DNA of 64,000 nt from contig CACMQN010000007.1 of assembly GCA_902615855.1 (NCBI GenBank), positions 3,525 to 67,524 on the forward strand, read 5' to 3'. This stretch comes from an uncultured Candidatus Actinomarina sp. (lineage in GTDB: Bacteria > Actinomycetota > Acidimicrobiia > Actinomarinales > Actinomarinaceae). The notes under the pieces are model-generated. The model was not told the DNA's origin and made no database searches. It saw nothing but the letters and a program-made list of their open reading frames with translations. This document shows, piece by piece, positions 1 through 64,000 of the stretch. The translations under genes and the position numbers were made by a program. Positions within the stretch are counted from its first letter, which is position 1; each line of letters opens with the position of its first letter.

Positions 1-12
1 TCTTGGAACTTG

Positions 13-40
13 GGAAGTAAACTAAAGACTTCCAAATTTT
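13..40. terminator. Candidate hairpin terminator (6-bp stem GGAAGT/ACTTCC, 9-nt loop, then AAATTTTT on the + strand)
   Basis: The inverted repeat is directly visible just past the kinase stop codon. The T-run is on the + strand only, so it may terminate a convergent gene outside the window. Confidence 0.3.
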
Positions 41-48
41 TAAATACT

Positions 49-735
49 CTATTCAAACTTAATAGTAAAAGTAGTACCTGAGCCTAAAACACTATCGAGT
101 TCTATCAATCCACCATTACGATCTACAGCATGTTTTACTATAGATAAGCCAATTCCTGTACCACCAAGTGACCTAGATCTTCCTTTATCGACTCTATAAA
201 ACCTCTCAAAGACCCTTTCATGATCTGAAGTTGCAATCCCTCTACCCTTATCAACAACACTCAAAACAATACTCGACTTGTCTTTAAATAAATTTACATT
301 TATTTCCTTATCTAATTCTGAGTAATTACAAGCATTCCTCAATAGATTTCTAATTATCATCGAAAAGTCATTAGGATCAATCAAAAATTCAATGTCTTCA
401 GATTCAAAAACTACTCGATTTTTATTTTCATCAGATAAAAATCCAATTTCAGCATCAATGATTGATTTCAAATTTACAAGTTCTTTTTCTGGATTATTGA
501 CTTCAAGTTGTGAAAGGTCCAAAAGATCTGAAAGTAAGAGTGTCATTCTTTGACTATCTTGTAAAATTTGAGTCATAAATCTTTTGGCATCTTCAATTTC
601 AGAATTTTCTAATGCTGAAATAGCTGTCTCTACAGCTAATTGAATAGAAGTAACAGGTGTCTTGAGTTCATGTGAAGCATTGGCAATGAACTCTTGTTTT
701 AGCTTGTCGATATCTTGATTATTTTTATCCATCAT
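49..735 (-). CDS. Sensor-less histidine kinase (DHp + HATPase_c only), last gene of the phosphate module
   Basis: The H-box 'ASHELKTPVTSI' starts about 20 aa from the N-terminus. ATPase boxes are 'DKGRGI' and 'GGTGIGLSIV'. There is no hydrophobic or PAS segment. The start overlaps the response regulator stop. Confidence 0.85.
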   Translation of the reverse strand: MMDKNNQDIDKLKQEFIANASHELKTPVTSIQLAVETAISALENSEIEDAKRFMTQILQDSQRMTLLLSDLLDLSQLEVNNPEKELVNLKSIIDAEIGFLSDENKNRVVFESEDIEFLIDPNDFSMIIRNLLRNACNYSELDKEINVNLFKDKSSIVLSVVDKGRGIATSDHERVFERFYRVDKGRSRSLGGTGIGLSIVKHAVDRNGGLIELDSVLGSGTTFTIKFE

Positions 736-1414
736 TTACTAACTTATAGCCAACTCCCCTAACAGTTATTAATCTTTTAGGTTTTTTTGGATCAACTTCA
801 ATTTTCTCTCTTATTCTTTGTATGTGCACATCAAGGGTTTTTGTATTTCCAATAAACGAATATCCCCATATTTCATCAAATATCTGTTCTCTTGACATTA
901 AATTTCCTTGATTTTCGCAAAATGCGTACAAAAGCTCAAACTCTCTTGGTGTTAAATCAATTTTATTATTGTCAACTTTTGCTTCGTATTTAGTTAAATT
1001 AATTTCAATATTCCCTGCTTTAAGGGACTTTTCCTTTGTTGAAGTTTGAGAAGTCGCACGTCTAAGAACCGCTCTAACTCTACTCATCAATTCACGGACT
1101 GAGAAAGGTTTGGTTACATAATCATCAGCGCCTAATTCTAATCCAGCTACCCTATCAGCTTCGCTGTCTTTAGCAGTCACCATAATAATTGGTACATCAG
1201 AACTTTTTCTAATAGATCTACATATATCAAGTCCAGAAATTTGTGGAAGCATTAAATCTAAAATAATTAAATCAAAAGACTCTTCACTAAAAATCTCTAA
1301 AGCAATGGGTCCTTCATCAACATGTGTGACAGAAAAACCTTCTTGTTTTAAATTGTAAATTACGGGTTCGGCAATGCTGTGTTCATCTTCAACTAATAAG
1401 ATTTTGCCTGACAT
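725..1414 (-). CDS. OmpR/PhoB-family response regulator (PhoP/RegX3-type)
   Basis: Receiver motifs are 'LLVEDE', 'DLIILDLMLP' and 'MVTAKDS'. The winged-helix C-terminus has 'LTPREFELL' and 'TVRGVGYKL'. It is translationally coupled to phoU and the kinase. Confidence 0.9.
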   Translation of the reverse strand: MSGKILLVEDEHSIAEPVIYNLKQEGFSVTHVDEGPIALEIFSEESFDLIILDLMLPQISGLDICRSIRKSSDVPIIMVTAKDSEADRVAGLELGADDYVTKPFSVRELMSRVRAVLRRATSQTSTKEKSLKAGNIEINLTKYEAKVDNNKIDLTPREFELLYAFCENQGNLMSREQIFDEIWGYSFIGNTKTLDVHIQRIREKIEVDPKKPKRLITVRGVGYKLVNDG

Positions 1415-2055
1415 TAAAATTCTTTAAATTCACCAGTCACTAAGAAGTGGGTTAATTCACAAATATCAACTGCGTGATCGCCACCTCTTTCTAATGTACG
1501 AATACAAGTGACAAGTCTAAATAATCCATTGAACAAATCTTCATTTCCAGCTATTTTTGGTGCTTCTTCAAGTATTGCGTTATAAAGTCTATTTACTTGA
1601 TTGTCTTTTTCGGCTGTTGATATAGCTAGGTCTTTATCTCGATTTTTTAAACTTTCCATTGCGGATGAAGCCATATCAATTACTAAATCCCCCATTTCTA
1701 CTACAGTTGCATGTATTGTCTCTGGTACTGGTGAATCGAAAATTTCTTGTGTTGTATTTCCAAGATAAACTGCCAAATCACCAAGGCGCTCTAAATGTAA
1801 ACTTGCCTGCAAAATAGAGGTAGAAAGTCTTAAGTCTGTTGCTACAAGTTGCTCTGTGGCCATGAGCTCAACCCAGTCTTGGTCAATTTTAAGGTAAGCA
1901 TCATCAATCTCATCGTCTTTTTCTATTGTTGCAATTGCTCTATTAACATCTTTATCTTCTAAAGCCCTAACGCCATCTACTAGAGAATCTAAAACAAGCC
2001 TGCCCATTAAATGTAGATCTGTTTCAAGGTTTTCGATCTTTTCTTGTAAACTCAT
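1414..2055 (-). CDS. phoU: Phosphate signalling regulator PhoU
   Basis: Two PhoU repeats carry '[11 protein letters not shown]' and '[11 protein letters not shown]'. It lies immediately after pstB. Confidence 0.9.
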
Positions 2056-2861
2056 CCGAACCTGCCTGATATATATTGTTCTGTTAACTCCTTATCAGGA
2101 GTAGTAAACATAACACTTGTTTCATTGAACTCAACTAATTCTCCAGTTCTTCTTTTTCCATCATCAGAGGTTTTCGTTGTAAAAAATGCACAGTAATCAG
2201 AAGATCTAGAGGCTTGTTGCATGTTGTGTGTGACAATAAGTATTGAGAATTCTTTCACAAGCTCTTGCATGAGGTCTTCTATTTTTTTTGTAGCCACAGG
2301 GTCTAATGCAGAGCAAGGCTCATCCATTAAAATTGTATCTGGCTCAACTGCAATTGTCCTGGCAATGCATAATCTTTGTTGTTGACCACCAGATAACTCT
2401 AAAGCATTTTTGTCTAAATCATCTTTTACTTCATCCCATAATGCTGCTTGAGTTAGTGCTTTCTCAACTCGATCGTCTATGTTGTCAGTCATGTTATTGA
2501 CTTTAAGTCCAAAGGTAATATTTTCTTTTATAGTTTTTGGGAATGGATTAGGTTTTTGAAAAACCATTCCAATTCTTCTTCTGACCTGAACTGGGTCAAC
2601 CATTTTGTCGTATAAATCAACTCCCTGATATGTTATTGTTCCATTAACTTTTGCACCTAATATAAGATCATTCATCCTGTTAAATGTTCTTATTAATGTG
2701 CTTTTTCCACAACCTGAGGGCCCAATAAAAGCGGTAATTTTGTTTTTAGTAATATCCATATTTACATTTTTGATTGCGACAAAGTCTCCGTAACTTACAG
2801 ATAGGTCTGTTACATTAAATACGCTTTCGTTATTGACCTGAACTGTTTCTTTAGTTTCCAC
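2052..2861 (-). CDS. pstB: Phosphate ABC transporter ATP-binding protein PstB
   Basis: Walker A 'GPSGCGKST', signature 'LSGGQQQRL', Walker B 'ILMDEP'. Operon context supports the call. Confidence 0.95.
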
Positions 2862-2885
2862 TATTTGTCTCTTTTATAAATATCA

Positions 2886-3833
2886 CTATAAATCCTTCTC
2901 ATATCTGTTTCTAATAAATATTGCTAATGAGTTCATGATTAATAATAAACCCAAAAGTAAGATGATTCCAGCTGAAGCAGTTTCCTTCCATTCAGCCTGA
3001 GGATATCCAATCCAGTTATAGACTTGGATTGGAATAGCAGTAAAACCACTTAAAGGGGTATCAGGAAAATAATTAACATAAGTCAAAGCACCCATAAAAA
3101 TTAATGGAGCAGTCTCTCCAATTGCTCTGGAGAGTCCGAGAACCATCCCGGTTACCATTCCTGGAATTGCAGAAGGAACAACCTGTCTAAAAACTGCCTG
3201 AAATTTAGTAGCTCCAAGCGCTAAAGCACCCTGACGTATTGTGTCTGGAACAGCTTTAAGAGCCTCTCTAGATGCCACAATGACAACTGGAAGAATCAGT
3301 AGGGTTAATGTTAAACCACCTGAAAGAACAGATCTCCCAAATCCAGCTAAACGTACAAACACTGCGAGCCCCAGTAGACCATAAATAACAGAAGGGACTC
3401 CTGCTAAGTTAGTTAAATTTAATTCAATAAACCTTGTTAATCTATTTTTTGGGGCAAATTCTTGAAGATATATTGCCGCTCCTGTACCAAAAGGAAATGT
3501 TACAGAAACAACTATTATCATAAGCCATACTGTCCCAGCAAAAGCAGGGCCGATACCAGCTCTATCTGGATATCGTGAGTCTAATGTTGTTAAAAAGTCT
3601 ACAGGATTATCAATTTGTATTTTTGTAATAAGGCCAACTTCGTAGTCTGATGTCAATCTTGTAGTCCCAGTTGAAAGAACATCATAGATTAAGGTCATCA
3701 AAGTTAAAATAGCAATCGTTACACAAATGTATAAAGTAAACAGGAATAAACTTTCTTTGATAGCATTTTCAGCTTTCTTGCCAGTTATAAGTGTTTCGTT
3801 ACTCATATTCTTTTCTGTACTTTCTAGCAACAT
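2886..3833 (-). CDS. pstA: Phosphate ABC transporter permease PstA
   Basis: Multi-pass permease with the EAA-type loop 'SRAIGETAPL'. Position is after pstC. Confidence 0.9.
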   Translation of the reverse strand: MLLESTEKNMSNETLITGKKAENAIKESLFLFTLYICVTIAILTLMTLIYDVLSTGTTRLTSDYEVGLITKIQIDNPVDFLTTLDSRYPDRAGIGPAFAGTVWLMIIVVSVTFPFGTGAAIYLQEFAPKNRLTRFIELNLTNLAGVPSVIYGLLGLAVFVRLAGFGRSVLSGGLTLTLLILPVVIVASREALKAVPDTIRQGALALGATKFQAVFRQVVPSAIPGMVTGMVLGLSRAIGETAPLIFMGALTYVNYFPDTPLSGFTAIPIQVYNWIGYPQAEWKETASAGIILLLGLLLIMNSLAIFIRNRYEKDL

Positions 3834-4728
3834 AATCAGAACCTATATTCAAAATAAAAGTCATAATAAATAAAGTTATACCAAGTGCAAATAAGGCATT
3901 ATAAGCCGTAGTGCCATGAGGTGTGTCACCAAGGGATACATTGACTATTGAAGAAGTTATCGTGTACATTGCACTTCTAGGATCTAAATTTAATTCAGGA
4001 TACTGCCCTCCTGCAATGGTCACAATCATTGTCTCGCCTATAGCCCTTGAAAAACCTAATATAAATGAAGCTATAATTCCTGACAGAGCTGCAGGAAACA
4101 TAATTTTAAGTGATGTAATTCTTCTAGTAGCACCAAGTGCTAATGACCCATTTCTCAAAGAATTTGGAACTGCATTGAGAGCATCATCAGAGATAGAGGC
4201 GACTGTAGGTATTATCATGATACCAACAGCGATACCTGCCGACAATGCATTAAACACTCCCGTACCTGGAATAAATCTCTGAATTATATTCGGAGTAATC
4301 CAATTAAGCGCGAAGTAACCAAATACTACGGTAGGAACACCTGCTAATACTTCTAAGACTGGTTTTATAACTTTTCTTGTTCTTTTTGTTGCAAATTCAG
4401 ATAAGTATATAGCTGAAAATAACCCTAGAGGAAAAGAAATAAGACAAGCAATGACAGCTATATAAAGAGTTGAGGAAATCAAAACAATAACACCATATTC
4501 GGGATTTTGGAAAGTAGGAGTCCATCTAGTTGCAGTAAAATACCCTTTAAAAGTTACTGCTGGATCCTGAAAAAAATTAATAGCTTCAGTCAATAATGTG
4601 AAAATAATTGATATGGATACAAGAATTGCTCCAAAAGCAGAGGCTGTAATAAATAATTTTACAATTTTTTCAATTGGACGAGTAATTGTTTTCGTAAGTT
4701 GGTTACGAAGGTTATTTACATTTTCCAT
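3799..4728 (-). CDS. pstC: Phosphate ABC transporter permease PstC
   Basis: Multi-pass permease with 'SRAIGETMIV'. Position is after pstS. Confidence 0.9.
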   Translation of the reverse strand: MENVNNLRNQLTKTITRPIEKIVKLFITASAFGAILVSISIIFTLLTEAINFFQDPAVTFKGYFTATRWTPTFQNPEYGVIVLISSTLYIAVIACLISFPLGLFSAIYLSEFATKRTRKVIKPVLEVLAGVPTVVFGYFALNWITPNIIQRFIPGTGVFNALSAGIAVGIMIIPTVASISDDALNAVPNSLRNGSLALGATRRITSLKIMFPAALSGIIASFILGFSRAIGETMIVTIAGGQYPELNLDPRSAMYTITSSIVNVSLGDTPHGTTAYNALFALGITLFIMTFILNIGSDYVARKYRKEYE

Positions 4729-4749
4729 AATTTGATATTTTTATTGTAG

Positions 4750-4777
4750 TTTGTGAGGGCAAATGTGCCCTCACAAA
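4750..4777 (-). promoter_or_regulatory. Perfect 12-bp stem / 4-nt loop hairpin between pstS and pstC
   Basis: TTTGTGAGGGCA-aatg-TGCCCTCACAAA. It is GC-rich relative to its surroundings. No U-run follows on the coding (minus) strand. Confidence 0.6.
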
Positions 4778-4800
4778 TTACTATTTTTTAATTAAAGTGA

Positions 4801-6651
4801 CTATCCCCTACTAAACGCTGACCATGACATAAGTGATGCCATTTTTTGTTCAGCTAACATAGGTACGTAACCTACTGCAGGTACAATTGCATCCATTGCT
4901 ACAAAGTAGAAATCGACGAATTCTCTAACTGCAGACATTCCTTTTGCAGACTCAGCTATATAGATGAAAAGTGGTCTTGCTAAGAAATAATTTCCTTCAA
5001 ATGCTGCTTCAGGTGGTTGACATCCATTACCAGCATCTACTTCAACAGCAGTAAGCTTGTCTTTGTTCTCCTCATAATATGCGAGTCCAAAGTATCCTAA
5101 ACCACCAGCTGATCCAGATACGCCGTTTACAAGAACGTTGTCATCTTCGGATGCAGTGTAGTCAGAACGACTACCACCATTATCTTCTGTTAACTCTTCA
5201 TTGAAGAAGTCAAAAGTTCCAGAGTCAGTACCAGGACCATAAAGGTCAAGTGCTACGTCTGGGAACCCTGCTCTTACTTGGCTCCAGTTTGTAATAGTGC
5301 TGTCTGCACCCCAAATTGAAGTAAGTTCTGCAGTTGTAAGACATGTAGCCCAGTCATTTGATGTTGGAACAACAACTGAAAGAGCATCAATACCTACTTG
5401 TACTTCTAAATAATTAACTCCGTTTTCTTCACATAATGCTTTCTCTTTATCTTTGATTGGACGAGAAGCATCTGAAATCATTGTTTCACCAGGACAGAAT
5501 TTCTTGAATCCTCCACCAGTTCCTGAAACACCAACAGATATGTTGACATTAGGATGCACTGCTGTGAACTCTTCTGCTACAGCCTGAGTGATTGGAAAGA
5601 CTGTTGATGAACCATCAATTAAGATTTCACCAGACAATGGTTTTCCTGTTACAACTTGCCAATACTCTAATTGTCTTGCAGCAGCGTCAGGCAACATTGG
5701 AATGTAGCCAACAGCTTCTACAATTGGATCTAATGAGTCAAAGTAAAAATCAACAAAAGCTTTGATCACTGGATCATTTGCTTTTGCATCATTTACATAT
5801 ATAAACAATGGTCTTGCTAGTCCGTATGTGCCTGAAAAGGCGCCTTCTGGGCCAACACATCCATCTCCAGCATCTACTTCAACAGCAGTAAGCTTATCTT
5901 TGTTCTCTTCATAATATGCGAGTCCAAAGTATCCTAAACCACCAGCTGATCCAGATACACCGTTTACAAGAACGTTGTCGTCTTCGGATGCAGTGTAGTC
6001 AGAACGGCTACCACCCAAGTCTTCAGTAATTTCTTCATTGAAGAAGTCAAAAGTTCCAGAGTCAGTACCAGGACCATAAAGGTCGATTTCTACATCTGGG
6101 AATGAACTTCTTACTTGATTCCAACTAGAAACTGTACTGTCTGCACCCCATATACTACCTAACTCTTCGGTTGTTAGACATGTAGCCCAGTCATTTGATG
6201 TTGGAACAACAACTGAAAGAGCATCTACACCAACTTGAAGTTCAGTGTATGTAGTACCATTTTCTGCACAGAGATCTCTCTCTTTGGCTTTGATAGGTCT
6301 TGAAGCATCAGATATATCTGTTTCTCCAGGACAAAATTTCTTGAATCCTCCACCAGTTCCTGAAACACCAACAGATATTTGTACATCTGGGTTAAGAGCT
6401 GTAAATTCTTCAGCTACAGCTTGTGTTATAGGGAACACAGTTGAAGATCCATCGACTAAGATTTCACCAGTTAAACCTGATGATCCATCAGAAGAAGGTG
6501 CAGCAGTTGTTTGAGTAGCTGACTCTTCTCCACCTGATTCTTCAGCTTCTTCAGCTTCATCAGCAGCATCGTCGCTACCGCCACCACAGGCAGCAAGGAC
6601 AAGTACCATCACAAGAAGCAAAGACCAGAATTTAGATTTTGATCTAATCAT
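4801..6651 (-). CDS. pstS: Tandem-domain phosphate-binding lipoprotein (two PstS/PhoT-family domains in one chain)
   Basis: Lipobox 'LVLAAC' is followed by an acidic linker. Two very similar halves follow (aa ~60-335 and ~339-616), each with '[17 protein letters not shown]', '[13 protein letters not shown]' and 'ISDASRPIK'. Confidence 0.9.
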
Positions 6652-6700
6652 GGATTTCCTTTCTTTAATTTAATTAAATTAACTGGTTCCAAGATATTCA

Positions 6701-6723
6701 TGACAGGTAAACGCAAAGTAAAC
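6701..6723 (-). promoter_or_regulatory. Candidate Pho box upstream of pstS (GTTTAC direct repeat at 11-nt spacing, then CTGTCAT)
   Basis: The minus strand reads GTTTACtttgcGTTTACCTGTCATgaat about 50-70 nt upstream of the pstS ATG. The 11-nt periodic direct repeat is typical of PhoB/PhoP sites. Confidence 0.4.
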
Positions 6724-6752
6724 AAAAAATATACGCTTAGTTAATGACTTTT

Positions 6753-7583
6753 TTAGATTAAATCTGTTTCTGAAGACCAAGACCCTCTATTGAAAGCAAG
6801 TATGTAGTTTTCATATCCTAAAAAATCTTTTTGAAATTCAACCGGTATATTGAAACCCCACCAATCATCTTTAAACTGACTTCGATGAGCTTTCATGGAA
6901 TTAATTTTATGTTCAATATATTTTGTTCCATCTATCTCAACATCAATATCCTCATTATCACTTCCGATAGGATTAAACGCATTAAACTCGTCTTCAGTTA
7001 ATATTCCAGCCTCATACATTTGAGTTCGTCTTGCTTGTATTCTAGATTTTGACCACGCATTAAAATAAAGTCTTTCTGGAATCCATACCTCTTCTCCATC
7101 TTTTAATGGAAACTTGTCGACATCACCAGCAGCAAAAAACGCAGCTGTTCCAACTCTATGTGTCTGAATATGATCAGGATGCCCATATCCCCCAAATGGA
7201 TCATAGGTTATTAAAACGTCAGGTTTATATTTTCTTATTTCTGTCACAAGCTTGCCCACAGGTCCAAAATAGTCTTGTCTCCAAAAACAATCAGGATCAT
7301 TGTTCTCCTCTGTGCCCATCATTCCAGAGTCTTTATATCCAAGCCATTCATATTCTTTTACACCTAGAGCATCTAAACTTTTTTCAAGTTCCTCTTTTCG
7401 CATTTCAGCCAATTTTGGAAATAACTCTTCTGGGTTTTCATAGTTATGAATTTCTCCAGCTGAACCATCAGTTGCTGTAACAACAACAACTCGATGACCT
7501 TCATCTGCATATTTAGCTAAGGTAACACCTGTTGATACGCTTTCATCGTCAGGATGTGCGTGAAAAGCAAGAATTGTTGCCAT
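6753..7583 (-). CDS. mca: LmbE/PIG-L family deacetylase, Mca/MshB type (mycothiol conjugate amidase-like)
   Basis: Motifs 'HAHPDDES', 'WLGYKDSGMMG' and 'GGYGHPDHIQTH'. The length fits Mca/MshB. Confidence 0.55.
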   Translation of the reverse strand: MATILAFHAHPDDESVSTGVTLAKYADEGHRVVVVTATDGSAGEIHNYENPEELFPKLAEMRKEELEKSLDALGVKEYEWLGYKDSGMMGTEENNDPDCFWRQDYFGPVGKLVTEIRKYKPDVLITYDPFGGYGHPDHIQTHRVGTAAFFAAGDVDKFPLKDGEEVWIPERLYFNAWSKSRIQARRTQMYEAGILTEDEFNAFNPIGSDNEDIDVEIDGTKYIEHKINSMKAHRSQFKDDWWGFNIPVEFQKDFLGYENYILAFNRGSWSSETDLI

Positions 7584-7900
7584 TATTCGTCTGAGGTAAA
7601 TGTCTTCTTTGCTAACTCTTGACCGAGTTCGATGGCTTTATCATGATCACCGTCAATTTTTTCAACTAACTCACCAAGAACAATTACTTTTTCACCAGTA
7701 ATTTGAAGTATTCCACCAGAAATTGCAAAAGACGTTCTCTGATTATCATGCTCTATAGTTAATCCACCTGGAACTAATGTAGCTACGGTTGGTTCATGGC
7801 CTTCTAATATACCAATCTCTCCGTTTGGAGTTCTTGATATGACCATTGTTGCATCCCCTGTAAAGCAACTCTCTTCAGGAGAAACGACCTCTACATACAT
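7583..7900 (-). CDS. atpC: F1 ATP synthase epsilon subunit (short, 105 aa)
   Basis: Position is after atpD. The N-terminal beta-sandwich pattern is 'VVSPE..F.G....V...T..GE.GIL.GH.P'. Confidence 0.9.
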   Translation of the reverse strand: MYVEVVSPEESCFTGDATMVISRTPNGEIGILEGHEPTVATLVPGGLTIEHDNQRTSFAISGGILQITGEKVIVLGELVEKIDGDHDKAIELGQELAKKTFTSDE

Positions 7901-9319
<1,419 letters not shown>

Positions 9320-9330
9320 TTAGTTTCTCC

Positions 9331-10200
9331 TTACCCGGCTAAAGCTTCCGCTCCACCAACAATTTCTGAAATCTCTGTTGTAATCTCAGCTTGTCTAGCT
9401 TGATTACTTTGTCTTGATAAAATCTTGATTAACTCTTCTGCGTTCTCGGTAGCAGCTTTCATCGCTCTCATTCGTGACGCATGCTCTGATGTTGAAGCAT
9501 TTAGTAATGAAGAGAAGATTGTTGCATTTGTATATTTTGGAATGATGTTGCTGAGAACCTGACTTGCTGAAGGTTCAAATGTATACCCACCAACTGACTC
9601 TATTTCTTTCGCTATCTGTTCTACTTCGAAAGGAAGTACTGTCTTATACAACGCCGTTTGAGTCATTGCAGATTTATATTCTGTGTAGACAATTTCAATT
9701 TGATTTGTTTTTCCATCATAGAATTCTTGTACAAGAGGTGTCATAATCTCTAGTGCATTCTCGAAATTTGGCTCATCAGTAATGCCCTCATAGTTTTGTT
9801 TAGGTTCAATATTTCTGTACTTAAAGTAACCATTTGCTTTTTTTCCAACGGTCACAATCTCAACTTTATTATTCAAGTTTTCATATTCAGCTTTTCTTAC
9901 CTCAGCAAGTTTTAAAATATTGGTGTTATATGCACCAGCAAGTCCTCGATCTGAAGTAATAACAACTAATGTTATTTTTTTTGTTCCTTCAACCGGTGGT
10001 GAACTTGGCATCTCTCCACTTCCTGTTAATTCCTCAACAATTTGTGAGAGTAGATTTGTGTAATTATTTGATGATGTAAGTCTTTGTTGTGCTTTTACGA
10101 TTCTTGAAGATGCAATAAGTTCCATTGCACGTGTTATTTTCTTAGTGGATTTAACACTCTTTATTCTTCTATTTATTATTCGTAATTCAGCACTTGCCAT
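9331..10200 (-). CDS. atpG: F1 ATP synthase gamma subunit
   Basis: N-terminus 'I..RI.SV.ST.KIT.AMELIA', C-terminus 'ITTEI.EIVGGAEAL', and operon position. Confidence 0.95.
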   Translation of the reverse strand: MASAELRIINRRIKSVKSTKKITRAMELIASSRIVKAQQRLTSSNNYTNLLSQIVEELTGSGEMPSSPPVEGTKKITLVVITSDRGLAGAYNTNILKLAEVRKAEYENLNNKVEIVTVGKKANGYFKYRNIEPKQNYEGITDEPNFENALEIMTPLVQEFYDGKTNQIEIVYTEYKSAMTQTALYKTVLPFEVEQIAKEIESVGGYTFEPSASQVLSNIIPKYTNATIFSSLLNASTSEHASRMRAMKAATENAEELIKILSRQSNQARQAEITTEISEIVGGAEALAG

Positions 10201-10203
10201 GGT

Positions 10204-11721
10204 TTATTCTTCTTTTTTCTCCAATGTACTTACAAAGGCTTCAACAGCTGTTTTTAATTCCTCTTCAGGTAATTCACCTGTTGTTTTTATTGAATTAATA
10301 ACATCTGAATGTCTTGTTTTAACAAAATCAATCAAATCTAATTCGGTTTGAGGGATGTCAGCAGGATCAACTACATCTAAAAATCCCTCTGTTACTGCAT
10401 AGAGTGAGATGACTTGCTCTTCCATTGGCACTGGTTGATATTGTGGCTGCTTTAATAATTCGACAACTCTTCTTCCTCTATCAAGCTGTGCTTGTGATGC
10501 AGCATCCAAGTCTGATCCAAACTCTGCAAAGGCCTCTAACTCTCTAAACTGTGCAAGGTTAATTCTTAAAGGTCCTGAAACTTTCTTCATAGCTTTAGTT
10601 TGTGCAGCACCACCCACCCTTGATACTGATGTACCTGGGTTTACAGCAGGTCTAACACCAGAATAAAAGAGTTCTGATTCCAAATAAATCTGTCCATCTG
10701 TAATGGAAATAACATTTGTTGGGATGAATGCCGATACGTCTCCAGCTTTTGTTTCTATGATTGGTAGTCCTGTAAGTGAACCGCCACCTAACTCTTCACT
10801 AACTTTTGCACAACGCTCTAATAGCCTTGAGTGAAGATAGAAAACGTCACCAGGATAAGCCTCTCTTCCAGGAGGTCTTCTTAGTAGAAGTGATATCTGA
10901 CGATATGCGATGGCTTGTTTTGATAGATCGTCAAAAACAATTAATCCATGCTCACCGTTATACATCCAATGTTGGCCAATTGCTGACCCAGCATAAGGAG
11001 CATACATCTGCAATGCAGCTGCAGCTGAGGCGGGTGCGTTTACAATTACTACTTTATCTAGAACACCCTCTTGCTCAAATCTCTCTACTACTTCTGCAAC
11101 AGTTGATGATTTTTGACCAATAGCAACATAGATACATTTAACATCTGTGTCTTTTTGATTGATTATTGTATCAACTGCAACAGCAGTTTTTCCAATCTGT
11201 CTATCACCAATAATTAATTCTCTTTGTCCACGACCAATTGGAATCATTGAGTCAATAGCTTTAATACCAGTTTGTAGTGGCTCCCCAACGGGTTGTCTTT
11301 CAACAACAGATGGGGCTTGAAGTTCTAATCGTCTTCGTTCAGTAAATTCAATAGGTCCTTTTCCATCAATTGGATTTCCTAGGGGATCAATAACTCTTCC
11401 TAAAAAGCCATCACCAACACCAATTGACAACACCTCTCCAGTTTGTTTTACAGGCATGCCCTCTTCTATGTGATTTGAGTCACCCATCAAAACAACACCG
11501 ATAGAATCCTCTTCAAGGTTAAGTGCTACTCCAACAAGTCCCCCTGGGAATTCAAGAAGCTCTGATGCCATAACATTTTCTAAGCCTTTAACTCTTGCTA
11601 CTCCATCAGCTACCGCAGAAACGTAACCAACAAGATCGTCTTTTACAGAATCCTGCCAATCACCTAGAGTCTCTTTTAATGAATCTGATATTTGTTTTGC
11701 ATCAATATTAAATTCGCTCAA
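10204..11721 (-). CDS. atpA: F1 ATP synthase alpha subunit
   Basis: P-loop '[10 protein letters not shown]' and conserved length. Confidence 0.98.
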
Positions 11722-11722
11722 T

Positions 11723-12250
11723 TTACCTACTTTCTAAAACTGTTTTTATCTCTGAGATTTTTGAGGAAATCAATCCATCAAATGTTCTCTCACCAACACT
11801 TACGCTAAGTCCACCCAATACATCTGGATTGACTTCAACTTTTATTTCCACATCGGTGCCTAATTTTTTCTTGAGGGCACTTATTAAACTTTTTTCAGTT
11901 TTTGCATCTAATTCAACAGCTGAAACAACTTTTGCAACTGATGCCCCTCTTTTTTCAGCAATATAATTTGCGACCGAACTCTCGATATCAGAGAGGTTAT
12001 CTCCAAAACCTTGAGATATTGTCAAGGTTATTAGATCAAGAGTGAGTGGTAACACTCTTTTGTCGAGTAATGAATTAACTGCCTCTATCTTCTTTTCAAC
12101 AGGAATACCAAAATTTCTAAACACATCTAATGCTTCAGAGCTTTTTGAAAGTGCATTGAAAACTTGGAGGATTTCATTTTCAACTCTTTCAGCATCTTTA
12201 GATGAAGAAATAATTTCAACAATTCCTTTTGAGAAAGAATCAACAGACAT
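11723..12250 (-). CDS. atpH: ATP synthase delta (OSCP) subunit
   Basis: Position between atpF and atpA, 175 aa, C-terminus 'GGL.V.VG....DGS'. Confidence 0.85.
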
Positions 12251-12254
12251 TTAC

Positions 12255-12791
12255 TTAATTCAACTCCTTAATAAACTTTTCAATTAATTTTTTTTGATCA
12301 GCTTTTGACATTGAAGAAGCTACTTTTTGAGAAATCTCAAGAGATAGATCAGCTACCTCACTTTTAAGCTCAGTAGAGACTCTTTCTTTTTCAGCGTCTG
12401 AGTCTGACTTTGCTTTTTCAATTATTGCTTCTGCTTCAGCTCTTGCTTCAGTTAAAACATCTTCTTTAAGTTTTTCTGCAGCTTGCTTACCTTCATCAAT
12501 AATTTTTTGAACTTCGGCATCAGCATTGGAAACTAAAGCATCATATTCTTGCTTTGATTTCTCAGCTTCTGATTTAGTACTTTCAGCTTCCTTAATCTGT
12601 CCTTCTATTTCAGCAGATCTTTTATCAAGTGTTTCGTTCATGGCGGGTAAAGCCCACTTCCAAACGAAGAAAAATACTACTGCAAAAGCTACTACTCCAG
12701 CTACTAATTCTGAAGTTGCAGGCAGCAATAAGTCAACACCTGAGCTTGACTCTTCTGCTTCCGCTAAAAATGTATCCAAATAAAACATCAT
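12255..12791 (-). CDS. atpF: ATP synthase Fo b subunit
   Basis: A single N-terminal TM is followed by a long charged helix. Operon position supports the call. Confidence 0.85.
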   Translation of the reverse strand: MMFYLDTFLAEAEESSSGVDLLLPATSELVAGVVAFAVVFFFVWKWALPAMNETLDKRSAEIEGQIKEAESTKSEAEKSKQEYDALVSNADAEVQKIIDEGKQAAEKLKEDVLTEARAEAEAIIEKAKSDSDAEKERVSTELKSEVADLSLEISQKVASSMSKADQKKLIEKFIKELN

Positions 12792-12793
12792 TT

Positions 12794-13009
<216 letters not shown>

Positions 13010-13013
13010 TTAA

Positions 13014-13820
13014 TTAATGCTCTGGATGCAGAGACGTCTGTATATAAACTGCTGACAACAAAGTAAATATGTATGCCTGCAGAATAGAAACTATTAATTC
13101 AAAACCATATATTGCAAGACCTAATGTAAACCATGCGAGACCAACAGGGGCTTTTGATACGATATACTCGCCTACTCCAGGTTGTACAACAAAGAAATAT
13201 GCTGAAGCCAAGAGAAGGCTTAACATTACGTGACCCGCTACAAGGTTAGCAAACAATCGAACAGCTAAACTGAATGGTCTTACAAGTAGAACTGAAACTA
13301 ACTCGATTGCGCCAACAAGAGGTTTTAAGGCTACAGGAACTCCTGGTGGCCATAGTAAGTTTGTAAAATATTTTATTCCCTCTGTTTTGATTCCAACAAA
13401 AAGAAATATTACGTAGGTGACAAGGCTTAAGAAGAGAGGAAGTGCCATGCGAGATGTAACTGGGAAATTGATAAGTGGAGTGACTTCAAATAAGTTACCA
13501 ACCAAGATAAACATAAAAACTGAAATTAAATATGGTGTAAATTTCTCTCCACCTCGGCCAATTACACCGAGGGCTATTTCATCTTTCACGAAAGTAAAGA
13601 TGCTTTCAACTACAGATTGAAGTCTTCCAGGGACAACTGATTTTTTTCTAAGCCCAAAAAACATTAAAACTACAGGGATAATCGCAGCTAAAAGTATAAG
13701 AATTTCTGTTCGGGAGATATCAGAAGATCCAAAGTTCCCAAATTCGAACAAAGAGTTTACATTTTTAGGTTTGCAAACAACGTTGTTAATAAAATCACAA
13801 GTCTCAGCTGCTGTTATCAT
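13014..13820 (-). CDS. atpB: ATP synthase Fo a subunit
   Basis: Multi-pass protein with the essential Arg motif 'RLFANLVAGH'. Confidence 0.95.
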   Translation of the reverse strand: MITAAETCDFINNVVCKPKNVNSLFEFGNFGSSDISRTEILILLAAIIPVVLMFFGLRKKSVVPGRLQSVVESIFTFVKDEIALGVIGRGGEKFTPYLISVFMFILVGNLFEVTPLINFPVTSRMALPLFLSLVTYVIFLFVGIKTEGIKYFTNLLWPPGVPVALKPLVGAIELVSVLLVRPFSLAVRLFANLVAGHVMLSLLLASAYFFVVQPGVGEYIVSKAPVGLAWFTLGLAIYGFELIVSILQAYIFTLLSAVYIQTSLHPEH

Positions 13821-14208
13821 TTGCCCAATCTAAGTCAGTGTCTTTTCTCTTAATTACCATAGCCATTTCTAAGAATAACATACTTAAAAACACGATTGGC
13901 ACTGTCAAAGACATTGCCAATTCATCAATAGAATATAAGCTTCTCAGTAATAAGAGAAGTCCAAAAATGAAAATTAATCTGAATAAATATCCAAAAATTG
14001 CGGCGAAGTAATAAAAATTCAATGAGATTTTTGCAGCATACGACATGATGACTGCACCCAAATAAAATCCAATTGCAACAATTATTGAAGACGCTAGAGA
14101 TGTAACAAAAGCATTTTGTGATCTAATTAAAAAAAGAAGTGGGCAAAGAATATAAATTATTGACGCCCTTTTAAGCATTCTTGTAGCTAGTACTAATTCA
14201 ACATTCAT
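13804..14208 (-). CDS. AtpI-like small membrane protein preceding atpB
   Basis: 134 aa with about 4 TM helices, in the position typical of atpI. There is no diagnostic motif. Confidence 0.5.
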   Translation of the reverse strand: MNVELVLATRMLKRASIIYILCPLLFLIRSQNAFVTSLASSIIVAIGFYLGAVIMSYAAKISLNFYYFAAIFGYLFRLIFIFGLLLLLRSLYSIDELAMSLTVPIVFLSMLFLEMAMVIKRKDTDLDWANDNSS

Positions 14209-14417
14209 TGATCTTGTTCAAGCTTTTTTGAAATTTTCCACATTCTTCTGAATCCATCATAAATTCCAACAAACAAAAAGATGATAACTGTGTACGGCTC
14301 AAACCCGATAAAATTTTGGACAAGTAAACCCACTAACAGACCGCTAATTATTGAAGTTGAAAACGAACTTACTGGACCGTAGTCTTCTAAATTTAATTTT
14401 CTTTGATTGTTAGACAT
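14205..14417 (-). CDS. AtpZ/AtpI-family small membrane protein
   Basis: 70 aa with two TM helices, ATGA-coupled to the next gene at the head of the atp operon. Confidence 0.45.
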
Positions 14418-15672
14418 ATGGCTTGTATTGTGAAGCTAACTCTTTGACTTCATCTTTTAATTCATCAAGCTTGTTTGAATCTGATCTATTTTTTAGAATT
14501 TCTGAAATTAAATATCCTACTTTTGTTAATTCACTTTCCTTCATTCCACATGTTGTTGCAGCTGGCGTACCCATTCTTATGCCTGATGTAACAAATGGTG
14601 ATCTCTCATCAAATGGAATGGCATTTCGATTTAGAGTAATTCCCATTTCATTGAGTAAAATACCTGCATCTTTGCCAGTTAACTCTTCGTCAACACTGTT
14701 TGTATCAACTAATACAATGTGATTAGTTGTTCCCCCGCTCACAACTCTTAGACCTTCATTTATGAAAGAGTCAGAGAGTGCTGAGGCATTCTTTAAAATT
14801 TGAGCGGTATAATCTTGAAAATCTTTTGATAGTGCTTCTTTAAAGCAAACGGCCTTTGCTGCAATCTGGTTATTTAATGCTCCACCTTGTGCTCCTGGGA
14901 AAATATTTTTATCTACACCTTTTGCAAATTCCTCTGTTGATAAAATCATTCCACCTCTTGGACCTCTCAGTGCTTTATGCGTTGTCGCAGTCACAACATC
15001 AGCATATTTCATTGGATTCTCAACAACCTTACCGGCAACAAGGCCAATAAAATGTGCGGCATCAACCATAAAATAAGCTCCAACTGAATCAGCAATCTCT
15101 CTAAAAGCCTTGTAATTAAGCTCCTGAGAATAAGATGAGTATCCTGCAATTAGTAATTTTGGTTTTGTTTCCTCTGCTAATTTTGCAACATCATCCATAT
15201 TGATCAGTTCAGTTTCTTTATCTAATCCATAACCAACAAAGTTATACATTCTTCCAGAAAAGTTAACAGGAGAACCGTGTGTTAAATGCCCACCTTGGTC
15301 AAGAGACATACCCATAACGGTGTCACCAGCTTCTAGGAGGTTTAAGTAGACTGCCATGTTTGCTGATGATCCTGAATGAGGCTGGACGTTTGCATGATCT
15401 GCCTCAAATAATTCACATGCTCTGTCAATTGCGAGTTGTTCTATCTCATCAACAGTCTCACAACCCTCGTAATATCTTCTTCCTGGAAAACCTTCTGAAT
15501 ACTTGTTTGTAAGAATAGAACCTGACGCCTGCATCACTGCCTTTGATGCAAAGTTCTCTGAAGCAATTAAATGTATATGTGAGTTTTGACGTGCTAAATC
15601 ATTATCAATTAATGATGCTATCTCATTATCTGTTTCAAATAATTCAGTGTTTAATGCGCCAGTATTTTCCAT
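14410..15672 (-). CDS. glyA: Serine hydroxymethyltransferase
   Basis: PLP-lysine motif '[12 protein letters not shown]' and 'SENF.S'. Confidence 0.97.
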
Positions 15673-15681
15673 ATCTACACT

Positions 15682-16269
15682 TTAACAGTAACTTGGAGGC
15701 CATTTAAGTGGCCCTTGCCTTAAAATTTCCCCACCTGTAACTCTAAAATCGACAACTGTAGATCCATCTCCATGGATTGATGTTCCCTCTAAATAATATC
15801 CAATATTGTCTTTAAACATTTCATACGCCTCACTGTCGTTCTTTGCTTCTTCGTCGCCAGAGGTGTTTGCACTTGTAACTGCCAGTGGACCAATTTCATT
15901 TAATAGTTGTATAGTTAGTTCATTATCAGGAACTCTTAATCCAATTGTGTTTGGATTTTTTGTACCGACACCATCAACATATTCTTCATTGGTTTCAACA
16001 ACTGCAGTCAGAGGTCCTGGCCAGTAGAGATCTACAATTTCAGGTACTTGTGTAACAAGATCAAGTTGTTGCAAATATGTGTATGAGGGAATAAGTAATG
16101 AGATAGGTTTTGAGTCATCTCTTTCTTTCAATTCGAATAATTTTTCTACAGCTTCTTTTGAGTTTGGATTGACGCCTATACCGTAAACGGTTTCTGTGGG
16201 AATACCAACAACTTCATTTTTATTAATTGCATCTATTGCTTGTGAGATATTATCGCCTTGCATAAACAT
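15682..16269 (-). CDS. tsaC: L-threonylcarbamoyladenylate synthase (Sua5/YwlC/TsaC family, short form)
   Basis: 'PTETVYGIG', 'PGPLT' and 'SANTSG'. Confidence 0.85.
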   Translation of the reverse strand: MFMQGDNISQAIDAINKNEVVGIPTETVYGIGVNPNSKEAVEKLFELKERDDSKPISLLIPSYTYLQQLDLVTQVPEIVDLYWPGPLTAVVETNEEYVDGVGTKNPNTIGLRVPDNELTIQLLNEIGPLAVTSANTSGDEEAKNDSEAYEMFKDNIGYYLEGTSIHGDGSTVVDFRVTGGEILRQGPLKWPPSYC

Positions 16270-17002
16270 ACCTATCTTTGTCTGCCAAGTCTTTAATTAA
16301 TTCTACATCGTCATAGTTATTCAATAATTCAATTACTTTCTGGCCAAATCTCTCATCTATCTCAAGAAATATTTCAAAGTCTTTGTATTCTTTATGATCA
16401 ATTTGATTTATGAGGTTTTGAATAATGTTGATCCCATCATTATCTCCACCATCAAGTGCATTTAAGGGTTCGTAATTAAGCACTTCTAAATCAAGAGTTT
16501 CAATTTCACTACTTGGTATATATGGTAAGTTTGCAATTATTAAGTCAAAATTACTACTACTTACTTCATTAAGGAGATCTGATTGGATGAATTCAATATT
16601 CATTCCATTGAGGGTTGCGTTTTCAGTAGCTAATTGAATAGCAAAAGGTGAGATATCGATCCCTTTTACTTCAGCTTCTGGATATAAATGTTTCATCATC
16701 AGACTTATACAACCAGAACCAGTACCAACATCTAATATACTTTTTGGTTTTACAACCTTGTTTTTAATTATCTCGATCAAATACTCTGTTTCAGGTCTTG
16801 GAATTAATGCACGTTCATCTACTTTTAACTGGACGGTATAAAAGGGCATGAATTCTTCAATATATTGAATTGGTTCATGATTTAACCTGCGTGTAAGTAG
16901 TGTTGAATATTCATTTTGATATTCTGTTTTACTACCAGAGATTTCTTGAGCTTTTTGTTTTAACCTCTCAAGTTCATGATTTGGAATAGATTTTATATCC
17001 AA
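16250..17002 (-). CDS. prmC: Release-factor glutamine methyltransferase PrmC/HemK
   Basis: SAM motif 'ILDVGTGSGCI'. Motif IV reads 'IIANLPYIP' (NLPY instead of NPPY). Position is after prfA. Confidence 0.8.
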   Translation of the reverse strand: MDIKSIPNHELERLKQKAQEISGSKTEYQNEYSTLLTRRLNHEPIQYIEEFMPFYTVQLKVDERALIPRPETEYLIEIIKNKVVKPKSILDVGTGSGCISLMMKHLYPEAEVKGIDISPFAIQLATENATLNGMNIEFIQSDLLNEVSSSNFDLIIANLPYIPSSEIETLDLEVLNYEPLNALDGGDNDGINIIQNLINQIDHKEYKDFEIFLEIDERFGQKVIELLNNYDDVELIKDLADKDRYVYARR

Positions 17003-18085
17003 TTATTCCTCTAAAGTTGCGAGTCTTGTTGTTTCATTATCTGCTATCAGAGCGTCAATAAAATCACTTAAATCACCATCTAGTACCTGGTCTAGTTTCT
17101 TCAGGGTTAAGTTGATTCGATGATCAGATACCCTGTTGTCTTTATAATTGTAAGTTCTTATTTTGTCAGATCGCTCACCAGAACCTACTTGTTCTTTTCT
17201 ATTCTTTGCTCGTTCAGCTTCAGCTTCGTCTTGACGTGCTTTGAGCAATCTTGCTCTTAAAATTCTCATAGCTTTTTCTTTATTTTGTAGTTGTGACTTT
17301 TCATCTTGGCAGGAGACAACAAGCCCAGTAGGAACATGAGTAATTCTTACGGCTGAGTCTGTTGTGTTCACACTTTGGCCACCTGGTCCACTTGATCTGT
17401 AGACATCAACTTTTAAATCATTTTGATCAATATCTATATCTACTTCCTCAGCTTCAGGTAAGACAGCTACGGTTGCAATAGAAGTATGGACTCTTCCTTG
17501 TGACTCTGTTTTAGGTATTCTCTGTACTCTGTGTGCACCAGCTTCAAATTTAAGTTTTGAATAAACACCTTTAGATTTTATAGCAAAGATAACTTTGCTA
17601 TATCCTCCCATATCAGAATCAGTCATCTCTATCTTTTCAACATTCCATGAGTTACGTTCCGCAAAACGTGAATACATTTTAAATAGATCCCCAACCCAAA
17701 TAGATGCTTCCTCGCCACCTGCTCCAGGTCGGATCTCTACAAGAACATCTTTCTCATCAGATGGGTCTTTTGGTAGTAAGCCAACTTTTATTTTTGTAAC
17801 AATGTTTTCAATCTCAGCAGTTGAGTTTTTAATGATATCCTCATATTCACTCTTCATCTCTTCGTCGGTTTCCTCATTAAGCAACTCTTCAGCATCTGAT
17901 ATGTCTGAAATTAGTGTTTCCCATTGTCTGAAAAGCTCAACAATTGAAGACATATCACTGTGTTTTTTTGCCATCTCAGCATATTTATTTGGATCACTTG
18001 AGATATCAACTTTTGATAGATCATCTTCTAATTGTTTTTGTGACTCAACTATTGCTGTAAGTTTTTTAATTAATGTTTCATCCAT
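17003..18085 (-). CDS. prfA: Peptide chain release factor 1
   Basis: 'SGPGGQSVN' and the PxT-type tripeptide 'QRIPKTESQGRVHTS'. Confidence 0.97.
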   Translation of the reverse strand: MDETLIKKLTAIVESQKQLEDDLSKVDISSDPNKYAEMAKKHSDMSSIVELFRQWETLISDISDAEELLNEETDEEMKSEYEDIIKNSTAEIENIVTKIKVGLLPKDPSDEKDVLVEIRPGAGGEEASIWVGDLFKMYSRFAERNSWNVEKIEMTDSDMGGYSKVIFAIKSKGVYSKLKFEAGAHRVQRIPKTESQGRVHTSIATVAVLPEAEEVDIDIDQNDLKVDVYRSSGPGGQSVNTTDSAVRITHVPTGLVVSCQDEKSQLQNKEKAMRILRARLLKARQDEAEAERAKNRKEQVGSGERSDKIRTYNYKDNRVSDHRINLTLKKLDQVLDGDLSDFIDALIADNETTRLATLEE

Positions 18086-18989
18086 GAGTTACCTCTTTTG
18101 TATTTTCAAGAAAATTATCAAGTTCATCAGTTTTTTCACTATGTTTTATACAGTTTGCCATAGCTACTCTTGCGACTTCAATTTGGTCATCAGATGGAGG
18201 TTTTGTTGTCATTTTCTGCATCCATATTCCAGGAGTACTAAAAAATCTTGAAAAAAGTGACCCTGAATATTGAAAATTTAGTTTAAGTATCTCATATGAA
18301 AGCATGGCAACGACAAACACATGAACAATACGTGTTACAAGTGTCATAAAAATACTCAACGTTGGAATAAATGGAAGCGTTAACAAACTAACAAAAACTA
18401 TCAAAAATATGAATGCGGTTCCACATCGAATGTGTTCTTTAGGGAAAGTCTTAATATGATCAAGATTGAGATCTCTGTTATTTTCAAAAGCTGCAATGGT
18501 CATGTGCTCTGCACCGTGAAATTCGAATAGCTCTTGTGCATCTTTTGTTTTTCCAATAAGGAAAATGTAAAGAACAACGATTATTCCACGTAAAAGTCCC
18601 TCATATAATCCTTTCGATGTCTGATCTGTTTCAATTAAATCGATCAGTAATCTTGGTCCTGCAATAAGCAGCGAGAGAAACACAACAATAAAAACGTAGT
18701 TAAAGATTTTATTAATAAGTGTTGGTTCTGGCTCATCCTCATAATATATTTCATCAGACATCGTTAAACCTTGATAGCCAACGTATAAAGAATCAATGAG
18801 TGATCCAATACCACGCATTAATGGAAGTTTAAAAATACCGGGCCTTCTAACCAAGGGCGTTCTCTCTTTAAAAAACTTTACAATTTCATTATTTTGATTT
18901 CTTACAGCAACTGACCAACCCTTTGGGCTTTGAATTAGGACACCACTTATTACAGCTTGTCCACCATAAGAAATATCATTTTCAGACAT
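18078..18989 (-). CDS. DUF1385-family membrane protein (commonly found between rpmE and prfA)
   Basis: N-terminus 'YGGQAV.SGV' and 'HGAEH' are typical of DUF1385. The C-terminal half is multi-pass. Confidence 0.65.
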   Translation of the reverse strand: MSENDISYGGQAVISGVLIQSPKGWSVAVRNQNNEIVKFFKERTPLVRRPGIFKLPLMRGIGSLIDSLYVGYQGLTMSDEIYYEDEPEPTLINKIFNYVFIVVFLSLLIAGPRLLIDLIETDQTSKGLYEGLLRGIIVVLYIFLIGKTKDAQELFEFHGAEHMTIAAFENNRDLNLDHIKTFPKEHIRCGTAFIFLIVFVSLLTLPFIPTLSIFMTLVTRIVHVFVVAMLSYEILKLNFQYSGSLFSRFFSTPGIWMQKMTTKPPSDDQIEVARVAMANCIKHSEKTDELDNFLENTKEVTHG

Positions 18990-19010
18990 TAGAAAAAGGG
19001 ATTAAAGAAG

Positions 19011-19304
19011 TTATTCTTCTTCTTGAGAAGAAACTTCTTGCTTAGGTGCTTGTCTTGTACTTGTTGAACCGTATCGTTGTTTGAATCTTTCAACTCTACC
19101 TGTGGAGTCAACAAGTTTTTGTTTTCCAGTAAAAAAAGGATGGCTTGCACTAGAGATTTCTAGTTTTACAAGTGGATATTCTTTTCCATCTTCCCAAGTA
19201 ATTGTTTCAGATGTCTTAATGGTTGATCTTGTAAGAAATGCAAAATCAGCATCTTCATCTCTGAAAACAACTTCTTTATATTCGGGATGTATATCTTTTT
19301 TCAC
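19011..19304 (-). CDS. rpmE: Ribosomal protein L31, type B (no CxxC zinc motif), with a polar C-terminal tail
   Basis: 'MKKDIHPEY...[21 protein letters not shown]'. Confidence 0.9.
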
Positions 19305-19319
19305 AGTGTCTACTTTACT

Positions 19320-20669
19320 TTATTTATTGGTTTTTGCGACATCCTTTAAGAATGCGTCATTGCTTTTAAGAGTTTTAAGCCTATCAATCAATAATTCTGT
19401 TGCTGCACCACCCTCAAGGCCAACAAGAACTCTTCTTAGAGTCCATAATGACTCAAGTTCTTTTGGAGAAACTAGTCGTTGTTCTTCACGAGTTCCAGAT
19501 GGAGTAACATCTATTGCTGGAAATACTCTTTTATCTGCAAGTTGTCTATCTAAACGAAGCTCCATATTTCCAGTGCCCTTAAATTCTTCAAAGATAACTT
19601 CATCCATTTTTGAGCCAGTCTCAACGAGTGCAGTACCAAGAATTGTTAGGCTTCCTCCACCTTCTATGTTTCTAGCTGCACCAAAGAATTGTTTTGGAGG
19701 GGTTAATGCAGTCGAATCAACACCACCTGATAATATTCTTCCACTAGCTGGGGTAGCTAAGTTATGAGCTCTTGCAAGTCTTGTAATGGAATCCAATAAA
19801 ATTACTACATCCTTACCTTCTTCGACTAATCTTTTTGCTCTTTCGATAGCTAATTTAGACACTTGAGTGTGCTCATCTGGTGGTCTATCAAAGGTTGAAA
19901 ATACAACTTCACCATCTACAGAACGTTGCATGTCCGTTACCTCTTCTGGTCTTTCATCAACAAGAACAACCATTAAATAAACTTCCGGGTTATTAGCAGT
20001 AATAGAGTTTGCAATTTCTTTAAGAATTGTAGTTTTACCTGCTTTTGGTGGAGAAACGATCAATCCTCTCTGACCTTTCCCTATAGGAGCAATAAGGTCT
20101 ACTATTCTTCCAACTAGTCGTTCTGGTTCTCCATCAATCTCAAGTTTTAATCTCTCATCAGGAAAAAGAGGTGTAAGTTTATCAAAGTCTACTCTACGAG
20201 CCAAAAGTTCTGGATCAGCTCCATTTACTGTTTTAGGTTCAACTAATGCGGGATACTTTTCTTTTGCACGAGGTGCGCGAATTGGTCCTGTAACAAGATC
20301 TCCTTTTCTCATTCTAAATTTTTTGATAGCCCCTGCTGCAACATAAACATCCATCTCACTCGGTTTATAACCGTTGCATCTTAAAAATCCATAACCCTCT
20401 GGAAGAATATCAAGAATACCCTCCCTTGTTTCACCTTCTTTAATTTGGCTATCTCCAGAATTTACAACTGATGGCATATCATTATCTGAAGCTACAACTG
20501 CTACTTCTTCTTCAGTACCATCTGCAATATCGCCAATTGCATCTCCTTGTTCTAGTAAAAGATCAATTAATTTTGCTTTTTGGAGGCCTTTGTGTTCAAG
20601 ACCTAGACCATCTGCGATTTGACGAAGATCTGCTACTGGTTTTGATTGTAATTGTGACCTTGCGGACAT
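19320..20669 (-). CDS. rho: Transcription termination factor Rho
   Basis: N-terminal 'L..IA..LG', an RNA-binding domain, and Walker A 'SPPKAGKTT'. Confidence 0.97.
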   Translation of the reverse strand: MSARSQLQSKPVADLRQIADGLGLEHKGLQKAKLIDLLLEQGDAIGDIADGTEEEVAVVASDNDMPSVVNSGDSQIKEGETREGILDILPEGYGFLRCNGYKPSEMDVYVAAGAIKKFRMRKGDLVTGPIRAPRAKEKYPALVEPKTVNGADPELLARRVDFDKLTPLFPDERLKLEIDGEPERLVGRIVDLIAPIGKGQRGLIVSPPKAGKTTILKEIANSITANNPEVYLMVVLVDERPEEVTDMQRSVDGEVVFSTFDRPPDEHTQVSKLAIERAKRLVEEGKDVVILLDSITRLARAHNLATPASGRILSGGVDSTALTPPKQFFGAARNIEGGGSLTILGTALVETGSKMDEVIFEEFKGTGNMELRLDRQLADKRVFPAIDVTPSGTREEQRLVSPKELESLWTLRRVLVGLEGGAATELLIDRLKTLKSNDAFLKDVAKTNK

Positions 20670-20721
20670 ATTTCTCCTAATTTCAAAACATTCGTGGTTT
20701 GGAATGAATTGTGATTTAAAT

Positions 20722-20736
20722 TTGTCTGAAAGACAA
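20722..20736 (-). terminator. Weak hairpin downstream of the accessory cassette (TTGTCT-ttc-AGACAA)
   Basis: 6-bp stem with a 3-nt loop, followed only by 'ATTT' on the minus strand. Confidence 0.2.
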
Positions 20737-20784
20737 TCTTATTATATACATAGCAATTTTAAATTTACAATATTTTAAATTTTT

Positions 20785-21603
20785 TTAACTAGTACAAGAT
20801 GTTATATATTTTGTGAGATATTCCTTTTCATTTAAAGTCAAACCACCCAAAGTACGATAATGGTTATATGAACCACCATAATAAAGAACAAGTGCATCCA
20901 CTAAAAATTCTTCCCCTCCAAAAAAATTTCTAGCTTCTTGTCTGTAGTTGTTGTTTGTTTCAGTAGCACAGTTTCTTGTTGAGTATGAAAATGCATGCAA
21001 AGACTCATGTAATAAAACATCATAAGCAACATTTGCCTCAAACGCTCGATTTGAAATCCAAATTGAGAAACTCCATTCAGCATTTTTAGATCCATCTGAG
21101 CTTGTTCCTGGTTGGTCCCAGACACCATATGGACATCTTTCAATTAATAATTTACCGTATTGATGACAACCGTTAATAATTGATATGTTATTCGTATCAA
21201 TTATATCTAAGAGTAATTCAGGTAGACCCATCGATAATTGTTCTAATTTAGATTGATTCAGACCTTCAAAACCTGCATAACTAGAAAATGGTCCGATATA
21301 AGTTGTAGTCGTTGAAGAAGTGGTTGACGTTGTTGGAGCAGTGGTTGTAGTCGTTGATGAAGTGGTTGACGTTGTTGGAGCAGTGGTTGTAGTCGTTGAA
21401 GAAGTGGTTGACGTTGTTGGAGCAGTAGTTGTCGTGATAGTTGAATCATTGGTTATCATCGTATTTTCAATATTTTTTGCTTCATCTTTGTTAACAATAA
21501 TTTCTTCTTCAGTAGTAATAACATTTTCCTGGTTTGAATTAATTACAACTAATGAAATTGCTAACAATAACAATAAAAATGAATTTATATATCTGTTGAT
21601 CAT
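20785..21603 (-). CDS. Secreted Thr/Ser-rich protein with an HExxH zinc-metallopeptidase-like motif
   Basis: Signal peptide, three copies of 'APTTSTTSSTTTTT', a C-terminal domain with 'LLHESLHAF' (20995-21009), and several Cys. Confidence 0.6.
   Translation of the reverse strand: MINRYINSFLLLLLAISLVVINSNQENVITTEEEIIVNKDEAKNIENTMITNDSTITTTTAPTTSTTSSTTTTTAPTTSTTSSTTTTTAPTTSTTSSTTTTYIGPFSSYAGFEGLNQSKLEQLSMGLPELLLDIIDTNNISIINGCHQYGKLLIERCPYGVWDQPGTSSDGSKNAEWSFSIWISNRAFEANVAYDVLLHESLHAFSYSTRNCATETNNNYRQEARNFFGGEEFLVDALVLYYGGSYNHYRTLGGLTLNEKEYLTKYITSCTS
21301..21441 (-). repeat. 42-nt tandem coding repeat x3 (APTTSTTSSTTTTT)
   Basis: Near-identical nucleotide units are visible on the + strand (gtggttgacgttgttggagcagtggttgtagtcgttga...). 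Confidence 0.9.
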
Positions 21604-23060
21604 CTTTTTCTAACAAGCTTTATTAAAAGACCTAAAATCAAAACTGTTAAAAAATATCCAATCAAAGCTAAAGCAATAGTAAATGAAAAAGTACCCATAC
21701 TCAACAGTTCTTGTTGCATGTTTGCAAAATTGCTATCAGGGGAGATAATTAAAATCCTAATAAATAACCAAGTACCCAAAATGAAGCTTATCAATGGAAA
21801 AATTTTAAAGATACCTCTTGAATCATTAAGCGATTCAAACAACTCATTTCCGCCACCTGGTAATGATTTGAATAAGACGCCTTCTAAACACATTAAATAA
21901 CTTAGGGCTGATATTGCCAATAAGACACTTGATTCTTTTATAAAAGGTTGGGAAGTAAGATAGAAAAAACCAAAACCACCAAGGCTGAGAAATAGTGTTG
22001 AGTAAAATTTCGGTGATAGTTTGGCTGTATTTCTGTTACTTGATATGTAAGCAGAAGCAAAAAAACCAAAAATAAACCCAATAGGCATTTCAAAATAAAT
22101 AAAAGCCAAGGTTGATATCCCTGCAAAGAAGATAGCCTGTGGTGCCCACTTAAATTGTACTTTCTGTTTAAATACTTTGCTTTCTATAAAACCCTCTGTG
22201 CCCTCGTAGAGTAATGTCACTGCCAAAAGTCCAAAAATCGAAGCAATAAATATTGCCAAATTTTCCAGATCTAATATTAAATCTGCTCCTTCTTCAACAA
22301 ACCCAATCAAAAATGCAGTGACCAATAATACAAAAACAATTTTTAATAACTTAACTATTTTTCGTGAACTTTTTATACTTTTTTTACCTCTAAACCTTGG
22401 GATATTGGTTGTAGATAAAACTTTATTAAACCACTCTTGAATTAGAAGAACTAAATAAAATAAAATAATTATCCCAGTAGAAATTATTACACCAATACTG
22501 TTTTTTTCTTGATCATTAAAATCAATGTCCTCAAATAAAGGTATTGAAGTGATTAATCTATTTGTTATTTCTATATTTAGATAATCTATTTCCTCAACTG
22601 CAGGAGGTGGAAGGGTTGTTGTCGTTGTAGTTGTCGTTGTAGTTGTCGTAGAAGTTGTCGTAGAAGTTGTCGTTGGTGGAGGAATTATTGGTAGAGTTTT
22701 TTGATTAATGAATTCTTCTTCTACATAAGTCTTGCATTCATCAGCATTACAATCTGGGCCCGTATAATTCTCAATTTTGGTGATAAAAACGCTTACTGTA
22801 ACTTTTACATAATCGGGGTAACAACAAAGTTCAATCTCACCAGTTGATCCAGGCAGTTCATATTTTTCAATTTGATTGTCATGAGATATTTCAATCATGA
22901 TAAAATCATATCTTTCATATGCTACTGCCCATTTAATTGAAATATTTTCATCTTCTAATCTTGAGATATCAACCTCTATATTTTGTTGATCAAGAATTGG
23001 AATAAAAAAAGATGCATTAAAGAAAAGAAAAAAGGATAAAAAAATTAAAATTTTTTTCAT
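21600..23060 (-). CDS. Multi-pass membrane protein with an N-terminal extracellular domain and a poly-Thr linker; family unknown
   Basis: Signal peptide, a Cys-containing domain of ~125 aa, 'PPPTTTSTTTSTTTTTTTTTTTTLPPP' (22602-22682), then about 8 hydrophobic helices. Confidence 0.6.
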   Translation of the reverse strand: MKKILIFLSFFLFFNASFFIPILDQQNIEVDISRLEDENISIKWAVAYERYDFIMIEISHDNQIEKYELPGSTGEIELCCYPDYVKVTVSVFITKIENYTGPDCNADECKTYVEEEFINQKTLPIIPPPTTTSTTTSTTTTTTTTTTTTLPPPAVEEIDYLNIEITNRLITSIPLFEDIDFNDQEKNSIGVIISTGIIILFYLVLLIQEWFNKVLSTTNIPRFRGKKSIKSSRKIVKLLKIVFVLLVTAFLIGFVEEGADLILDLENLAIFIASIFGLLAVTLLYEGTEGFIESKVFKQKVQFKWAPQAIFFAGISTLAFIYFEMPIGFIFGFFASAYISSNRNTAKLSPKFYSTLFLSLGGFGFFYLTSQPFIKESSVLLAISALSYLMCLEGVLFKSLPGGGNELFESLNDSRGIFKIFPLISFILGTWLFIRILIISPDSNFANMQQELLSMGTFSFTIALALIGYFLTVLILGLLIKLVRKR

Positions 23061-23066
23061 AATAAA

Positions 23067-23687
23067 TTACTTCAAAATTTTTATTGCCTTATCAAATATT
23101 TTTTTTATATTATCAAGATACCATTCATCAGTATATTTTGACCATACTGGATAGTTTTCGTCATATCTTAACCACAAAAATGTAATTCCATTAAACATTT
23201 GAAAAATTTCATTTGCTAACTCTCTTGGATCTACATTCTTGTGATTCTTACATAAGTTATATAAAACATCATAAGGTTCATTTTGTATCCATTTTCCAGT
23301 AGATTGTATATCTCTTACTTGAAACCACGCAAAACGAATGGCATCTCCCAACTCAACACATTTCATTGCAATAACGTTTAGAAAGGTTTTTATAGCTTCT
23401 TCAGATATAGGGTCTGACTTCATAAAAATTTCAAAATCTGTTACAACATCCTTGAATCCTTCTTGAAATAAGGAACCATATATATCTAATTTATTCTCAG
23501 GGAAATGATTATATGCAGTTGCGGTTGAAACACCTGCATGTTTGGCAATCTCGGTAACAGTGATTTTTTCAGGCTGTAAAGGGGAATTATTGAATAATTC
23601 AACTGCACTCTTAAGCAGCTTTGAATGTATCTCATCGTAAGTTTTTTGAGCTCTTACTAACCTACCATCAACTTTTGTAACTTCCAT
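23067..23687 (-). CDS. TetR-family transcriptional regulator
   Basis: N-terminal HTH 'TVTEIAKHAGVSTATAYNHFP'; about 200 aa. Confidence 0.85.
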   Translation of the reverse strand: MEVTKVDGRLVRAQKTYDEIHSKLLKSAVELFNNSPLQPEKITVTEIAKHAGVSTATAYNHFPENKLDIYGSLFQEGFKDVVTDFEIFMKSDPISEEAIKTFLNVIAMKCVELGDAIRFAWFQVRDIQSTGKWIQNEPYDVLYNLCKNHKNVDPRELANEIFQMFNGITFLWLRYDENYPVWSKYTDEWYLDNIKKIFDKAIKILK

Positions 23688-23693
23688 ATTAAA

Positions 23694-26600
23694 TTAATTT
23701 ACACTTTCTATCTTTGATAAAATGCCTGATACAACAAGTCGTTGTCTAGCAGAATATTTTGGGTGACATGTAGTTAGTGTTATTCTGTCCTGCCCTCGAT
23801 TATAAAGAACGTAGTCATCATTAGGGCTCACAATTAGTATTTCATCAACAATGTAGAGATATTTATTTGAGCCAAAAGAAAGTCTTATTTCATCACCTAT
23901 CTCAACTTGGTCTAGCCTATTGAATGGAGCACCATAAGTTGTCCTATGGCCTGCAATGCCAACATTACCTCCAGAACCAGGAAGATTTGTCTGAATGTAA
24001 TGTCCAGGTCCAAACTGAAGATTATTTTCATCAGTACCAGAAACAATATATTGTCTTATGCTGATATTAGGGATCTCTAGAAGGCCGAAAAGTTTTGGCT
24101 CATATTGCCCAGAATTTAGGACATTATCTATTATTTCTAGTTCTCCAAAAAAATCAAAAACAGGATTATCTGATTGAATGATATTAAATGGATTTGAAGA
24201 CGTAAAGAATTCTGGTTTTTCTTGTGCAGGCTCTCCTAGATAAACTGTTTCTAAATAGTTTTGAGCATTTTCTTGGTATTCGTCAGAAAAATACATTTGC
24301 TGAGTTGTATATATACCAAAGCCAATTCCCGTCAATATTAGTAATGTTGCAAATGATGTAGAAATCTGTTTTATTCGCTTTCTTTCAAAAAATTTACGCT
24401 TAATATTCTTTGTCTGGTTTTTTTTAACTGTTTTAACTTGTAATTCTTTAGAGTCCAAAATATCTTCAGATGTATAAATAATTTGAAAATTATTAGAAAT
24501 TAACCCTAGACGATCTGCTAATATTTCTTTCGACATTACCTCATTCTTTTCCGCACTTATCTTTTTAATATTTTCTATTGCAACAAGTGTGTACTCAAGT
24601 TCATTATTAAGTTCTCTTATCTCAGATGAATAGCTCACAAAGCTTTTTCCATATGGTGCAAATTTGTTAATATCAATGTTGACTTGAACTTTTGAATCAA
24701 TCAGCTTTTCAATTTTTGTTTTTACTTTAAAAGCATTCTCATATATATCTTCCAAAGAGATGTCACTTTGAAGTAATTTTCTTTTCCTTGAACTTGTAAA
24801 TAAAACTAATCCAGCAGTCAAAAATACTAAACCGCTTATTATTGTGTAGTCAAAATTAATTCCCGTATCCGCAAGTTCAATTGAATCTTCTGTAAACCGG
24901 TACCTTACTCTGTAATTACCGTCTGTAAAAAATATGTCTTCTTCAAAATCTTCCCAAACAACCAAACTATTTTCGGTTAGTTCAGTGAAATCTTCATCAT
25001 CGTCACCATCGAAATCATCATCATTGTCTGTACCATCATCATTGCCCGTACCATCATCATTGTCTGTACCATCATCATTGTCTGTACCATCATCATTGCC
25101 CGTACCATCATCATTTTCTGTACCATCATCATTGTCTGTACCATCATCATTGTCTGTACCATCATCATTTTCTGTACCATCATCATTTTCTGTACCATCA
25201 TCATTGTCTGTACCATCATCATTGTCTTCATCAAGACCTGTCAAAGATGTTGTAGTTGTAATAACTGGAATCGTTGTAGTTGTCGTTGGGTCAATTATCA
25301 AATCATCATCTTGACAATCAACAGTGTTTTTAAATCTTCCAGTTACTTTTAGTTCATTTGTTTTGTCATCTCTTACTTTGAATTTAATCCTATATTTTGA
25401 ACCATCTGTTGCTCCAAATAATGTACTAATTGAAAAATATTGTCCTGAGCTTATGCTGTATTCATTTTTGCTAATCTTTGATCCATTTACCCAGATTCTT
25501 ACTATCAATTTCATTCCAACTGTAGATTGTCTATTGTCTACTGCAAAAGCATAATTAGCTGATGAACCAGTACATTGTCTATTATTTATGAAAAATGGGT
25601 CAAATATTTCTGGTGGCAAAGTTGTAGTTGTTGTAGTAGAAGTTGTAGTAGTTGTTGTAGTTGTAGTAGTTGTAGTAGTTGTTGTAGTAGAAGTTGTAGT
25701 AGTTGTTGTAGTTGTTGTAGTTGTTGTAGTTGTTGTACAAGAAACTGTATCACTTTCGGCAATGGCTTCAACAACCATATTTGTAAAGTTGTCGTCTGAA
25801 AAAGAGTCTGTAATTCTCCATGTAATAGTTGAACCCTCATTCACAGATTGTGTGAATTTAGAGTTATTTGTTGCACCACCTGATAAAGAAAAATTTGAAG
25901 CATCAGAATCAGAGTGAGTTGAGAATGTACCATCATCAATTTTGAACTCAATTTTGTAATATACAGTTACACTCTCATTATTTGTAATACTTAAAGTAGA
26001 TGTCTTTGCACCACTTGAACATGAACCAGATAAAGACTGAGAAACTGAAGAATCTGGATCACAATCTGCTGCTGATGAGGCAACCGGTGTTTCGGTTGTC
26101 ATGTTTGTAAAATCATTACTTGTAAGTGAGTCAGTAATTCTCCATGTAATAGTTGAACCATGCGCAACAGATTGTGTTATTGAGGAATTTGGTGTCCCGG
26201 ATGCAACAGTAACGTTGCTTCCGCTACTGTGCGTTTGATAAGATCCAGAATCAATTTTGTATTCAACTTTTACAAACGTGTTTCCACTTCCCTCATTGTT
26301 AGTAATTGTAAGTGTTGCTGTCGTAGAACCATTAGTACAACTACCAAAGGCAGTGGCTATGGTAACGTCTGGATCACAATCAACTTCAGAACTTTGAGTT
26401 ACACCTTCATAACTAGCTTCCGAAAAATCACCTGTTGTGAAACTATCTTTGAATTGCCAAGTTATTTTTTCACCATGAGCAACAGATTGTGTAAGCGTGC
26501 CACTATTACTAGAACTTACTGAGAAGTTGGTATTTTTATTTTGCCAATCACCATCGTCAATTTTGTATTGCACAAAGTAAAAAACCGTACTGCTTTCAGT

Positions 26601-28952
26601 GTTTTGTAATGTCAAAGTTGAAGTTACTGAACCACTTGTACAATCACCAAAAGACTGTGAAGCATTTGTACCAATATTACAATTTGCTGCAGATGATGAA
26701 ACTGGTGTTTCAGTAGTCATGTTTGTAAAATCATTACTCGTAAGTGAGTCAGTAATTCTCCATGTAATAGTTGAACCTTCAGCAACGGACTGAGTAATTG
26801 AGGTATTGGATGCCCCAGCTGAAACCGAAACGTTACTACCACTCCCATGTGTTTCGTAGGAGCCAGAGTCAATTTTGTATTCAACTTTTACAAAGGCCGT
26901 ATTGCTTCCTTCATTGTTTGTAATTGTTAAAGTTGATGTAGCTGCGTTACTACTACAACTTAAAGCTTGTGATATAGAAACATTTGGATCACAATCCACA
27001 GTTGAAGATGAAACTGGTGTTTCAGTAGTCATGTTTGTAAAATCATTACTCGTAAGTGAGTCAGTAATTCTCCATGTGATGGCTGAACCATCTGGAACTG
27101 ACTGAGTAATTGAGGTATTGGATGCCCCAGCTGAAACCGAAACGTTACTACCACTCCCATGTGTTTGGTAGGTGCCAGAGTCAATTTTGTATTCAACTTT
27201 TACAAAGGCCGTATTGCTTCCTTCATTGTTTGTAATTGTTAAAGTAGCGACTTGGGCACCACTAGAACAATTTCCAAATCCCGTAGAAATAGAAACTTCA
27301 GGATTACAATCAACAGTTCCAATCGTGACTGTAGTGTAAGCTCCAGACGAAGGATTAGATGTATCTGCTCTATATCTTATTTTTACTGTTTGACCATCTG
27401 CAGAAGCTGAAGAGGTTGTGAACTCTACGCTAGATCCTGCTGATATAGATTGGCCATCTGCAAGGTTAGTAGTCGTTGAAAAATCATTGTCACTCCAGTC
27501 AACATCAACAAACATTGTTGAACCACTTGCTGTTAGTGTCAATGAAGCAGTTGCAGCTCCACTGGAGCATGTGTTTATTTCAGCATTTGAATGCGATATT
27601 GAACCACCACAACCGCCACTTACACTTACAGATATATCAGTTGTACCCGATGAGGGCGTCCTTAGTGAGTGAGTTGTTAATTCTGCGTACCAACTTATGG
27701 TTACAGTCCCAGATGAGAAACCTACAGGAGTGGTAACAGTTGGACTTGCACCGGCACTTACTGTTGTACCAGTTGTTACATCGCCTGATTTGCCAACTCC
27801 ACTATATGTAACAACATAGTTTACATCAACATCGCTGTTTGAATTATCTAGAGTTACTTCGACTAATCTTTCTGAACCTGAGCATGAGCCTTCTGAGGCG
27901 GATGCAGTTGGAACAAACTCATCTCCCCCACTTAGACCAATTCCACAGCCTGCACCATCAGTATTGCTTGAGCTAGCAAAATCATCATTTGTCTCAGTTA
28001 ACGAGTTGGCTGATTCATCATATAACCAAAGATCTCCAGTATTATTTTCAAGAAAGTAAACATCTCCATTTCCCAGTGACATTGCAGCACCTGAGTTAGA
28101 ACCTATCCCACTACCAATATTGTTGTTAAGGACACTTAAAGTTATTGTTATTGCTTCAGAACCTGTCCCATGACCGGTATGTGAAGTTATCTTTGCACCC
28201 AGTAAATCATTAGCATTTGAATCATAACCAATAAAGTCATTCCCACTAAATGAACCATTTGCTCCATCATTTGATACCCAAGCAAAGTCTTTTGCTTTGT
28301 TGGAACCATTAGATCCCCCAAGTATTGTTGGAGTAATTACTGTATATGATCCATTACTATTTATTCTTATAACTTTTTGATTTCCGTTAAAAAAACCTTT
28401 TGATGTAAATACATATTTGTATGTTGTTCCAGATACTGTTGTTTCATAATTAGATGCAGCATTATTTTCACCGGTACCAAGATCAACAGAACTTATATGA
28501 TTTGCTGTTCCCACTCCAGATGAGTTGTAATCTAGCTTATAAAAGTAGAGATCATTATTGCTGTTATCTTTTTTCAAAATTGCATACATTGAACCATCGG
28601 TTTGAATGCTTAATGAGTTGACTTCATCAATATTGTTATGATCCCAAGAGTTAAAAGTCTCAATAACTGATGTAGAAAATACTCCAGAATCATTATTGAT
28701 TCCTCGATTGATGGTCAACGTATTTCCACTCCATGTACTTTGATAAAGATAAGTTCTTCCGTCAGAATCAATACAATCGAATTCACCAGATGCAATTGCA
28801 GGTTGTGGATCAATTATCTCAATTGTCACAAATACAAGTGAAAACACCATTAGAAAAGAAATAAATAAATTTAAAGTTTTCTTATTTAATATGAACGAAA
28901 TAAAGTTTTTAAAATAATTCATGTCATAACCTAAAGCGCCTAAAACTTTCAT
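23694..28952 (-). CDS. Giant repeat-rich cell-surface protein with an LAxTG sorting signal, fused in frame to a C-terminal class E-like sortase domain
   Basis: One uninterrupted 1752-codon ORF. Its parts in order: a signal anchor (aa ~25-55), Cys-bounded repeat modules of ~100 aa, poly-Thr, acidic NDDGT repeats, 'LADTG' + TM + 'RKRK', a ~140-aa charged linker, a second TM, then 'GNVGIAGHR...TLTTCHP...RQRLVV'. Confidence 0.8.
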   Translation of the reverse strand: MKVLGALGYDMNYFKNFISFILNKKTLNLFISFLMVFSLVFVTIEIIDPQPAIASGEFDCIDSDGRTYLYQSTWSGNTLTINRGINNDSGVFSTSVIETFNSWDHNNIDEVNSLSIQTDGSMYAILKKDNSNNDLYFYKLDYNSSGVGTANHISSVDLGTGENNAASNYETTVSGTTYKYVFTSKGFFNGNQKVIRINSNGSYTVITPTILGGSNGSNKAKDFAWVSNDGANGSFSGNDFIGYDSNANDLLGAKITSHTGHGTGSEAITITLSVLNNNIGSGIGSNSGAAMSLGNGDVYFLENNTGDLWLYDESANSLTETNDDFASSSNTDGAGCGIGLSGGDEFVPTASASEGSCSGSERLVEVTLDNSNSDVDVNYVVTYSGVGKSGDVTTGTTVSAGASPTVTTPVGFSSGTVTISWYAELTTHSLRTPSSGTTDISVSVSGGCGGSISHSNAEINTCSSGAATASLTLTASGSTMFVDVDWSDNDFSTTTNLADGQSISAGSSVEFTTSSASADGQTVKIRYRADTSNPSSGAYTTVTIGTVDCNPEVSISTGFGNCSSGAQVATLTITNNEGSNTAFVKVEYKIDSGTYQTHGSGSNVSVSAGASNTSITQSVPDGSAITWRITDSLTSNDFTNMTTETPVSSSTVDCDPNVSISQALSCSSNAATSTLTITNNEGSNTAFVKVEYKIDSGSYETHGSGSNVSVSAGASNTSITQSVAEGSTITWRITDSLTSNDFTNMTTETPVSSSAANCNIGTNASQSFGDCTSGSVTSTLTLQNTESSTVFYFVQYKIDDGDWQNKNTNFSVSSSNSGTLTQSVAHGEKITWQFKDSFTTGDFSEASYEGVTQSSEVDCDPDVTIATAFGSCTNGSTTATLTITNNEGSGNTFVKVEYKIDSGSYQTHSSGSNVTVASGTPNSSITQSVAHGSTITWRITDSLTSNDFTNMTTETPVASSAADCDPDSSVSQSLSGSCSSGAKTSTLSITNNESVTVYYKIEFKIDDGTFSTHSDSDASNFSLSGGATNNSKFTQSVNEGSTITWRITDSFSDDNFTNMVVEAIAESDTVSCTTTTTTTTTTTTTTTSTTTTTTTTTTTTTTTTSTTTTTTLPPEIFDPFFINNRQCTGSSANYAFAVDNRQSTVGMKLIVRIWVNGSKISKNEYSISSGQYFSISTLFGATDGSKYRIKFKVRDDKTNELKVTGRFKNTVDCQDDDLIIDPTTTTTIPVITTTTSLTGLDEDNDDGTDNDDGTENDDGTENDDGTDNDDGTDNDDGTENDDGTGNDDGTDNDDGTDNDDGTGNDDGTDNDDDFDGDDDEDFTELTENSLVVWEDFEEDIFFTDGNYRVRYRFTEDSIELADTGINFDYTIISGLVFLTAGLVLFTSSRKRKLLQSDISLEDIYENAFKVKTKIEKLIDSKVQVNIDINKFAPYGKSFVSYSSEIRELNNELEYTLVAIENIKKISAEKNEVMSKEILADRLGLISNNFQIIYTSEDILDSKELQVKTVKKNQTKNIKRKFFERKRIKQISTSFATLLILTGIGFGIYTTQQMYFSDEYQENAQNYLETVYLGEPAQEKPEFFTSSNPFNIIQSDNPVFDFFGELEIIDNVLNSGQYEPKLFGLLEIPNISIRQYIVSGTDENNLQFGPGHYIQTNLPGSGGNVGIAGHRTTYGAPFNRLDQVEIGDEIRLSFGSNKYLYIVDEILIVSPNDDYVLYNRGQDRITLTTCHPKYSARQRLVVSGILSKIESVN
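23697..24095 (-). other. Sortase catalytic domain within the giant ORF (aa ~1620-1752)
   Basis: Catalytic His in 'IAGHR' (codon 23946-23948), Cys in 'TLTTC' (23766-23768), Arg in 'RQRLVV' (23739-23741). Confidence 0.8.
24774..24875 (-). other. Cell-wall sorting signal inside the giant ORF: LADTG (24861-24875) + hydrophobic helix + RKRK
   Basis: 'ELADTGINFDYTIISGLVFLTAGLVLFTSSRKRKLL' (aa 1360-1393). LAxTG is the motif recognised by class E sortases. Confidence 0.75.
25017..25232 (-). repeat. 18-nt tandem coding repeat, about 12 copies, encoding (N-D-D-G-T-D/E/G)n
   Basis: The + strand reads accatcatcattgtctgt / ...gcccgt / ...ttctgt, reiterated (aa 1241-1312). Confidence 0.95.
25620..25736 (-). 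repeat. Poly-threonine coding tract (39 codons, T with two S)
   Basis: The + strand shows (gttgtagta/gttgttgta)n, aa 1073-1111. Confidence 0.95.
25737..27884 (-). repeat. Seven Cys-bounded ~100-105-aa modules; three (aa 549-654, 654-758, 859-964) are nearly identical at the DNA level
   Basis: The recurrent block is 'TLTITNNEGSNTAFVKVEYKIDSG.Y.THGSGSNVSVSAGASNTSITQSV..GS.ITWRITDSLTSNDFTNMTTETPV.SS..DCDP'. Long identical nucleotide runs occur about 310-315 nt apart. Confidence 0.9.
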
Positions 28953-28986
28953 ATCCCTTACTTTTACGACAAACTTAATTTTAAAT

Positions 28987-29000
28987 TAGAAAGTTTTCTA
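28987..29000. promoter_or_regulatory. Palindrome TAGAAA-gt-TTTCTA in the 62-nt gap between thrC and the giant ORF
   Basis: Perfect 6-bp inverted repeat. It could be an operator (a TetR gene is in the cassette) or a weak thrC terminator stem. Confidence 0.2.
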
Positions 29001-29014
29001 AGCAAAATATTTTT

Positions 29015-30343
29015 TTATTCAAATTTATCCTTAATACTTTGAATAATTTCCACACCATTTGTATCTAAATTGATAAATTCTTCTCTATGATCAGAACTAA
29101 TTTCTGGATAGTTATCAACAATTGGAGAAATGACATTACTGAATTTTTCTGGTGAAGCGGTTCCAATAGCTACTGTAGGAATATTTGAATTTATATCTAG
29201 AGCCATTCTTACAGATGTCACAGTATGAGGGTCAAATACAATATTAAATTTTTCATTAAGTGTCAGAATTTCACTTTTTATATCGTTATCATCATATGTT
29301 TTTGAGCTAAAGACATGTTGTAATTTCTCTAAGGAATTCTCGCTCAATATTGATTTGTTATATTTTGTAAAATTTTCATAAAATAAAGCAGAGTCATTCT
29401 CAAGATCATGAATTAATCTCTCTAGGCTTGATGGAATCTGGATATCCATACTTGGGGCAACACTTGGTTTTGTAATAAGAGGTTTTAATGTCCCAGTGTC
29501 AATAAATCTTTTAAGCACGTCATTAACGTTTGTTGTACACATAATTTGATTAATTTTGAGTCCATTTGAACGGCCGAACCATGCTGAATAAGCATTGCCA
29601 AAATTCCCTGATGGGATTACAACATTAATTGGTGATGTGAATTGGTTTGTTAACCATACATAATATGAGACTTGTCCCATGACTCTGAGCCAATTGATAG
29701 AATTTAAAGATATAATTCTTCGATCAAAGGGGTTATCAGATAGAATCTCTTTTGCAATTCGTTGACAATCATCATATGAACCGTTAACCGCAATGTTTAG
29801 AACATTTTCTTTTATTACAGTTGTCATTTGCTTTCTTTGATAATCGCTGATTTTGCCCGCAGGGTGAAGTACAACTATATCTATATTCTCAGATTCTTTA
29901 ACTGCCTGAATTGCCGCACTTCCTGTATCACCACTCGTTGCAACAATTACTAGTCCTCTCTCTCCGAGTTCACTTAACCTCTTATCAGCAATTGCTCCAA
30001 GAGGTTGAAGTGCGTAATCTTTAAATGATTTTGTTGGACCATGGAAAAGTTCCATGATAAGTGTCGTATCATTAAGATCTTTTAAAACAGGCTCTGCAGA
30101 GTGTTCAAACCCAGAATAGAGTGATAAGTCGTCAACATATTTCGCTGAGTTTTTATCTAGTGCAATAAAGATTGTTTTTACAAAATCCTCATAACTTAAG
30201 TCTTCTTCAGTTAGATGATTGAGATTATCGATTGTTAATGAATCAGGTAAATAAAGGCCTTTATCAGGTGCTAAACCTGAGAGAATGACATCTTCAAAAG
30301 AGATAGTCTCTTTATGTCCCCTTGTCGATTGATACTGTACCAC
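29015..30343 (-). CDS. thrC: Threonine synthase
   Basis: PLP-lysine motif 'HGPTKSFKD' and 'SSGNFG'-type 'PSGNFGNA'. Position is after hom. Confidence 0.92.
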   Translation of the reverse strand: MVQYQSTRGHKETISFEDVILSGLAPDKGLYLPDSLTIDNLNHLTEEDLSYEDFVKTIFIALDKNSAKYVDDLSLYSGFEHSAEPVLKDLNDTTLIMELFHGPTKSFKDYALQPLGAIADKRLSELGERGLVIVATSGDTGSAAIQAVKESENIDIVVLHPAGKISDYQRKQMTTVIKENVLNIAVNGSYDDCQRIAKEILSDNPFDRRIISLNSINWLRVMGQVSYYVWLTNQFTSPINVVIPSGNFGNAYSAWFGRSNGLKINQIMCTTNVNDVLKRFIDTGTLKPLITKPSVAPSMDIQIPSSLERLIHDLENDSALFYENFTKYNKSILSENSLEKLQHVFSSKTYDDNDIKSEILTLNEKFNIVFDPHTVTSVRMALDINSNIPTVAIGTASPEKFSNVISPIVDNYPEISSDHREEFINLDTNGVEIIQSIKDKFE

Positions 30344-31600
30344 TTAAACGTAAACGCGAAGTGTAGAAGTCACAGTAGTGACTGAATCTAATGCTGATAT
30401 CTGATCAATAGAATTCTTAATATCTTTCTCAGGTGCTTCATGAGTAACTAGTACAAGCTCTGCTGTATCTCCCCTGCCTTCTTGAATAACACTCTCAATA
30501 CTTACATTATTATCTCCAAAAGTTCCTGATATTTTAGCTAATACACCTGGTTCATCGTTGACGGAAAGTCGTATAAACATGCTAGATTCAACATTCTGAA
30601 AGCTTTTCATTTCGCCTTTAAATTCTCTTAATGGATACCAGTTTGTTTGATCACTACTTAATTGATGACAAGCGCTTAATACATCGCCAATAATTGCACT
30701 TGCTGTAGGTTCTGCACCAGCTCCTGGCCCAGAAAATACAAGCTGATTGATATTATCTCCCTCAATAACAAGTGCATTTAAGGCTCCTCTAATTGCGGCA
30801 AGAGGATGCTTTCTATCAATTAACACAGGATGTACTCTTGCATTGAAACCATTTTTGTTATCTATTTGCGCAACTAGCTTGATTGTTTTACCTAATCTTG
30901 CAGCCCACTCAAAATCTTCTTTAGTAATGCCTGAAATACCATCAGTAAATAGATCATCAGAGGTTGGAGATGTTCCAAAACAAAGAAAAGATAAAATTAC
31001 TGCTTTGTACTTTGCATCTAAACCTTCAACGTCATTTGTAGGATCTGGTTCTGCATATCCAAGTTCTTGCGCTGTAGATAAAGCATCATCATATGTGCTT
31101 CCCTCCTCCATTGACGTAAGCATATAGTTACTTGTTCCATTAATAATCCCTGATACTTTTGTTAATTCTTCTCCTCGGAGACTTTCAATGATTGGTTTCA
31201 GTACAGGTATACCTGCAGCAACTGCTGCTTCAAAATACAAACAAGCATTATTTTCCTTTGCAATGTTTATAAGATCAGATCCTGAATGGGCAATTATATC
31301 TTTGTTTGCTGTAATTACTCCTTTCCCATTTTGCAAAAGTGCCTTTATGTATTCTTTACCAGGATCAACACCTCCAAGAACTTCTATGACAAGATCAATT
31401 GAATCGTCATTTAAAATGTCATCAAAATTTTCAGTGAGAATTTCGTTTGAAATATCTCTTTTTTTACTTTTATCTTTTACTAAAACTCTTTTTACATTTA
31501 ATTCAACTATTCCTTTATCTAAGTTCATGAGGCGTGAGATAACAGCTGAACCAATATTGCCAGCACCCATAACAGCTACATTAAAAGTTTTATTTTCCAT
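30344..31600 (-). CDS. hom: Homoserine dehydrogenase (with C-terminal ACT domain)
   Basis: Rossmann 'VMGAGNIGSAV' and 'NGTSNYML'. Confidence 0.92.
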   Translation of the reverse strand: MENKTFNVAVMGAGNIGSAVISRLMNLDKGIVELNVKRVLVKDKSKKRDISNEILTENFDDILNDDSIDLVIEVLGGVDPGKEYIKALLQNGKGVITANKDIIAHSGSDLINIAKENNACLYFEAAVAAGIPVLKPIIESLRGEELTKVSGIINGTSNYMLTSMEEGSTYDDALSTAQELGYAEPDPTNDVEGLDAKYKAVILSFLCFGTSPTSDDLFTDGISGITKEDFEWAARLGKTIKLVAQIDNKNGFNARVHPVLIDRKHPLAAIRGALNALVIEGDNINQLVFSGPGAGAEPTASAIIGDVLSACHQLSSDQTNWYPLREFKGEMKSFQNVESSMFIRLSVNDEPGVLAKISGTFGDNNVSIESVIQEGRGDTAELVLVTHEAPEKDIKNSIDQISALDSVTTVTSTLRVYV

Positions 31601-31645
31601 ATTTAGTAAGGATAAATGTTATTTAATTTGAAACAACAAGAAATA

Positions 31646-32092
31646 TTAGGAGAGTTTATTTTTTACGATTTTACTAACAACAGAGCCATCTATTCCGTCA
31701 CCCTTTGCCATAACTGCTCCAATGACTCTTCCCATTTGGGAAATATCAACATCACCTAATTCGGAAAGGACCTCATCAACAATTTTTTCAACTTCTTCTT
31801 CACTAATTTGTTCTGGTAAATAGCTACGTAAAAAATCAATCTCAAATTGTATTTTTTCTGCCATCTCTTGACCCCTGTCACCCAAGGATTGATATTCTTC
31901 AACAGCCTTTATCATTTTTTTAACATATGAAGAAATCACTCCAAGTACAAGATCGTCATTTACCTCTTCGCCTTTTTCAGCTTTCTTTTTTGCAATTTCT
32001 GTTTGAATTTGTCTAATAGCATCAAGTTTGGGTTTGTCTTTTGCCCTCATTGCATCTTTTAATGCCATGCTTAGATCATCTGCTAGTGCCAT
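31646..32092 (-). CDS. GatB/YqeY domain protein
   Basis: 'L..DLK.AMRAKD...L..IR', 148 aa. Confidence 0.8.
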   Translation of the reverse strand: MALADDLSMALKDAMRAKDKPKLDAIRQIQTEIAKKKAEKGEEVNDDLVLGVISSYVKKMIKAVEEYQSLGDRGQEMAEKIQFEIDFLRSYLPEQISEEEVEKIVDEVLSELGDVDISQMGRVIGAVMAKGDGIDGSVVSKIVKNKLS

Positions 32093-32112
32093 AATTTATT
32101 TATCCTATCTAT

Positions 32113-32751
32113 TTAAAGTTTATCACCAATATCTGTGACTACACCATAAACTCCTGTATTTAAAATATTTTCAATTTCATCTTTATCATTAACTGTCCAG
32201 ACAACACATTTGTCTTTTGGTAGGTCAAACTTTCTTGAATCAAAAATATCTTTTTGGATCATAAACATTAAATTATCATCTAAATTCGAAATAGCTTTGC
32301 TTTCGAATAACTGATTTTCTTCATCAATCAAAATACCGTATCTTGAATTAAATTTTTCTCTATTACTCAAAATTATTCCCCAATCAAATGAAGAAACAAT
32401 ATCTTCACGATGTGCTATCTCAATGATTTTTTCAACGAAAATCGCGTTGAGAGTATCGTGTTTATTATTTACTTTTAATTCAAAATTAACATTTCCCAAT
32501 ATTTGATCCTTAGATGTTAAATGAATCTCACTAAGGTCAGTATTTTTAATATCTGATATCTCTTGTAATGATAAATCTTCAATTTTTTGATTATTTATTG
32601 TCGGATCATGAAAAAGAATCAATTCTTTATCTTTTGTTATTCGTACATCTGTTTCGACAAAATCACATATTTCTAGAGCTTTATTGAGACTTAAAAAAGT
32701 GTTTTCAGGGTATAAATTGGGTAAACCTCTATGACCAAAAATTTTTCTCAA
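32113..32751 (-). CDS. Glycerophosphodiester phosphodiesterase family protein (short)
   Basis: N-terminus 'GHRGLPNLYPENT' and 'ETDVR...D..L...HD'. Confidence 0.75.
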   Translation of the reverse strand: MRKIFGHRGLPNLYPENTFLSLNKALEICDFVETDVRITKDKELILFHDPTINNQKIEDLSLQEISDIKNTDLSEIHLTSKDQILGNVNFELKVNNKHDTLNAIFVEKIIEIAHREDIVSSFDWGIILSNREKFNSRYGILIDEENQLFESKAISNLDDNLMFMIQKDIFDSRKFDLPKDKCVVWTVNDKDEIENILNTGVYGVVTDIGDKL

Positions 32752-32827
32752 AATACTTCCTTATATTTTTAATTTTAGTACAATTAATTCACTAGATTGT
32801 GAAACATTTCACAAAGTAAGGAATAAT

Positions 32828-33112
32828 GTGCAAATAATTAATTTTGACTTAGAACAAGAAATTTGGATGAAAGAAGGAGCATGCGTTTTTGCTGATCCAG
32901 ACCTGTTTTTTCCAGTAGGTTCTTCAATGAAGGCATTAAAACAAGCAGCTGAAGCTAAGGCAATATGTAATGAGTGTGAAGTAAAAATTGACTGCCTAGA
33001 ATATGCTATTCGAACAAATCAGGACTCTGGTGTTTGGGGAGGAACAACAGAGGATGAAAGAAAATCAATAAGAAGAGAGTACAAAAAAACTGGCACTTTA
33101 GTAAATTCTTAA
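32828..33112 (+). CDS. WhiB-family Fe-S transcription factor
   Basis: Four Cys ('GACVFADPDLFFP', 'CNECEVKIDC') and 'GVWGG'. The true start may be the ATG at 32867. Confidence 0.9.
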   Translation: MQIINFDLEQEIWMKEGACVFADPDLFFPVGSSMKALKQAAEAKAICNECEVKIDCLEYAIRTNQDSGVWGGTTEDERKSIRREYKKTGTLVNS

Positions 33113-33333
33113 ACTAAGCCCGCTTCCCTCTTATCATTATCATCAACAAACTCTATAGAATGTATTTGTTTTGCGTTGATGCCAATCTCACCATCTTCAT
33201 CTTTAATCCAGTACATTCCGCCATTTTGGATTAAATCTTCGATTTCTTTTGTAAACTTCTTTTTATCATCAACTTCAGTTTGAAATTCCTTCATTGAACC
33301 AAGAAGTGCGATTTTAACTTTTTGCTTAGCCAC
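33109..33333 (-). CDS. DUF3107-like small protein
   Basis: 74 aa. The spacing pattern ('KI..........V...........I......L.L.DE.G..I.I.A..I..IE') resembles actinobacterial DUF3107 from memory. Confidence 0.45.
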   Translation of the reverse strand: MAKQKVKIALLGSMKEFQTEVDDKKKFTKEIEDLIQNGGMYWIKDEDGEIGINAKQIHSIEFVDDNDKREAGLV

Positions 33334-33342
33334 AATATCTCC

Positions 33343-34320
33343 TTATAAAACGTTTTCACCCATAAAAATTGCAGACACAGAATCATCCGCAAAAATAGAT
33401 GTTAGCGCCGTTGCAATAATAGAAGAAACGGAGAGAATGTTTACATTTCCAATTTTTTCTATATTCCCATTTTGTTTAAGAGTATCTGTGACAACTATTT
33501 CTTCGATAGGAGTCTCTTTAAGTGTCTCTACGCTTTCATCTGAAAAAATACCATGTGTTGCAGCTACGTTCACAGATTTTGCACCTCTTTCAATCAGAGC
33601 CCTTGATGCAGCTGCAATTGTTCCACCTGTATCAATTATGTCATCAAACAATATTGCATGTCGATCTTCAACATCTCCAATAACGGTAAATGCCTTAACT
33701 TCGTTATGTACCTTTGGATCTCTTTTCTTGTGTACAAAACCAACATAAGCCTCCATGTTTTTAGCAAAAGTTGTAGCTCTTCTCACTCCTCCAGCGTCCG
33801 GGGAAATAATTGTTATAGGCTCTTGAAATTTTTCTTTAAAGTAATTTACAAATAATGGCATAGCCGTCAAATGATCAAAAGGCTGATCAATAAATCCCTG
33901 AATCTGTTGAGTGTGTAAATCAATTGAGACAATTCTATCGGCCCCAGCTGCAATAAATAAGTCAGCAACTAATCGAGCAGATATAGGCTCTCTAGGCAAT
34001 GCTTTTTTATCCTGTCTTGAATATGGGTAAAACGGAAGTACAGCAGTGATTCTTTTTGCTGAGGCTCTTTTTAAGGCATCTACAAGTAAAAGCTGTTCCA
34101 TAATTGTAAAGTTAACTTGGCCTGAATGGCTTTGCATTACAAAACAATCAGCACCTCTGACACTTTCTTGTAAACGTATATAAATTTCCCCATTAGCAAA
34201 TTGAGTTTTATCTACTTCGGCAAGCTCTGTTCCAAGTTCTTTTGCGACTTTATCGGCTAATTCAGTATTTGATGAACCGGAGAATAAAAGCATTTTCTTT
34301 TTGCCAGCTCGCTCAATCAT
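33343..34320 (-). CDS. prs: Ribose-phosphate pyrophosphokinase
   Basis: 'GEI.I...ESVRG.D', 'DLH..Q.QGFF' type, and the PRPP loop 'LFDDIIDTGGT'. Confidence 0.95.
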   Translation of the reverse strand: MIERAGKKKMLLFSGSSNTELADKVAKELGTELAEVDKTQFANGEIYIRLQESVRGADCFVMQSHSGQVNFTIMEQLLLVDALKRASAKRITAVLPFYPYSRQDKKALPREPISARLVADLFIAAGADRIVSIDLHTQQIQGFIDQPFDHLTAMPLFVNYFKEKFQEPITIISPDAGGVRRATTFAKNMEAYVGFVHKKRDPKVHNEVKAFTVIGDVEDRHAILFDDIIDTGGTIAAASRALIERGAKSVNVAATHGIFSDESVETLKETPIEEIVVTDTLKQNGNIEKIGNVNILSVSSIIATALTSIFADDSVSAIFMGENVL

Positions 34321-35690
34321 TTCTTTCCTTTTTTATGTTTTCGATTCATATAACCCTCAATATTCTTTTGGTCGTTTCTTTCAATACCAAGAGCACCGGG
34401 AGGAACATCTTTTGTAATTACAGATCCAGCACCCACCATAGCTCCCTCACCAATAGTCACAGGAGCGACAAGCATTGTATCTGAACCTACAAATGCATTT
34501 TTCTTTATTTCAGTTTTATGTTTTTCTTTACCGTCATAATTAACAGTTATTGCTCCAGCTGAAAAATTTACATCTTCTTCTAATTCTGCGTCTCCAACAT
34601 AAGCGAGATGGGGTACTTTACTGCCTTTTCCAATTTTTGAATTTTTTGTTTCTGCAAAAGCTCCGACTTTTACATTTTCATCTAGAATAGATCCTTTTCT
34701 TAAATGAGCATAAGGACCAATTGTTGCCTTGCCTTTTATTTCAGCTTCATCGATTACTGAAAATTGGACGACAGAGCCTTCTCCTATTTTAGAATCATTA
34801 ATTATTGAGTTTGGTCCAATTACACAATCTTTCTCAATATTTGTTGTTCCTGTTAAATGACAATTAGCGAGGATTCTCGTTCCTGAGGCTATCTTTACGG
34901 ATTTATCTATATATGTTGAATTTGGATCCTGAAAATATACGCCATTTTCCATGTGAAATTCAATTAGTTCTTTTCGAAGCGTGTTCTCAACATCATTCAG
35001 CTGACTCATGGAATTTATACCTTGGATTGAATCTTCATTTACTTGTACTATAACCCTTTCAAGATTGTTTTGAAAAGCTATATTTATTAAATCTGTAAGA
35101 TAAAACTCTTTTTGATTATTTGAACTTTCTAAACTTCCAATATTTGAATTCAAGAAATTTATATCTATGCAATATATTCCAGAATTAATTTCATTGATTT
35201 GTTTCTCAGTTTCATTCGCATCTGATTCTTCAATTATCTTTTCAAACTCTTCATTGTTTTTTACAATTCTTCCGTACCCAAACGGGTTTTGAACTTTTGC
35301 TGTAATTAACCCAATTGCAGCTTCATTAGCTATGACATCATTTACTAATTTATCTAAATCGTCCTTTCTTATCAGAGGAACATCGCCAGGAATCACAACT
35401 AAGTATTGACTTTGGTCACTATCAAACTCACTGCTTTCTAATAATGTAGAAATTGCATGACCTGTACCAAGTTGTTCTTTTTGTATTACAGGAATAAAAG
35501 ACTCTAATAAAGTTGACGATACTTTTTCTGATTGGTGTCCAACAACTACATATTTACTTTCAAAATGACCAATTGCTTCTTGAGCATAATCTATCATTGG
35601 AATGCCTAATACATTATGGAGAACTTTTGGAAGAGAGGACTTCATTCTTTTCCCTTTACCAGCAGCTAAAATTACACCTGAAATACTCAT
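34317..35690 (-). CDS. glmU: Bifunctional GlcNAc-1-P uridyltransferase / GlcN-1-P acetyltransferase
   Basis: 'GVILAAGKGKRM' and C-terminal hexapeptide repeats. The start is trimmed to ATG 35688-35690 because the longer ORF runs through the tRNA gene. Confidence 0.92.
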   Translation of the reverse strand: MSISGVILAAGKGKRMKSSLPKVLHNVLGIPMIDYAQEAIGHFESKYVVVGHQSEKVSSTLLESFIPVIQKEQLGTGHAISTLLESSEFDSDQSQYLVVIPGDVPLIRKDDLDKLVNDVIANEAAIGLITAKVQNPFGYGRIVKNNEEFEKIIEESDANETEKQINEINSGIYCIDINFLNSNIGSLESSNNQKEFYLTDLINIAFQNNLERVIVQVNEDSIQGINSMSQLNDVENTLRKELIEFHMENGVYFQDPNSTYIDKSVKIASGTRILANCHLTGTTNIEKDCVIGPNSIINDSKIGEGSVVQFSVIDEAEIKGKATIGPYAHLRKGSILDENVKVGAFAETKNSKIGKGSKVPHLAYVGDAELEEDVNFSAGAITVNYDGKEKHKTEIKKNAFVGSDTMLVAPVTIGEGAMVGAGSVITKDVPPGALGIERNDQKNIEGYMNRKHKKGKK

Positions 35691-35698
35691 TTCATTAT

Positions 35699-35773
35699 TG
35701 GCTGGGGGAGAAGGACTCGAACCCTCAACGTTGGGACCAAAACCCAATGTGTTGCCAATTACACCATCCCCCA
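35699..35773 (-). tRNA. tRNA-Gln (anticodon UUG), CCA encoded
   Basis: Manual fold: acceptor TGGGGGA/TCCCCCA, D stem GTGT/ACAC, anticodon stem TTGGG/CCCAA with loop TT-TTG-GT, T arm GAGGG-TTCGAGT-CCTTC, discriminator G, CCA. Confidence 0.9.
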
Positions 35774-35788
35774 TTTCTTGTTTTAATT

Positions 35789-36613
35789 CTAATCTGAAAT
35801 TGTTTCCAAACTAAAATCAATCTTTTTTACTATTTTTACAATTCTAAATTGGTTCTCATCTATAAGGTCAATTTTTTTTTGTAAGTTATCCAATGTGCCA
35901 AAACAAAACATCGAGCTACCACTTCCTGACAAAAAGAACTCTTCATCTGTTGATGTGTCTAAATAATCTTTTATTTTTATTAAATTGGGTTCAATTTTTG
36001 TCGATGGATTCCAGAAATCGTTAAATATTTTTATATCTTTATATGTATTTACTAAAGTTGAAATATTTTTTAATCTATCAAACTCTAAAAATGCTTTTGC
36101 AGTTGAGACAACTTCATTAGGTACCACAAGCAACATATTTAATTCAATATCAATTTTTTTTGGCTCAATAATATCACCGATTCCTGTAACAAACGCTGGT
36201 TGTCCACTAATAAAGAAAGGTACATCACTACCAATTTTTTGAGCAACATGTTCATTGGATGGAAGAGATAGGTTATATACTTCTGACAACTTCGATATTA
36301 ACGCTCCTGCATTGGAACTACCACCACCAAGACCCGATTCTGTAGGAATATTCTTAGTTATATTTATTTCAAAATACTGAGAAAAATCATTCATTTCTCT
36401 TAATAATTTAAGAGATTTAGATACAGTATTGTTTTCAGGGATATTCATTGAGTCGAAAGTAATAATATCTTTATCATTTTTGATCTCTTTTATTTCAATA
36501 ACATCATAAAGATCTATTGGAACGATTAAAGATTCAATTTTATGAAGTCCATTAACCAATTCGTCCAACACTCTTAGGTTCAGATTAATTTTTCCAAAGG
36601 ATTTAATTTTCAT
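35789..36613 (-). CDS. ispE: 4-diphosphocytidyl-2-C-methyl-D-erythritol kinase
   Basis: GHMP kinase motif 'GLGGGSSNAGA' and 'K.NL.L.V'. Confidence 0.88.
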   Translation of the reverse strand: MKIKSFGKINLNLRVLDELVNGLHKIESLIVPIDLYDVIEIKEIKNDKDIITFDSMNIPENNTVSKSLKLLREMNDFSQYFEINITKNIPTESGLGGGSSNAGALISKLSEVYNLSLPSNEHVAQKIGSDVPFFISGQPAFVTGIGDIIEPKKIDIELNMLLVVPNEVVSTAKAFLEFDRLKNISTLVNTYKDIKIFNDFWNPSTKIEPNLIKIKDYLDTSTDEEFFLSGSGSSMFCFGTLDNLQKKIDLIDENQFRIVKIVKKIDFSLETISD

Positions 36614-37401
36614 TGTATGCTTTCTGCGATTGCTAAATAATCTTCAGGAGTTAACTCCTGTGGTCTTGAATCTAGATTTAACGATAATTTCTCAGCCATA
36701 TCCTCATCAATGTATTCACTTAAGGCCGTTTTTATTTTCTTTCTTTTTTGTTGAAATGCAACTTTTGAGATTTCAAAAGCTTTTAATCTTACTGCTTCAT
36801 CAACAAGTGTCTCTCTTTGAACTGTTAAAACTGTTGATAAAATTTTTGGTTTAGGTTCGAAACAGTTTTTACTCACATTGAACTGAATTTTTGTATTAGT
36901 AAATAATGAAGCGAGAACAGAAAGAGAGCCATATTGTTTGGTATTTGGCATTGCTACCATTCTTTCGGCAACTTCATCCTGAAGCATTACAACATATCGA
37001 TGTATTTGAGGAACTTCCGTAATTAGCTTAACCAACAATCTAGTTCCAATATTATAAGGTAGATTACCAACCATAATCCACCAAGGGCCAGTTAATTGGT
37101 TGTAATCATAATTCATTGCATCTTCATGAATTACCTCTATGTTTGGAACTTCTCTAAATCTTTCAGAAAGAAGATTGACTAATTCTTTATCAATTTCCAC
37201 AGCTTTAATCCTGTAATTATCCTTAAGTAATTCATTAGTAAGTGATCCTGTTCCTGGCCCAATTTCTATAATTGGATCAGCTAATTGACCTTGAACAAGT
37301 TTCGTAATTTTCCTTGAAATATTTGTATCAATTAAAAAGTTTTGTCCCAAATTCTTTTTTGGTTTTATATTTAATTTGTTAATCCAAAATACTTCGCTCA
37401 A
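36610..37401 (-). CDS. rsmA: 16S rRNA (adenine1518/1519-N6)-dimethyltransferase
   Basis: 'LGQNFL', 'EIGPGTGSLT' and 'GNLPYNI'. Confidence 0.93.
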   Translation of the reverse strand: MSEVFWINKLNIKPKKNLGQNFLIDTNISRKITKLVQGQLADPIIEIGPGTGSLTNELLKDNYRIKAVEIDKELVNLLSERFREVPNIEVIHEDAMNYDYNQLTGPWWIMVGNLPYNIGTRLLVKLITEVPQIHRYVVMLQDEVAERMVAMPNTKQYGSLSVLASLFTNTKIQFNVSKNCFEPKPKILSTVLTVQRETLVDEAVRLKAFEISKVAFQQKRKKIKTALSEYIDEDMAEKLSLNLDSRPQELTPEDYLAIAESIQ

Positions 37402-37403
37402 GA

Positions 37404-38150
37404 TTACCTCTTTAATAATTCTCTGGAATTTCCAATTGTAATTTCAGATAATTTATTTTCATCTATATCTAATAAACTTGATATTTTTGATGCTGTGTGC
37501 TCTATAAAGTTTGGTCTATTATCTTGCCCCTTTAATGGCATAGGTGTTAAATATGGTGTGTCTGTTTCTAGCAGTAATCTATTAATCGGTATCTCTTGTA
37601 CAGATAATTGTAAATCTTTTGCAGTTTCATAAGTTACTATTCCAGAAATTGAAAAGTAAACATCTAATTCTCTAAATCGTTTTGTCCATTTTCTGCCCCC
37701 TGTCCAAGAATGTAAAATAACCGATGATGGGTTGTTAAACTCAACTAATATATCGTAAGTATCTTGAAAACTATCACGGCAGTGAATAATAATTGGTTTA
37801 TTTAATTGTTTTGAAAATTCTAAATGGAACAAAAAGTTTTCTCTCTGTTCCTCTTTGGTGGATAGATTTCTATAAAAATCAAGACCCGTTTCTCCAATTA
37901 AATCTGCTTCAACAAAAAGCTTTTCAAGATCGTGTCTTTGAGTATCTAAAAGTTTTGCGTCATGAGGATGCAGGCCGGCAGACCAGTAACTTTCTACTTC
38001 TAATGATGAACTTACCTCTTTTGCCTTTGAAGATGATTCAGCATCTACTCCGGGTATTATTAAAAATTCAATGTTCCTGAATTGATTTTCGTCAAAATTT
38101 TTGTTTAATAATTGTAAATGACAATGGGTATCAACCCATTTGATTTCCAT
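37404..38150 (-). CDS. tatD: TatD-family metal-dependent hydrolase
   Basis: 'VDTHCHL', 'GETGLD' and 'IIHCRD'. The start is trimmed to M57 of the tracked ORF (ATG 38148-38150) because homologs begin just before 'DTHCH'. Confidence 0.85.
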   Translation of the reverse strand: MEIKWVDTHCHLQLLNKNFDENQFRNIEFLIIPGVDAESSSKAKEVSSSLEVESYWSAGLHPHDAKLLDTQRHDLEKLFVEADLIGETGLDFYRNLSTKEEQRENFLFHLEFSKQLNKPIIIHCRDSFQDTYDILVEFNNPSSVILHSWTGGRKWTKRFRELDVYFSISGIVTYETAKDLQLSVQEIPINRLLLETDTPYLTPMPLKGQDNRPNFIEHTASKISSLLDIDENKLSEITIGNSRELLKR

Positions 38151-38198
38151 AAATGATTGCGATTTATTCACTACTATAAGAATAGGAGTATTAAAAAT

Positions 38199-38438
38199 AT
38201 GGTCAAAGGTAATAAATCTAAGATAGACAACCTTGGGAGGGTTGTAATACCTAAATCCATTCGAAAAGCTCTTAATGTTGAGCACAATGATGAAATATCG
38301 ATGCATGTCGAAAATCAAGCATTAATAATTACTAAAAATAATAATGTTTGCACAATATGTGGTAAAGAAAAGATTAAATTACAAATTAAAGATAAATATT
38401 TATGTAAAAGCTGTGTCGACGCAATTAAAGATTTTTAA
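38199..38438 (+). CDS. AbrB/MazE/SpoVT-type DNA-binding domain fused to a C-terminal CxxC...CxxC zinc ribbon
   Basis: 'IDNLGRVVIPKSIRKAL' swapped-hairpin motif, then 'CTICGKEKIKLQIKDKYLCKSC'. The start is set at the ATG preceded by AGGAG. The 3' end overlaps rsmI convergently. Confidence 0.6.
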   Translation: MVKGNKSKIDNLGRVVIPKSIRKALNVEHNDEISMHVENQALIITKNNNVCTICGKEKIKLQIKDKYLCKSCVDAIKDF

Positions 38439-39240
38439 TTAGATCATATATATGATTAACTTTTTCTTTAGTTATCGAGGATATAATTTTTGCGATTTCT
38501 CTTTTTGGAACCTTAAACTCAATCAACTTTTTCGTAAGATCTTCAATGTCTATATCAATAGTTTTTATCTTTTGTGATTTATCAATAACGATGGTTATCT
38601 CTCCTTTATATTCAGTGTCCGGAATATTTCTCAAAAGGGTCGAAGCAGTACCTCTATAAATTGTTTCAAATTTTTTAGTAAGCTCTCTGCATACTACTAT
38701 TTCATTTTCTATATTTTTATTAACAAATTCTTCAAGGTCTCTCTTTAATCTATTTGGAGAAGTAAAACATATTAGTGTCAATTGAGTTTCTTGAATATAA
38801 TTAAAAAATTGAGCTCTCTCTTTTCCCGATTTTGGAACAAAACCCAAGAACGTAAATTTTTCCGTATCAAAGCCTGACAAAGTCAAAGCAACTAAAACAC
38901 TCGATGGGCCAGGTATAGATACAATTTCAACTTTACTTTTGATTAATTCCTGAACAAGTGTGTTGCCAGGATCAGAGATGAGAGGCGTTCCAGCATCTGA
39001 GATCATTGCAATCGATTTGTCATCATCTAATAAATTAAGTATCTCATCAATTTTTTTTATTTCATTTCCTTTGAAATAAGAACGAATTTCTTTTTTTTGA
39101 TTCAAATGTGATAATAATTTTTTTGCTATACGTGTATCTTCAGCATAAATAATATCTACTTCAGATAAAACTTGTACCAATCTTGTTGATATGTCCTTTA
39201 AGTTTCCAATGGGAGTTGGACAAATGTAAAAAGTTCCCAT
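38425..39240 (-). CDS. rsmI: 16S rRNA (cytidine1402-2'-O)-methyltransferase
   Basis: 'TPIGNLKDIS', 'IYAEDTR' and 'SDAGTPLISDPG'. Confidence 0.92.
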   Translation of the reverse strand: MGTFYICPTPIGNLKDISTRLVQVLSEVDIIYAEDTRIAKKLLSHLNQKKEIRSYFKGNEIKKIDEILNLLDDDKSIAMISDAGTPLISDPGNTLVQELIKSKVEIVSIPGPSSVLVALTLSGFDTEKFTFLGFVPKSGKERAQFFNYIQETQLTLICFTSPNRLKRDLEEFVNKNIENEIVVCRELTKKFETIYRGTASTLLRNIPDTEYKGEITIVIDKSQKIKTIDIDIEDLTKKLIEFKVPKREIAKIISSITKEKVNHIYDLIKNL

Positions 39241-39241
39241 T

Positions 39242-40642
39242 TTAAAAACTTGTATTACATTGGTCAGAAGTGCACAGGCTGAGGAAGTCGATTAAAAACT
39301 CGAGATTATTTGACAAAGCAAGTCTTAAATATTTTCCGTCGTTATTAATCCAAAGATTAGTATCTCCTTCATAAAGGTTTCCATTCCAACTTTTACCGTC
39401 AGTTGCATTTTTTGTGAACCTTGACTGAAAATTAGCCCAGTTCATAAATGCTTCACCAATTTCATTCAATTCTTGTTCATTGTCCCCCTGAATTTTTACG
39501 GTCATGAATAGATCGTTTTTATCATTTATGTAGTCAACCCAAGAACCTCCTCCGAGTCCGATTGCCGCATTTACAGCGTCTACCTGGCCAATCTTAGATT
39601 GAAGTAAGTAAACTATATCTAATGAATCAAGTTGACCTTTGTCAATGAATGAATATTCCTCCAAATCAAGGGTTTCAATTTCAACATCTACATAAGGCTC
39701 TTTAGAGAAATACTTGTCAGGTGAATATATTTGTTCAGCAGTCGGTAGTTGAAATAGAGCTTCGTTTATAGCACCCATCTTTCCAGCTCTATGAACTTGC
39801 TTAATTAGACTCCCACCATATCCGTAATATAAATCAAAAGGAATATAGAAGTAACTTGGTAATGAAACTGAGCAGTTAAAACTTGGCCTTTCTGAGCTCA
39901 TTTGTTGTCTGTCATAAGAATCTAAAGTTGACTCCCAGTATGCTTGTACAAGGTCTGCTTGGCCTTCCATAATTGATCGTCTACCTGGATAATTCATAAA
40001 GTCATCACTATCTTTCATATCTTGATACCAATTTGATAAGTTGACTACTTGTCCCTGCAAGGAATGTACTAATTCATGAACAATAACTGATTGCTCCCAA
40101 AAGTTGAACTTTTTTTGGTTTCTCTTTATTGGAACTCTTAATGTTTCGTCTAATAAATTATAAGATCCTGCAGATGCACACCTCTGAAATTCAACAATCA
40201 ATTTTTTCATTTGATCTGGTGAAGATGTAGTTAGTCCCCACATATTTTCTGATAAAACAGCACGCTCCCATTCTCCTTCTTCATAATCTTTTTCAAAATC
40301 ATCTAAATAAGAAGCCTCACTGTAGTCTCTATATCCTTCTAGTGTGTAAAGTTGAAATTTTGGATATTGTGCGAATTTTAATTCTGTTCTTTTTTCGATA
40401 AAACTTATCAAATCATCTAATTGTTTTTTCATTTCTTCAGTTGGTTCAAGTATTTCTATTCCAAATTCATCAGTTGCAAATACTTCTTTTAACGTTGTAG
40501 TTGTTGTAGAAGTAGTTTGTGTTGAGGTTGTTGATGATGAAGTTGATTCTAATACAATTGTGTTATCTTCTTCCGATGAAGAACCAGATGCGCAGGAAGA
40601 TATTAAAGATATAACGATAAAATAATTCATGTATTTTCTCAT
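39242..40642 (-). CDS. Lipoprotein with a Thr/Ser-rich linker and an HExxH metallopeptidase-like motif
   Basis: Lipobox 'LISSC', 'SSSTTSTQTTSTTTTT' and 'VIVHELVHSLQ'. Confidence 0.6.
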   Translation of the reverse strand: MRKYMNYFIVISLISSCASGSSSEEDNTIVLESTSSSTTSTQTTSTTTTTLKEVFATDEFGIEILEPTEEMKKQLDDLISFIEKRTELKFAQYPKFQLYTLEGYRDYSEASYLDDFEKDYEEGEWERAVLSENMWGLTTSSPDQMKKLIVEFQRCASAGSYNLLDETLRVPIKRNQKKFNFWEQSVIVHELVHSLQGQVVNLSNWYQDMKDSDDFMNYPGRRSIMEGQADLVQAYWESTLDSYDRQQMSSERPSFNCSVSLPSYFYIPFDLYYGYGGSLIKQVHRAGKMGAINEALFQLPTAEQIYSPDKYFSKEPYVDVEIETLDLEEYSFIDKGQLDSLDIVYLLQSKIGQVDAVNAAIGLGGGSWVDYINDKNDLFMTVKIQGDNEQELNEIGEAFMNWANFQSRFTKNATDGKSWNGNLYEGDTNLWINNDGKYLRLALSNNLEFLIDFLSLCTSDQCNTSF

Positions 40643-40695
40643 AGGTTTTAAGAATAATTGTATTCTTAAATATTGAGAGAAATAAAGGAGGATTC

Positions 40696-41100
40696 ATGAT
40701 AAAAGAATTTAGAAATTTTATCAATCGAGGAAATGTAGTTGAGCTTGGGGTTGCATTTGTAATGGGTGCATCATTTAAATCATTAGTAGATGTTTTTACT
40801 AAAAAGTTAATAGAGCCATTAATTGGATTGATTATTAATCTTCCAAACCTGGACAATCTTGGACTTTTTGGTGATATAGATCCTAATTCTGGAATGCAAT
40901 CAGGTAGCTTTGGAGCATTTTTAGGTGAAGTAATCAACTATTTAATCATTGCATTTGTAATGTTTTTAGTCATTAAGGCATACAATCATTTTGAAGATAT
41001 GGTTGATGATGAAGATAATGAAGAGGTTGTTGCAGCAGAATCAAAAGAAGTAACACTTCTTAAAGAAATAAGAGATGGAATTAATAATTTACAAACTTAG
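40696..41100 (+). CDS. mscL: Large-conductance mechanosensitive channel
   Basis: 'EFRNFI.RGNVV.LGVAFV.G.AF' with a strong SD (AAAGGAGG) upstream. Confidence 0.95.
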   Translation: MIKEFRNFINRGNVVELGVAFVMGASFKSLVDVFTKKLIEPLIGLIINLPNLDNLGLFGDIDPNSGMQSGSFGAFLGEVINYLIIAFVMFLVIKAYNHFEDMVDDEDNEEVVAAESKEVTLLKEIRDGINNLQT

Positions 41101-41114
41101 TAAAGTAACTACGA

Positions 41115-42878
41115 ATGAAACAAAATAATCTCAGAGATTTATACAAATACGCACAACAAAATCAAACAAAAGTTAAAAGAGGAATCCTTTATTCAATTCT
41201 AAATAAATTGTTTGATCTTGCTCCTCCTGTTTTAATTGGTATAGCAATTGATATTGTTGTAGAGGGATCGGATTCTTTCATTGGTTCATTCGGGTTTGAA
41301 GACAGACGACAACAATTGATTATTCTTGCATTGATTACTTTTATAATTTGGGGTTTAGAATCAATTTTTGATTATGTAGCAGCAGTTACGTGGAGAAATA
41401 TTGCACAAGATCTTCAACATTCGCTACGTACTGAAACTTTTGAAAAAACATTAGATCTAGATTTATCTTTTTTTGAAAATAAATCTTCTGGACGACTAAT
41501 GGCAATATTGAATGATGATGTAAATCAAATGGAACAGTTTTTAAATGAAGCAGCAAATCGTTTAATTCAGACTGCAACAACCGTTATAGTCATTGGTGGA
41601 ACCTTTATTTATATCTCACCTTTAGTTGCAGTTTTTGCATTTATTCCAATTCCAGTGATAATTTTTGGATCATATAAATTTACACAAAGAATTGCTGAAA
41701 GGTATTCAAAAATACGAAGTAATGTTGAATCGCTGAATGCTCACCTTTCAAATTCCATAACAGGAGTCCTTACAGTAAAGAGTTTTAATAGAAAGGATAA
41801 AGAATATAAAAGAATTGATGAAGCATCGCATGAGGTAAAAACCGCAAATTATGAAGCAATAAAATTATCTGCTGCATTCATACCCATAATAAGAATTGCA
41901 ATATTATTTGGCTTTACTGCAACACTTCTTATCGGTGGATTTCTTGCTCTTGATGGGCAAATAAAAGTCGCTATGTACTCTGTAATGTTATTTATTACCC
42001 AAAGACTTTTATGGCCCTTGACCGAATTAGGAATGATTTTTGATGTTTATCAAAAAGCTATGGCATCATTCAGAAGGATTATTAATTTGAAAGAAACTAA
42101 ACCTCTAATTAGAGATGGAGATATCCCTTTTGAAGAACTCAAAGAAGGTATTAAATTTGAAAATCTTAATTTTGAATACGTCTCTAACTTCCCCGTATTA
42201 AAAGATGTAAATATTGAGATTACGAAAGGAAAAACAACAGCAATTGTTGGCAGTACAGGTTCTGGGAAATCCACACTAATTAAATTAATTCTAAGATTTT
42301 ATGAAAAAAATTCTGGAAAAATATTTTTTGATAACAATGAAATAGAATCATTAGTAATTGATAATCTTCGAAGCAAAATAGGACTTGTGAGCCAAGATGT
42401 ATTTTTGTTTGAAGGAACTGTTTTTGAAAATATAGCTTATGGAAATATAAATGCATCAACGCAGGACGTTTGGAATGCTGCCCGCTTATCTGAATCTGAT
42501 AAATTTATAAGTGAACTTCCCAATCAAGAAAATACTATTGTTGGTGAACGAGGGCAAAAGCTTTCGGGTGGGCAGAGACAAAGAATATCTATTGCGAGAG
42601 CAATATTGAAAAATCCTGAGATATTAATCCTTGATGAAGCAACATCAGCAGTTGATAATGAAACTGAAGCTGCAATTCAAGATTCTCTTGAAACATTGAA
42701 AGAAGGAAGAACTGTCATTGCTATAGCCCATAGACTTTCTACGATAAGAAATGCTGACTTAATTTATGTATTGGAGAGTGGTGAAATTGTAGAGCATGGT
42801 ACTCATGATGAACTACTAAATAACCAAGGTGTGTATGCAAAATTATGGGATGTTCAAACTGGAAAGATAAGAAGATAA
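41115..42878 (+). CDS. ABC exporter, fused permease/ATPase (MsbA/MdlB type)
   Basis: 6-TM N-terminal half, Walker A 'GSTGSGKST', 'LSGGQRQRISIAR' and 'ILILDEATSA'. Confidence 0.9.
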   Translation: MKQNNLRDLYKYAQQNQTKVKRGILYSILNKLFDLAPPVLIGIAIDIVVEGSDSFIGSFGFEDRRQQLIILALITFIIWGLESIFDYVAAVTWRNIAQDLQHSLRTETFEKTLDLDLSFFENKSSGRLMAILNDDVNQMEQFLNEAANRLIQTATTVIVIGGTFIYISPLVAVFAFIPIPVIIFGSYKFTQRIAERYSKIRSNVESLNAHLSNSITGVLTVKSFNRKDKEYKRIDEASHEVKTANYEAIKLSAAFIPIIRIAILFGFTATLLIGGFLALDGQIKVAMYSVMLFITQRLLWPLTELGMIFDVYQKAMASFRRIINLKETKPLIRDGDIPFEELKEGIKFENLNFEYVSNFPVLKDVNIEITKGKTTAIVGSTGSGKSTLIKLILRFYEKNSGKIFFDNNEIESLVIDNLRSKIGLVSQDVFLFEGTVFENIAYGNINASTQDVWNAARLSESDKFISELPNQENTIVGERGQKLSGGQRQRISIARAILKNPEILILDEATSAVDNETEAAIQDSLETLKEGRTVIAIAHRLSTIRNADLIYVLESGEIVEHGTHDELLNNQGVYAKLWDVQTGKIRR

Positions 42879-42879
42879 A

Positions 42880-44067
42880 TTAATTTAAGATTTTTGAGAC
42901 TATTGATTCTCCAATTGCTAAAGAAGCAGTTGCTGCAGGACTTGGTGAATTAAGTACATGTAAAGAATTTTCTCCTTCTTCAAAAAGAAAATCATCAACT
43001 AAATTCCCTTCTTTATCAACAGCTTGGGCTCTTACACCAGATGGAATTTGTTTAATATCTTTTAGGTCTACTCCATTAATTAATTTTTGAATCTCTTTTA
43101 CAAAGAGATTTTTGTTTAATGATCTATACATTTCGGAAATTCCAGTCTTGAAATATTTTTTTCCAAGCTTGAGCATTCCTGGGAAAGTTAGAACTTTAGT
43201 CAAATCAACAAAATTAATATCTGTCCATTTATAACCTTCTTTTGAAAAAGCTAATACTGCATTTGGTCCAGCTTCAATGTCACCATTTGCTGTTCTTGTT
43301 AAATGTATTCCAAGAAATGGAAGATCTGGATCAGCTAATGGATAAATCATATTATTTAATATTTTGTCTTTAGTGTTACTTATTTTGTAATATTCTCCCC
43401 TGAAAGGAATTATTTTTACGTTTGGTGACATATTGTCTAATTTTGCTATTTCATCTGAAAAGAGACCTGCACAATTAATCAAAAATTCACAGTTGTATGT
43501 ATATTTATTTCCCTTAATAGATTTCAAACCATTGTTATTTTCAATTTCTTTTATTTCTTCGATATATTTTATTTCTCCACCCATGTCTACAAAATCTTTT
43601 GCGTATGCCTGAACTACTTCTTTATAGTCAACAACCCCGGCCTGAGGAACAAAAAGCCCATTTAATATAACTGAGTTTGGTTCAATAGATAGAAGTTCAT
43701 CATTTTGAACAATTTTTACACCTTTCATTTCTAAATCAATACTTCTTTTATATAAATTCTCTAATTTAGAAATATCATTATCAACTACTATCTTTCCTTC
43801 TTGGCGAAAGTTAATATCTTTCTTTTGTAAATATTCAATAAGCAATTCTCTACCTCTCAAAGAAAGCACTGACTTACTTGAATTAGGCTTATAGTAAATA
43901 CCTGAATGGATGACTCCTGAATTACGTCCAGATTGATGGAGTCCTGGCTCTCTTTCTTTCTCGAGAACTACAACACTTACATTTTGTTTTTGTAAGTGAA
44001 GAGCTGTAGACAAACCAACGATTCCAGCTCCAATAATTGCATAATCATATGTATTATTCAAATTCAT
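42880..44067 (-). CDS. lhgO: FAD-dependent L-2-hydroxyglutarate oxidase-like dehydrogenase
   Basis: 'YDYAIIGAGIVGLSTA' and 'LEKE...HQSGRNSGVIHSGIYY'. Confidence 0.65.
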   Translation of the reverse strand: MNLNNTYDYAIIGAGIVGLSTALHLQKQNVSVVVLEKEREPGLHQSGRNSGVIHSGIYYKPNSSKSVLSLRGRELLIEYLQKKDINFRQEGKIVVDNDISKLENLYKRSIDLEMKGVKIVQNDELLSIEPNSVILNGLFVPQAGVVDYKEVVQAYAKDFVDMGGEIKYIEEIKEIENNNGLKSIKGNKYTYNCEFLINCAGLFSDEIAKLDNMSPNVKIIPFRGEYYKISNTKDKILNNMIYPLADPDLPFLGIHLTRTANGDIEAGPNAVLAFSKEGYKWTDINFVDLTKVLTFPGMLKLGKKYFKTGISEMYRSLNKNLFVKEIQKLINGVDLKDIKQIPSGVRAQAVDKEGNLVDDFLFEEGENSLHVLNSPSPAATASLAIGESIVSKILN

Positions 44068-44069
44068 TT

Positions 44070-44410
44070 TGGTGGAGGTGCGGGGAGTCGAACCCCGGTC
44101 CTTTTAAGCTACCCAACAGCTTCTCCGAGCGCATCTGATGAAATACTATTGAGAGAGTCACCAGAAACAAATTCTCAATAGTTTCTACCTTAAATCTTAG
44201 AAGTTAGCCGGTAATCTAACTTAGCATCCCACATTTCGACGCCGATACTGTCCGAGGTGGGAGCCCCGATAGTCGACGAGCAGCAATTAAGCTGCTACGG
44301 CCAATTTAGGTTTGGCAGTTATCTTTTTTTTCCTACGTTTTTAATGAGGCCCTAGGACCCTCAGCTCGCTACTGAGAGGCTCGCTTCAAAGTCGAAGCCA
44401 GTTCACCCCC
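44070..44410 (-). ncRNA. ssrA: tmRNA (ssrA)
   Basis: The 5' end is GGGGGTGAACTGGCTTCGAC. The 3' end is GGGGTTCGACTCCCCGCACCTCCACCA. The acceptor stem has a G3:U pair. The internal tag frame GCC AAA CCT AAA TTG GCC GTA GCA GCT TAA lies at 44287-44316. Confidence 0.92.
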
Positions 44411-44418
44411 ATATCACT

Positions 44419-44447
44419 ATTATGCCTTTACAATAGTTATTAGCCAA
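44419..44447 (-). promoter_or_regulatory. Candidate ssrA promoter: -35 TTGGCT, 17-nt spacer, -10 CATAAT, 8 nt before the tmRNA 5' end
   Basis: Read on the minus strand immediately upstream of the tmRNA 5' GGGGG. Confidence 0.4.
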
Positions 44448-44461
44448 TACTTATTTATTAT

Positions 44462-45109
44462 ATGAAAATTGATAAACAAACTTTTGATTTAGACGAAGAA
44501 TTAAGTATCTCATTAGATTTTGAGGATAATGATGGTTTAATATTTGTACCCAAAAATGTAAGTGTAGAGATAAAAATTGTAAACTATTTTGGAAAAATTG
44601 TTATTAATAATTTATCTATAAATCATGTTGAAGATGAACTCTCATTGTCAAAAGTTGGATTGGAGCAAAACCTTAATACTCTAGACCTTAAACTTCTCGA
44701 TAGATTTTTATTTAAACAATTAAGTGATAAAGCAACTTTTAATTATTCACCATTTGATTCCTTTTTGGAATATGATTTTTCTGTTTATGAAAAATCCAGA
44801 AGAGCAAGTGATCTTGATTGGTCTATGTTTGCATCCCTCTATATTTTTGCTTGTAATGTCATTCCCGAATCAATAAAAGTTGAGCTAACTCTTGCAAAAT
44901 ATTTAAGAGTTTCTGAAGAAGTTTTTAAAAGACTCATAAAAAAGATTCCAGACAAAATATTTAGAAAAACAGGACACCTTGAATCTAGAGGGGGTAATTT
45001 AACTTTCGATGCTGAAGAATTAATAAAGAAAAATCTTAACGACACTCAGGCAAAATTATTTGAAGAAAGTCCTTTTTTAAAATTTCACTCAGGTTCTGAT
45101 TTAGTCTGA
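44462..45109 (+). CDS. Hypothetical protein (215 aa, no recognised motif)
   Basis: Long ORF in an otherwise uncovered interval. No family assignment is possible by eye. Confidence 0.45.
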   Translation: MKIDKQTFDLDEELSISLDFEDNDGLIFVPKNVSVEIKIVNYFGKIVINNLSINHVEDELSLSKVGLEQNLNTLDLKLLDRFLFKQLSDKATFNYSPFDSFLEYDFSVYEKSRRASDLDWSMFASLYIFACNVIPESIKVELTLAKYLRVSEEVFKRLIKKIPDKIFRKTGHLESRGGNLTFDAEELIKKNLNDTQAKLFEESPFLKFHSGSDLV

Positions 45110-45528
45110 GCTCTGCTCACCATAGATATAACTTTATTAACATCAATTTCCCATATTTCTCTGGATGTGAATCCTGCTTCCTCCCAAGTGACATCTTTTG
45201 ATCTTCCATAGGGCTTACCTGAATACCTATTTGATAAATAATCTATATGGTCATTAGCGACTGAATCTTGAACTATTTTTTTCACATAACCTCTTATTTC
45301 CCAGCATGTATACATGTCAGTTGGATGGAATATAACAAGTGAAATATTTGGTTCCTTTCTAATGTTTTCTGTTTTTTTTCGTCCCTGTTCTGTATTTATA
45401 AGGATTTTGTTTTCTTTGTAGTCAACCCACATTAGATGGTTTTGAATTTCGTTTTCGTTAATTTTGGTAGCTAACGCACAAAAAGCATTGTTCTCTATCG
45501 CTTGTTTAAGTTCATGAGGAAGTTGCAT
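45085..45528 (-). CDS. Pyridoxamine 5'-phosphate oxidase (PPOX)-family flavin/F420-binding protein
   Basis: About 147 aa with the split-barrel pattern ('CALAT......P....MW......I.INT..GR.K..N...'). Confidence 0.5.
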   Translation of the reverse strand: MQLPHELKQAIENNAFCALATKINENEIQNHLMWVDYKENKILINTEQGRKKTENIRKEPNISLVIFHPTDMYTCWEIRGYVKKIVQDSVANDHIDYLSNRYSGKPYGRSKDVTWEEAGFTSREIWEIDVNKVISMVSRAQTKSEPE

Positions 45529-45558
45529 ACACCTTCATTTTAAGTAAAAATAATTAGT

Positions 45559-46131
45559 ATGGCATTTATTAAATTATTCAAATTTGAGGATTCAACCGGC
45601 CTTCTGAAAAAAGAATATGAGAAAGGACTTAGAAGAGCTGGAAGAATTTGGAATGTACTTACAATTCAATCACAAACCCCTGAGATCTTAAGAGATTCAA
45701 TGCGTCTATATAATTCAACAATGTTTGGAAACTTAGAAATATCTCGTTTCAATAGAGAACTTCTAGCAGTAGTTACTTCAATTTCAAATGAATGTGAATA
45801 CTGAATACGCGCACATTTATACGATCTCCGGTCGGAGACAAACGATCAAAAACTAATTGATGAAATTGCTAGTGATTGGAAATCAAGCAGATTAACAAAG
45901 GAACAAATTGCTTTATGCTTGTTTGCAGAAAAACTAACATTGACACCTGGAAAGATTACCGAAATAGATTACCAAGAATTGCAAAATAATAATTTTGACG
46001 ACAAAGCTATATCAGAGATAGTTCAGGTAATTTCATACTTTAACTATATAAACAGAGTTGCTGATGGACTTGGGCTAGAACCTGAAAAGTTTATTGACAA
46101 AAAAGGTTATAAAAAAAATCTTGATCATTAA
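45559..46131 (+). CDS. AhpD/carboxymuconolactone decarboxylase-family peroxidase-related protein with an in-frame UGA (candidate selenocysteine) at 45802-45804
   Basis: The two tracked ORFs (45559-45804, 45919-46131) share a frame, and the only stop between them is this TGA. Read through, the motif is 'SISNECEY-U-IRAH', matching family motif N-x-C-x-Y-C-x-x-x-H. Total length is about 190 aa, normal for the family. Confidence 0.65.
45825..45838 (+). promoter_or_regulatory. Candidate bacterial SECIS apical hairpin (TCTCC-GGTC-GGAGA), starting 20 nt after the UGA
   Basis: 5-bp stem and a GGUC loop in a locally GC-rich patch. The position fits the usual window downstream of a Sec UGA. Confidence 0.4.
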
Positions 46132-46156
46132 TTGACTTTCCCTAGAATTCTTATAA

Positions 46157-47146
46157 ATGAAAATTAATCCTACGTTCTCTTTATTTACAGGTTTAATTCT
46201 TTCTTTTACAGCATTTTATTTAGTATCTTCAAATATCCAATTTTCATATAACCAATTAGTTTCTTTAGATATTGTAGATGTTGAAGATGTTGAAGATGTT
46301 GAAGATGTTGTAAGTGAAGATGAAACAAAAATGAAATTAGATGATCCAAAACTTAACATGGATTCTCTAATTCATGAAGAACCAAATCTGAAAGAAATGG
46401 AAAAAGATATTGATCCTTTAACTATTGAGAAAGAAATTACTTCAGAAAATGAAATAAAAGAAATAAAAAGTAATTTACCTGAAAGTGATGGAGCAGAAAT
46501 AAATTCTACCTATTTTTCTATCTATAAAACAAACGAAGAAGTCATTGACAATAATGCTGTTCCTAATATAGATATGAAAAATGGTTGCTTAATGGAATAT
46601 TCCTTAAGTGATGAAAAATTATGGTATTCCCCAAATGAACAAGATAGCTACAACAGTAGATTCTATAACATTTCTATTCAAGTTGAATCAGGATTAAATT
46701 TAGATCCAGACTGCCTATCCAATATGATTTTGGGCATTTTAAACGACCAAAGGGGTTGGTCTACAATAGAAAATATAAATTTTCAATTAGTAAATTCAGA
46801 ATATGCAGATCTTAATGTTATTTTTGCAGAGCCGACAACAGTTGATGAACTGTGTTATCCGCTCCAAACTAATGGGATTTATTCTTGTAGAAATGAAAAA
46901 AATGTTGTAATAAATATGTTTAGGTGGTTATCTGGAGCAAAAGATTTTGGTACAGATCTAAGTACATATCGTATTTATTTAATCAACCATGAAGTTGGGC
47001 ACTATCTTGGATGGGGACATACAGATTGCCCATCTGAAAACGCTATTGCGCCTGTAATGATGCAACAATCAAAATCAACAAATAGTTGTATTCCCAATGG
47101 TTGGCCAATATATGAAAGAATTAAATTACTTTACAGCACGCCTTGA
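46157..47146 (+). CDS. Membrane-anchored DUF3152-like zinc-metallopeptidase-motif protein
   Basis: N-terminal TM, an acidic region with a (VED)n repeat, and a C-terminal 'LINHEVGHYLGWGH'. Confidence 0.6.
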   Translation: MKINPTFSLFTGLILSFTAFYLVSSNIQFSYNQLVSLDIVDVEDVEDVEDVVSEDETKMKLDDPKLNMDSLIHEEPNLKEMEKDIDPLTIEKEITSENEIKEIKSNLPESDGAEINSTYFSIYKTNEEVIDNNAVPNIDMKNGCLMEYSLSDEKLWYSPNEQDSYNSRFYNISIQVESGLNLDPDCLSNMILGILNDQRGWSTIENINFQLVNSEYADLNVIFAEPTTVDELCYPLQTNGIYSCRNEKNVVINMFRWLSGAKDFGTDLSTYRIYLINHEVGHYLGWGHTDCPSENAIAPVMMQQSKSTNSCIPNGWPIYERIKLLYSTP

Positions 47147-47617
47147 TTCTTCGGTGTTGATAATAGAAATGTTTGATTCAGAATTTAACATTTTAATATT
47201 TGGAACGACACCTCTACTTTGAATCCAGCAGATCGAACTTAAGACTATCATTACGCCTATCAACCCAATACTAAGGGGGTGATTAGATACTGTATTTTCT
47301 ATTCCTCCAAAAAAATTACTTATTGCTAATGATCCAATAAAAAAGCTATAAAACTTTAACAATATTTTTTGAGCGTATACTTCTTCTATATATCTTGCCC
47401 AAAGCGCCAGTAATGTTATTGATAAAGAGGTAATCCAGACTACTCTACTTGAATTGAACCAAGAAGCTGTTGATTGCACTGCATACTCTAATCTCAAGAT
47501 CCCTGCAATGGTATTTGGAGCTAAAGCTAAAATAACAGTAATTAATCCTGATATTGAGGCAATTACTACGTTTATAGACTTAAAGTTTAAAGAATTTATA
47601 TAAATGTTTTTTTCCAT
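47126..47617 (-). CDS. Hypothetical membrane protein (about 4 TM)
   Basis: Hydrophobic segments only; no motif. Confidence 0.45.
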   Translation of the reverse strand: MEKNIYINSLNFKSINVVIASISGLITVILALAPNTIAGILRLEYAVQSTASWFNSSRVVWITSLSITLLALWARYIEEVYAQKILLKFYSFFIGSLAISNFFGGIENTVSNHPLSIGLIGVMIVLSSICWIQSRGVVPNIKMLNSESNISIINTEESRRAVK

Positions 47618-47753
47618 GTCATATTATGTATTAATTTAAGGTGTTAAACAAGAGTTTTTTTAAAATAATTGGTGCCAGCCAAAACAACTAAATTGTATAT
47701 TAATTATTATATTTATTTTTTTTTATTTCAACTATTTTTATAACTTTTAAAGT

Positions 47754-48677
47754 CTATATTTCAACCGATTTATCACCAGATAGGATTTTTTTAATATTAG
47801 CAACTGTATCCATTCCAGCTTTAAGTTGGGCTTCAAAAGTTGATGCTCCAATATGCGGAGTAGTTGTTAAATTTATATCTAGATATGCATCTGTATTTAT
47901 AGGTGGTTCATTTGAATAAACATCTAAACCTACTCCAAATATTCTTTTAGACTTTAGTAGTTCAATTAAATATTCCTCATCAATTACGTTACCACGTGAA
48001 GTATTTACAACTATAGAATTATCTTTAAGTAAATCCAGTTTCTCTTTTGAAATAAGATTTTCTGTTTCTTTTGTTTTAATTACATGTATTGAAACTACAT
48101 CAGATAATTGAAGTAATTCATCAAGTTCCTTTTTTTCTTCAGTTCCATGCCATTCAGTAACAAAGGGGTCATAAAATATAATCGACATTCCAAAGCTCTT
48201 CATTCTCTCGGCAACTAATTGTCCTACTTTGCCAAATCCAACAATCCCCATTGTTTTTCCACTAAGTTCAATACCTAAAAATTCAGATCTATCCCATTTT
48301 CCATCTTTGACATTCTTATCAGCGAGGCTTATTCTTCGTGATGCGTTAATTACTAATGCGACAGTTAGTTCAACTACTGAGATTAAGTTTGCTGTAGGAG
48401 AATTTGTTACAGCAATATTTTGAGATTTAGCAAACTCTGTATCGATATTGTCTACCCCAACTCCACACCTTGCAATTATTATTAATTTTTTTCCATATTT
48501 TAAGATTTCTTTTGTTAATTTAGTTGAACTACGTATTACTATGATTTCTGAATCTTGAATATGTTTTTTAAGATCTTTATGTTTTGTTAATGAAGTAGAT
48601 ATATCTACACAATCACCAATTTTATATAATTCTTCCACAACTTGTTTGTTTAAAGTATCACAAATTAATATTTTCAT
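47754..48677 (-). CDS. D-isomer-specific 2-hydroxyacid dehydrogenase (short SerA-like, no ACT domain)
   Basis: NAD motif 'GIVGFGKVGQLVA' and 'TPHIGAST'. Confidence 0.8.
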   Translation of the reverse strand: MKILICDTLNKQVVEELYKIGDCVDISTSLTKHKDLKKHIQDSEIIVIRSSTKLTKEILKYGKKLIIIARCGVGVDNIDTEFAKSQNIAVTNSPTANLISVVELTVALVINASRRISLADKNVKDGKWDRSEFLGIELSGKTMGIVGFGKVGQLVAERMKSFGMSIIFYDPFVTEWHGTEEKKELDELLQLSDVVSIHVIKTKETENLISKEKLDLLKDNSIVVNTSRGNVIDEEYLIELLKSKRIFGVGLDVYSNEPPINTDAYLDINLTTTPHIGASTFEAQLKAGMDTVANIKKILSGDKSVEI

Positions 48678-49468
48678 TTTATTTTACTTAATTTAGCTAA
48701 GGCCATTTCATGTAATTGTTTAGATGCTGATGCAAGAACATATACATTTGTTGCATCAAAATCAAGCGTATTACCCTCCCAATCTGTCATAATTCCACCT
48801 GCGCCTTCAACTATCTTGATTAGAGGTAAGTAATCATGTGGTGCGGTTAATTTTTCAGCAACAATATCTATGTACCCACTGGCTAATAGTCCATAGTTAT
48901 AACAATCACTCCCTGTAGTTGTCAATTTCACACTTTCTTCTAATGACTGATAGGCCCTCCATTTTTCCATACCAAATTCGTGACTTGAAGTTGTAGCCAT
49001 TACTGAATTTTCAAGTTTATCTATTTCTCTACACACTGTATTGTTTCCATTTACTAGGGTTTCATTGGAGTCGAATGACATCCATCGTTCATGCAAAGCA
49101 GGACAGTCAATTACTCCACCGATTATTTCTTGATTCTTGACTAAAGCAAGCAATGTACCAAAATCAGATTTTCCTGCAACAAAACTGCGGGTGCCATCAA
49201 TTGGATCAATGTACCATGTATAGTCAGATGAATTATCAACAATTTCAAATTCTTCTCCAATAATATTATGACCAGGAAAGCTTTTTTCAATTTCTCTTCT
49301 AATAACTTGTTCTATTTGTTTATCCGCTAGGGTAACTGGGCTTTCATCACCCTTGATCGTCAATTCTCTTATATCTCTAAAATAGGTAAGTGCAATTTTC
49401 CCAGATAATTCCAAGGTTTCATTACAAAAATTAATTAATGATTTTGAATTTAGTTCAGTTTGTAACAT
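48674..49468 (-). CDS. Inositol monophosphatase-family phosphatase (possibly histidinol-phosphatase HisN type)
   Basis: 'WYIDPIDGT' and 'EE' metal motifs; 264 aa. Confidence 0.8.
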   Translation of the reverse strand: MLQTELNSKSLINFCNETLELSGKIALTYFRDIRELTIKGDESPVTLADKQIEQVIRREIEKSFPGHNIIGEEFEIVDNSSDYTWYIDPIDGTRSFVAGKSDFGTLLALVKNQEIIGGVIDCPALHERWMSFDSNETLVNGNNTVCREIDKLENSVMATTSSHEFGMEKWRAYQSLEESVKLTTTGSDCYNYGLLASGYIDIVAEKLTAPHDYLPLIKIVEGAGGIMTDWEGNTLDFDATNVYVLASASKQLHEMALAKLSKIK

Positions 49469-49476
49469 TACATTGA

Positions 49477-49737
49477 TTATAAAGAGTTAATTTTATTTGT
49501 TAGTTCTACATCTGATGGTTCAACCAAAAAACTTCCATCTTCAAAAACTATAGTTGGTATTCGTGGATTTTGGTTTTGAATTTTTTTTGCTATTTCAAAG
49601 CCTTCTTTATCGAAATCAATATCCACTTCCAAAAATTCTACACCTAACTTATCAAAAACTTTTTTTGATCTTACACAATCTCCACACCATTGTGTGCTGT
49701 ACATTACAATTTTTGATTGATCAGCCATTTGAACCAA
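49477..49737 (-). CDS. Glutaredoxin-like / mycoredoxin-like small redox protein
   Basis: 'YSTQWCGDCVRSKK' CxxC in a Grx fold and 'PTIVFEDGS'. Confidence 0.7.
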   Translation of the reverse strand: MVQMADQSKIVMYSTQWCGDCVRSKKVFDKLGVEFLEVDIDFDKEGFEIAKKIQNQNPRIPTIVFEDGSFLVEPSDVELTNKINSL

Positions 49738-49981
49738 ACGGATCAGTTAAAACTGCAAGTAATTCACTTAACCTTCCAAGATTATTAAATAAAGGTTCAA
49801 GGCTATTAAAATTTTCAACTGCAATTTTAATTTGTGGTAGAACAGAGCTCATGTCTTCAATTACAGTTATAGCTGATTCAATTTGTGATGACAGTTCATT
49901 GATTGTATTTTGAGTTGTAAGTACAAAATAACCAAATAAAAAAAGTATTAGTATTTGTAAAGCTAATACAACTTTTATCAC
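49721..49981 (-). CDS. Small membrane-anchored hypothetical protein
   Basis: One N-terminal TM. It sits between trxA and the Grx-like gene. Confidence 0.4.
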   Translation of the reverse strand: MIKVVLALQILILFLFGYFVLTTQNTINELSSQIESAITVIEDMSSVLPQIKIAVENFNSLEPLFNNLGRLSELLAVLTDPFGSNG

Positions 49982-49983
49982 AG

Positions 49984-50295
49984 TTAACCTAATGATGCAA
50001 TTTTTTCTTTGATGACCTCTTTTGGTTGGACACCGACAAATCTGTCTTTAATCTCTCCATCTTTTAAAATGACGACAGTGGGTACTCCCATTACTTGATT
50101 TTGACCAGCAATTTGAGGATGTTGATCAACATCAAGTTTAACAAATTCAACACCTTCAATTTCATCATCTAACTCTTCTAATATTGGACTCAAGACTTTA
50201 CACGGACCACACCAAGTTGCATGAAAGTCAATAACTACTGTGTTAGAAGAACTAACAATTTCAGCATATTCTTCTGCATTTATATCTTTTACCAT
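49984..50295 (-). CDS. trxA: Thioredoxin
   Basis: 'WCGPCK' and 'GVPTVV'. Confidence 0.95.
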   Translation of the reverse strand: MVKDINAEEYAEIVSSSNTVVIDFHATWCGPCKVLSPILEELDDEIEGVEFVKLDVDQHPQIAGQNQVMGVPTVVILKDGEIKDRFVGVQPKEVIKEKIASLG

Positions 50296-50359
50296 TTTTT
50301 CCTTTAATTTCTATATAAGTTTATAAATTTTAGATTTATAAAAGTAATTTTAGATCAAA

Positions 50360-50794
50360 TTATTTATATTCTTTTAATTCTTTTTTTACCCTTTTATTAT
50401 CTATTTTTTTCCTTTTATCAATATTCTTTTTTCCTTTTGCAAGGGCTAGTTCAACTTTTATATATCCATTCTTTTCAAAAACTTTTGTAGCAATTAAGGT
50501 AAGGCCTTTTGTAGATATTAATCCTATCAATCTTTTTATTTCTTTTTTATGAAGCAGGAGCTTTCTTGGGGTTTTTGAATTATATTCATTTTGTTCAGAA
50601 TATTTATATGGTTCAATATTCATCTCTCTAATAATTACTTCCTCATTTTCAATAATTGCAAAAGCATCTATGATTGAAATTCCACCAATTCTTATACTTT
50701 TTGTTTCAGGGCCAGATAAAACTATGCCAGCCTCAAAAAATTCTAAAAATTCATATGAATTTTTTGCTTTTCGGTTTTCAGCAAAGACTTTCAT
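50360..50794 (-). CDS. smpB: SsrA-binding protein
   Basis: 'AENRKA...Y......EAGIVL.G.E.KS.R' and a basic C-terminal tail. Confidence 0.93.
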   Translation of the reverse strand: MKVFAENRKAKNSYEFLEFFEAGIVLSGPETKSIRIGGISIIDAFAIIENEEVIIREMNIEPYKYSEQNEYNSKTPRKLLLHKKEIKRLIGLISTKGLTLIATKVFEKNGYIKVELALAKGKKNIDKRKKIDNKRVKKELKEYK

Positions 50795-52167
50795 TAATTT
50801 AAGAAACAGTATGGATTCATTCTTCCACGCGATGTGGGGTCGAGGTATGGAAGACTACAGCTCACTGAATTAGGATTTTTTAGTCTTACTTCAAAATGTA
50901 AATGAGGCCCCGTTGTTCTTCCGGTTGTGCCTATAGTTCCAATTAGATCACCTGTTACAACTGTCTGACCAACAGAAGTTCTTATATCATTCATATGAAA
51001 ATATAAAGTAGTCATACCTCCACCATGATCTATAAACACTGTCCTTCCAGCAAGTCCATAATATCTGGCAAGAATCACGACGCCGCCTGCTGCTGCTCTT
51101 ATAGGAGTTCCAGTTCTTCCAGGTATATCAATTGCACCATGAAAACTGGTAACACCTCTTAATCGTCTCCATTTATATCCACTTGAAACGTAACTACCTG
51201 TTACTGGCCATGATAATTTGTCGGGAGCAACTCCACCAAGTGAACTAAGTCTATCAATATCAGCTTGGATAGCATCTTCAAGTTTTTCTAAATTTGCGTG
51301 TTCAGCATCTAATTTTGCAAGTTGATTATTTGCTTGAGTAAGTAAATTTTGTGCTTTTCTTCTTTCAGATAAAACAGCGGCTTTCTTTTTTTCTACTTGC
51401 TTTTTTTCTGATTCAACAAGATTTTTACTGTCCTCAACTTGTCCTGCATACTCTTCAGCGTCTATTGATATTTGATTTCTTTTTTCCTCTTCGATTTGTA
51501 AATTTGATATTATATTTTCTCTTTCTCGTTCACGTTCTGAAAGAAAGTCAGTTTGAGTTTCTGCCAAGTTTTCGAAAGAATTTAATGATTCGACAATTTG
51601 ATAGGCTGTATTCACAATTGTTGATGCATACCCTAAAGCTGCTAAAAAATCAGATAGATCGTTTAAATTAACAAATAATGCTGTTGCAGGACTCATCACA
51701 CCGTTAATATACATATCGACAGCTTTTTCTTGAAGTTCATTTTTAGCTTTATTAAGATTTTTTTGAGTTTCAAATAACTCTTCTTTAACTTTGGTTATTT
51801 CATTTTTGGTAGCTCCTAACAGTATTTGTTCTTCAATAATATTTTCTTGAACGATAGCTAAATCATTTAATGTCTGATCGTATCCATCTAAAGCAATGCT
51901 AAGTGCTTTTTCAGCAGCCTCTAATTTTTTTTGTACTTCTGCAAGTTCTGCATTTACTTTTCTTAATGCTGAGTCATTTTCTAAGATTGCTTTTTCAAGA
52001 TCAGTTTTATCTCCCTCATATAGTTTTATCTGATTAGCTATTGCAATTAATTGTTTTTCTACTTCTTCTAATCGCTCCTCAGCTGTAATAGAGTATGACC
52101 AATCAATAATTGTTGTTTGGACAAGAATTATTGATATTAATGAGTAGATAGAAAATTTTTTAATCAT
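50794..52167 (-). CDS. Coiled-coil + M23 (LytM) peptidoglycan metalloendopeptidase, EnvC-like architecture
   Basis: Signal or TM, about 280 aa of heptad-rich sequence, then 'HGAIDI' (HxxxD) and 'GPHLHFEV' (HxH). It lies directly after ftsX. Confidence 0.85.
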   Translation of the reverse strand: MIKKFSIYSLISIILVQTTIIDWSYSITAEERLEEVEKQLIAIANQIKLYEGDKTDLEKAILENDSALRKVNAELAEVQKKLEAAEKALSIALDGYDQTLNDLAIVQENIIEEQILLGATKNEITKVKEELFETQKNLNKAKNELQEKAVDMYINGVMSPATALFVNLNDLSDFLAALGYASTIVNTAYQIVESLNSFENLAETQTDFLSERERERENIISNLQIEEEKRNQISIDAEEYAGQVEDSKNLVESEKKQVEKKKAAVLSERRKAQNLLTQANNQLAKLDAEHANLEKLEDAIQADIDRLSSLGGVAPDKLSWPVTGSYVSSGYKWRRLRGVTSFHGAIDIPGRTGTPIRAAAGGVVILARYYGLAGRTVFIDHGGGMTTLYFHMNDIRTSVGQTVVTGDLIGTIGTTGRTTGPHLHFEVRLKNPNSVSCSLPYLDPTSRGRMNPYCFLN

Positions 52168-53035
52168 TTAGAACTTTTCTTATTCCAACAAAACTCGCAA
52201 AGAAACCAAATAATAATGTCGATAAAATTAGAAAAAGTGTGAGGTTTATAAGATATGAATCAGATATGGAGATATCAAAAATACTTTGAGCTATTACAGA
52301 ATTTTTTGAATATTGGATTACTGACCATCCAAGACCAATTGCAATACTTGTGCCAATTAAGGATTCGAATACAGCTTCAAATATGAAAGGTAATCGAATG
52401 TATGTTGATGATGCACCAATAGTTTTCATTATTTTAATTTCTTTTCGTCTTGCAAATGCAGTGAGTCTCAATGTATTTATTATTAATATAAATGCAGCAA
52501 ATCCTATGAGAACAGCAAATGTTGTTGCTGAGAATACAAGAGTATTAGTTAAACTTAACAGCCTTTCTATAGCTTCTCCTGATGCCCTAATTTCCCTTAC
52601 AGCAGCATTGCCTTCCATCCTTTCAATGATAAGTTGATAATCAGAGGGATTATTTAAATTTACTCTCAGTGATGTTGGAAGAGTCTCAAAATCAACTTCA
52701 TCTAACAACTCTTGTTGACCACTAAATAACTCCTTGAACTCTTCGGCAGCTTCTGATTTGGAAAAATACTCAACCATCCTAACTTCGGAATAAGACTCTA
52801 AAGTTTCTTGTAATTGCTTATGAGCAGTTGAGGTAACTCTATCATCTAAAAAAATTACTACATGTACACCGTTTTGCCATCTGGACGTATTGTTTTCTAC
52901 AATTGCTCTTGCAGAAAGTGTTGTGAAAACAAGAAAAGAAGAAACTAAGACAGCAAGAATAGTAGCTATTGCTAACAATGGATTTCTTCTCATATTGATG
53001 AATGTATTTTTAAGGACATAGGACAGTTTTCTCAT
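52160..53035 (-). CDS. ftsX: Cell division ABC transporter permease-like protein FtsX
   Basis: TM, a large extracellular loop, then 3 TM. Position is after ftsE. Confidence 0.88.
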   Translation of the reverse strand: MRKLSYVLKNTFINMRRNPLLAIATILAVLVSSFLVFTTLSARAIVENNTSRWQNGVHVVIFLDDRVTSTAHKQLQETLESYSEVRMVEYFSKSEAAEEFKELFSGQQELLDEVDFETLPTSLRVNLNNPSDYQLIIERMEGNAAVREIRASGEAIERLLSLTNTLVFSATTFAVLIGFAAFILIINTLRLTAFARRKEIKIMKTIGASSTYIRLPFIFEAVFESLIGTSIAIGLGWSVIQYSKNSVIAQSIFDISISDSYLINLTLFLILSTLLFGFFASFVGIRKVLND

Positions 53036-53041
53036 TTTTAT

Positions 53042-53719
53042 CTAAATATATCTTCCCTGCGGGACATCACTCATTAATTTACCCTGATGAAGTTGTAAAA
53101 CTCTTTTTTTTCTTCTGTTAACTATTGAAGAATCATGGGTGGCCATTACTATTGTTGTCCCAGCTCTGTTTATTTTTTCTAATAAAGTTACTATTTGAGT
53201 ACTTAATGTAGGATCTAAATTTCCAGTAGGTTCATCACAAAGTAGTAAAAGTGGATTAGAAGCAAGTGCTCTAGCTATGCAGGCACGTGTTTGTTCTCCT
53301 CCTGAAAGTTGACTTGGAAATTTGTACATACTTTCCTCTAATTCAACTAACTCGATTAAAGTTGATGTTTTTTGTTCAATTTCAGATTCTTCATAACCTA
53401 ATACTTCAAGTGCAAAACTGATATTTTCAAAGGTAGTTCTATCTTCTAATAATTGAGGTTCTTGAGTTACAATGCCTAATTTTCTTCTCAAAATAGGTAC
53501 CTTCCATTTTGGTAAAGTAGTCACATCCATACCAACTACATCAATATCTCCTTTCGTAGCAACATATTCTTTATATAGAAGTTTCAACAGCGAGGATTTT
53601 CCACTACCTGAATGACCAATTAGATAAACAAACTCACCTTCTTTAATCTTTGTAGACACATTTGATAGAGCGACACTCCCGCCCTGAAAAACCAACGAAA
53701 CGTTATCTAATTTAATCAT
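53042..53719 (-). CDS. ftsE: Cell division ATP-binding protein FtsE
   Basis: 'GHSGSGKSS', 'LSGGEQTR' and 'LLLCDEPTGNLD'. Confidence 0.93.
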   Translation of the reverse strand: MIKLDNVSLVFQGGSVALSNVSTKIKEGEFVYLIGHSGSGKSSLLKLLYKEYVATKGDIDVVGMDVTTLPKWKVPILRRKLGIVTQEPQLLEDRTTFENISFALEVLGYEESEIEQKTSTLIELVELEESMYKFPSQLSGGEQTRACIARALASNPLLLLCDEPTGNLDPTLSTQIVTLLEKINRAGTTIVMATHDSSIVNRRKKRVLQLHQGKLMSDVPQGRYI

Positions 53720-54816
53720 TTAATCCCTGTCTACGCCATTTTAGATACTCATTTATAAATATGTTAATATCTCCATCTAAAACTGATTGTATATTTCCTA
53801 CTTCAATATTTGTTCTTGAATCTTTGACTTGCTGATAAGGCTGCATTACATACGACCTTATTTGCCTTCCCCATCCAGCTTCTACTTGTTCCCCTCTTAT
53901 TGAATCGAGTTTTTTTAATTTTTCCTGTTTTTCCTGGATGATTAATTTTGATTTTAGAAGACCTAATGCACGAATTTTGTTTTGTAACTGTGACCTTTCT
54001 GCCTGACATGCAACAACGATACCTGTTGGAATATGTGTAGCTCTAACAGCTGAATCTGTAGTATTCACATGTTGTCCTCCTGCTCCAGATGACCTATAAA
54101 CATCTATACGAATATCATCATCATTCAGTTCATAGTCATCAGAATCTTCAATCAATGGAATAACATCTACACCAGCAAAACTTGTATGTCTTCTTTTATT
54201 ACTATCAAATGGGCTGATTCTTACCAATCGATGAACCCCTCTTTCACTTTCTAAATTTGCATATGCTCTAAAGTTGTCGACTCTAATAGAGCCAGACTTT
54301 ATTCCTGCTTCTTCCCCTGATGAAATTTCTTCAATTTCATATTTCATATCATTGTCATCTAGAAATCTTGTGTACATTCTTAATAATATTTCCGCCCAAT
54401 CATGAGCATCTACACCACCAGCACCTGCATTAACTGTAAGTACTGCCGAATGATTATCAAACTCTTCCGAATAGAGTGATTCTTCTTCTAAGTCTAGAAT
54501 TTTTTGCTCTACTTCACTTAGTTGATTTTTTAATTCATCTAATTCAGTTATATTATCCTTACTTAATTCTAAAAGTTCTTCAAGATCTTTAATTTCAATA
54601 TCTATAACCTCTAGCAAATTGACTACTTTCTCAATACTCGATGCATTTTTAACTAAATTTTGAGCATTTGGATTTGATGACCAAAAGTTTTCTTTGGAAA
54701 TAACTTTGTTAATTTCTAAAAGTTGAACTTTCTTATTTTCAAAGTCAAAGATACTCCTTAGCCGAAGTTATTCTATCTTTAAAATCTACAACCTTATTTA
54801 TTAATTCTTTATACAT
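53712..54816 (-). CDS. prfB: Peptide chain release factor 2 (requires a programmed +1 frameshift)
   Basis: Frame 0 is 'MYKELINKVVDFKDRITSAKEYL' and ends at CTT TGA. The +1 frame continues 'DFENKKVQLLEIN...' into the tracked ORF. 'SPF' and 'GGQHVN' are present. The joined length is 367 aa. Confidence 0.93.
54744..54759 (-). promoter_or_regulatory. RF2 autoregulatory frameshift site AAGGAG-TAT-CTT-TGA-C
   Basis: The internal SD-like AGGAG (54754-54758) lies 3 nt before CTT TGA C. This is the canonical arrangement. Confidence 0.9.
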
Positions 54817-57422
54817 TTATCTATCATTCCACATTTTTTATATTTTATGCCAGAACCGCAGTAGCAGGGTTCATTTCTTCCAATTTTATCTTTATTATCA
54901 ACATTTATATTATTTTTCTTTTCTTTGTCTAAATTATTATTTTCTTTTGAAATTTTTTCAAAGTTTAATAAAATTCTAACAACCGATAATTTTACATTAT
55001 GAATTAAATCTTCAAACAAATCATATCCCTCTTTTTGGTACTCAACTAATGGATCTCTCTGGCCCATTGCTCTTAGGCCAATTCCTGATCTTAAATAATC
55101 CATTTCTGAAAGATGGTTTTTCCATGATTGGTCAATAAATGATAGAGATCCCATTCTTGCTAAATTCATAAAATTACTTTTATCCGAATCGAAATTATTG
55201 GTATACAAAGATTCAAGACTTGATATTATGTCTAATTTATCATTTATCTCGATATCTTTAAGAATTTGTTTCTTAATCGTATCAGACAAAATTAAACTTA
55301 ATTCATCATCGACGAAATTTTGAAAATCTTCAAGTGTTTCATATTGTGTCTTATAACTATCAATGTTGTTTTGTAAATCGTTAAATATATCGTCGCGCCA
55401 ATCAATTATTAGATTTTCTATATTGTCGGACTTTAGTAATTCTCTTCTCCATTTGTAAATAACATCTCTTTGTTGATTAAGTACCTGATCAAACTTGAGT
55501 ACATTTTTCCTGATTTCAAAGTTTAATGATTCTACCTGTGCTTGTGCTCTTTCAATACTTTTTGTAACCATGCTTTGTTCAATTTTTTCATCATCTGGAA
55601 GATTGAGCTTATCCATAATCGACTGAATTCTTTCACCTTGAAATCTTCTCATTAGGTCATCTTCAAGACTTATATAAAATCTTGATTCTCCAGGATCACC
55701 TTGCCTTCCAGATCTTCCTCTTAGCTGATTATCTATTCTTCTAGATTCGTGCCTTTCTGTTCCAATTACATAAAGACCTCCTAGTTCAACAACTTTTTCT
55801 TTTTCATCACTAGTTACTGAGTCGAATTTTCTGATTAGATTTTCCATGAATTTTGGATCTTGAGATTTATTGTCTTTCTCTGCCTGAGTTTTGGCCATAA
55901 TCTCACTATTACCTCCAAGTTTTATATCTACACCTCTACCTGCCATATTTGTTGCAACAGTGACAGATTTTAATCTTCCAGCTTGAGCAATTATTGTTGC
56001 CTCTTCTAAGTGATTTTTTGCATTTAATACTGAATGTTTGATGCTATTTTTTGTTAGTTCTTTTGATATTTCCTCTGATGAATCTACGGAAACAGTACCA
56101 AGCAAAACTGGCTGACCAATTTCATGTCGATGTTTTATATCATCAACTACAGCCTTTAGCTTTGCCTGTTTTGTTTTGTAAACAGTATCCTGATTGTCAT
56201 TTCTTGCAATAGGCAAATTGGTTGGTATCTCAACTACTTCAAGATTGTAGATTTGGATAAGTTCTTCTTCTTCCGTTTTTGCAGTACCGGTCATTCCAGC
56301 AAGGTGCTCATACATTCTAAAATAATTTTGATAAGTTATAGAGGCTAATGTTTGGTTTTCATCTTGAATACTTACGTTTTCTTTTGCTTCAATTGCTTGG
56401 TGTAGCCCATCAGAATAACGTCTTCCCTCAAGAACACGACCAGTAAATTCATCTACTATTTTTACTTGACCATCTGAAACAATATAGTCGACATCTTTTT
56501 TATATATTTCTTTTCCACGTAAAGAAGCAGTTAAATAATGAATGAAGTTTGTTGATGTATTTTCATAAAGATTTTCAATTCCTAATTTCTCTTCTATGAA
56601 TTCAATTCCCTCTTCAGTTGGATGAATTTGTTTCTTTGATTCATCAACTTCATAATGGAAATCTTTTTTCATTTGTTTTACAAACTTTGAAAATCGCAAA
56701 TACCATTTTGTAGACTCCTCAACCCTTCCAGAAATAATTAGAGGGGTTCTAGCCTCGTCTACCAAAATTGAGTCAACTTCGTCAATTACTGCATAAAAAA
56801 GGTTTCCTTGAGTTAGTTGATCTGATGATTGTGCCATGTTGTCTCTCAAATAATCAAAACCAAATTCATTATTAGTTCCATAAACAATATCTTTTTTATA
56901 TTCTGAAACTTTTTCTTGATAGTCTTGATTTGAAAAAATTAGACCAACTTCCAGACCTAAAAAGTTATAAATTGGACTCATCCATTCAGCATCTCTTCTA
57001 GATAGATAATCATTTACAGTTACAACGTGAACTCCTTGTTCAAAAAGTGACATAAAGGAGATTGGAAGTGTAGAAACTAATGTTTTACCCTCTCCAGTTT
57101 TCATCTCTGCTATTTTATTTCTTAATAAAACCATCCCACCAAATAACTGCACATCATAATGACGTTGTCCAATTGTTCTTTTAGAGGCCTCTCTAACAAG
57201 AGAAAATGCTTCAACCTCATAATCAAACTTATTTTCAGCAGTAATCTTTGTTTTTAAACCTTGAAATTTATTTTTTATTTCTTCATTAGAATATTTTTCG
57301 ACTTCTGATTCTAAATTATTGATTAGCTCAACTTTTTTATCAAGCTCTTGAGCAAGCTTTCCACTTCCAACCGATAAGACTCTTTTAAAAATACTCAAAT
57401 TTAGCTTGTGCCATGCTCCCAC
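54801..57422 (-). CDS. secA: Preprotein translocase ATPase SecA
   Basis: 'MKTGEGKT', 'DEVDSILVDEARTPLIISG' and the C-terminal zinc motif 'CYCGSGIKYKKC'. The exact start is uncertain. Confidence 0.97.
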   Translation of the reverse strand: MGAWHKLNLSIFKRVLSVGSGKLAQELDKKVELINNLESEVEKYSNEEIKNKFQGLKTKITAENKFDYEVEAFSLVREASKRTIGQRHYDVQLFGGMVLLRNKIAEMKTGEGKTLVSTLPISFMSLFEQGVHVVTVNDYLSRRDAEWMSPIYNFLGLEVGLIFSNQDYQEKVSEYKKDIVYGTNNEFGFDYLRDNMAQSSDQLTQGNLFYAVIDEVDSILVDEARTPLIISGRVEESTKWYLRFSKFVKQMKKDFHYEVDESKKQIHPTEEGIEFIEEKLGIENLYENTSTNFIHYLTASLRGKEIYKKDVDYIVSDGQVKIVDEFTGRVLEGRRYSDGLHQAIEAKENVSIQDENQTLASITYQNYFRMYEHLAGMTGTAKTEEEELIQIYNLEVVEIPTNLPIARNDNQDTVYKTKQAKLKAVVDDIKHRHEIGQPVLLGTVSVDSSEEISKELTKNSIKHSVLNAKNHLEEATIIAQAGRLKSVTVATNMAGRGVDIKLGGNSEIMAKTQAEKDNKSQDPKFMENLIRKFDSVTSDEKEKVVELGGLYVIGTERHESRRIDNQLRGRSGRQGDPGESRFYISLEDDLMRRFQGERIQSIMDKLNLPDDEKIEQSMVTKSIERAQAQVESLNFEIRKNVLKFDQVLNQQRDVIYKWRRELLKSDNIENLIIDWRDDIFNDLQNNIDSYKTQYETLEDFQNFVDDELSLILSDTIKKQILKDIEINDKLDIISSLESLYTNNFDSDKSNFMNLARMGSLSFIDQSWKNHLSEMDYLRSGIGLRAMGQRDPLVEYQKEGYDLFEDLIHNVKLSVVRILLNFEKISKENNNLDKEKKNNINVDNKDKIGRNEPCYCGSGIKYKKCGMIDKCIKN

Positions 57423-58645
57423 GAGTCGAGATAATCAATTTGCTCTTTAGTAAGAATTTCTAACTCTCCACCCATGAGTCCTAATTTTGTAGCCGCAATT
57501 TTTAAATCAACTTCACTTGGAAGAGTGTAAACTTTTGGCTCAAGCTTTTCATGATTTTCTTTAATCCATTCTGCAGCCAAAGCTTGGTTAGCAAATGACA
57601 TATCCATCACTGAAGCAGGATGGCCGGTTGCAGCAGCTAAATTAACAAGCCTTCCTTCAGCTAAAACTAAGATTTCCTTACCATCATATAAATAGCTCTC
57701 AACATGATCTCTAACTTTATGTACTTCGGAACTATCTTTTTTTAAAGCCTCTAAATTTATTTCTACATCAAAATGTCCCGCATTAGCTAAAACTACTCCA
57801 TCTTTCATTACATCAAAATGTTGTTTATCTAAAGCATGCATGTTTCCTGTAACAGAAACGATAACATCAGCAATTTTTGCTGCATTAACACTATTTTTTA
57901 CTTCGTAACCATGCATGAGAGCTTCTAAAGCACGCACCGAGTTTGGCTCAACCACTGTAACTTTAGCACCCATTCCATAGGCTCTTTCTGCTACTCCTTT
58001 TCCACAGTCACCAAATCCGATCACAACTACATCTAGACCAGCAATTAAGAGATCAGTTGCTCGTACAACTCCATCCATCGCACTTTGACCTGTTCCGAAT
58101 CGATTATCAAATAAATGCTTTGTGTCAGAGTCATTAACAGCAACGACAGGAAAGCGAAGTTTATTATTTTTCTCCATCGACTTTAGTCTTATTACTCCAG
58201 TAGTTGTTTCTTCCATTGAACCCATAACTGGTAAATCAGATCTATCAGTTAAAAGTAATGTAACTAAATCAGCTCCATCATCCATAGTGATATCAGGTTT
58301 TGTGTCTAAAACAGAATTTAGATGCTTAAAGAATTCATCATTTGATACTCCATGTACTGCATGTACTTCAACATCATTTTCAGCAAGGTAGGCAGCAACT
58401 GAATCTTTAGTTGATAGTGGATTCGATGCACACAATGCAACATTTGCCCCTGCAGCTTTTAAAGTAAGCATTAAATTAGCTGTTTCTTTTGTTACGTGCA
58501 TGCATGCACCTATATTCAAACCATTTAATGGTTTATTACTTGAGAACTCAGTTTTAATTTCATCAAGAACTTTCATTTGCCTTGCAGCCCAATCAACTTC
58601 CTGTTGACCTACAGCTGATAGATTTTTGTCTTTTATAGTAGACAT
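57401..58645 (-). CDS. ahcY: Adenosylhomocysteinase
   Basis: NAD motif 'VIGFGDCGKG' and 'HFD.EI'; 414 aa. Confidence 0.95.
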   Translation of the reverse strand: MSTIKDKNLSAVGQQEVDWAARQMKVLDEIKTEFSSNKPLNGLNIGACMHVTKETANLMLTLKAAGANVALCASNPLSTKDSVAAYLAENDVEVHAVHGVSNDEFFKHLNSVLDTKPDITMDDGADLVTLLLTDRSDLPVMGSMEETTTGVIRLKSMEKNNKLRFPVVAVNDSDTKHLFDNRFGTGQSAMDGVVRATDLLIAGLDVVVIGFGDCGKGVAERAYGMGAKVTVVEPNSVRALEALMHGYEVKNSVNAAKIADVIVSVTGNMHALDKQHFDVMKDGVVLANAGHFDVEINLEALKKDSSEVHKVRDHVESYLYDGKEILVLAEGRLVNLAAATGHPASVMDMSFANQALAAEWIKENHEKLEPKVYTLPSEVDLKIAATKLGLMGGELEILTKEQIDYLDSWEHGTS

Positions 58646-59640
58646 TATCCTCCTAGTAATTTTTTTAAATTTTCAATTGTATCTATATTTTCTGGATCAA
58701 TAGTTAGTTTGTTAGCTAAGTTTAAACTAACTAAATCACCTAGTAATACTAACTCCAACAGGGTTTTTAGCGTACTTTCCTGATTGTTTAAATTAACTTC
58801 AACAATATTTACTTTCTCTCCTATCAATTCTTTGGTAAATTCAAATCTTTTACTAATTTGTACATGTTCATTTTTGTCACGAATCAGAATAACAATATAA
58901 TTTTTTTTACTTCCATCTATGTCTGCATCCCATGAGAGAATTTCATTGTGATGTACCTCTGGTAGATAACCAACAAAAGCTTTAGATTTTGCGTTCTCAT
59001 TAATCTGAGTTTTCCAACGTGACGATACAACCTTTGACATACCGGTTCCTGAATATATAATTACAGTTTTTTTGTTGATACTTTCACATATATTTAAAGA
59101 AAATTTGTTGATGTCAGACTCTTCAGCCTTTTCAGATAGTTTATCCAAATATGAACTTGCTTCATTCAATTGAGATACATAATCTGAACCTTCAACAATA
59201 TCTAAAATTCTTGAAATAGCTAAAGTAAGATATCCAAATGCTGCCCTTGGTTGTAGTCCACTTGGTATCTTAATATATTCTTTACCTTCTTCTTGAGCGA
59301 TATCAATTAACTTCCCACCGCTTGAAATAACGATCCAATCTAAATTATTTTTGTTGGCATCAGATATACCTGATAACGTCTCTTCTGTGTTGCCAGAATA
59401 TGAAATAAATAAACATAAAGGTCTAAACTTTAAAAACTGTTTTGGGATTGAATACTCTTTGTGAACAATTATATTTTTATCAGATATTTCATTAGATAGT
59501 ACTTTCATCACATCTCCTGCGACACCTGAACCGCCCATTCCCATAATTAGTAAATTCTCATATGAAATTTTTTCAAGATTACTAGAAGACTCAAGATCAG
59601 ATATTATTTGATTTTTTAGGTCGAATGCAATATTTAACAT
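58645..59640 (-). CDS. SIS-domain bifunctional phosphoglucose/phosphomannose isomerase family protein
   Basis: 'GMGGSGVAGDV' and 'SYSGNTEET'. It is adjacent to the phosphomannomutase gene. Confidence 0.75.
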   Translation of the reverse strand: MLNIAFDLKNQIISDLESSSNLEKISYENLLIMGMGGSGVAGDVMKVLSNEISDKNIIVHKEYSIPKQFLKFRPLCLFISYSGNTEETLSGISDANKNNLDWIVISSGGKLIDIAQEEGKEYIKIPSGLQPRAAFGYLTLAISRILDIVEGSDYVSQLNEASSYLDKLSEKAEESDINKFSLNICESINKKTVIIYSGTGMSKVVSSRWKTQINENAKSKAFVGYLPEVHHNEILSWDADIDGSKKNYIVILIRDKNEHVQISKRFEFTKELIGEKVNIVEVNLNNQESTLKTLLELVLLGDLVSLNLANKLTIDPENIDTIENLKKLLGG

Positions 59641-59643
59641 CTA

Positions 59644-60981
59644 TTAACTTATTATATTTGAAATTTTTTCAATGATGTTGTCTAAAGTTTTTTGATTGAT
59701 TGCTTCTGCATTTAATCTAAGCATAGGCTCAGTATTCGATCCCCGCACATTAAACCAAAAGTCATCAGAAAAATATGATATTCCATCTAATTTATCAAAT
59801 TCACCCTCAAAAGAATTTTCAATTTTTTTTAAACTTGTCTCTACATCTTCGACATTGTAATTTATTTCACCAGATGACGGCTTAAAGTTGTAATTTTTTA
59901 CAAGTTCTGAACTTTTAATATTTTTCTCAGATAAAATTTTTAAAAATATTAATAATGTCAATATTCCAGAATCAGCATAAAAATTTTCTCTCAAATAAAA
60001 ATGAGCGCTATGTTCTCCACCAAAATCTGCATCATTATCTCTCATAATTTTTTTTATGTATGAATGACCAACTTTAGATCTAATTGTCTTTATTCCTTTA
60101 TTTTTTAAATATTCAATAACAGATGGTTGAACATTTACATTATGAACTATCTTTATTTCAGATTTCTTTTCAAATAACCAATCAGAAATTAAACAAGTCA
60201 TCATACTTCCACTAATTACGTTTCCTTTATCATCAACAAATACAGACCTGTCAGCATCTCCATCAAAAGCAACTCCAAAATCAAAATTTTGTGACAATAC
60301 TTTATTCTTTAAATCTAGGAGATTGTCTTGGTTGGAAGGGTCTGCTGGATGATTTGGGAAGTTGCCATCTACTTCCATATAGAGGCCTTCAAAATTTAAA
60401 CTAAACGATTCTGATAGATCTTCAATAATTGCACCAAGGACACCATTTCCACCATCAATAGCAAATTTCACTTTGTCACTTATTTCAGATGGATCAACTA
60501 TATTTTTAAAATGTTCTAAATAAAGTTGATTCAAAGTTTGCATTTCAGGCAAATCTAACATATTAAAATCATCATAAAATTTTTCTGCTAACTTTTTGAT
60601 TTCTTTTAATCCTGTTTCTTGACCGATCGCTACCGCTCCACTGTTACAAAACTTCAAACCTGTGTACTCTTTTGGATTGTGAGATGCCGTAATAATCAAA
60701 CCAGGTAAATTCTTAATTCCAGAAAGCGTATAAACAACATCTGTTGGAACCATACCAACATACAAAACTTTTTTATTAACTGATTGTATTCCAGAACTTA
60801 TTGCTGCGAACATTTCATTATTTGAAATACGGCCATCATGTCCAACAATAATTTCATTTGAATCTACATAAGAAGCAAAAGCTGCGCCTATTTTAAAACC
60901 AACTTTTGGTGTAATTGTTTCGTTAAAAACACCTCTTACATCGTAAGCTTTAAAAATTAAATCTAGTTTATTTTCATCCAC
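59644..60981 (-). CDS. Phosphomannomutase/phosphoglucomutase
   Basis: Active-site 'TASHNP' and the metal loop 'FDGDADR'. Confidence 0.92.
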   Translation of the reverse strand: MDENKLDLIFKAYDVRGVFNETITPKVGFKIGAAFASYVDSNEIIVGHDGRISNNEMFAAISSGIQSVNKKVLYVGMVPTDVVYTLSGIKNLPGLIITASHNPKEYTGLKFCNSGAVAIGQETGLKEIKKLAEKFYDDFNMLDLPEMQTLNQLYLEHFKNIVDPSEISDKVKFAIDGGNGVLGAIIEDLSESFSLNFEGLYMEVDGNFPNHPADPSNQDNLLDLKNKVLSQNFDFGVAFDGDADRSVFVDDKGNVISGSMMTCLISDWLFEKKSEIKIVHNVNVQPSVIEYLKNKGIKTIRSKVGHSYIKKIMRDNDADFGGEHSAHFYLRENFYADSGILTLLIFLKILSEKNIKSSELVKNYNFKPSSGEINYNVEDVETSLKKIENSFEGEFDKLDGISYFSDDFWFNVRGSNTEPMLRLNAEAINQKTLDNIIEKISNIIS

Positions 60982-60996
60982 TCCATATGTATTGTA

Positions 60997-61737
60997 ATGT
61001 TAATGAAAATGAACAGCATGATTAATAATTTTTCAGTTGTAATACCGGTATTTAATGAAGAAGAAATCTTTTTAGAATCTGCAGATAAAATCTTCAATAT
61101 TTGCATAGAGATGAATATGCCGTTTGAAATTATTTTTTCCGAAAACGGCTCTATAGACAACACAAAAAATCTCATTCATACCTTTATAGAAGATAAAGAT
61201 AATTGTTTTATGATAAATAGTAACTATGCAAACTATGGCCTTGCATTAAAAAATGGATTTGAAATTGCAAAAAATGATGTTGTAATATCCTTTGATATTG
61301 ATTATTTTTCAAAAAAATTTCTTAAGCAATCATTGGAACTAGATGAGAAATTCGTAGCACTAGTTGCATCGAAAAGATTAAATGAATCTGAAGATGAAAG
61401 AACATTTATCAGAAAAATGGCAACATCAATATTTGTATTAATTTTAAAACTTTTATTTCAAACTTCACTTAGTGATACCCATGGAATGAAAGCTATAAGA
61501 AGATATAATATTCAAAAAGAAATCAATAATGTGATATCAACACAAGATATTTTTGATACTGAACTTTTAATTAGAATAGAGAAATCAGGATACAAAATTC
61601 TTGAAGTACCTGCAAAAGTAAATGAGATTCGACCAAGTGTGTCTGTTATTTTTACAAGAATTCCTAGAACACTAAAAAGTTTATTTTTATTACGGCTTCA
61701 ATTATTTAAAGAGTCTTTAAATACAAACAATTTATAA
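60997..61737 (+). CDS. Family 2 glycosyltransferase (polyprenyl-phosphate sugar synthase-like)
   Basis: 'SVVIPVFNEEE' and 'FDIDY'. The start may be a downstream Met (61018). Confidence 0.8.
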   Translation: MLMKMNSMINNFSVVIPVFNEEEIFLESADKIFNICIEMNMPFEIIFSENGSIDNTKNLIHTFIEDKDNCFMINSNYANYGLALKNGFEIAKNDVVISFDIDYFSKKFLKQSLELDEKFVALVASKRLNESEDERTFIRKMATSIFVLILKLLFQTSLSDTHGMKAIRRYNIQKEINNVISTQDIFDTELLIRIEKSGYKILEVPAKVNEIRPSVSVIFTRIPRTLKSLFLLRLQLFKESLNTNNL

Positions 61738-62168
61738 ATTAAATATTTAATGGGAAGAATAAAACCATGTATTAAAACAGTTGCTATTAGAAATTGTATT
61801 TCGTTATCTTGAATTGATGGTCTGATCAAGTCAATTAAAAACCAGATAAACAATGGAACAACTAAGTTGATTAAATTAGTAACCAAAAATTTTACAAATT
61901 CTTTAACTCCCCCCTCGTATATAGATAATTTAAAAATAATTCTTCTAGATAAAAAATATGAAACTATAACTCCTATTGAAAATGCAAAAATATTTGTTAA
62001 GTAGGTTCTTAAAGGAATCTCAATTGAATAAAAAACAAAAAATTGAAATAAATAGCTTATTCCAAGACCAAATACTAAGTTGAATCCACCAACAATATAC
62101 GTTCTTAATAGCTGGGCATAAGTGGAATCACCTGTTAATAATTTAGAATTTTTAAGTTTTTTTAACAT
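61698..62168 (-). CDS. GtrA-family membrane protein
   Basis: About 150 aa with 4 TM and the 'L.RY..VG' type N-terminus. Confidence 0.65.
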   Translation of the reverse strand: MLKKLKNSKLLTGDSTYAQLLRTYIVGGFNLVFGLGISYLFQFFVFYSIEIPLRTYLTNIFAFSIGVIVSYFLSRRIIFKLSIYEGGVKEFVKFLVTNLINLVVPLFIWFLIDLIRPSIQDNEIQFLIATVLIHGFILPIKYLIYKLFVFKDSLNN

Positions 62169-63996
62169 TTTTTACAGATCTAATAAAAATAATCAATGAT
62201 AAGACTAATGAAAATATTGAAAAATAGAAGCTGTTTTTTTCTAGTGTTGTTTTTTCAAAGTTGATCTCTACATATTCTTGATTAGGTATGACCGACATGA
62301 ATGAGGGAGAGGTCCTAAATGGCCCTAACCCATTTGAAATAGACCAATTTGGAAAGTAAGAAACTTTAATTAAATGTAATTCACCAGGATTATTTGTAAA
62401 AAATGAAATTTTATTATTTGTAATTTTCATGTCTGTAACTTCTAAATCATTCTTATTCGATGGCTGTATCAATATTTTATTACTTACTTCAACAACTCTC
62501 TTTTCATCAAGTTCATCAAAATTTTCATATGCTTTTTGAAAAAAATTAGTTATATTAGTTTCTCTAAAAACTGAACTTAGAATGCCTTCTTGTTTGTTTA
62601 CTTTTGAAAACACATCAATATCTTGATAAATTAATTCTACTTTTGAGGAATTGACTTCAAATACTGAGAACGGCTCTGATGAAAAAAGAAATGTTAGTTT
62701 ATCAGAATTCATTGCTTTTCTCTCAATTTCTTCTGTATATGTAATGAAATAATCGATACCTAGGTCATAAAGATACTCAACACCTTTATCAAATTGGTTA
62801 TTTATATATGACAGTCCACCTACTGGATTTGATGGTCTTTTTGCCAAACCAGATACAGATATAAAATGAAATGGGGTTGTAATACTTGAATCAAAATATA
62901 AACCTTCCATACTTGTATGTTTTGTAAAATAAGGAATTGTCATTAGCGTCATTGGTGTTCCATATTTATTCATATCTGAATTCGGTTCCCACATAATCCT
63001 TCCAGGTTTTAAATTGTCTAATTGTGTGTATAAGCTTTGAATTTGATTCCAGTCGTTCTTTCCTTCGTAACCTTTAAAATTCCAATTAAGCCAATGTGGC
63101 AAGAAAGATATAGTTGAAAAAATAATTGAAACAATCAGCAAATTAAGTTGTACAACAACATTTTTTAAATTTAGAATTGCAAAAATCATTATCAGAAAAA
63201 TGATTGGTATGTAAAGATTTAAATATGATTGGTTAGTAGACCATTTCTCATAAAATATATACAAACAATAAATTGTTCCACCTAAAAATATACCCGTTAA
63301 TACATTGACTCCCTGTTGATAAAGATTTATATCATCAATGAAAATTTCTACTGCTTTGAAAAATAAAAAAATAATTCCAAGATTGAAAAATGGTACCAAT
63401 CTACCATTCCAAAGAGCACCCTCTGGCACGTAAAAATAAAGGAGAATAGATGAGGAGATAATATAAAGATCAAATAAGGTTAGTGTCTTGTTTTTAATCA
63501 AATTTTTATGCTTTGCTATCAATAAACCAATCAAGATAAAGATGAGGGGTAAAATATCCTTCTTGATCAAATCATCTAATCTAGAAAATGGAGTGTAACT
63601 CATATTTGTTGTATATTCTAAATTCATCAACAATGAGACAGACCATCTTGATGCAAGTGCTAAAAAAATAAAGATTGAAAGTATTCTGTGATTTAGATTT
63701 TGTTTTTTTGATAACCAGTAAAATGCATAAATTGGAGAATAGATAATAAATGGAATTAAATGAGACAACAAACATAGAGCAAGAAAGATTGAACTAATTG
63801 TAAATCTAAAATTATTTTCAGATTTTATTAAATAATAAATTGATAGATTTGCAAATGCTAAAGAATATGCAAAAGAAAACTGCCCTGCCAATGTTGATGC
63901 TAAATTTCCACCATAAATAGTAAACGACTCAGTAAAAACGTAAAACAATCCAGCCGTAGCACCATATATTGAAATTTGATTAGATGTTTTTCTCAT
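62152..63996 (-). CDS. Large polytopic membrane protein with a C-terminal extracytoplasmic domain (possible GT-C-type glycosyltransferase)
   Basis: About 10 N-terminal TM helices, a soluble domain of ~270 aa, and a terminal TM. It is coupled to GtrA and adjacent to the GT2 gene. Confidence 0.45.
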   Translation of the reverse strand: MRKTSNQISIYGATAGLFYVFTESFTIYGGNLASTLAGQFSFAYSLAFANLSIYYLIKSENNFRFTISSIFLALCLLSHLIPFIIYSPIYAFYWLSKKQNLNHRILSIFIFLALASRWSVSLLMNLEYTTNMSYTPFSRLDDLIKKDILPLIFILIGLLIAKHKNLIKNKTLTLFDLYIISSSILLYFYVPEGALWNGRLVPFFNLGIIFLFFKAVEIFIDDINLYQQGVNVLTGIFLGGTIYCLYIFYEKWSTNQSYLNLYIPIIFLIMIFAILNLKNVVVQLNLLIVSIIFSTISFLPHWLNWNFKGYEGKNDWNQIQSLYTQLDNLKPGRIMWEPNSDMNKYGTPMTLMTIPYFTKHTSMEGLYFDSSITTPFHFISVSGLAKRPSNPVGGLSYINNQFDKGVEYLYDLGIDYFITYTEEIERKAMNSDKLTFLFSSEPFSVFEVNSSKVELIYQDIDVFSKVNKQEGILSSVFRETNITNFFQKAYENFDELDEKRVVEVSNKILIQPSNKNDLEVTDMKITNNKISFFTNNPGELHLIKVSYFPNWSISNGLGPFRTSPSFMSVIPNQEYVEINFEKTTLEKNSFYFSIFSLVLSLIIFIRSVKNVKKT

Positions 63997-64000
63997 AAGT

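Follow-up and report, generated by a model that had tools for sequence, protein, structure and literature searches.

A sortase substrate and a class-E-like sortase encoded in a single reading frame in a clade of Candidatus Actinomarina

The DNA analyzed here is a 64,000-nucleotide stretch of a Candidatus Actinomarina contig, hereafter named the window. On its reverse strand, a single open reading frame encodes, in this order, a signal peptide, a passenger of about 1300 aa, a sorting motif of the [LM]AxTG type, a membrane helix (TM1), a basic cluster, a cytoplasmic domain, a second helix (TM2), a tether and a sortase. A first-pass annotation, made from the letters alone, had reported a stop-free frame of 1752 codons with an N-terminal signal, a sorting signal, a second helix and a sortase. 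Translation, hydropathy and the Pfam profile PF04203 confirm this layout, and all coordinates given for the frame and its parts proved correct on re-reading. The features of the locus are as follows.

23694..28952 (-): whole fusion ORF, passenger, sorting signal, cytoplasmic domain and sortase; 1752 aa plus stop, ATG start
28791..28952 (-): signal peptide region, aa 1-54; basic n-region, hydrophobic core aa 29-47, AIA/SG site
27873..28790 (-): passenger head, aa 55-360; no recognisable family, conserved in L001 and P0138
25737..27872 (-): tandem modules of ~100 aa each, aa ~361-1072; a single unit run by blastp against the full protein
25621..25737 (-): poly-threonine stalk, aa ~1073-1111; seen in the translation and by Tandem Repeats Finder (period 9/12/51)
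25016..25227 (-): acidic (D-N-D-D-G-T)n tandem repeat, period 18 nt, 11.8 copies
24876..24965 (-): conserved pre-signal segment, aa 1330-1359, VVWEDFEEDIFFTDGNYRVRYRFTEDSIE; aligned in fused proteins and split clade B substrates
24861..24875 (-): LADTG motif, aa 1360-1364, codons ctt gcg gat acg gga; predicted scissile bond Thr1363-Gly1364
24792..24854 (-): TM1, aa 1367-1387, hydrophobic part of the sorting signal, out to in
24777..24788 (-): RKRK positive stop-transfer cluster, aa 1389-1392; R/K-rich in the alignment
24366..24776 (-): cytoplasmic domain, aa 1393-1529, 137 aa; predicted alpha/beta fold, then basic stretch
24303..24365 (-): TM2, aa 1530-1550, in to out, anchoring the sortase domain in the membrane
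24081..24302 (-): extracellular tether from TM2 to the catalytic core, aa 1551-1624; acidic (2 K/R, 13 D/E), with some disorder in the model
23697..24080 (-): sortase catalytic domain, aa 1625-1752; PF04203, invariant residues, PDB class E matches
23997-23999, 23946-23948, 23766-23768 and 23739-23741 (-): key sortase residues Tyr1652, His1669, Cys1729 and Arg1738, respectively
23067..23687 (-): TetR-like gene, 206 aa, 6 nt downstream of the fusion; Pfam TetR_N E=2.8e-6
21600..23060 (-): 486-aa membrane protein, a conserved neighbour by synteny

Judged by hydropathy and charge only, without a dedicated predictor, the N-terminus carries the export signal expected of a sortase substrate, and the motif A-x-A/SGEFxC is common to the homologous N-termini of L001, L006 and L094. 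Behind the head, six copies of the tandem module were detected between aa 462 and 1072, with 38-81% identity to the reference unit. Short-read assemblies break at the acidic repeat, where all six scaffolds L093-L098 have a 100-N scaffold gap. Pfam scans of three passenger segments, including the head region, returned only sub-threshold noise at E<=1. Since no domain of the passenger scores above threshold, its identity as an adhesin is inferred and stays a guess.

The sorting signal proposed in the first-pass annotation is present in full, with the pentapeptide, TM1 and the basic cluster in the right order. A 19-residue Kyte-Doolittle scan (mean >= 1.6) detected exactly three hydrophobic segments in the whole protein, i.e. 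the signal core (aa 29-47), TM1 and TM2. The 18 aa before TM1 hold 0 K/R and 5 D/E, and the 15 aa after it 4 K/R; around TM2, 8 K/R lie in the 17 aa before the helix and none after it. The positive-inside rule thus predicts the out-in-out topology that had been proposed, which puts both LADTG and the catalytic domain on the outer side. Substrates usually have their sorting signal at the extreme C-terminus, with a tail of ~30-40 aa. This does not hold for the fusion, in which the motif is followed by 388 aa (388-398 aa in fused homologues, versus 26-30 aa in split relatives). The window holds a single sorting signal and a single sortase motif, and other sortases or LAxTG substrates elsewhere in the genome are not excluded.

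The C-terminal domain passed the sortase profile check, PF04203 matching aa 1625-1743 (E=1.2e-29, 103.1 bits versus a cutoff of 26.6), and TIGR01076 sortase_fam scored 78.9 bits (cutoff 39.35). The catalytic residues had been correctly read, with IAGHR starting at aa 1666 (His1669), TLTTC at aa 1725 (Cys1729), and Arg1738; all three are invariant in alignments of 13 and 81 sequences. An AlphaFold2 model (mean pLDDT 67 overall, mostly 80-92 in the catalytic core) has the eight-stranded beta-barrel fold of sortases, and Foldseek matched it to many sortase structures, with E ~1e-11 to 1e-13 and a target-normalised TM-score up to 0.87.

Regarding sortase classes, the best NCBIfam model was that of class E, NF033747, with 109.1 bits over profile positions 67-209 only, below its cutoff of 160. 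The best PDB matches by sequence and by fold are among class E enzymes (5uus, 5go5, 5cuw, 9iok). Tyr1652 of GPGHY, invariant in the homologues, aligns with GHY of the class E structures and with GHF of CpSrtD (F92). This conserved Tyr of the beta3/beta4 loop (Tyr229 in SrtE1) favours Ala at P3 in class E (PMC5148588). The motif is also of the kind cognate to class E, LADTG being the sole sorting signal at the locus, and homologues having LAATG, LAETG, LANTG or MADTG. The match to class GN (TIGR03784) was weak, with 55.8 bits versus a cutoff of 158.25; with a score so far below cutoff, the domain is no member of that class. We consider the domain as class-E-like, an assignment by sequence that stays below the NCBIfam cutoff, and neither LAxTG cleavage nor transfer to the wall has been shown.

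Between RKRK and TM2, the first-pass annotation had seen a heptad-like linker of ~140 aa. The length was about right (137 aa), but the heptad coiled coil was not upheld: AlphaFold2 gives a compact alpha/beta domain (pLDDT 78), and on the strength of this model we describe the linker rather as a folded domain in the cytoplasm. Mean identity of the domain across homologues is 42%. Foldseek of its model against the PDB gave no match below E=1, and a Pfam scan gave none either. The frame from RKRK to TM2 has 0 stops in 137 codons at 27% GC, versus 11 and 23 stops in the other frames, and among 20000 composition shuffles of the segment none was stop-free. The argument that a trivially lost stop codon would not leave such an open frame also withstands a count limited to the 80 codons up to M1473, which are stop-free with P ~3.5e-4.

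The same fused architecture was found in 14/14 species-representative Candidatus Actinomarina genomes (L007-L020), which are mostly single-cell genomes, including complete ORFs of 3012, 2584 and 2877 aa. Six independent metagenome scaffolds from different samples (L093-L098) encode a C-terminal part of 413 aa that is 100% identical to that of the window, and 3 more are also fused, at ~51% identity. The succession [LM]AxTG, helix, basic cluster, linker, helix and sortase is kept in frame by dozens of metagenome proteins, with identity down to 33-40%. With the catalytic domain as query against 1.84 billion representative proteins, the best 150 matches included one very long protein, P0138, which is a complete fusion of 1471 aa and of Actinomarinales type. 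Three long high-GC proteins inspected among these best 150 matches have cytoplasmic extensions and are no fusions. Gene calls of 423, 360 and 588 aa were considered as split variants and ruled out: they are due to 100-N scaffold gaps or to frameshifts in the acidic repeat, and the motif remains in the sortase frame. The possibility had been raised that homologues would be split rather than fused; those of the window clade (clade A) are fused. Every refuting condition set out in the first-pass annotation, to the extent that it can be checked in silico, spoke for its interpretation.

Split forms do exist in two sister groups, clades B and C (loci L006, L087-L092 and L021-L029), where a giant substrate with its own sorting signal is directly followed by a separate two-helix sortase. 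In clade B, the substrate ends with PIA[AK]TG, a helix and RRRRD, then a conserved stop, TAA (TAATAA in two loci); the sortase starts at a TTG 6 nt after the stop, in the same frame, and has its own helix, KKK, linker, TM2 and catalytic domain. At the end of the giant clade C substrates, [FY]AxTG or IPFTG precedes a helix and a basic tail. The clade C sortase, of 545-570 aa, begins with a membrane helix and has an extra RecA_C domain in its cytoplasmic part; the two genes abut or overlap by a few bases. Both groups share with the fusion the locus (thrC ... rho), a homologous catalytic domain (33-37% identity), a homologous cytoplasmic domain and first helix, and a substrate with an xAxTG motif and a pre-signal segment homologous to that of the fusion (YLTDGNYVVQYVYTED in clade B). 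They differ from it by having two genes, and two helices instead of one between motif and linker. The stand-alone sortase of these sister lineages has the architecture that cleavage of the fusion between Thr and Gly would leave.

In a neighbour-joining tree of the catalytic domain, the topology was ((fused A, B), C) relative to the outgroup, with bootstrap support of 48/60 for A, 51/60 for A+B and 60/60 for A+B+C. Clade B was initially a candidate for an orthologous lineage preceding the fusion. This was dropped, as genomes with a B pair also have an A-type fusion right behind it, so that A and B are paralogous tandem modules. L006 and L089 are examples of such a split pair beside a fusion in the same genome, and a second sortase able to act in trans is thus present in those genomes. 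Because one helix separates motif and linker in the fused form, and two in the split form, the difference between them amounts to a deletion of ~40 codons, and not to a point change. The most likely origin, which remains inferred, is an in-frame deletion between an adjacent substrate gene and two-helix sortase gene; it would have taken out one of two adjacent membrane helices together with the intervening stop and start codons.

Could a lost stop, a frameshift or a chimeric assembly have merged two neighbour genes in this window only? In clade B, a single stop lies between the adjacent, in-frame genes of substrate and sortase, and an error of one base could thus in principle give the appearance of a fusion. 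Assemblies of the fusion gene do break, though at the acidic repeat, upstream of the junction. However, the junction is identical in the six independent scaffolds, none of which has a stop or frameshift there, and the 14 species-representative genomes, most of them from single cells, are fused without a stop or frameshift at the junction. The ~40-codon deletion is not the trace of a point error, and the linker frame is free of stops when the two others have 11 and 23. We consider an artefact as effectively refuted. Substrate and sortase in a single chain are a genuine and evolutionarily fixed arrangement of one clade of Candidatus Actinomarina, a group of tiny marine actinobacteria, and join a giant substrate to a dedicated class-E-type sortase.

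Substrate and sortase being made as one polypeptide, the protein probably cuts and anchors itself, an inference made without any demonstration of cleavage. Sec would export the passenger, TM1 and RKRK would halt transfer, and TM2 would restart export, so that the catalytic domain would lie outside beside its own LADTG, ~6 residues above TM1. Cys1729 would then attack the Thr1363-Gly1364 bond, in the same molecule or in a neighbour, and the passenger would be held as a thioester before being passed to the amine of a peptidoglycan precursor. The predicted membrane remnant, which may process further precursors, is a two-helix hairpin sortase starting at Gly1364, with the architecture of the stand-alone sortases in the sister lineages. 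In the absence of cleavage, acyl-enzyme or wall-linkage data, both the occurrence of cleavage and its cis or trans mode are inferred. The stricter version, an obligate self-sorting module in which each precursor is cut intramolecularly, with effectively a single turnover, and hands its own passenger to lipid II, is only a tentative proposal, which we hold to be possible rather than probable.

The conservation of the motif bears on whether self-processing occurs at all. In the 81-sequence alignment, 60 rows have [LM]AxTG in the sortase chain (LAATG 31, LAETG 11, MADTG 7, LANTG 6, LADTG 5), and 1 more has LAATC. At the DNA level, Leu, Ala, Thr and Gly are each encoded by four codons, and x varies among D, E, A and N. 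As every synonymous codon occurs and changes are confined to x, the sorting motif is under purifying selection, and so are the catalytic residues. A real fusion might still do no self-processing, LADTG-TM1 being a mere membrane helix and the passenger staying on a sortase that acts on other proteins or is inactive. Direct evidence of cleavage is absent, two helices would anchor the protein stably even uncleaved, and in the AlphaFold2 model of the C-terminal 413 aa LADTG is not in the active site, although the low confidence of the motif segment (pLDDT ~30) means that this placement says nothing for or against docking. We nevertheless find this unlikely. Lineages that share only 33-60% identity retain [LM]AxTG, with complete turnover of its synonymous codons, and neither the class E Tyr nor the catalytic His, Cys and Arg vary. 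The motif also has its homologues in the sorting signals at the C-termini of the split relatives, and the window has no other sorting signal. Even less probable, in our view, is that one ORF yields two products, the full-length protein being substrate only, and the active sortase being made from an internal start in the linker, such as M1473, as a conventional single-helix class E enzyme with a cytoplasmic extension. M1473 (ATG 24534-24536) does have a GAGG just upstream, as had been noted, and one subclade has a Met directly after RKRKL. Moreover, some class E sortases are known to extend N-terminally into the cytoplasm by 100-200 aa (PMC5148588). However, M1473 is replaced by L or T in homologues, and no start codon is conserved in the linker, ATG, GTG or TTG occurring in no more than ~40% of the 17 clade A sequences at any column. 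Across the ORF, a scan for promoter and terminator consensus gave counts at chance level as judged by shuffles (28 promoter-like sites, versus 28.9 expected), and the shorter gene calls trace to gaps and frameshifts upstream, not to stops at the junction. Self-processing of the full-length chain, inferred as it is, remains the reading that we retain as likely.

Sortases and their substrates are, in textbooks, separate enzyme and client genes. With the class E sortases and their LAxTG substrates (SrtE1 and chaplins of Streptomyces coelicolor, SrtF of Corynebacterium diphtheriae, SrtE of Thermobifida fusca), the fusion shares the fold, the His/Cys/Arg triad and a motif of the LAxTG type. Like SrtE1, it has a cytoplasmic segment ahead of the membrane anchor, and its GPGHY contains the class E Tyr, a position that is Phe in CpSrtD, a class D enzyme (PMC5148588). 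Unlike these systems, the fusion is one polypeptide with an internal sorting signal, followed by 388 aa versus ~30, and its enzyme would keep two membrane helices after the predicted cleavage.

Other systems resemble it in part. The class GN "marine sortase" (TIGR03784) is reportedly paired, in Haft's TIGRFAM descriptions, with a single adjacent target. It is likewise a private enzyme for a single adjacent substrate; class GN pairs are separate genes, found in Proteobacteria, with a different motif. Engineered SrtA-LPXTG-target fusions for tag-free purification self-cleave between T and G, intra- or intermolecularly. Enzyme and recognition motif are there also in one chain, but these constructs are artificial, soluble, of class A and calcium-triggered, with the enzyme N-terminal to the motif and no membrane topology or wall acceptor. 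In Hedgehog, the N-terminal domain is passed on to an acceptor by a C-terminal domain that forms a thioester. Hedgehog and type V autotransporters combine passenger and release or attachment machinery in one precursor, as the fusion does; folds and chemistry are unrelated, and we use them as an analogy only, homology being neither tested nor implied.

A natural substrate-sortase fusion was not found in the literature, including that on Actinomarina; most papers in subscription journals were out of scope, and this absence is no proof. Sortases are not mentioned in the Actinomarinales genome paper, nor fusions in a 2021 review on sortases. A conserved natural substrate-sortase precursor would be a new way of organising cell-wall anchoring, and a natural experiment in which a fixed 1:1 stoichiometry, an enforced proximity and a possible cis-cleavage can be set against the classical trans mechanism, with split and fused versions in sister lineages, and side by side in some genomes. 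Making an enzyme and an abundant substrate at 1:1 looks wasteful, which is a point against a self-processing fusion. Were obligate self-sorting true, it would be a natural autocatalytic wall-anchoring device in a monoderm, logically akin to the autoprocessing of Hedgehog and autotransporters, evolved by a bacterium that ranks among the most streamlined free-living ones, and it could be transplanted as a self-anchoring or self-ligating tag. A compact class E module recognising its own LAxTG could interest protein engineering. The finding is notable, not revolutionary: adjacent and functionally linked genes often fuse in evolution, and the chemistry is expected to be ordinary sortase chemistry.

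The fusion also bears on the host, an abundant uncultured marine actinobacterium whose envelope is essentially unknown (PMC7771536). For this reason, it gives a first concrete statement on the cell surface, the picture being that of a giant protein, probably linked to the wall, that bears a poly-Thr stalk and an acidic repeat.

Downstream of the fusion, the 486-aa membrane protein has a partial match, below cutoff, to the "FGLLP motif-containing membrane protein" family (NCBIfam NF041501, E=2e-11). In all modules examined, of A-type as well as B-type, the gene behind the sortase is the TetR-like one.

The minus-strand ORF 23694..28952 contains 1752 open codons, and a 19-residue hydropathy scan of the whole protein gave three hydrophobic segments only. 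No recognisable domain was found in the passenger.

Sorting signal and hydrophobic segments (from the scan) of the fusion ORF
aa 29-47, minus strand: signal peptide core, followed by AIA|SG
aa 1360-1364, nt 24875-24861, minus strand: LADTG (codons ctt gcg gat acg gga)
aa 1367-1385, minus strand: TM1, the helix after LADTG, itself followed by RKRK
aa 1530-1548, minus strand: TM2, the helix anchoring the sortase domain

The sortase domain matches the Pfam Sortase model over aa 1625-1743 (E=1.2e-29), and His1669, Cys1729 and Arg1738, which the first-pass annotation had placed at these positions as catalytic residues, are invariant in alignments of 13 and 81 sequences. From RKRK to TM2 the linker, at 27% GC, has no stop in 137 in-frame codons, against 11 and 23 in the other two frames, and 0 of 20000 composition shuffles were stop-free. 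ORF, motif, helices, catalytic residues and linker frame having been checked in this way, every coordinate proposed earlier was found to be correct.

The fusion is real and not an artefact: neither a stop nor a frameshift was found at the junction in six scaffolds with an identical C-terminus or in 14 species genomes. Searching for homologues of aa 1340-1752 gave dozens of proteins, 40-74% identical over the full query, and in each of them [LM]AxTG, a helix, a basic cluster, a linker, a second helix and a sortase lie in a single chain. The C-terminal 413 aa are 100% identical to the window in six scaffolds assembled from different samples, Tara among them; a 100-N gap upstream of this C-terminus, in a (DNDDGT)n repeat, explains why their gene calls are only 423 aa long. 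The species scan, with one genome per GTDB species, gave 14 Ca. Actinomarina/OCS155 genomes with a whole-query match, mostly single-cell assemblies. The frame from motif to sortase was free of stops in 14/14, and complete ORFs were present in three of them (3012, 2584 and 2877 aa). Three further metagenome scaffolds, ~51% identical, are open over >1950 aa, and a complete fused protein of 1471 aa (P0138) occurs in the representative protein library. Shorter gene calls were considered as split variants and rejected, as frameshifts or gaps within the acidic region account for them and the junction is intact.

A sortase might also be translated separately from M1473, the first internal Met after RKRK. 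This residue is not kept among homologues, no linker column had ATG, GTG or TTG in more than ~40% of sequences when 17 fused genes were aligned by codon, and promoter-like matches were no commoner than in shuffled sequence. Thus a separate sortase product has no support, as far as sequence can tell, and a single polypeptide remains the preferred reading.

Charges flanking the two helices
18 aa before TM1: K/R 0, D/E 5
15 aa after TM1: K/R 4, D/E 3
17 aa before TM2: K/R 8, D/E 1
15 aa after TM2: K/R 0, D/E 3

These charges cleanly obey the positive-inside rule, and thus place the passenger outside, the linker inside and the sortase outside. The out-in-out topology suggested earlier agrees with them, on charge counts alone. 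LADTG lies ~6 residues above TM1, and the catalytic core hangs from an acidic tether of 74 aa, partly disordered in the model. We propose that the passenger would be exported by Sec, that TM1 and RKRK would stop transfer, and that TM2 would restart export. Cys1729 would then attack Thr1363-Gly1364 in an adjacent molecule or in cis, the two helices of one molecule being neighbours. A peptidoglycan precursor amine would resolve the thioester, leaving in the membrane a hairpin sortase starting at Gly1364. As the N-terminal Gly that leaves would be kept close by, religation may compete for as long as no acceptor is at hand, a speculation from general sortase chemistry.

Among the 81 aligned rows, the motif column has LAATG (31), LAETG (11), MADTG (7), LANTG (6), LADTG (5) or LAATC (1). 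Among 19 DNA sequences, four codons occur for Leu, along with ATG where Met replaces it; the full set of four appears for each of Ala, Thr and Gly, and at the x position the amino acid itself varies. Judged from codons, such a pattern is that expected for a motif read by a sortase, and unlike that of a relic. Relative to the window, identity averages 70% for the catalytic domain, 42% for the cytoplasmic domain and 22% for the basic stretch before TM2. The linker had been described as heptad-like; instead, it is predicted to be a domain with a compact alpha/beta fold (pLDDT 78) rather than a heptad spacer, and no relatives were found in PDB or Pfam.

Class E sortase is the top NCBIfam model, at 109 bits, under the curated cutoff of 160. 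The best PDB sequence matches include the class E enzymes C. diphtheriae SrtF (5uus), S. avermitilis SrtE (5go5) and S. coelicolor SrtE1 (5cuw), and class D CpSrtD (4d70) likewise scores high. Tyr1652 of GPGHY aligns with the class E tyrosine, proposed to select Ala at P3 (Kattke et al., PMC5148588), whereas CpSrtD has Phe. By profile, triad, fold and this Tyr, the C-terminal part is a sortase, below the class E cutoff. Class E enzymes can bear functionally needed cytoplasmic N-terminal extensions (PMC5148588), a precedent for the linker. As a substrate, the protein has what is required except that its sorting signal does not lie at the C-terminus; wall attachment is inferred. From sequence alone, the fusion is inferred to behave as a class E sortase joined to an LAxTG substrate. 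The 64-kb window has one sortase and one sorting signal, both in the fusion. Public annotation calls the fused proteins simply 'class E sortase'. No natural substrate-sortase fusion was found in the literature searched, whose coverage was incomplete, so that a prior description is possible; neither the Actinomarinales genome paper nor a sortase review mentions one.

Three Actinomarinales module types share one syntenic order: hom, thrC, giant protein to sortase, TetR-like gene, membrane protein and, further on, rho. Clade A, window included, is fused. In clade B, a ~1690-aa substrate ends in ...YLTDGNYVVQYVYTEDELPIA[AK]TG, a helix, RRRRD and TAA (TAATAA at two loci), and a ~390-aa sortase starts at TTG 6 nt after this stop, in the same frame, with its own N-terminal helix and then KKK. 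Clade C substrates exceed 3150 aa and close with [FY]AxTG or IPFTG, then a helix, then a basic tail; the sortase that follows (545-570 aa) begins MQYFF-helix-RVRRNRQ. The stand-alone enzymes of the order are thus two-helix hairpins, precisely the fragment that the inferred cleavage between Thr and Gly would leave of the fusion. In most of the high-GC Acidimicrobiia sortases sampled, the catalytic domain is preceded by a long cytoplasmic extension and a helix, and further helices usually lie C-terminal to it; a helix at the very N-terminus and an L[AP]xTG motif were absent from all of them. The neighbour-joining tree of catalytic domains is ((A, B), C), outgroup (bootstrap A 48/60, A+B 51/60, A+B+C 60/60), and the fused state is therefore derived. 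An A-type fusion lies directly downstream of a B pair in the same genomes (2772 aa in L006, with LAATG at residue 2376), so A and B are tandem paralogues. We infer that the simplest route to fusion starts from a B-like arrangement, in which an in-frame deletion of ~40 codons between the two similar helices would take out the stop, the start and one of the helices.

Two such loci, L006:164-16192 (GCA_902510205.1) and L089:889-11355 (GCA_902511615.1), carry two modules in tandem downstream of thrC: the first is a split substrate and sortase with a TetR-like gene, the second an A-type fused giant with a TetR-like gene; thus both versions coexist in one cell. Clade C sortases (L021:9470-11098, L022-L029, P0142) contain a RecA C-terminal domain (PF21096; aa 86-140, E=1.3e-16, 60.9 bits, cutoff 27) in the cytoplasmic part that separates the N-terminal from the second helix. 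Such a module within a sortase is odd and unexplained, and the window protein lacks it. At L005:9617-11248, on a long-read, pilon-polished contig, an in-frame TAG divides a clade C sortase into a helix protein of 123 aa and a sortase of 415 aa. The ORF is single, at 545-570 aa, in nine other clade C loci, and the split probably reflects misassembly or a pseudogene. In related high-GC Acidimicrobiia sortases (L030, L036, L037, L064, L080, P0161, P0200, P0272), the N-terminal cytoplasmic extension spans 200-500 aa and one to three extra hydrophobic segments lie past the catalytic domain, unlike textbook class E enzymes. For P0070, a 382-aa match from the homology search, the precomputed Pfam entries include the N-terminal domain of D-Ala-D-Ala ligase (PF01820) alongside a sortase domain; either another fusion or a chimeric contig might account for this.

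Passenger repeats and neighbouring genes in the window
25016-25227, minus strand: (DNDDGT)n repeat, 18-nt tandem unit, 11.8 copies
25621-25737, minus strand: poly-threonine run, ~39 aa, TTTTTTTTTTSTTTT..., imperfect 9/12/51-nt repeat
23067-23687: weak TetR-family gene, 206 aa, starting 6 nt past the fusion ORF
21600-23060: membrane protein, 486 aa, after the TetR-like gene, partial match to the 'FGLLP motif-containing membrane protein' model

The 100-N gap falls exactly on the 25016-25227 repeat in 6/6 otherwise identical metagenome scaffolds, so the number of repeat copies seen in the window may be unreliable. Our impression, without binding data, is that (DNDDGT)n resembles calcium-binding acidic repeats. 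The poly-threonine run may, speculatively, be an O-glycosylated spacer; in all homologues, T-rich stalks of a similar kind lie between modules. The TetR-like gene and the membrane protein are conserved sortase neighbours in A-type loci and may be part of the system. In two-module loci, a TetR-like gene follows each module.

Follow-up and report, generated by a model that had tools for sequence, protein, structure and literature searches.

Introduction

AhpD-like selenoproteins entered the literature with the Sargasso Sea study of 2005, which introduced an 'AhpD-like protein, COG2128' with 27 sequences and presented its SECIS element in Fig. 3 (PMC1088965). The GOS study of 2008 counted 299 selenoproteins from 37 samples under 'AhpD-like 1, COG2128, CxxU', which ranked fourth in abundance among the prokaryotic selenoprotein families of GOS (PMC2398784), and a 2026 review carries the entry 'AhpD-like protein, TIGR01926, CxxU'. 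Among solved structures, D. radiodurans DR_1765 (6k40), 2oyo, 3c1l, 2pfx and 2prr are full-length homologs of the protein analyzed here (E = 1e-24 to 1e-15, about 190 aa). They share its N-x-C-x-Y-C-x-x-x-H core but lack a SECIS and carry Cys as the second redox residue where the present protein has Sec, and where the Sec clade has the motif FNYINR they have FNMTNR or FNLTNR. A D. radiodurans mutant with the AhpD-like gene deleted is sensitive to H2O2, and its complementation needs the CxxC cysteines (reviewed in PMC8945050). AhpD of M. tuberculosis (TIGR00777) has the CMD/AhpD fold family and the signature E-x11-C-x2-C-x3-H in common with the present protein; it is a disulfide reductase for AhpC with weak peroxidase activity and is recycled by lipoamide proteins (PMC8945050), whereas the gene described here has no adjoining ahpC.

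The best comparison for the RNA element is the SECIS of E. coli fdhF, a hairpin in the coding region after the UGA with a GGUC tetraloop and a short G+C-rich upper stem, as here. Counted from the U of the UGA, the loop occupies nt 22-25 in fdhF and nt 29-32 in the present hairpin, and the long lower stem of fdhF contrasts with the mere 5 to 7 pairs that make up the Actinomarina element. The fdhF sequence used for this comparison matches the fdhF gene of 5,419 E. coli genomes with 100% identity.

Here we analyzed a 64-kb stretch of DNA, referred to in its entirety as the window, and conclude with a probability of roughly 0.93 that 45559-46131 (+) is a single Sec-encoding gene with a SECIS element, belonging to Candidatus Actinomarina, a marine bacterium of high abundance. 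The gene is like 'AhpD-like 1' of Zhang & Gladyshev (COG2128/YciW, TIGR01926) in HMM, CxxU motif, habitat and sequences; the papers on that family leave the organism unnamed, whereas the NECEYU type is here tied to Candidatus Actinomarina. A count over the GOS supplementary file gave 164 for NECEYU and 122 for ECEYUIRAH, the first occurrences standing under '#AhpD-like 1'; the string NECEYUIRAH is present as well, and one GOS read starts with MAFIKLFKFEESSGLLKKEYEKG (MAFIKLFKF start). The Sargasso supplement contains NECEYU 10 times and ECEYUIRAH 7 times. Since the same sequences are found in both sets, the selenoprotein was already known. An earlier note on this DNA had mentioned AhpD-like selenoproteins from marine metagenomes, and the two supplements indeed hold the same lineage. 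The family was described in 2005-2008 together with its CxxU motif and its SECIS, no new biology is opened, and the only increment over prior work is that NECEYU-type reads are assignable to Actinomarina. Candidatus Actinomarina thereby becomes the organism of origin for much of the 'AhpD-like 1' selenoprotein set of the Sargasso and GOS studies.

Results

One reading frame with a single UGA codon

The gene and its catalytic codons have the following positions in the window.
45559..46131, + strand: probable selenoprotein gene for an AhpD-like 'peroxidase-related enzyme' (TIGR01926 / Pfam CMD), 190 codons plus TAA
45757..45759, + strand: Glu67 codon GAA, the E of the AhpD signature E-x11-C-x2-C/U-x3-H, invariant in alignment A3
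45793..45795, + strand: Cys79 codon TGT, first (putatively resolving) position of CxxU, TGT or TGC in 78/78 TGA loci
45802..45804, + strand: in-frame UGA, codon 82, probably read as Sec, second redox position of C79-E-Y-U82, a conserved column
45814..45816, + strand: His86 codon CAT, supplying the H of the AhpD signature, conserved to 90% or more in A1 and invariant in A3

Between the ATG start at 45559 and the TAA stop at 46129-46131, reading of the frame gave one stop, the TGA at 45802-45804. The ORFs 45559-45804 (81 aa, TGA-ended) and 45919-46131 are in a common frame, in agreement with the earlier note, which had taken the TGA to be the sole stop between them. The same note had expected a read-through protein of about 190 aa with VVTSISNECEY-[UGA]-IRAHLYDL; the translation is 190 aa long and includes VVTSISNECEY*IRAHLYDLRSET. 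From the sequence we infer that Sec is inserted at codon 82.

Profile scores were computed with Cys substituted at the UGA. The whole read-through protein scored 131.4 bits against TIGR01926 'peroxidase-related enzyme' (curated cut-off 81.8), in an unbroken match of residues 13-176 to profile positions 12-176 of 178 that spans the UGA, and 31.6 bits against Pfam CMD PF02627 (cut-off 23). The score against TIGR00777, which describes true AhpD of the M. tuberculosis type, was 16.2 bits and thus below the cut-off of 191.95, so the read-through protein is no AhpD orthologue. Scores below the cut-off were also obtained for NF041238 AhpD_rel_CFYUT (52.1 bits, cut-off 175) and for NF053654 YciW-related (seleno)proteins (21.7 bits, cut-off 310), both of which are related selenoprotein families distinct from the family of 45559-46131. 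The best solved structure was the AhpD-like 6k40 (E = 1.3e-24), in which NRCVYCAVSH aligns with NECEY-[UGA]-IRAH, and the fold of the read-through protein is fixed by such sequence matches to solved AhpD-like structures. The proposed membership in the AhpD/CMD family is thus confirmed by TIGR01926, PF02627 and the 6k40 match.

The catalytic signature reads E67-x11-C79-x2-U82-x3-H86, with AhpD spacing and U in place of the second C. E67, N77, Y81 and H86 are invariant in homologs in alignment A3, with H86 at 90% or more in A1. That the UGA replaces the second redox Cys, as had been suggested, holds because this column is Cys in Cys-form homologs. In M. tuberculosis AhpD the residues are Glu118, Cys130, Cys133 and His137, and the nucleophile is the second Cys (Cys133), activated by His137 and Glu118; Sec82 presumably occupies the place of this nucleophilic Cys. 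A Sec82 selenolate would then attack an oxidized substrate, either a peroxide or an oxidized peroxiredoxin-type partner, Cys79 would resolve the intermediate to give an intramolecular selenenylsulfide, and a cellular reductant would recycle the selenenylsulfide. We propose for the AhpD-like protein both this chemistry, on a peroxide or a disulfide, and its redox partners.

A conserved hairpin downstream of the UGA

Downstream of the UGA, within the coding sequence, the following elements were located.
45825..45838, + strand: putative SECIS core hairpin, 5-bp stem UCUCC/GGAGA with a GGUC tetraloop at 45830-45833, from fold and covariation
45823..45839, + strand: possible hairpin extension, pair G45823-C45839 below a bulged A45824, as read from the sequence

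The hairpin TCTCC-GGTC-GGAGA at 45825-45838 is present as the earlier note had described it, with its first base 20 nt after the last base of the TGA, and its GGUC loop begins 25 nt after the UGA. The loop distance range of bSECISearch is reportedly 16-37 nt, and the 25-nt distance is inside it. Bacterial SECIS elements have been described as a stem-loop right after the UGA with a small G-containing apical loop (PMC1088965). The hairpin agrees with this description, the G at alignment column 29 being invariant, and it is conserved at a fixed distance from the UGA and with covariation, so that its SECIS-like nature was correctly recognized. In a scan of the 64-kb window, only 45559-46131 had a hairpin with a GGUC or GGUU loop and a stem of at least 4 bp after an in-frame TGA. 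Rfam, which is without a general bacterial SECIS model, gave no match to the hairpin at gathering or permissive thresholds.

The single-sequence fold of 45802-45865 (about -6 kcal/mol, z = -0.07) was no better than that of shuffled sequences and is uninformative, and the support for the hairpin therefore rests on comparative analysis. For this we aligned, without gaps, 79 sequences (75 distinct) over the 48 nt that begin at the UGA. In the helix formed by columns 21-27 with 34-40, 93.1% of cells were paired, compared to 21.9-47.2% in slid controls with the 3' arm moved by 1-3 columns. Thirty cells were changed on both sides of the helix, a number reached in 0 of 500 shuffles; many of these changes are clade-inherited, so the independent covariation events are few. 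Compensatory changes included CUC...GAG to UUC...GAA, which is Leu-to-Phe on one side and synonymous for Glu on the other, and ACC...GGU to AUC...GAU, which is accompanied by Val to Ile.

The Actinomarina helix is one pair higher and shorter. Columns 24-28 pair with 33-37, which makes five pairs, and the lower three (21-40, 22-39 and 23-38) that are kept in other phyla are lost. For most Actinomarina orthologs RNAfold adds a U-A and a G-C pair below the bulged A (fold of L002), and this G-C pair may partly replace the lost lower pairs. The hairpin encodes D-L-R-S-E-T, with codons that are rare in the window (CTC 5.5% of Leu, CGG 0.6% of Arg and TCG 4.5% of Ser; window G+C 33.4%). Among 11 Actinomarina sequences, third positions were variable at 160 of 185 sites, and the sole invariant run of at least 9 nt in the gene was positions 271-281 (window 45829-45839), that is, the loop and 3' arm. 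The single synonymous stem change found in Actinomarina, CTC to CTT, retains a G-U pair.

Selenocysteine machinery and proposed decoding of the UGA

Acting as a bacterial SECIS, the hairpin at 45825-45838 would recruit SelB-GTP-Sec-tRNA(Sec) to the ribosome, and the UGA at 45802-45804 would then be read as Sec in competition with RF2. Binding of SelB to the hairpin is probable on this reading. ARAGORN found no tRNA-Sec in the 64-kb window or in 60 related loci, and the RNA genes in the window were tRNA-Gln and tmRNA only. Searches by tblastn of the window and 80 loci (20-kb) with E. coli SelA, SelB and SelD queries returned nothing at E = 1e-3 and, at E = 10, weak matches only, none of them within the window. 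A preprint that is not peer-reviewed reports selA, selB, selC and selD in 84/84 complete Actinomarina genomes, calls the Actinomarina selB divergent, with scores below threshold, and predicts about five selenoproteins per genome (10.64898/2026.04.03.716425). The AhpD-like protein is not named in this preprint, and its supplement has no MAFIKLF, peroxidase or carboxymuconolactone entry (10.64898/2026.04.03.716425). The locus analyzed here provides independent data in support of the preprint's claim that the streamlined Actinomarina lineage uses selenocysteine. It is conceivable, though doubtful, that the minimal SECIS (5 bp, GGUC, three lower pairs lost) is read by the divergent SelB, and that this gene makes up most of the 'AhpD-like 1' signal and is a main cause for the retention of the whole Sec pathway in a streamlined genome of 1.1 Mb.

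Of the competing explanations, the one that survives best is SECIS-independent read-through by a near-cognate tRNA (Trp or Cys), in which the hairpin would only slow the ribosome or compete with RF2. The failure to find Sec machinery in the window, the weakness of the Actinomarina hairpin and the below-threshold selB of the preprint would all be compatible with it. We nevertheless regard it as very unlikely, since the UGA takes the place of a catalytic Cys within a redox motif, the classic mark of Sec, and since with Trp in this place the redox chemistry would be lost. In addition, the hairpin has the offset and the small G-containing loop of a bacterial SECIS, with GGUC as in fdhF, and the genus is reported to have selA, selC and selD.

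Conservation of the UGA and of the downstream coding region

Returning to Sec as the preferred reading, we read the codon column in the DNA of the best 80 related genome loci. In 78 of them the homologous column held TGA, always three codons after TGT or TGC. The TGA loci came from at least 6 phyla (Actinomycetota, Acidobacteriota, Chloroflexota, Marinimicrobia, Latescibacterota, Planctomycetota and others) and included 11 Actinomarina single-cell or metagenome-assembled genomes. Cys occupies the column in PDB 6k40 and 2oyo, in the proteins P0072 (NECYYC), P0044 and P0048-52, and in the TGC locus L040. The earlier note had asked whether the UGA column lines up with Cys in homologs, and it does so with the second Cys of CxxC in 6k40, P0072 and L040. 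The single TGC locus, L040 (codon at 10244), has lost the first Cys (ACT, Thr) and reads N-S-T-R-Y-C.

N-S-T-R-Y-C is also the sequence of the other Cys members closest to the Sec clade (P0044 and P0048-P0052), and together with L040 these look like 1-Cys variants. In the N-S-T-R-Y-C members D-Y-R-D-E-V (Leu to Tyr) breaks the hairpin, a loss that is expected because the SECIS is no longer needed. A different substitution was seen in P0065 (L082:5001-5582 and L083:638-1219, two independent assemblies), which has AGA (Arg) at the Sec column, reads N-R-C-H-Y-R-T-L-A-H and still has a SECIS-type hairpin, GACCTCCGGGCTGAGGTC. Sec seems to have been changed to Arg recently here, and the redox site should be lost with it; P0053 has R at the Sec column as well.

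In 10 Actinomarina orthologs (73-90% identity) the 103 codons after the UGA were free of stops and indels, and substitutions there were mostly at third positions (for L001, 13, 2 and 35 at codon positions 1, 2 and 3). The absence of stops and indels and the third-position excess imply that the downstream half is translated and under purifying selection. Further disruptions of the pseudogene type, for which a check had been proposed, were thus found in none of the 10 orthologs. It follows that a pseudogene, in which a nonsense mutation had struck a Cys-type AhpD-like gene and the downstream part was decaying, is a highly improbable reading. It could draw on the calling of 81-aa and 70-aa orphan ORFs without Pfam match on longer contigs and on the related lineage with a changed codon (AGA) at the UGA column, but it is contradicted by the retention of the TGA column in 78/80 loci from many phyla, by the 103 intact codons with their dominant third-position changes, and by the TIGR01926 alignment crossing the UGA unbroken.

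Just as improbable are two separate small genes of 81 aa and 70 aa. The gene is so called in L084-L087, and a TTG start is possible at 45919, but the intervening 114 nt are in frame and conserved as coding, one HMM and one PDB alignment cover both parts, and neither fragment by itself matches Pfam.

The TGA codon itself recurred in four metagenome assemblies that are independent of one another, TARA Oceans samples among them, and in which the 573-nt gene differs by 1-4 nt. An identical 81-aa product has entries in 249 blocks of the assembly collection, some of them from TARA Oceans metagenomes. TGC or TGT in place of TGA, which the earlier note had wanted looked for, did not appear in any of the four assemblies. 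An error of sequencing or assembly, with TGC, TGT or TGG as the true codon, is a general possibility for any lone read-through stop, with nothing specific in its favor, and is excluded by the TGA in these independent assemblies of different samples, as well as by the 249 blocks and the 11 Actinomarina genomes.

TGA as a stop codon and the calling of the gene in public assemblies

TGA ends 10 of the 48 long ORFs of the window. One of the genes ending in TGA is glmU (34317-35774, -; TIGR01173, 515 bits), whose terminal TGA overlaps the prs ATG, and at about 54750 (-) lies the RF2 +1 frameshift site AAGGAG-TAT-CTT-TGA-C. The glmU terminus and the RF2 site confirm that TGA is a genuine stop here, as had been stated on first inspection. 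In the prfB frameshift region (~54730-54760, -), frame 1 ends in SAKEYL* and the next frame continues DFENKKVQLLEINK; prfB is upstream of an M23 peptidase gene and of ORFs sized like candidate ftsE and ftsX.

The gene is called in two ways in public data. On longer contigs (L084-L087) it is split into two orphan ORFs of 81 aa and 70 aa, whereas short contigs have given full-length database proteins with W at the UGA (P0001-P0037). For one W protein, P0063, we checked the contig DNA directly and found the codon to be TGA. As the W proteins have TGA in their DNA, the W is a gene-calling artefact, and these proteins were apparently translated under code 4 on short contigs. The W at the UGA column is the one observation that would speak for a reassigned code, with TGA meaning Trp or Gly in Actinomarina; the chance of this is negligible, because the W proteins are untranslatable under code 11, and because the TGA column is also found in high-GC phyla that use the standard code. 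The TGA-ended ORFs, the glmU stop and the RF2 CTT-TGA-C site exclude it. Where RF2 works and the UGA is nevertheless conserved, as in this lineage, some recoding device is required.

For the selenoprotein gene, the value of the assignment is mainly one of annotation, as public assemblies keep miscalling it. Selenoprotein genes are stored as Trp-containing proteins in large protein collections, and with either split or Trp calls the family and redox function of the gene are lost.

Genomic context

The genes on either side of the selenoprotein gene are listed below.
45085-45528, - strand: PPOX/F420-type oxidoreductase-like gene, divergent, 30 nt from the selenoprotein gene
46157-47146, + strand: ORF of a DUF3152 gene, beginning 25 nt downstream of the selenoprotein gene

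The closest loci (73-90% identity, syntenic) were from Candidatus Actinomarina (OCS155) single-cell and metagenome-assembled genomes, with the same tmRNA and tRNA-Gln nearby. Other neighbors encode hypothetical proteins and a serA-like gene, and no peroxiredoxin or ahpC was found among the neighbors of the selenoprotein gene. The neighbors are conserved only within Actinomarina and hence give no functional clue.

The PPOX-like gene and the selenoprotein gene point away from each other, with only 30 nt (45529-45558) between their start codons, so either both promoters overlap coding sequence or the mRNAs are leaderless. Promoter and terminator scans gave numbers of sites no higher than in shuffled sequence. 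In the DUF3152 ORF at 46157-47146 (+), three tandem copies of GATGTTGAA at 46276-46300 encode V-E-D-V-E-D-V-E-D. The DUF3152 protein has a hydrophobic N-terminal stretch, and the repeat lies near the N-terminus in a region that is poorly conserved among Actinomarina genomes. The tmRNA at 44070-44410 (-) is of the one-piece type with the tag AKPKLAVAA; in other Actinomarina genomes the tag is AKPKLALAA or AKPKLAIAA.

The region ~42880-48677 showed mosaic ancestry when compared with L001-L010. The best matches of the AhpD-like gene were L001-L003 (88-90% aa), and those of the serA-like right flank were L001-L003 and L005 (70-72%), while the left flank, with a 215-aa hypothetical protein and an L-2-hydroxyglutarate oxidase, was closest to L008/L009 (91-95%), to which the AhpD-like protein is only 75% identical. 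This pattern suggests a recombination breakpoint near 45.1-45.6 kb.
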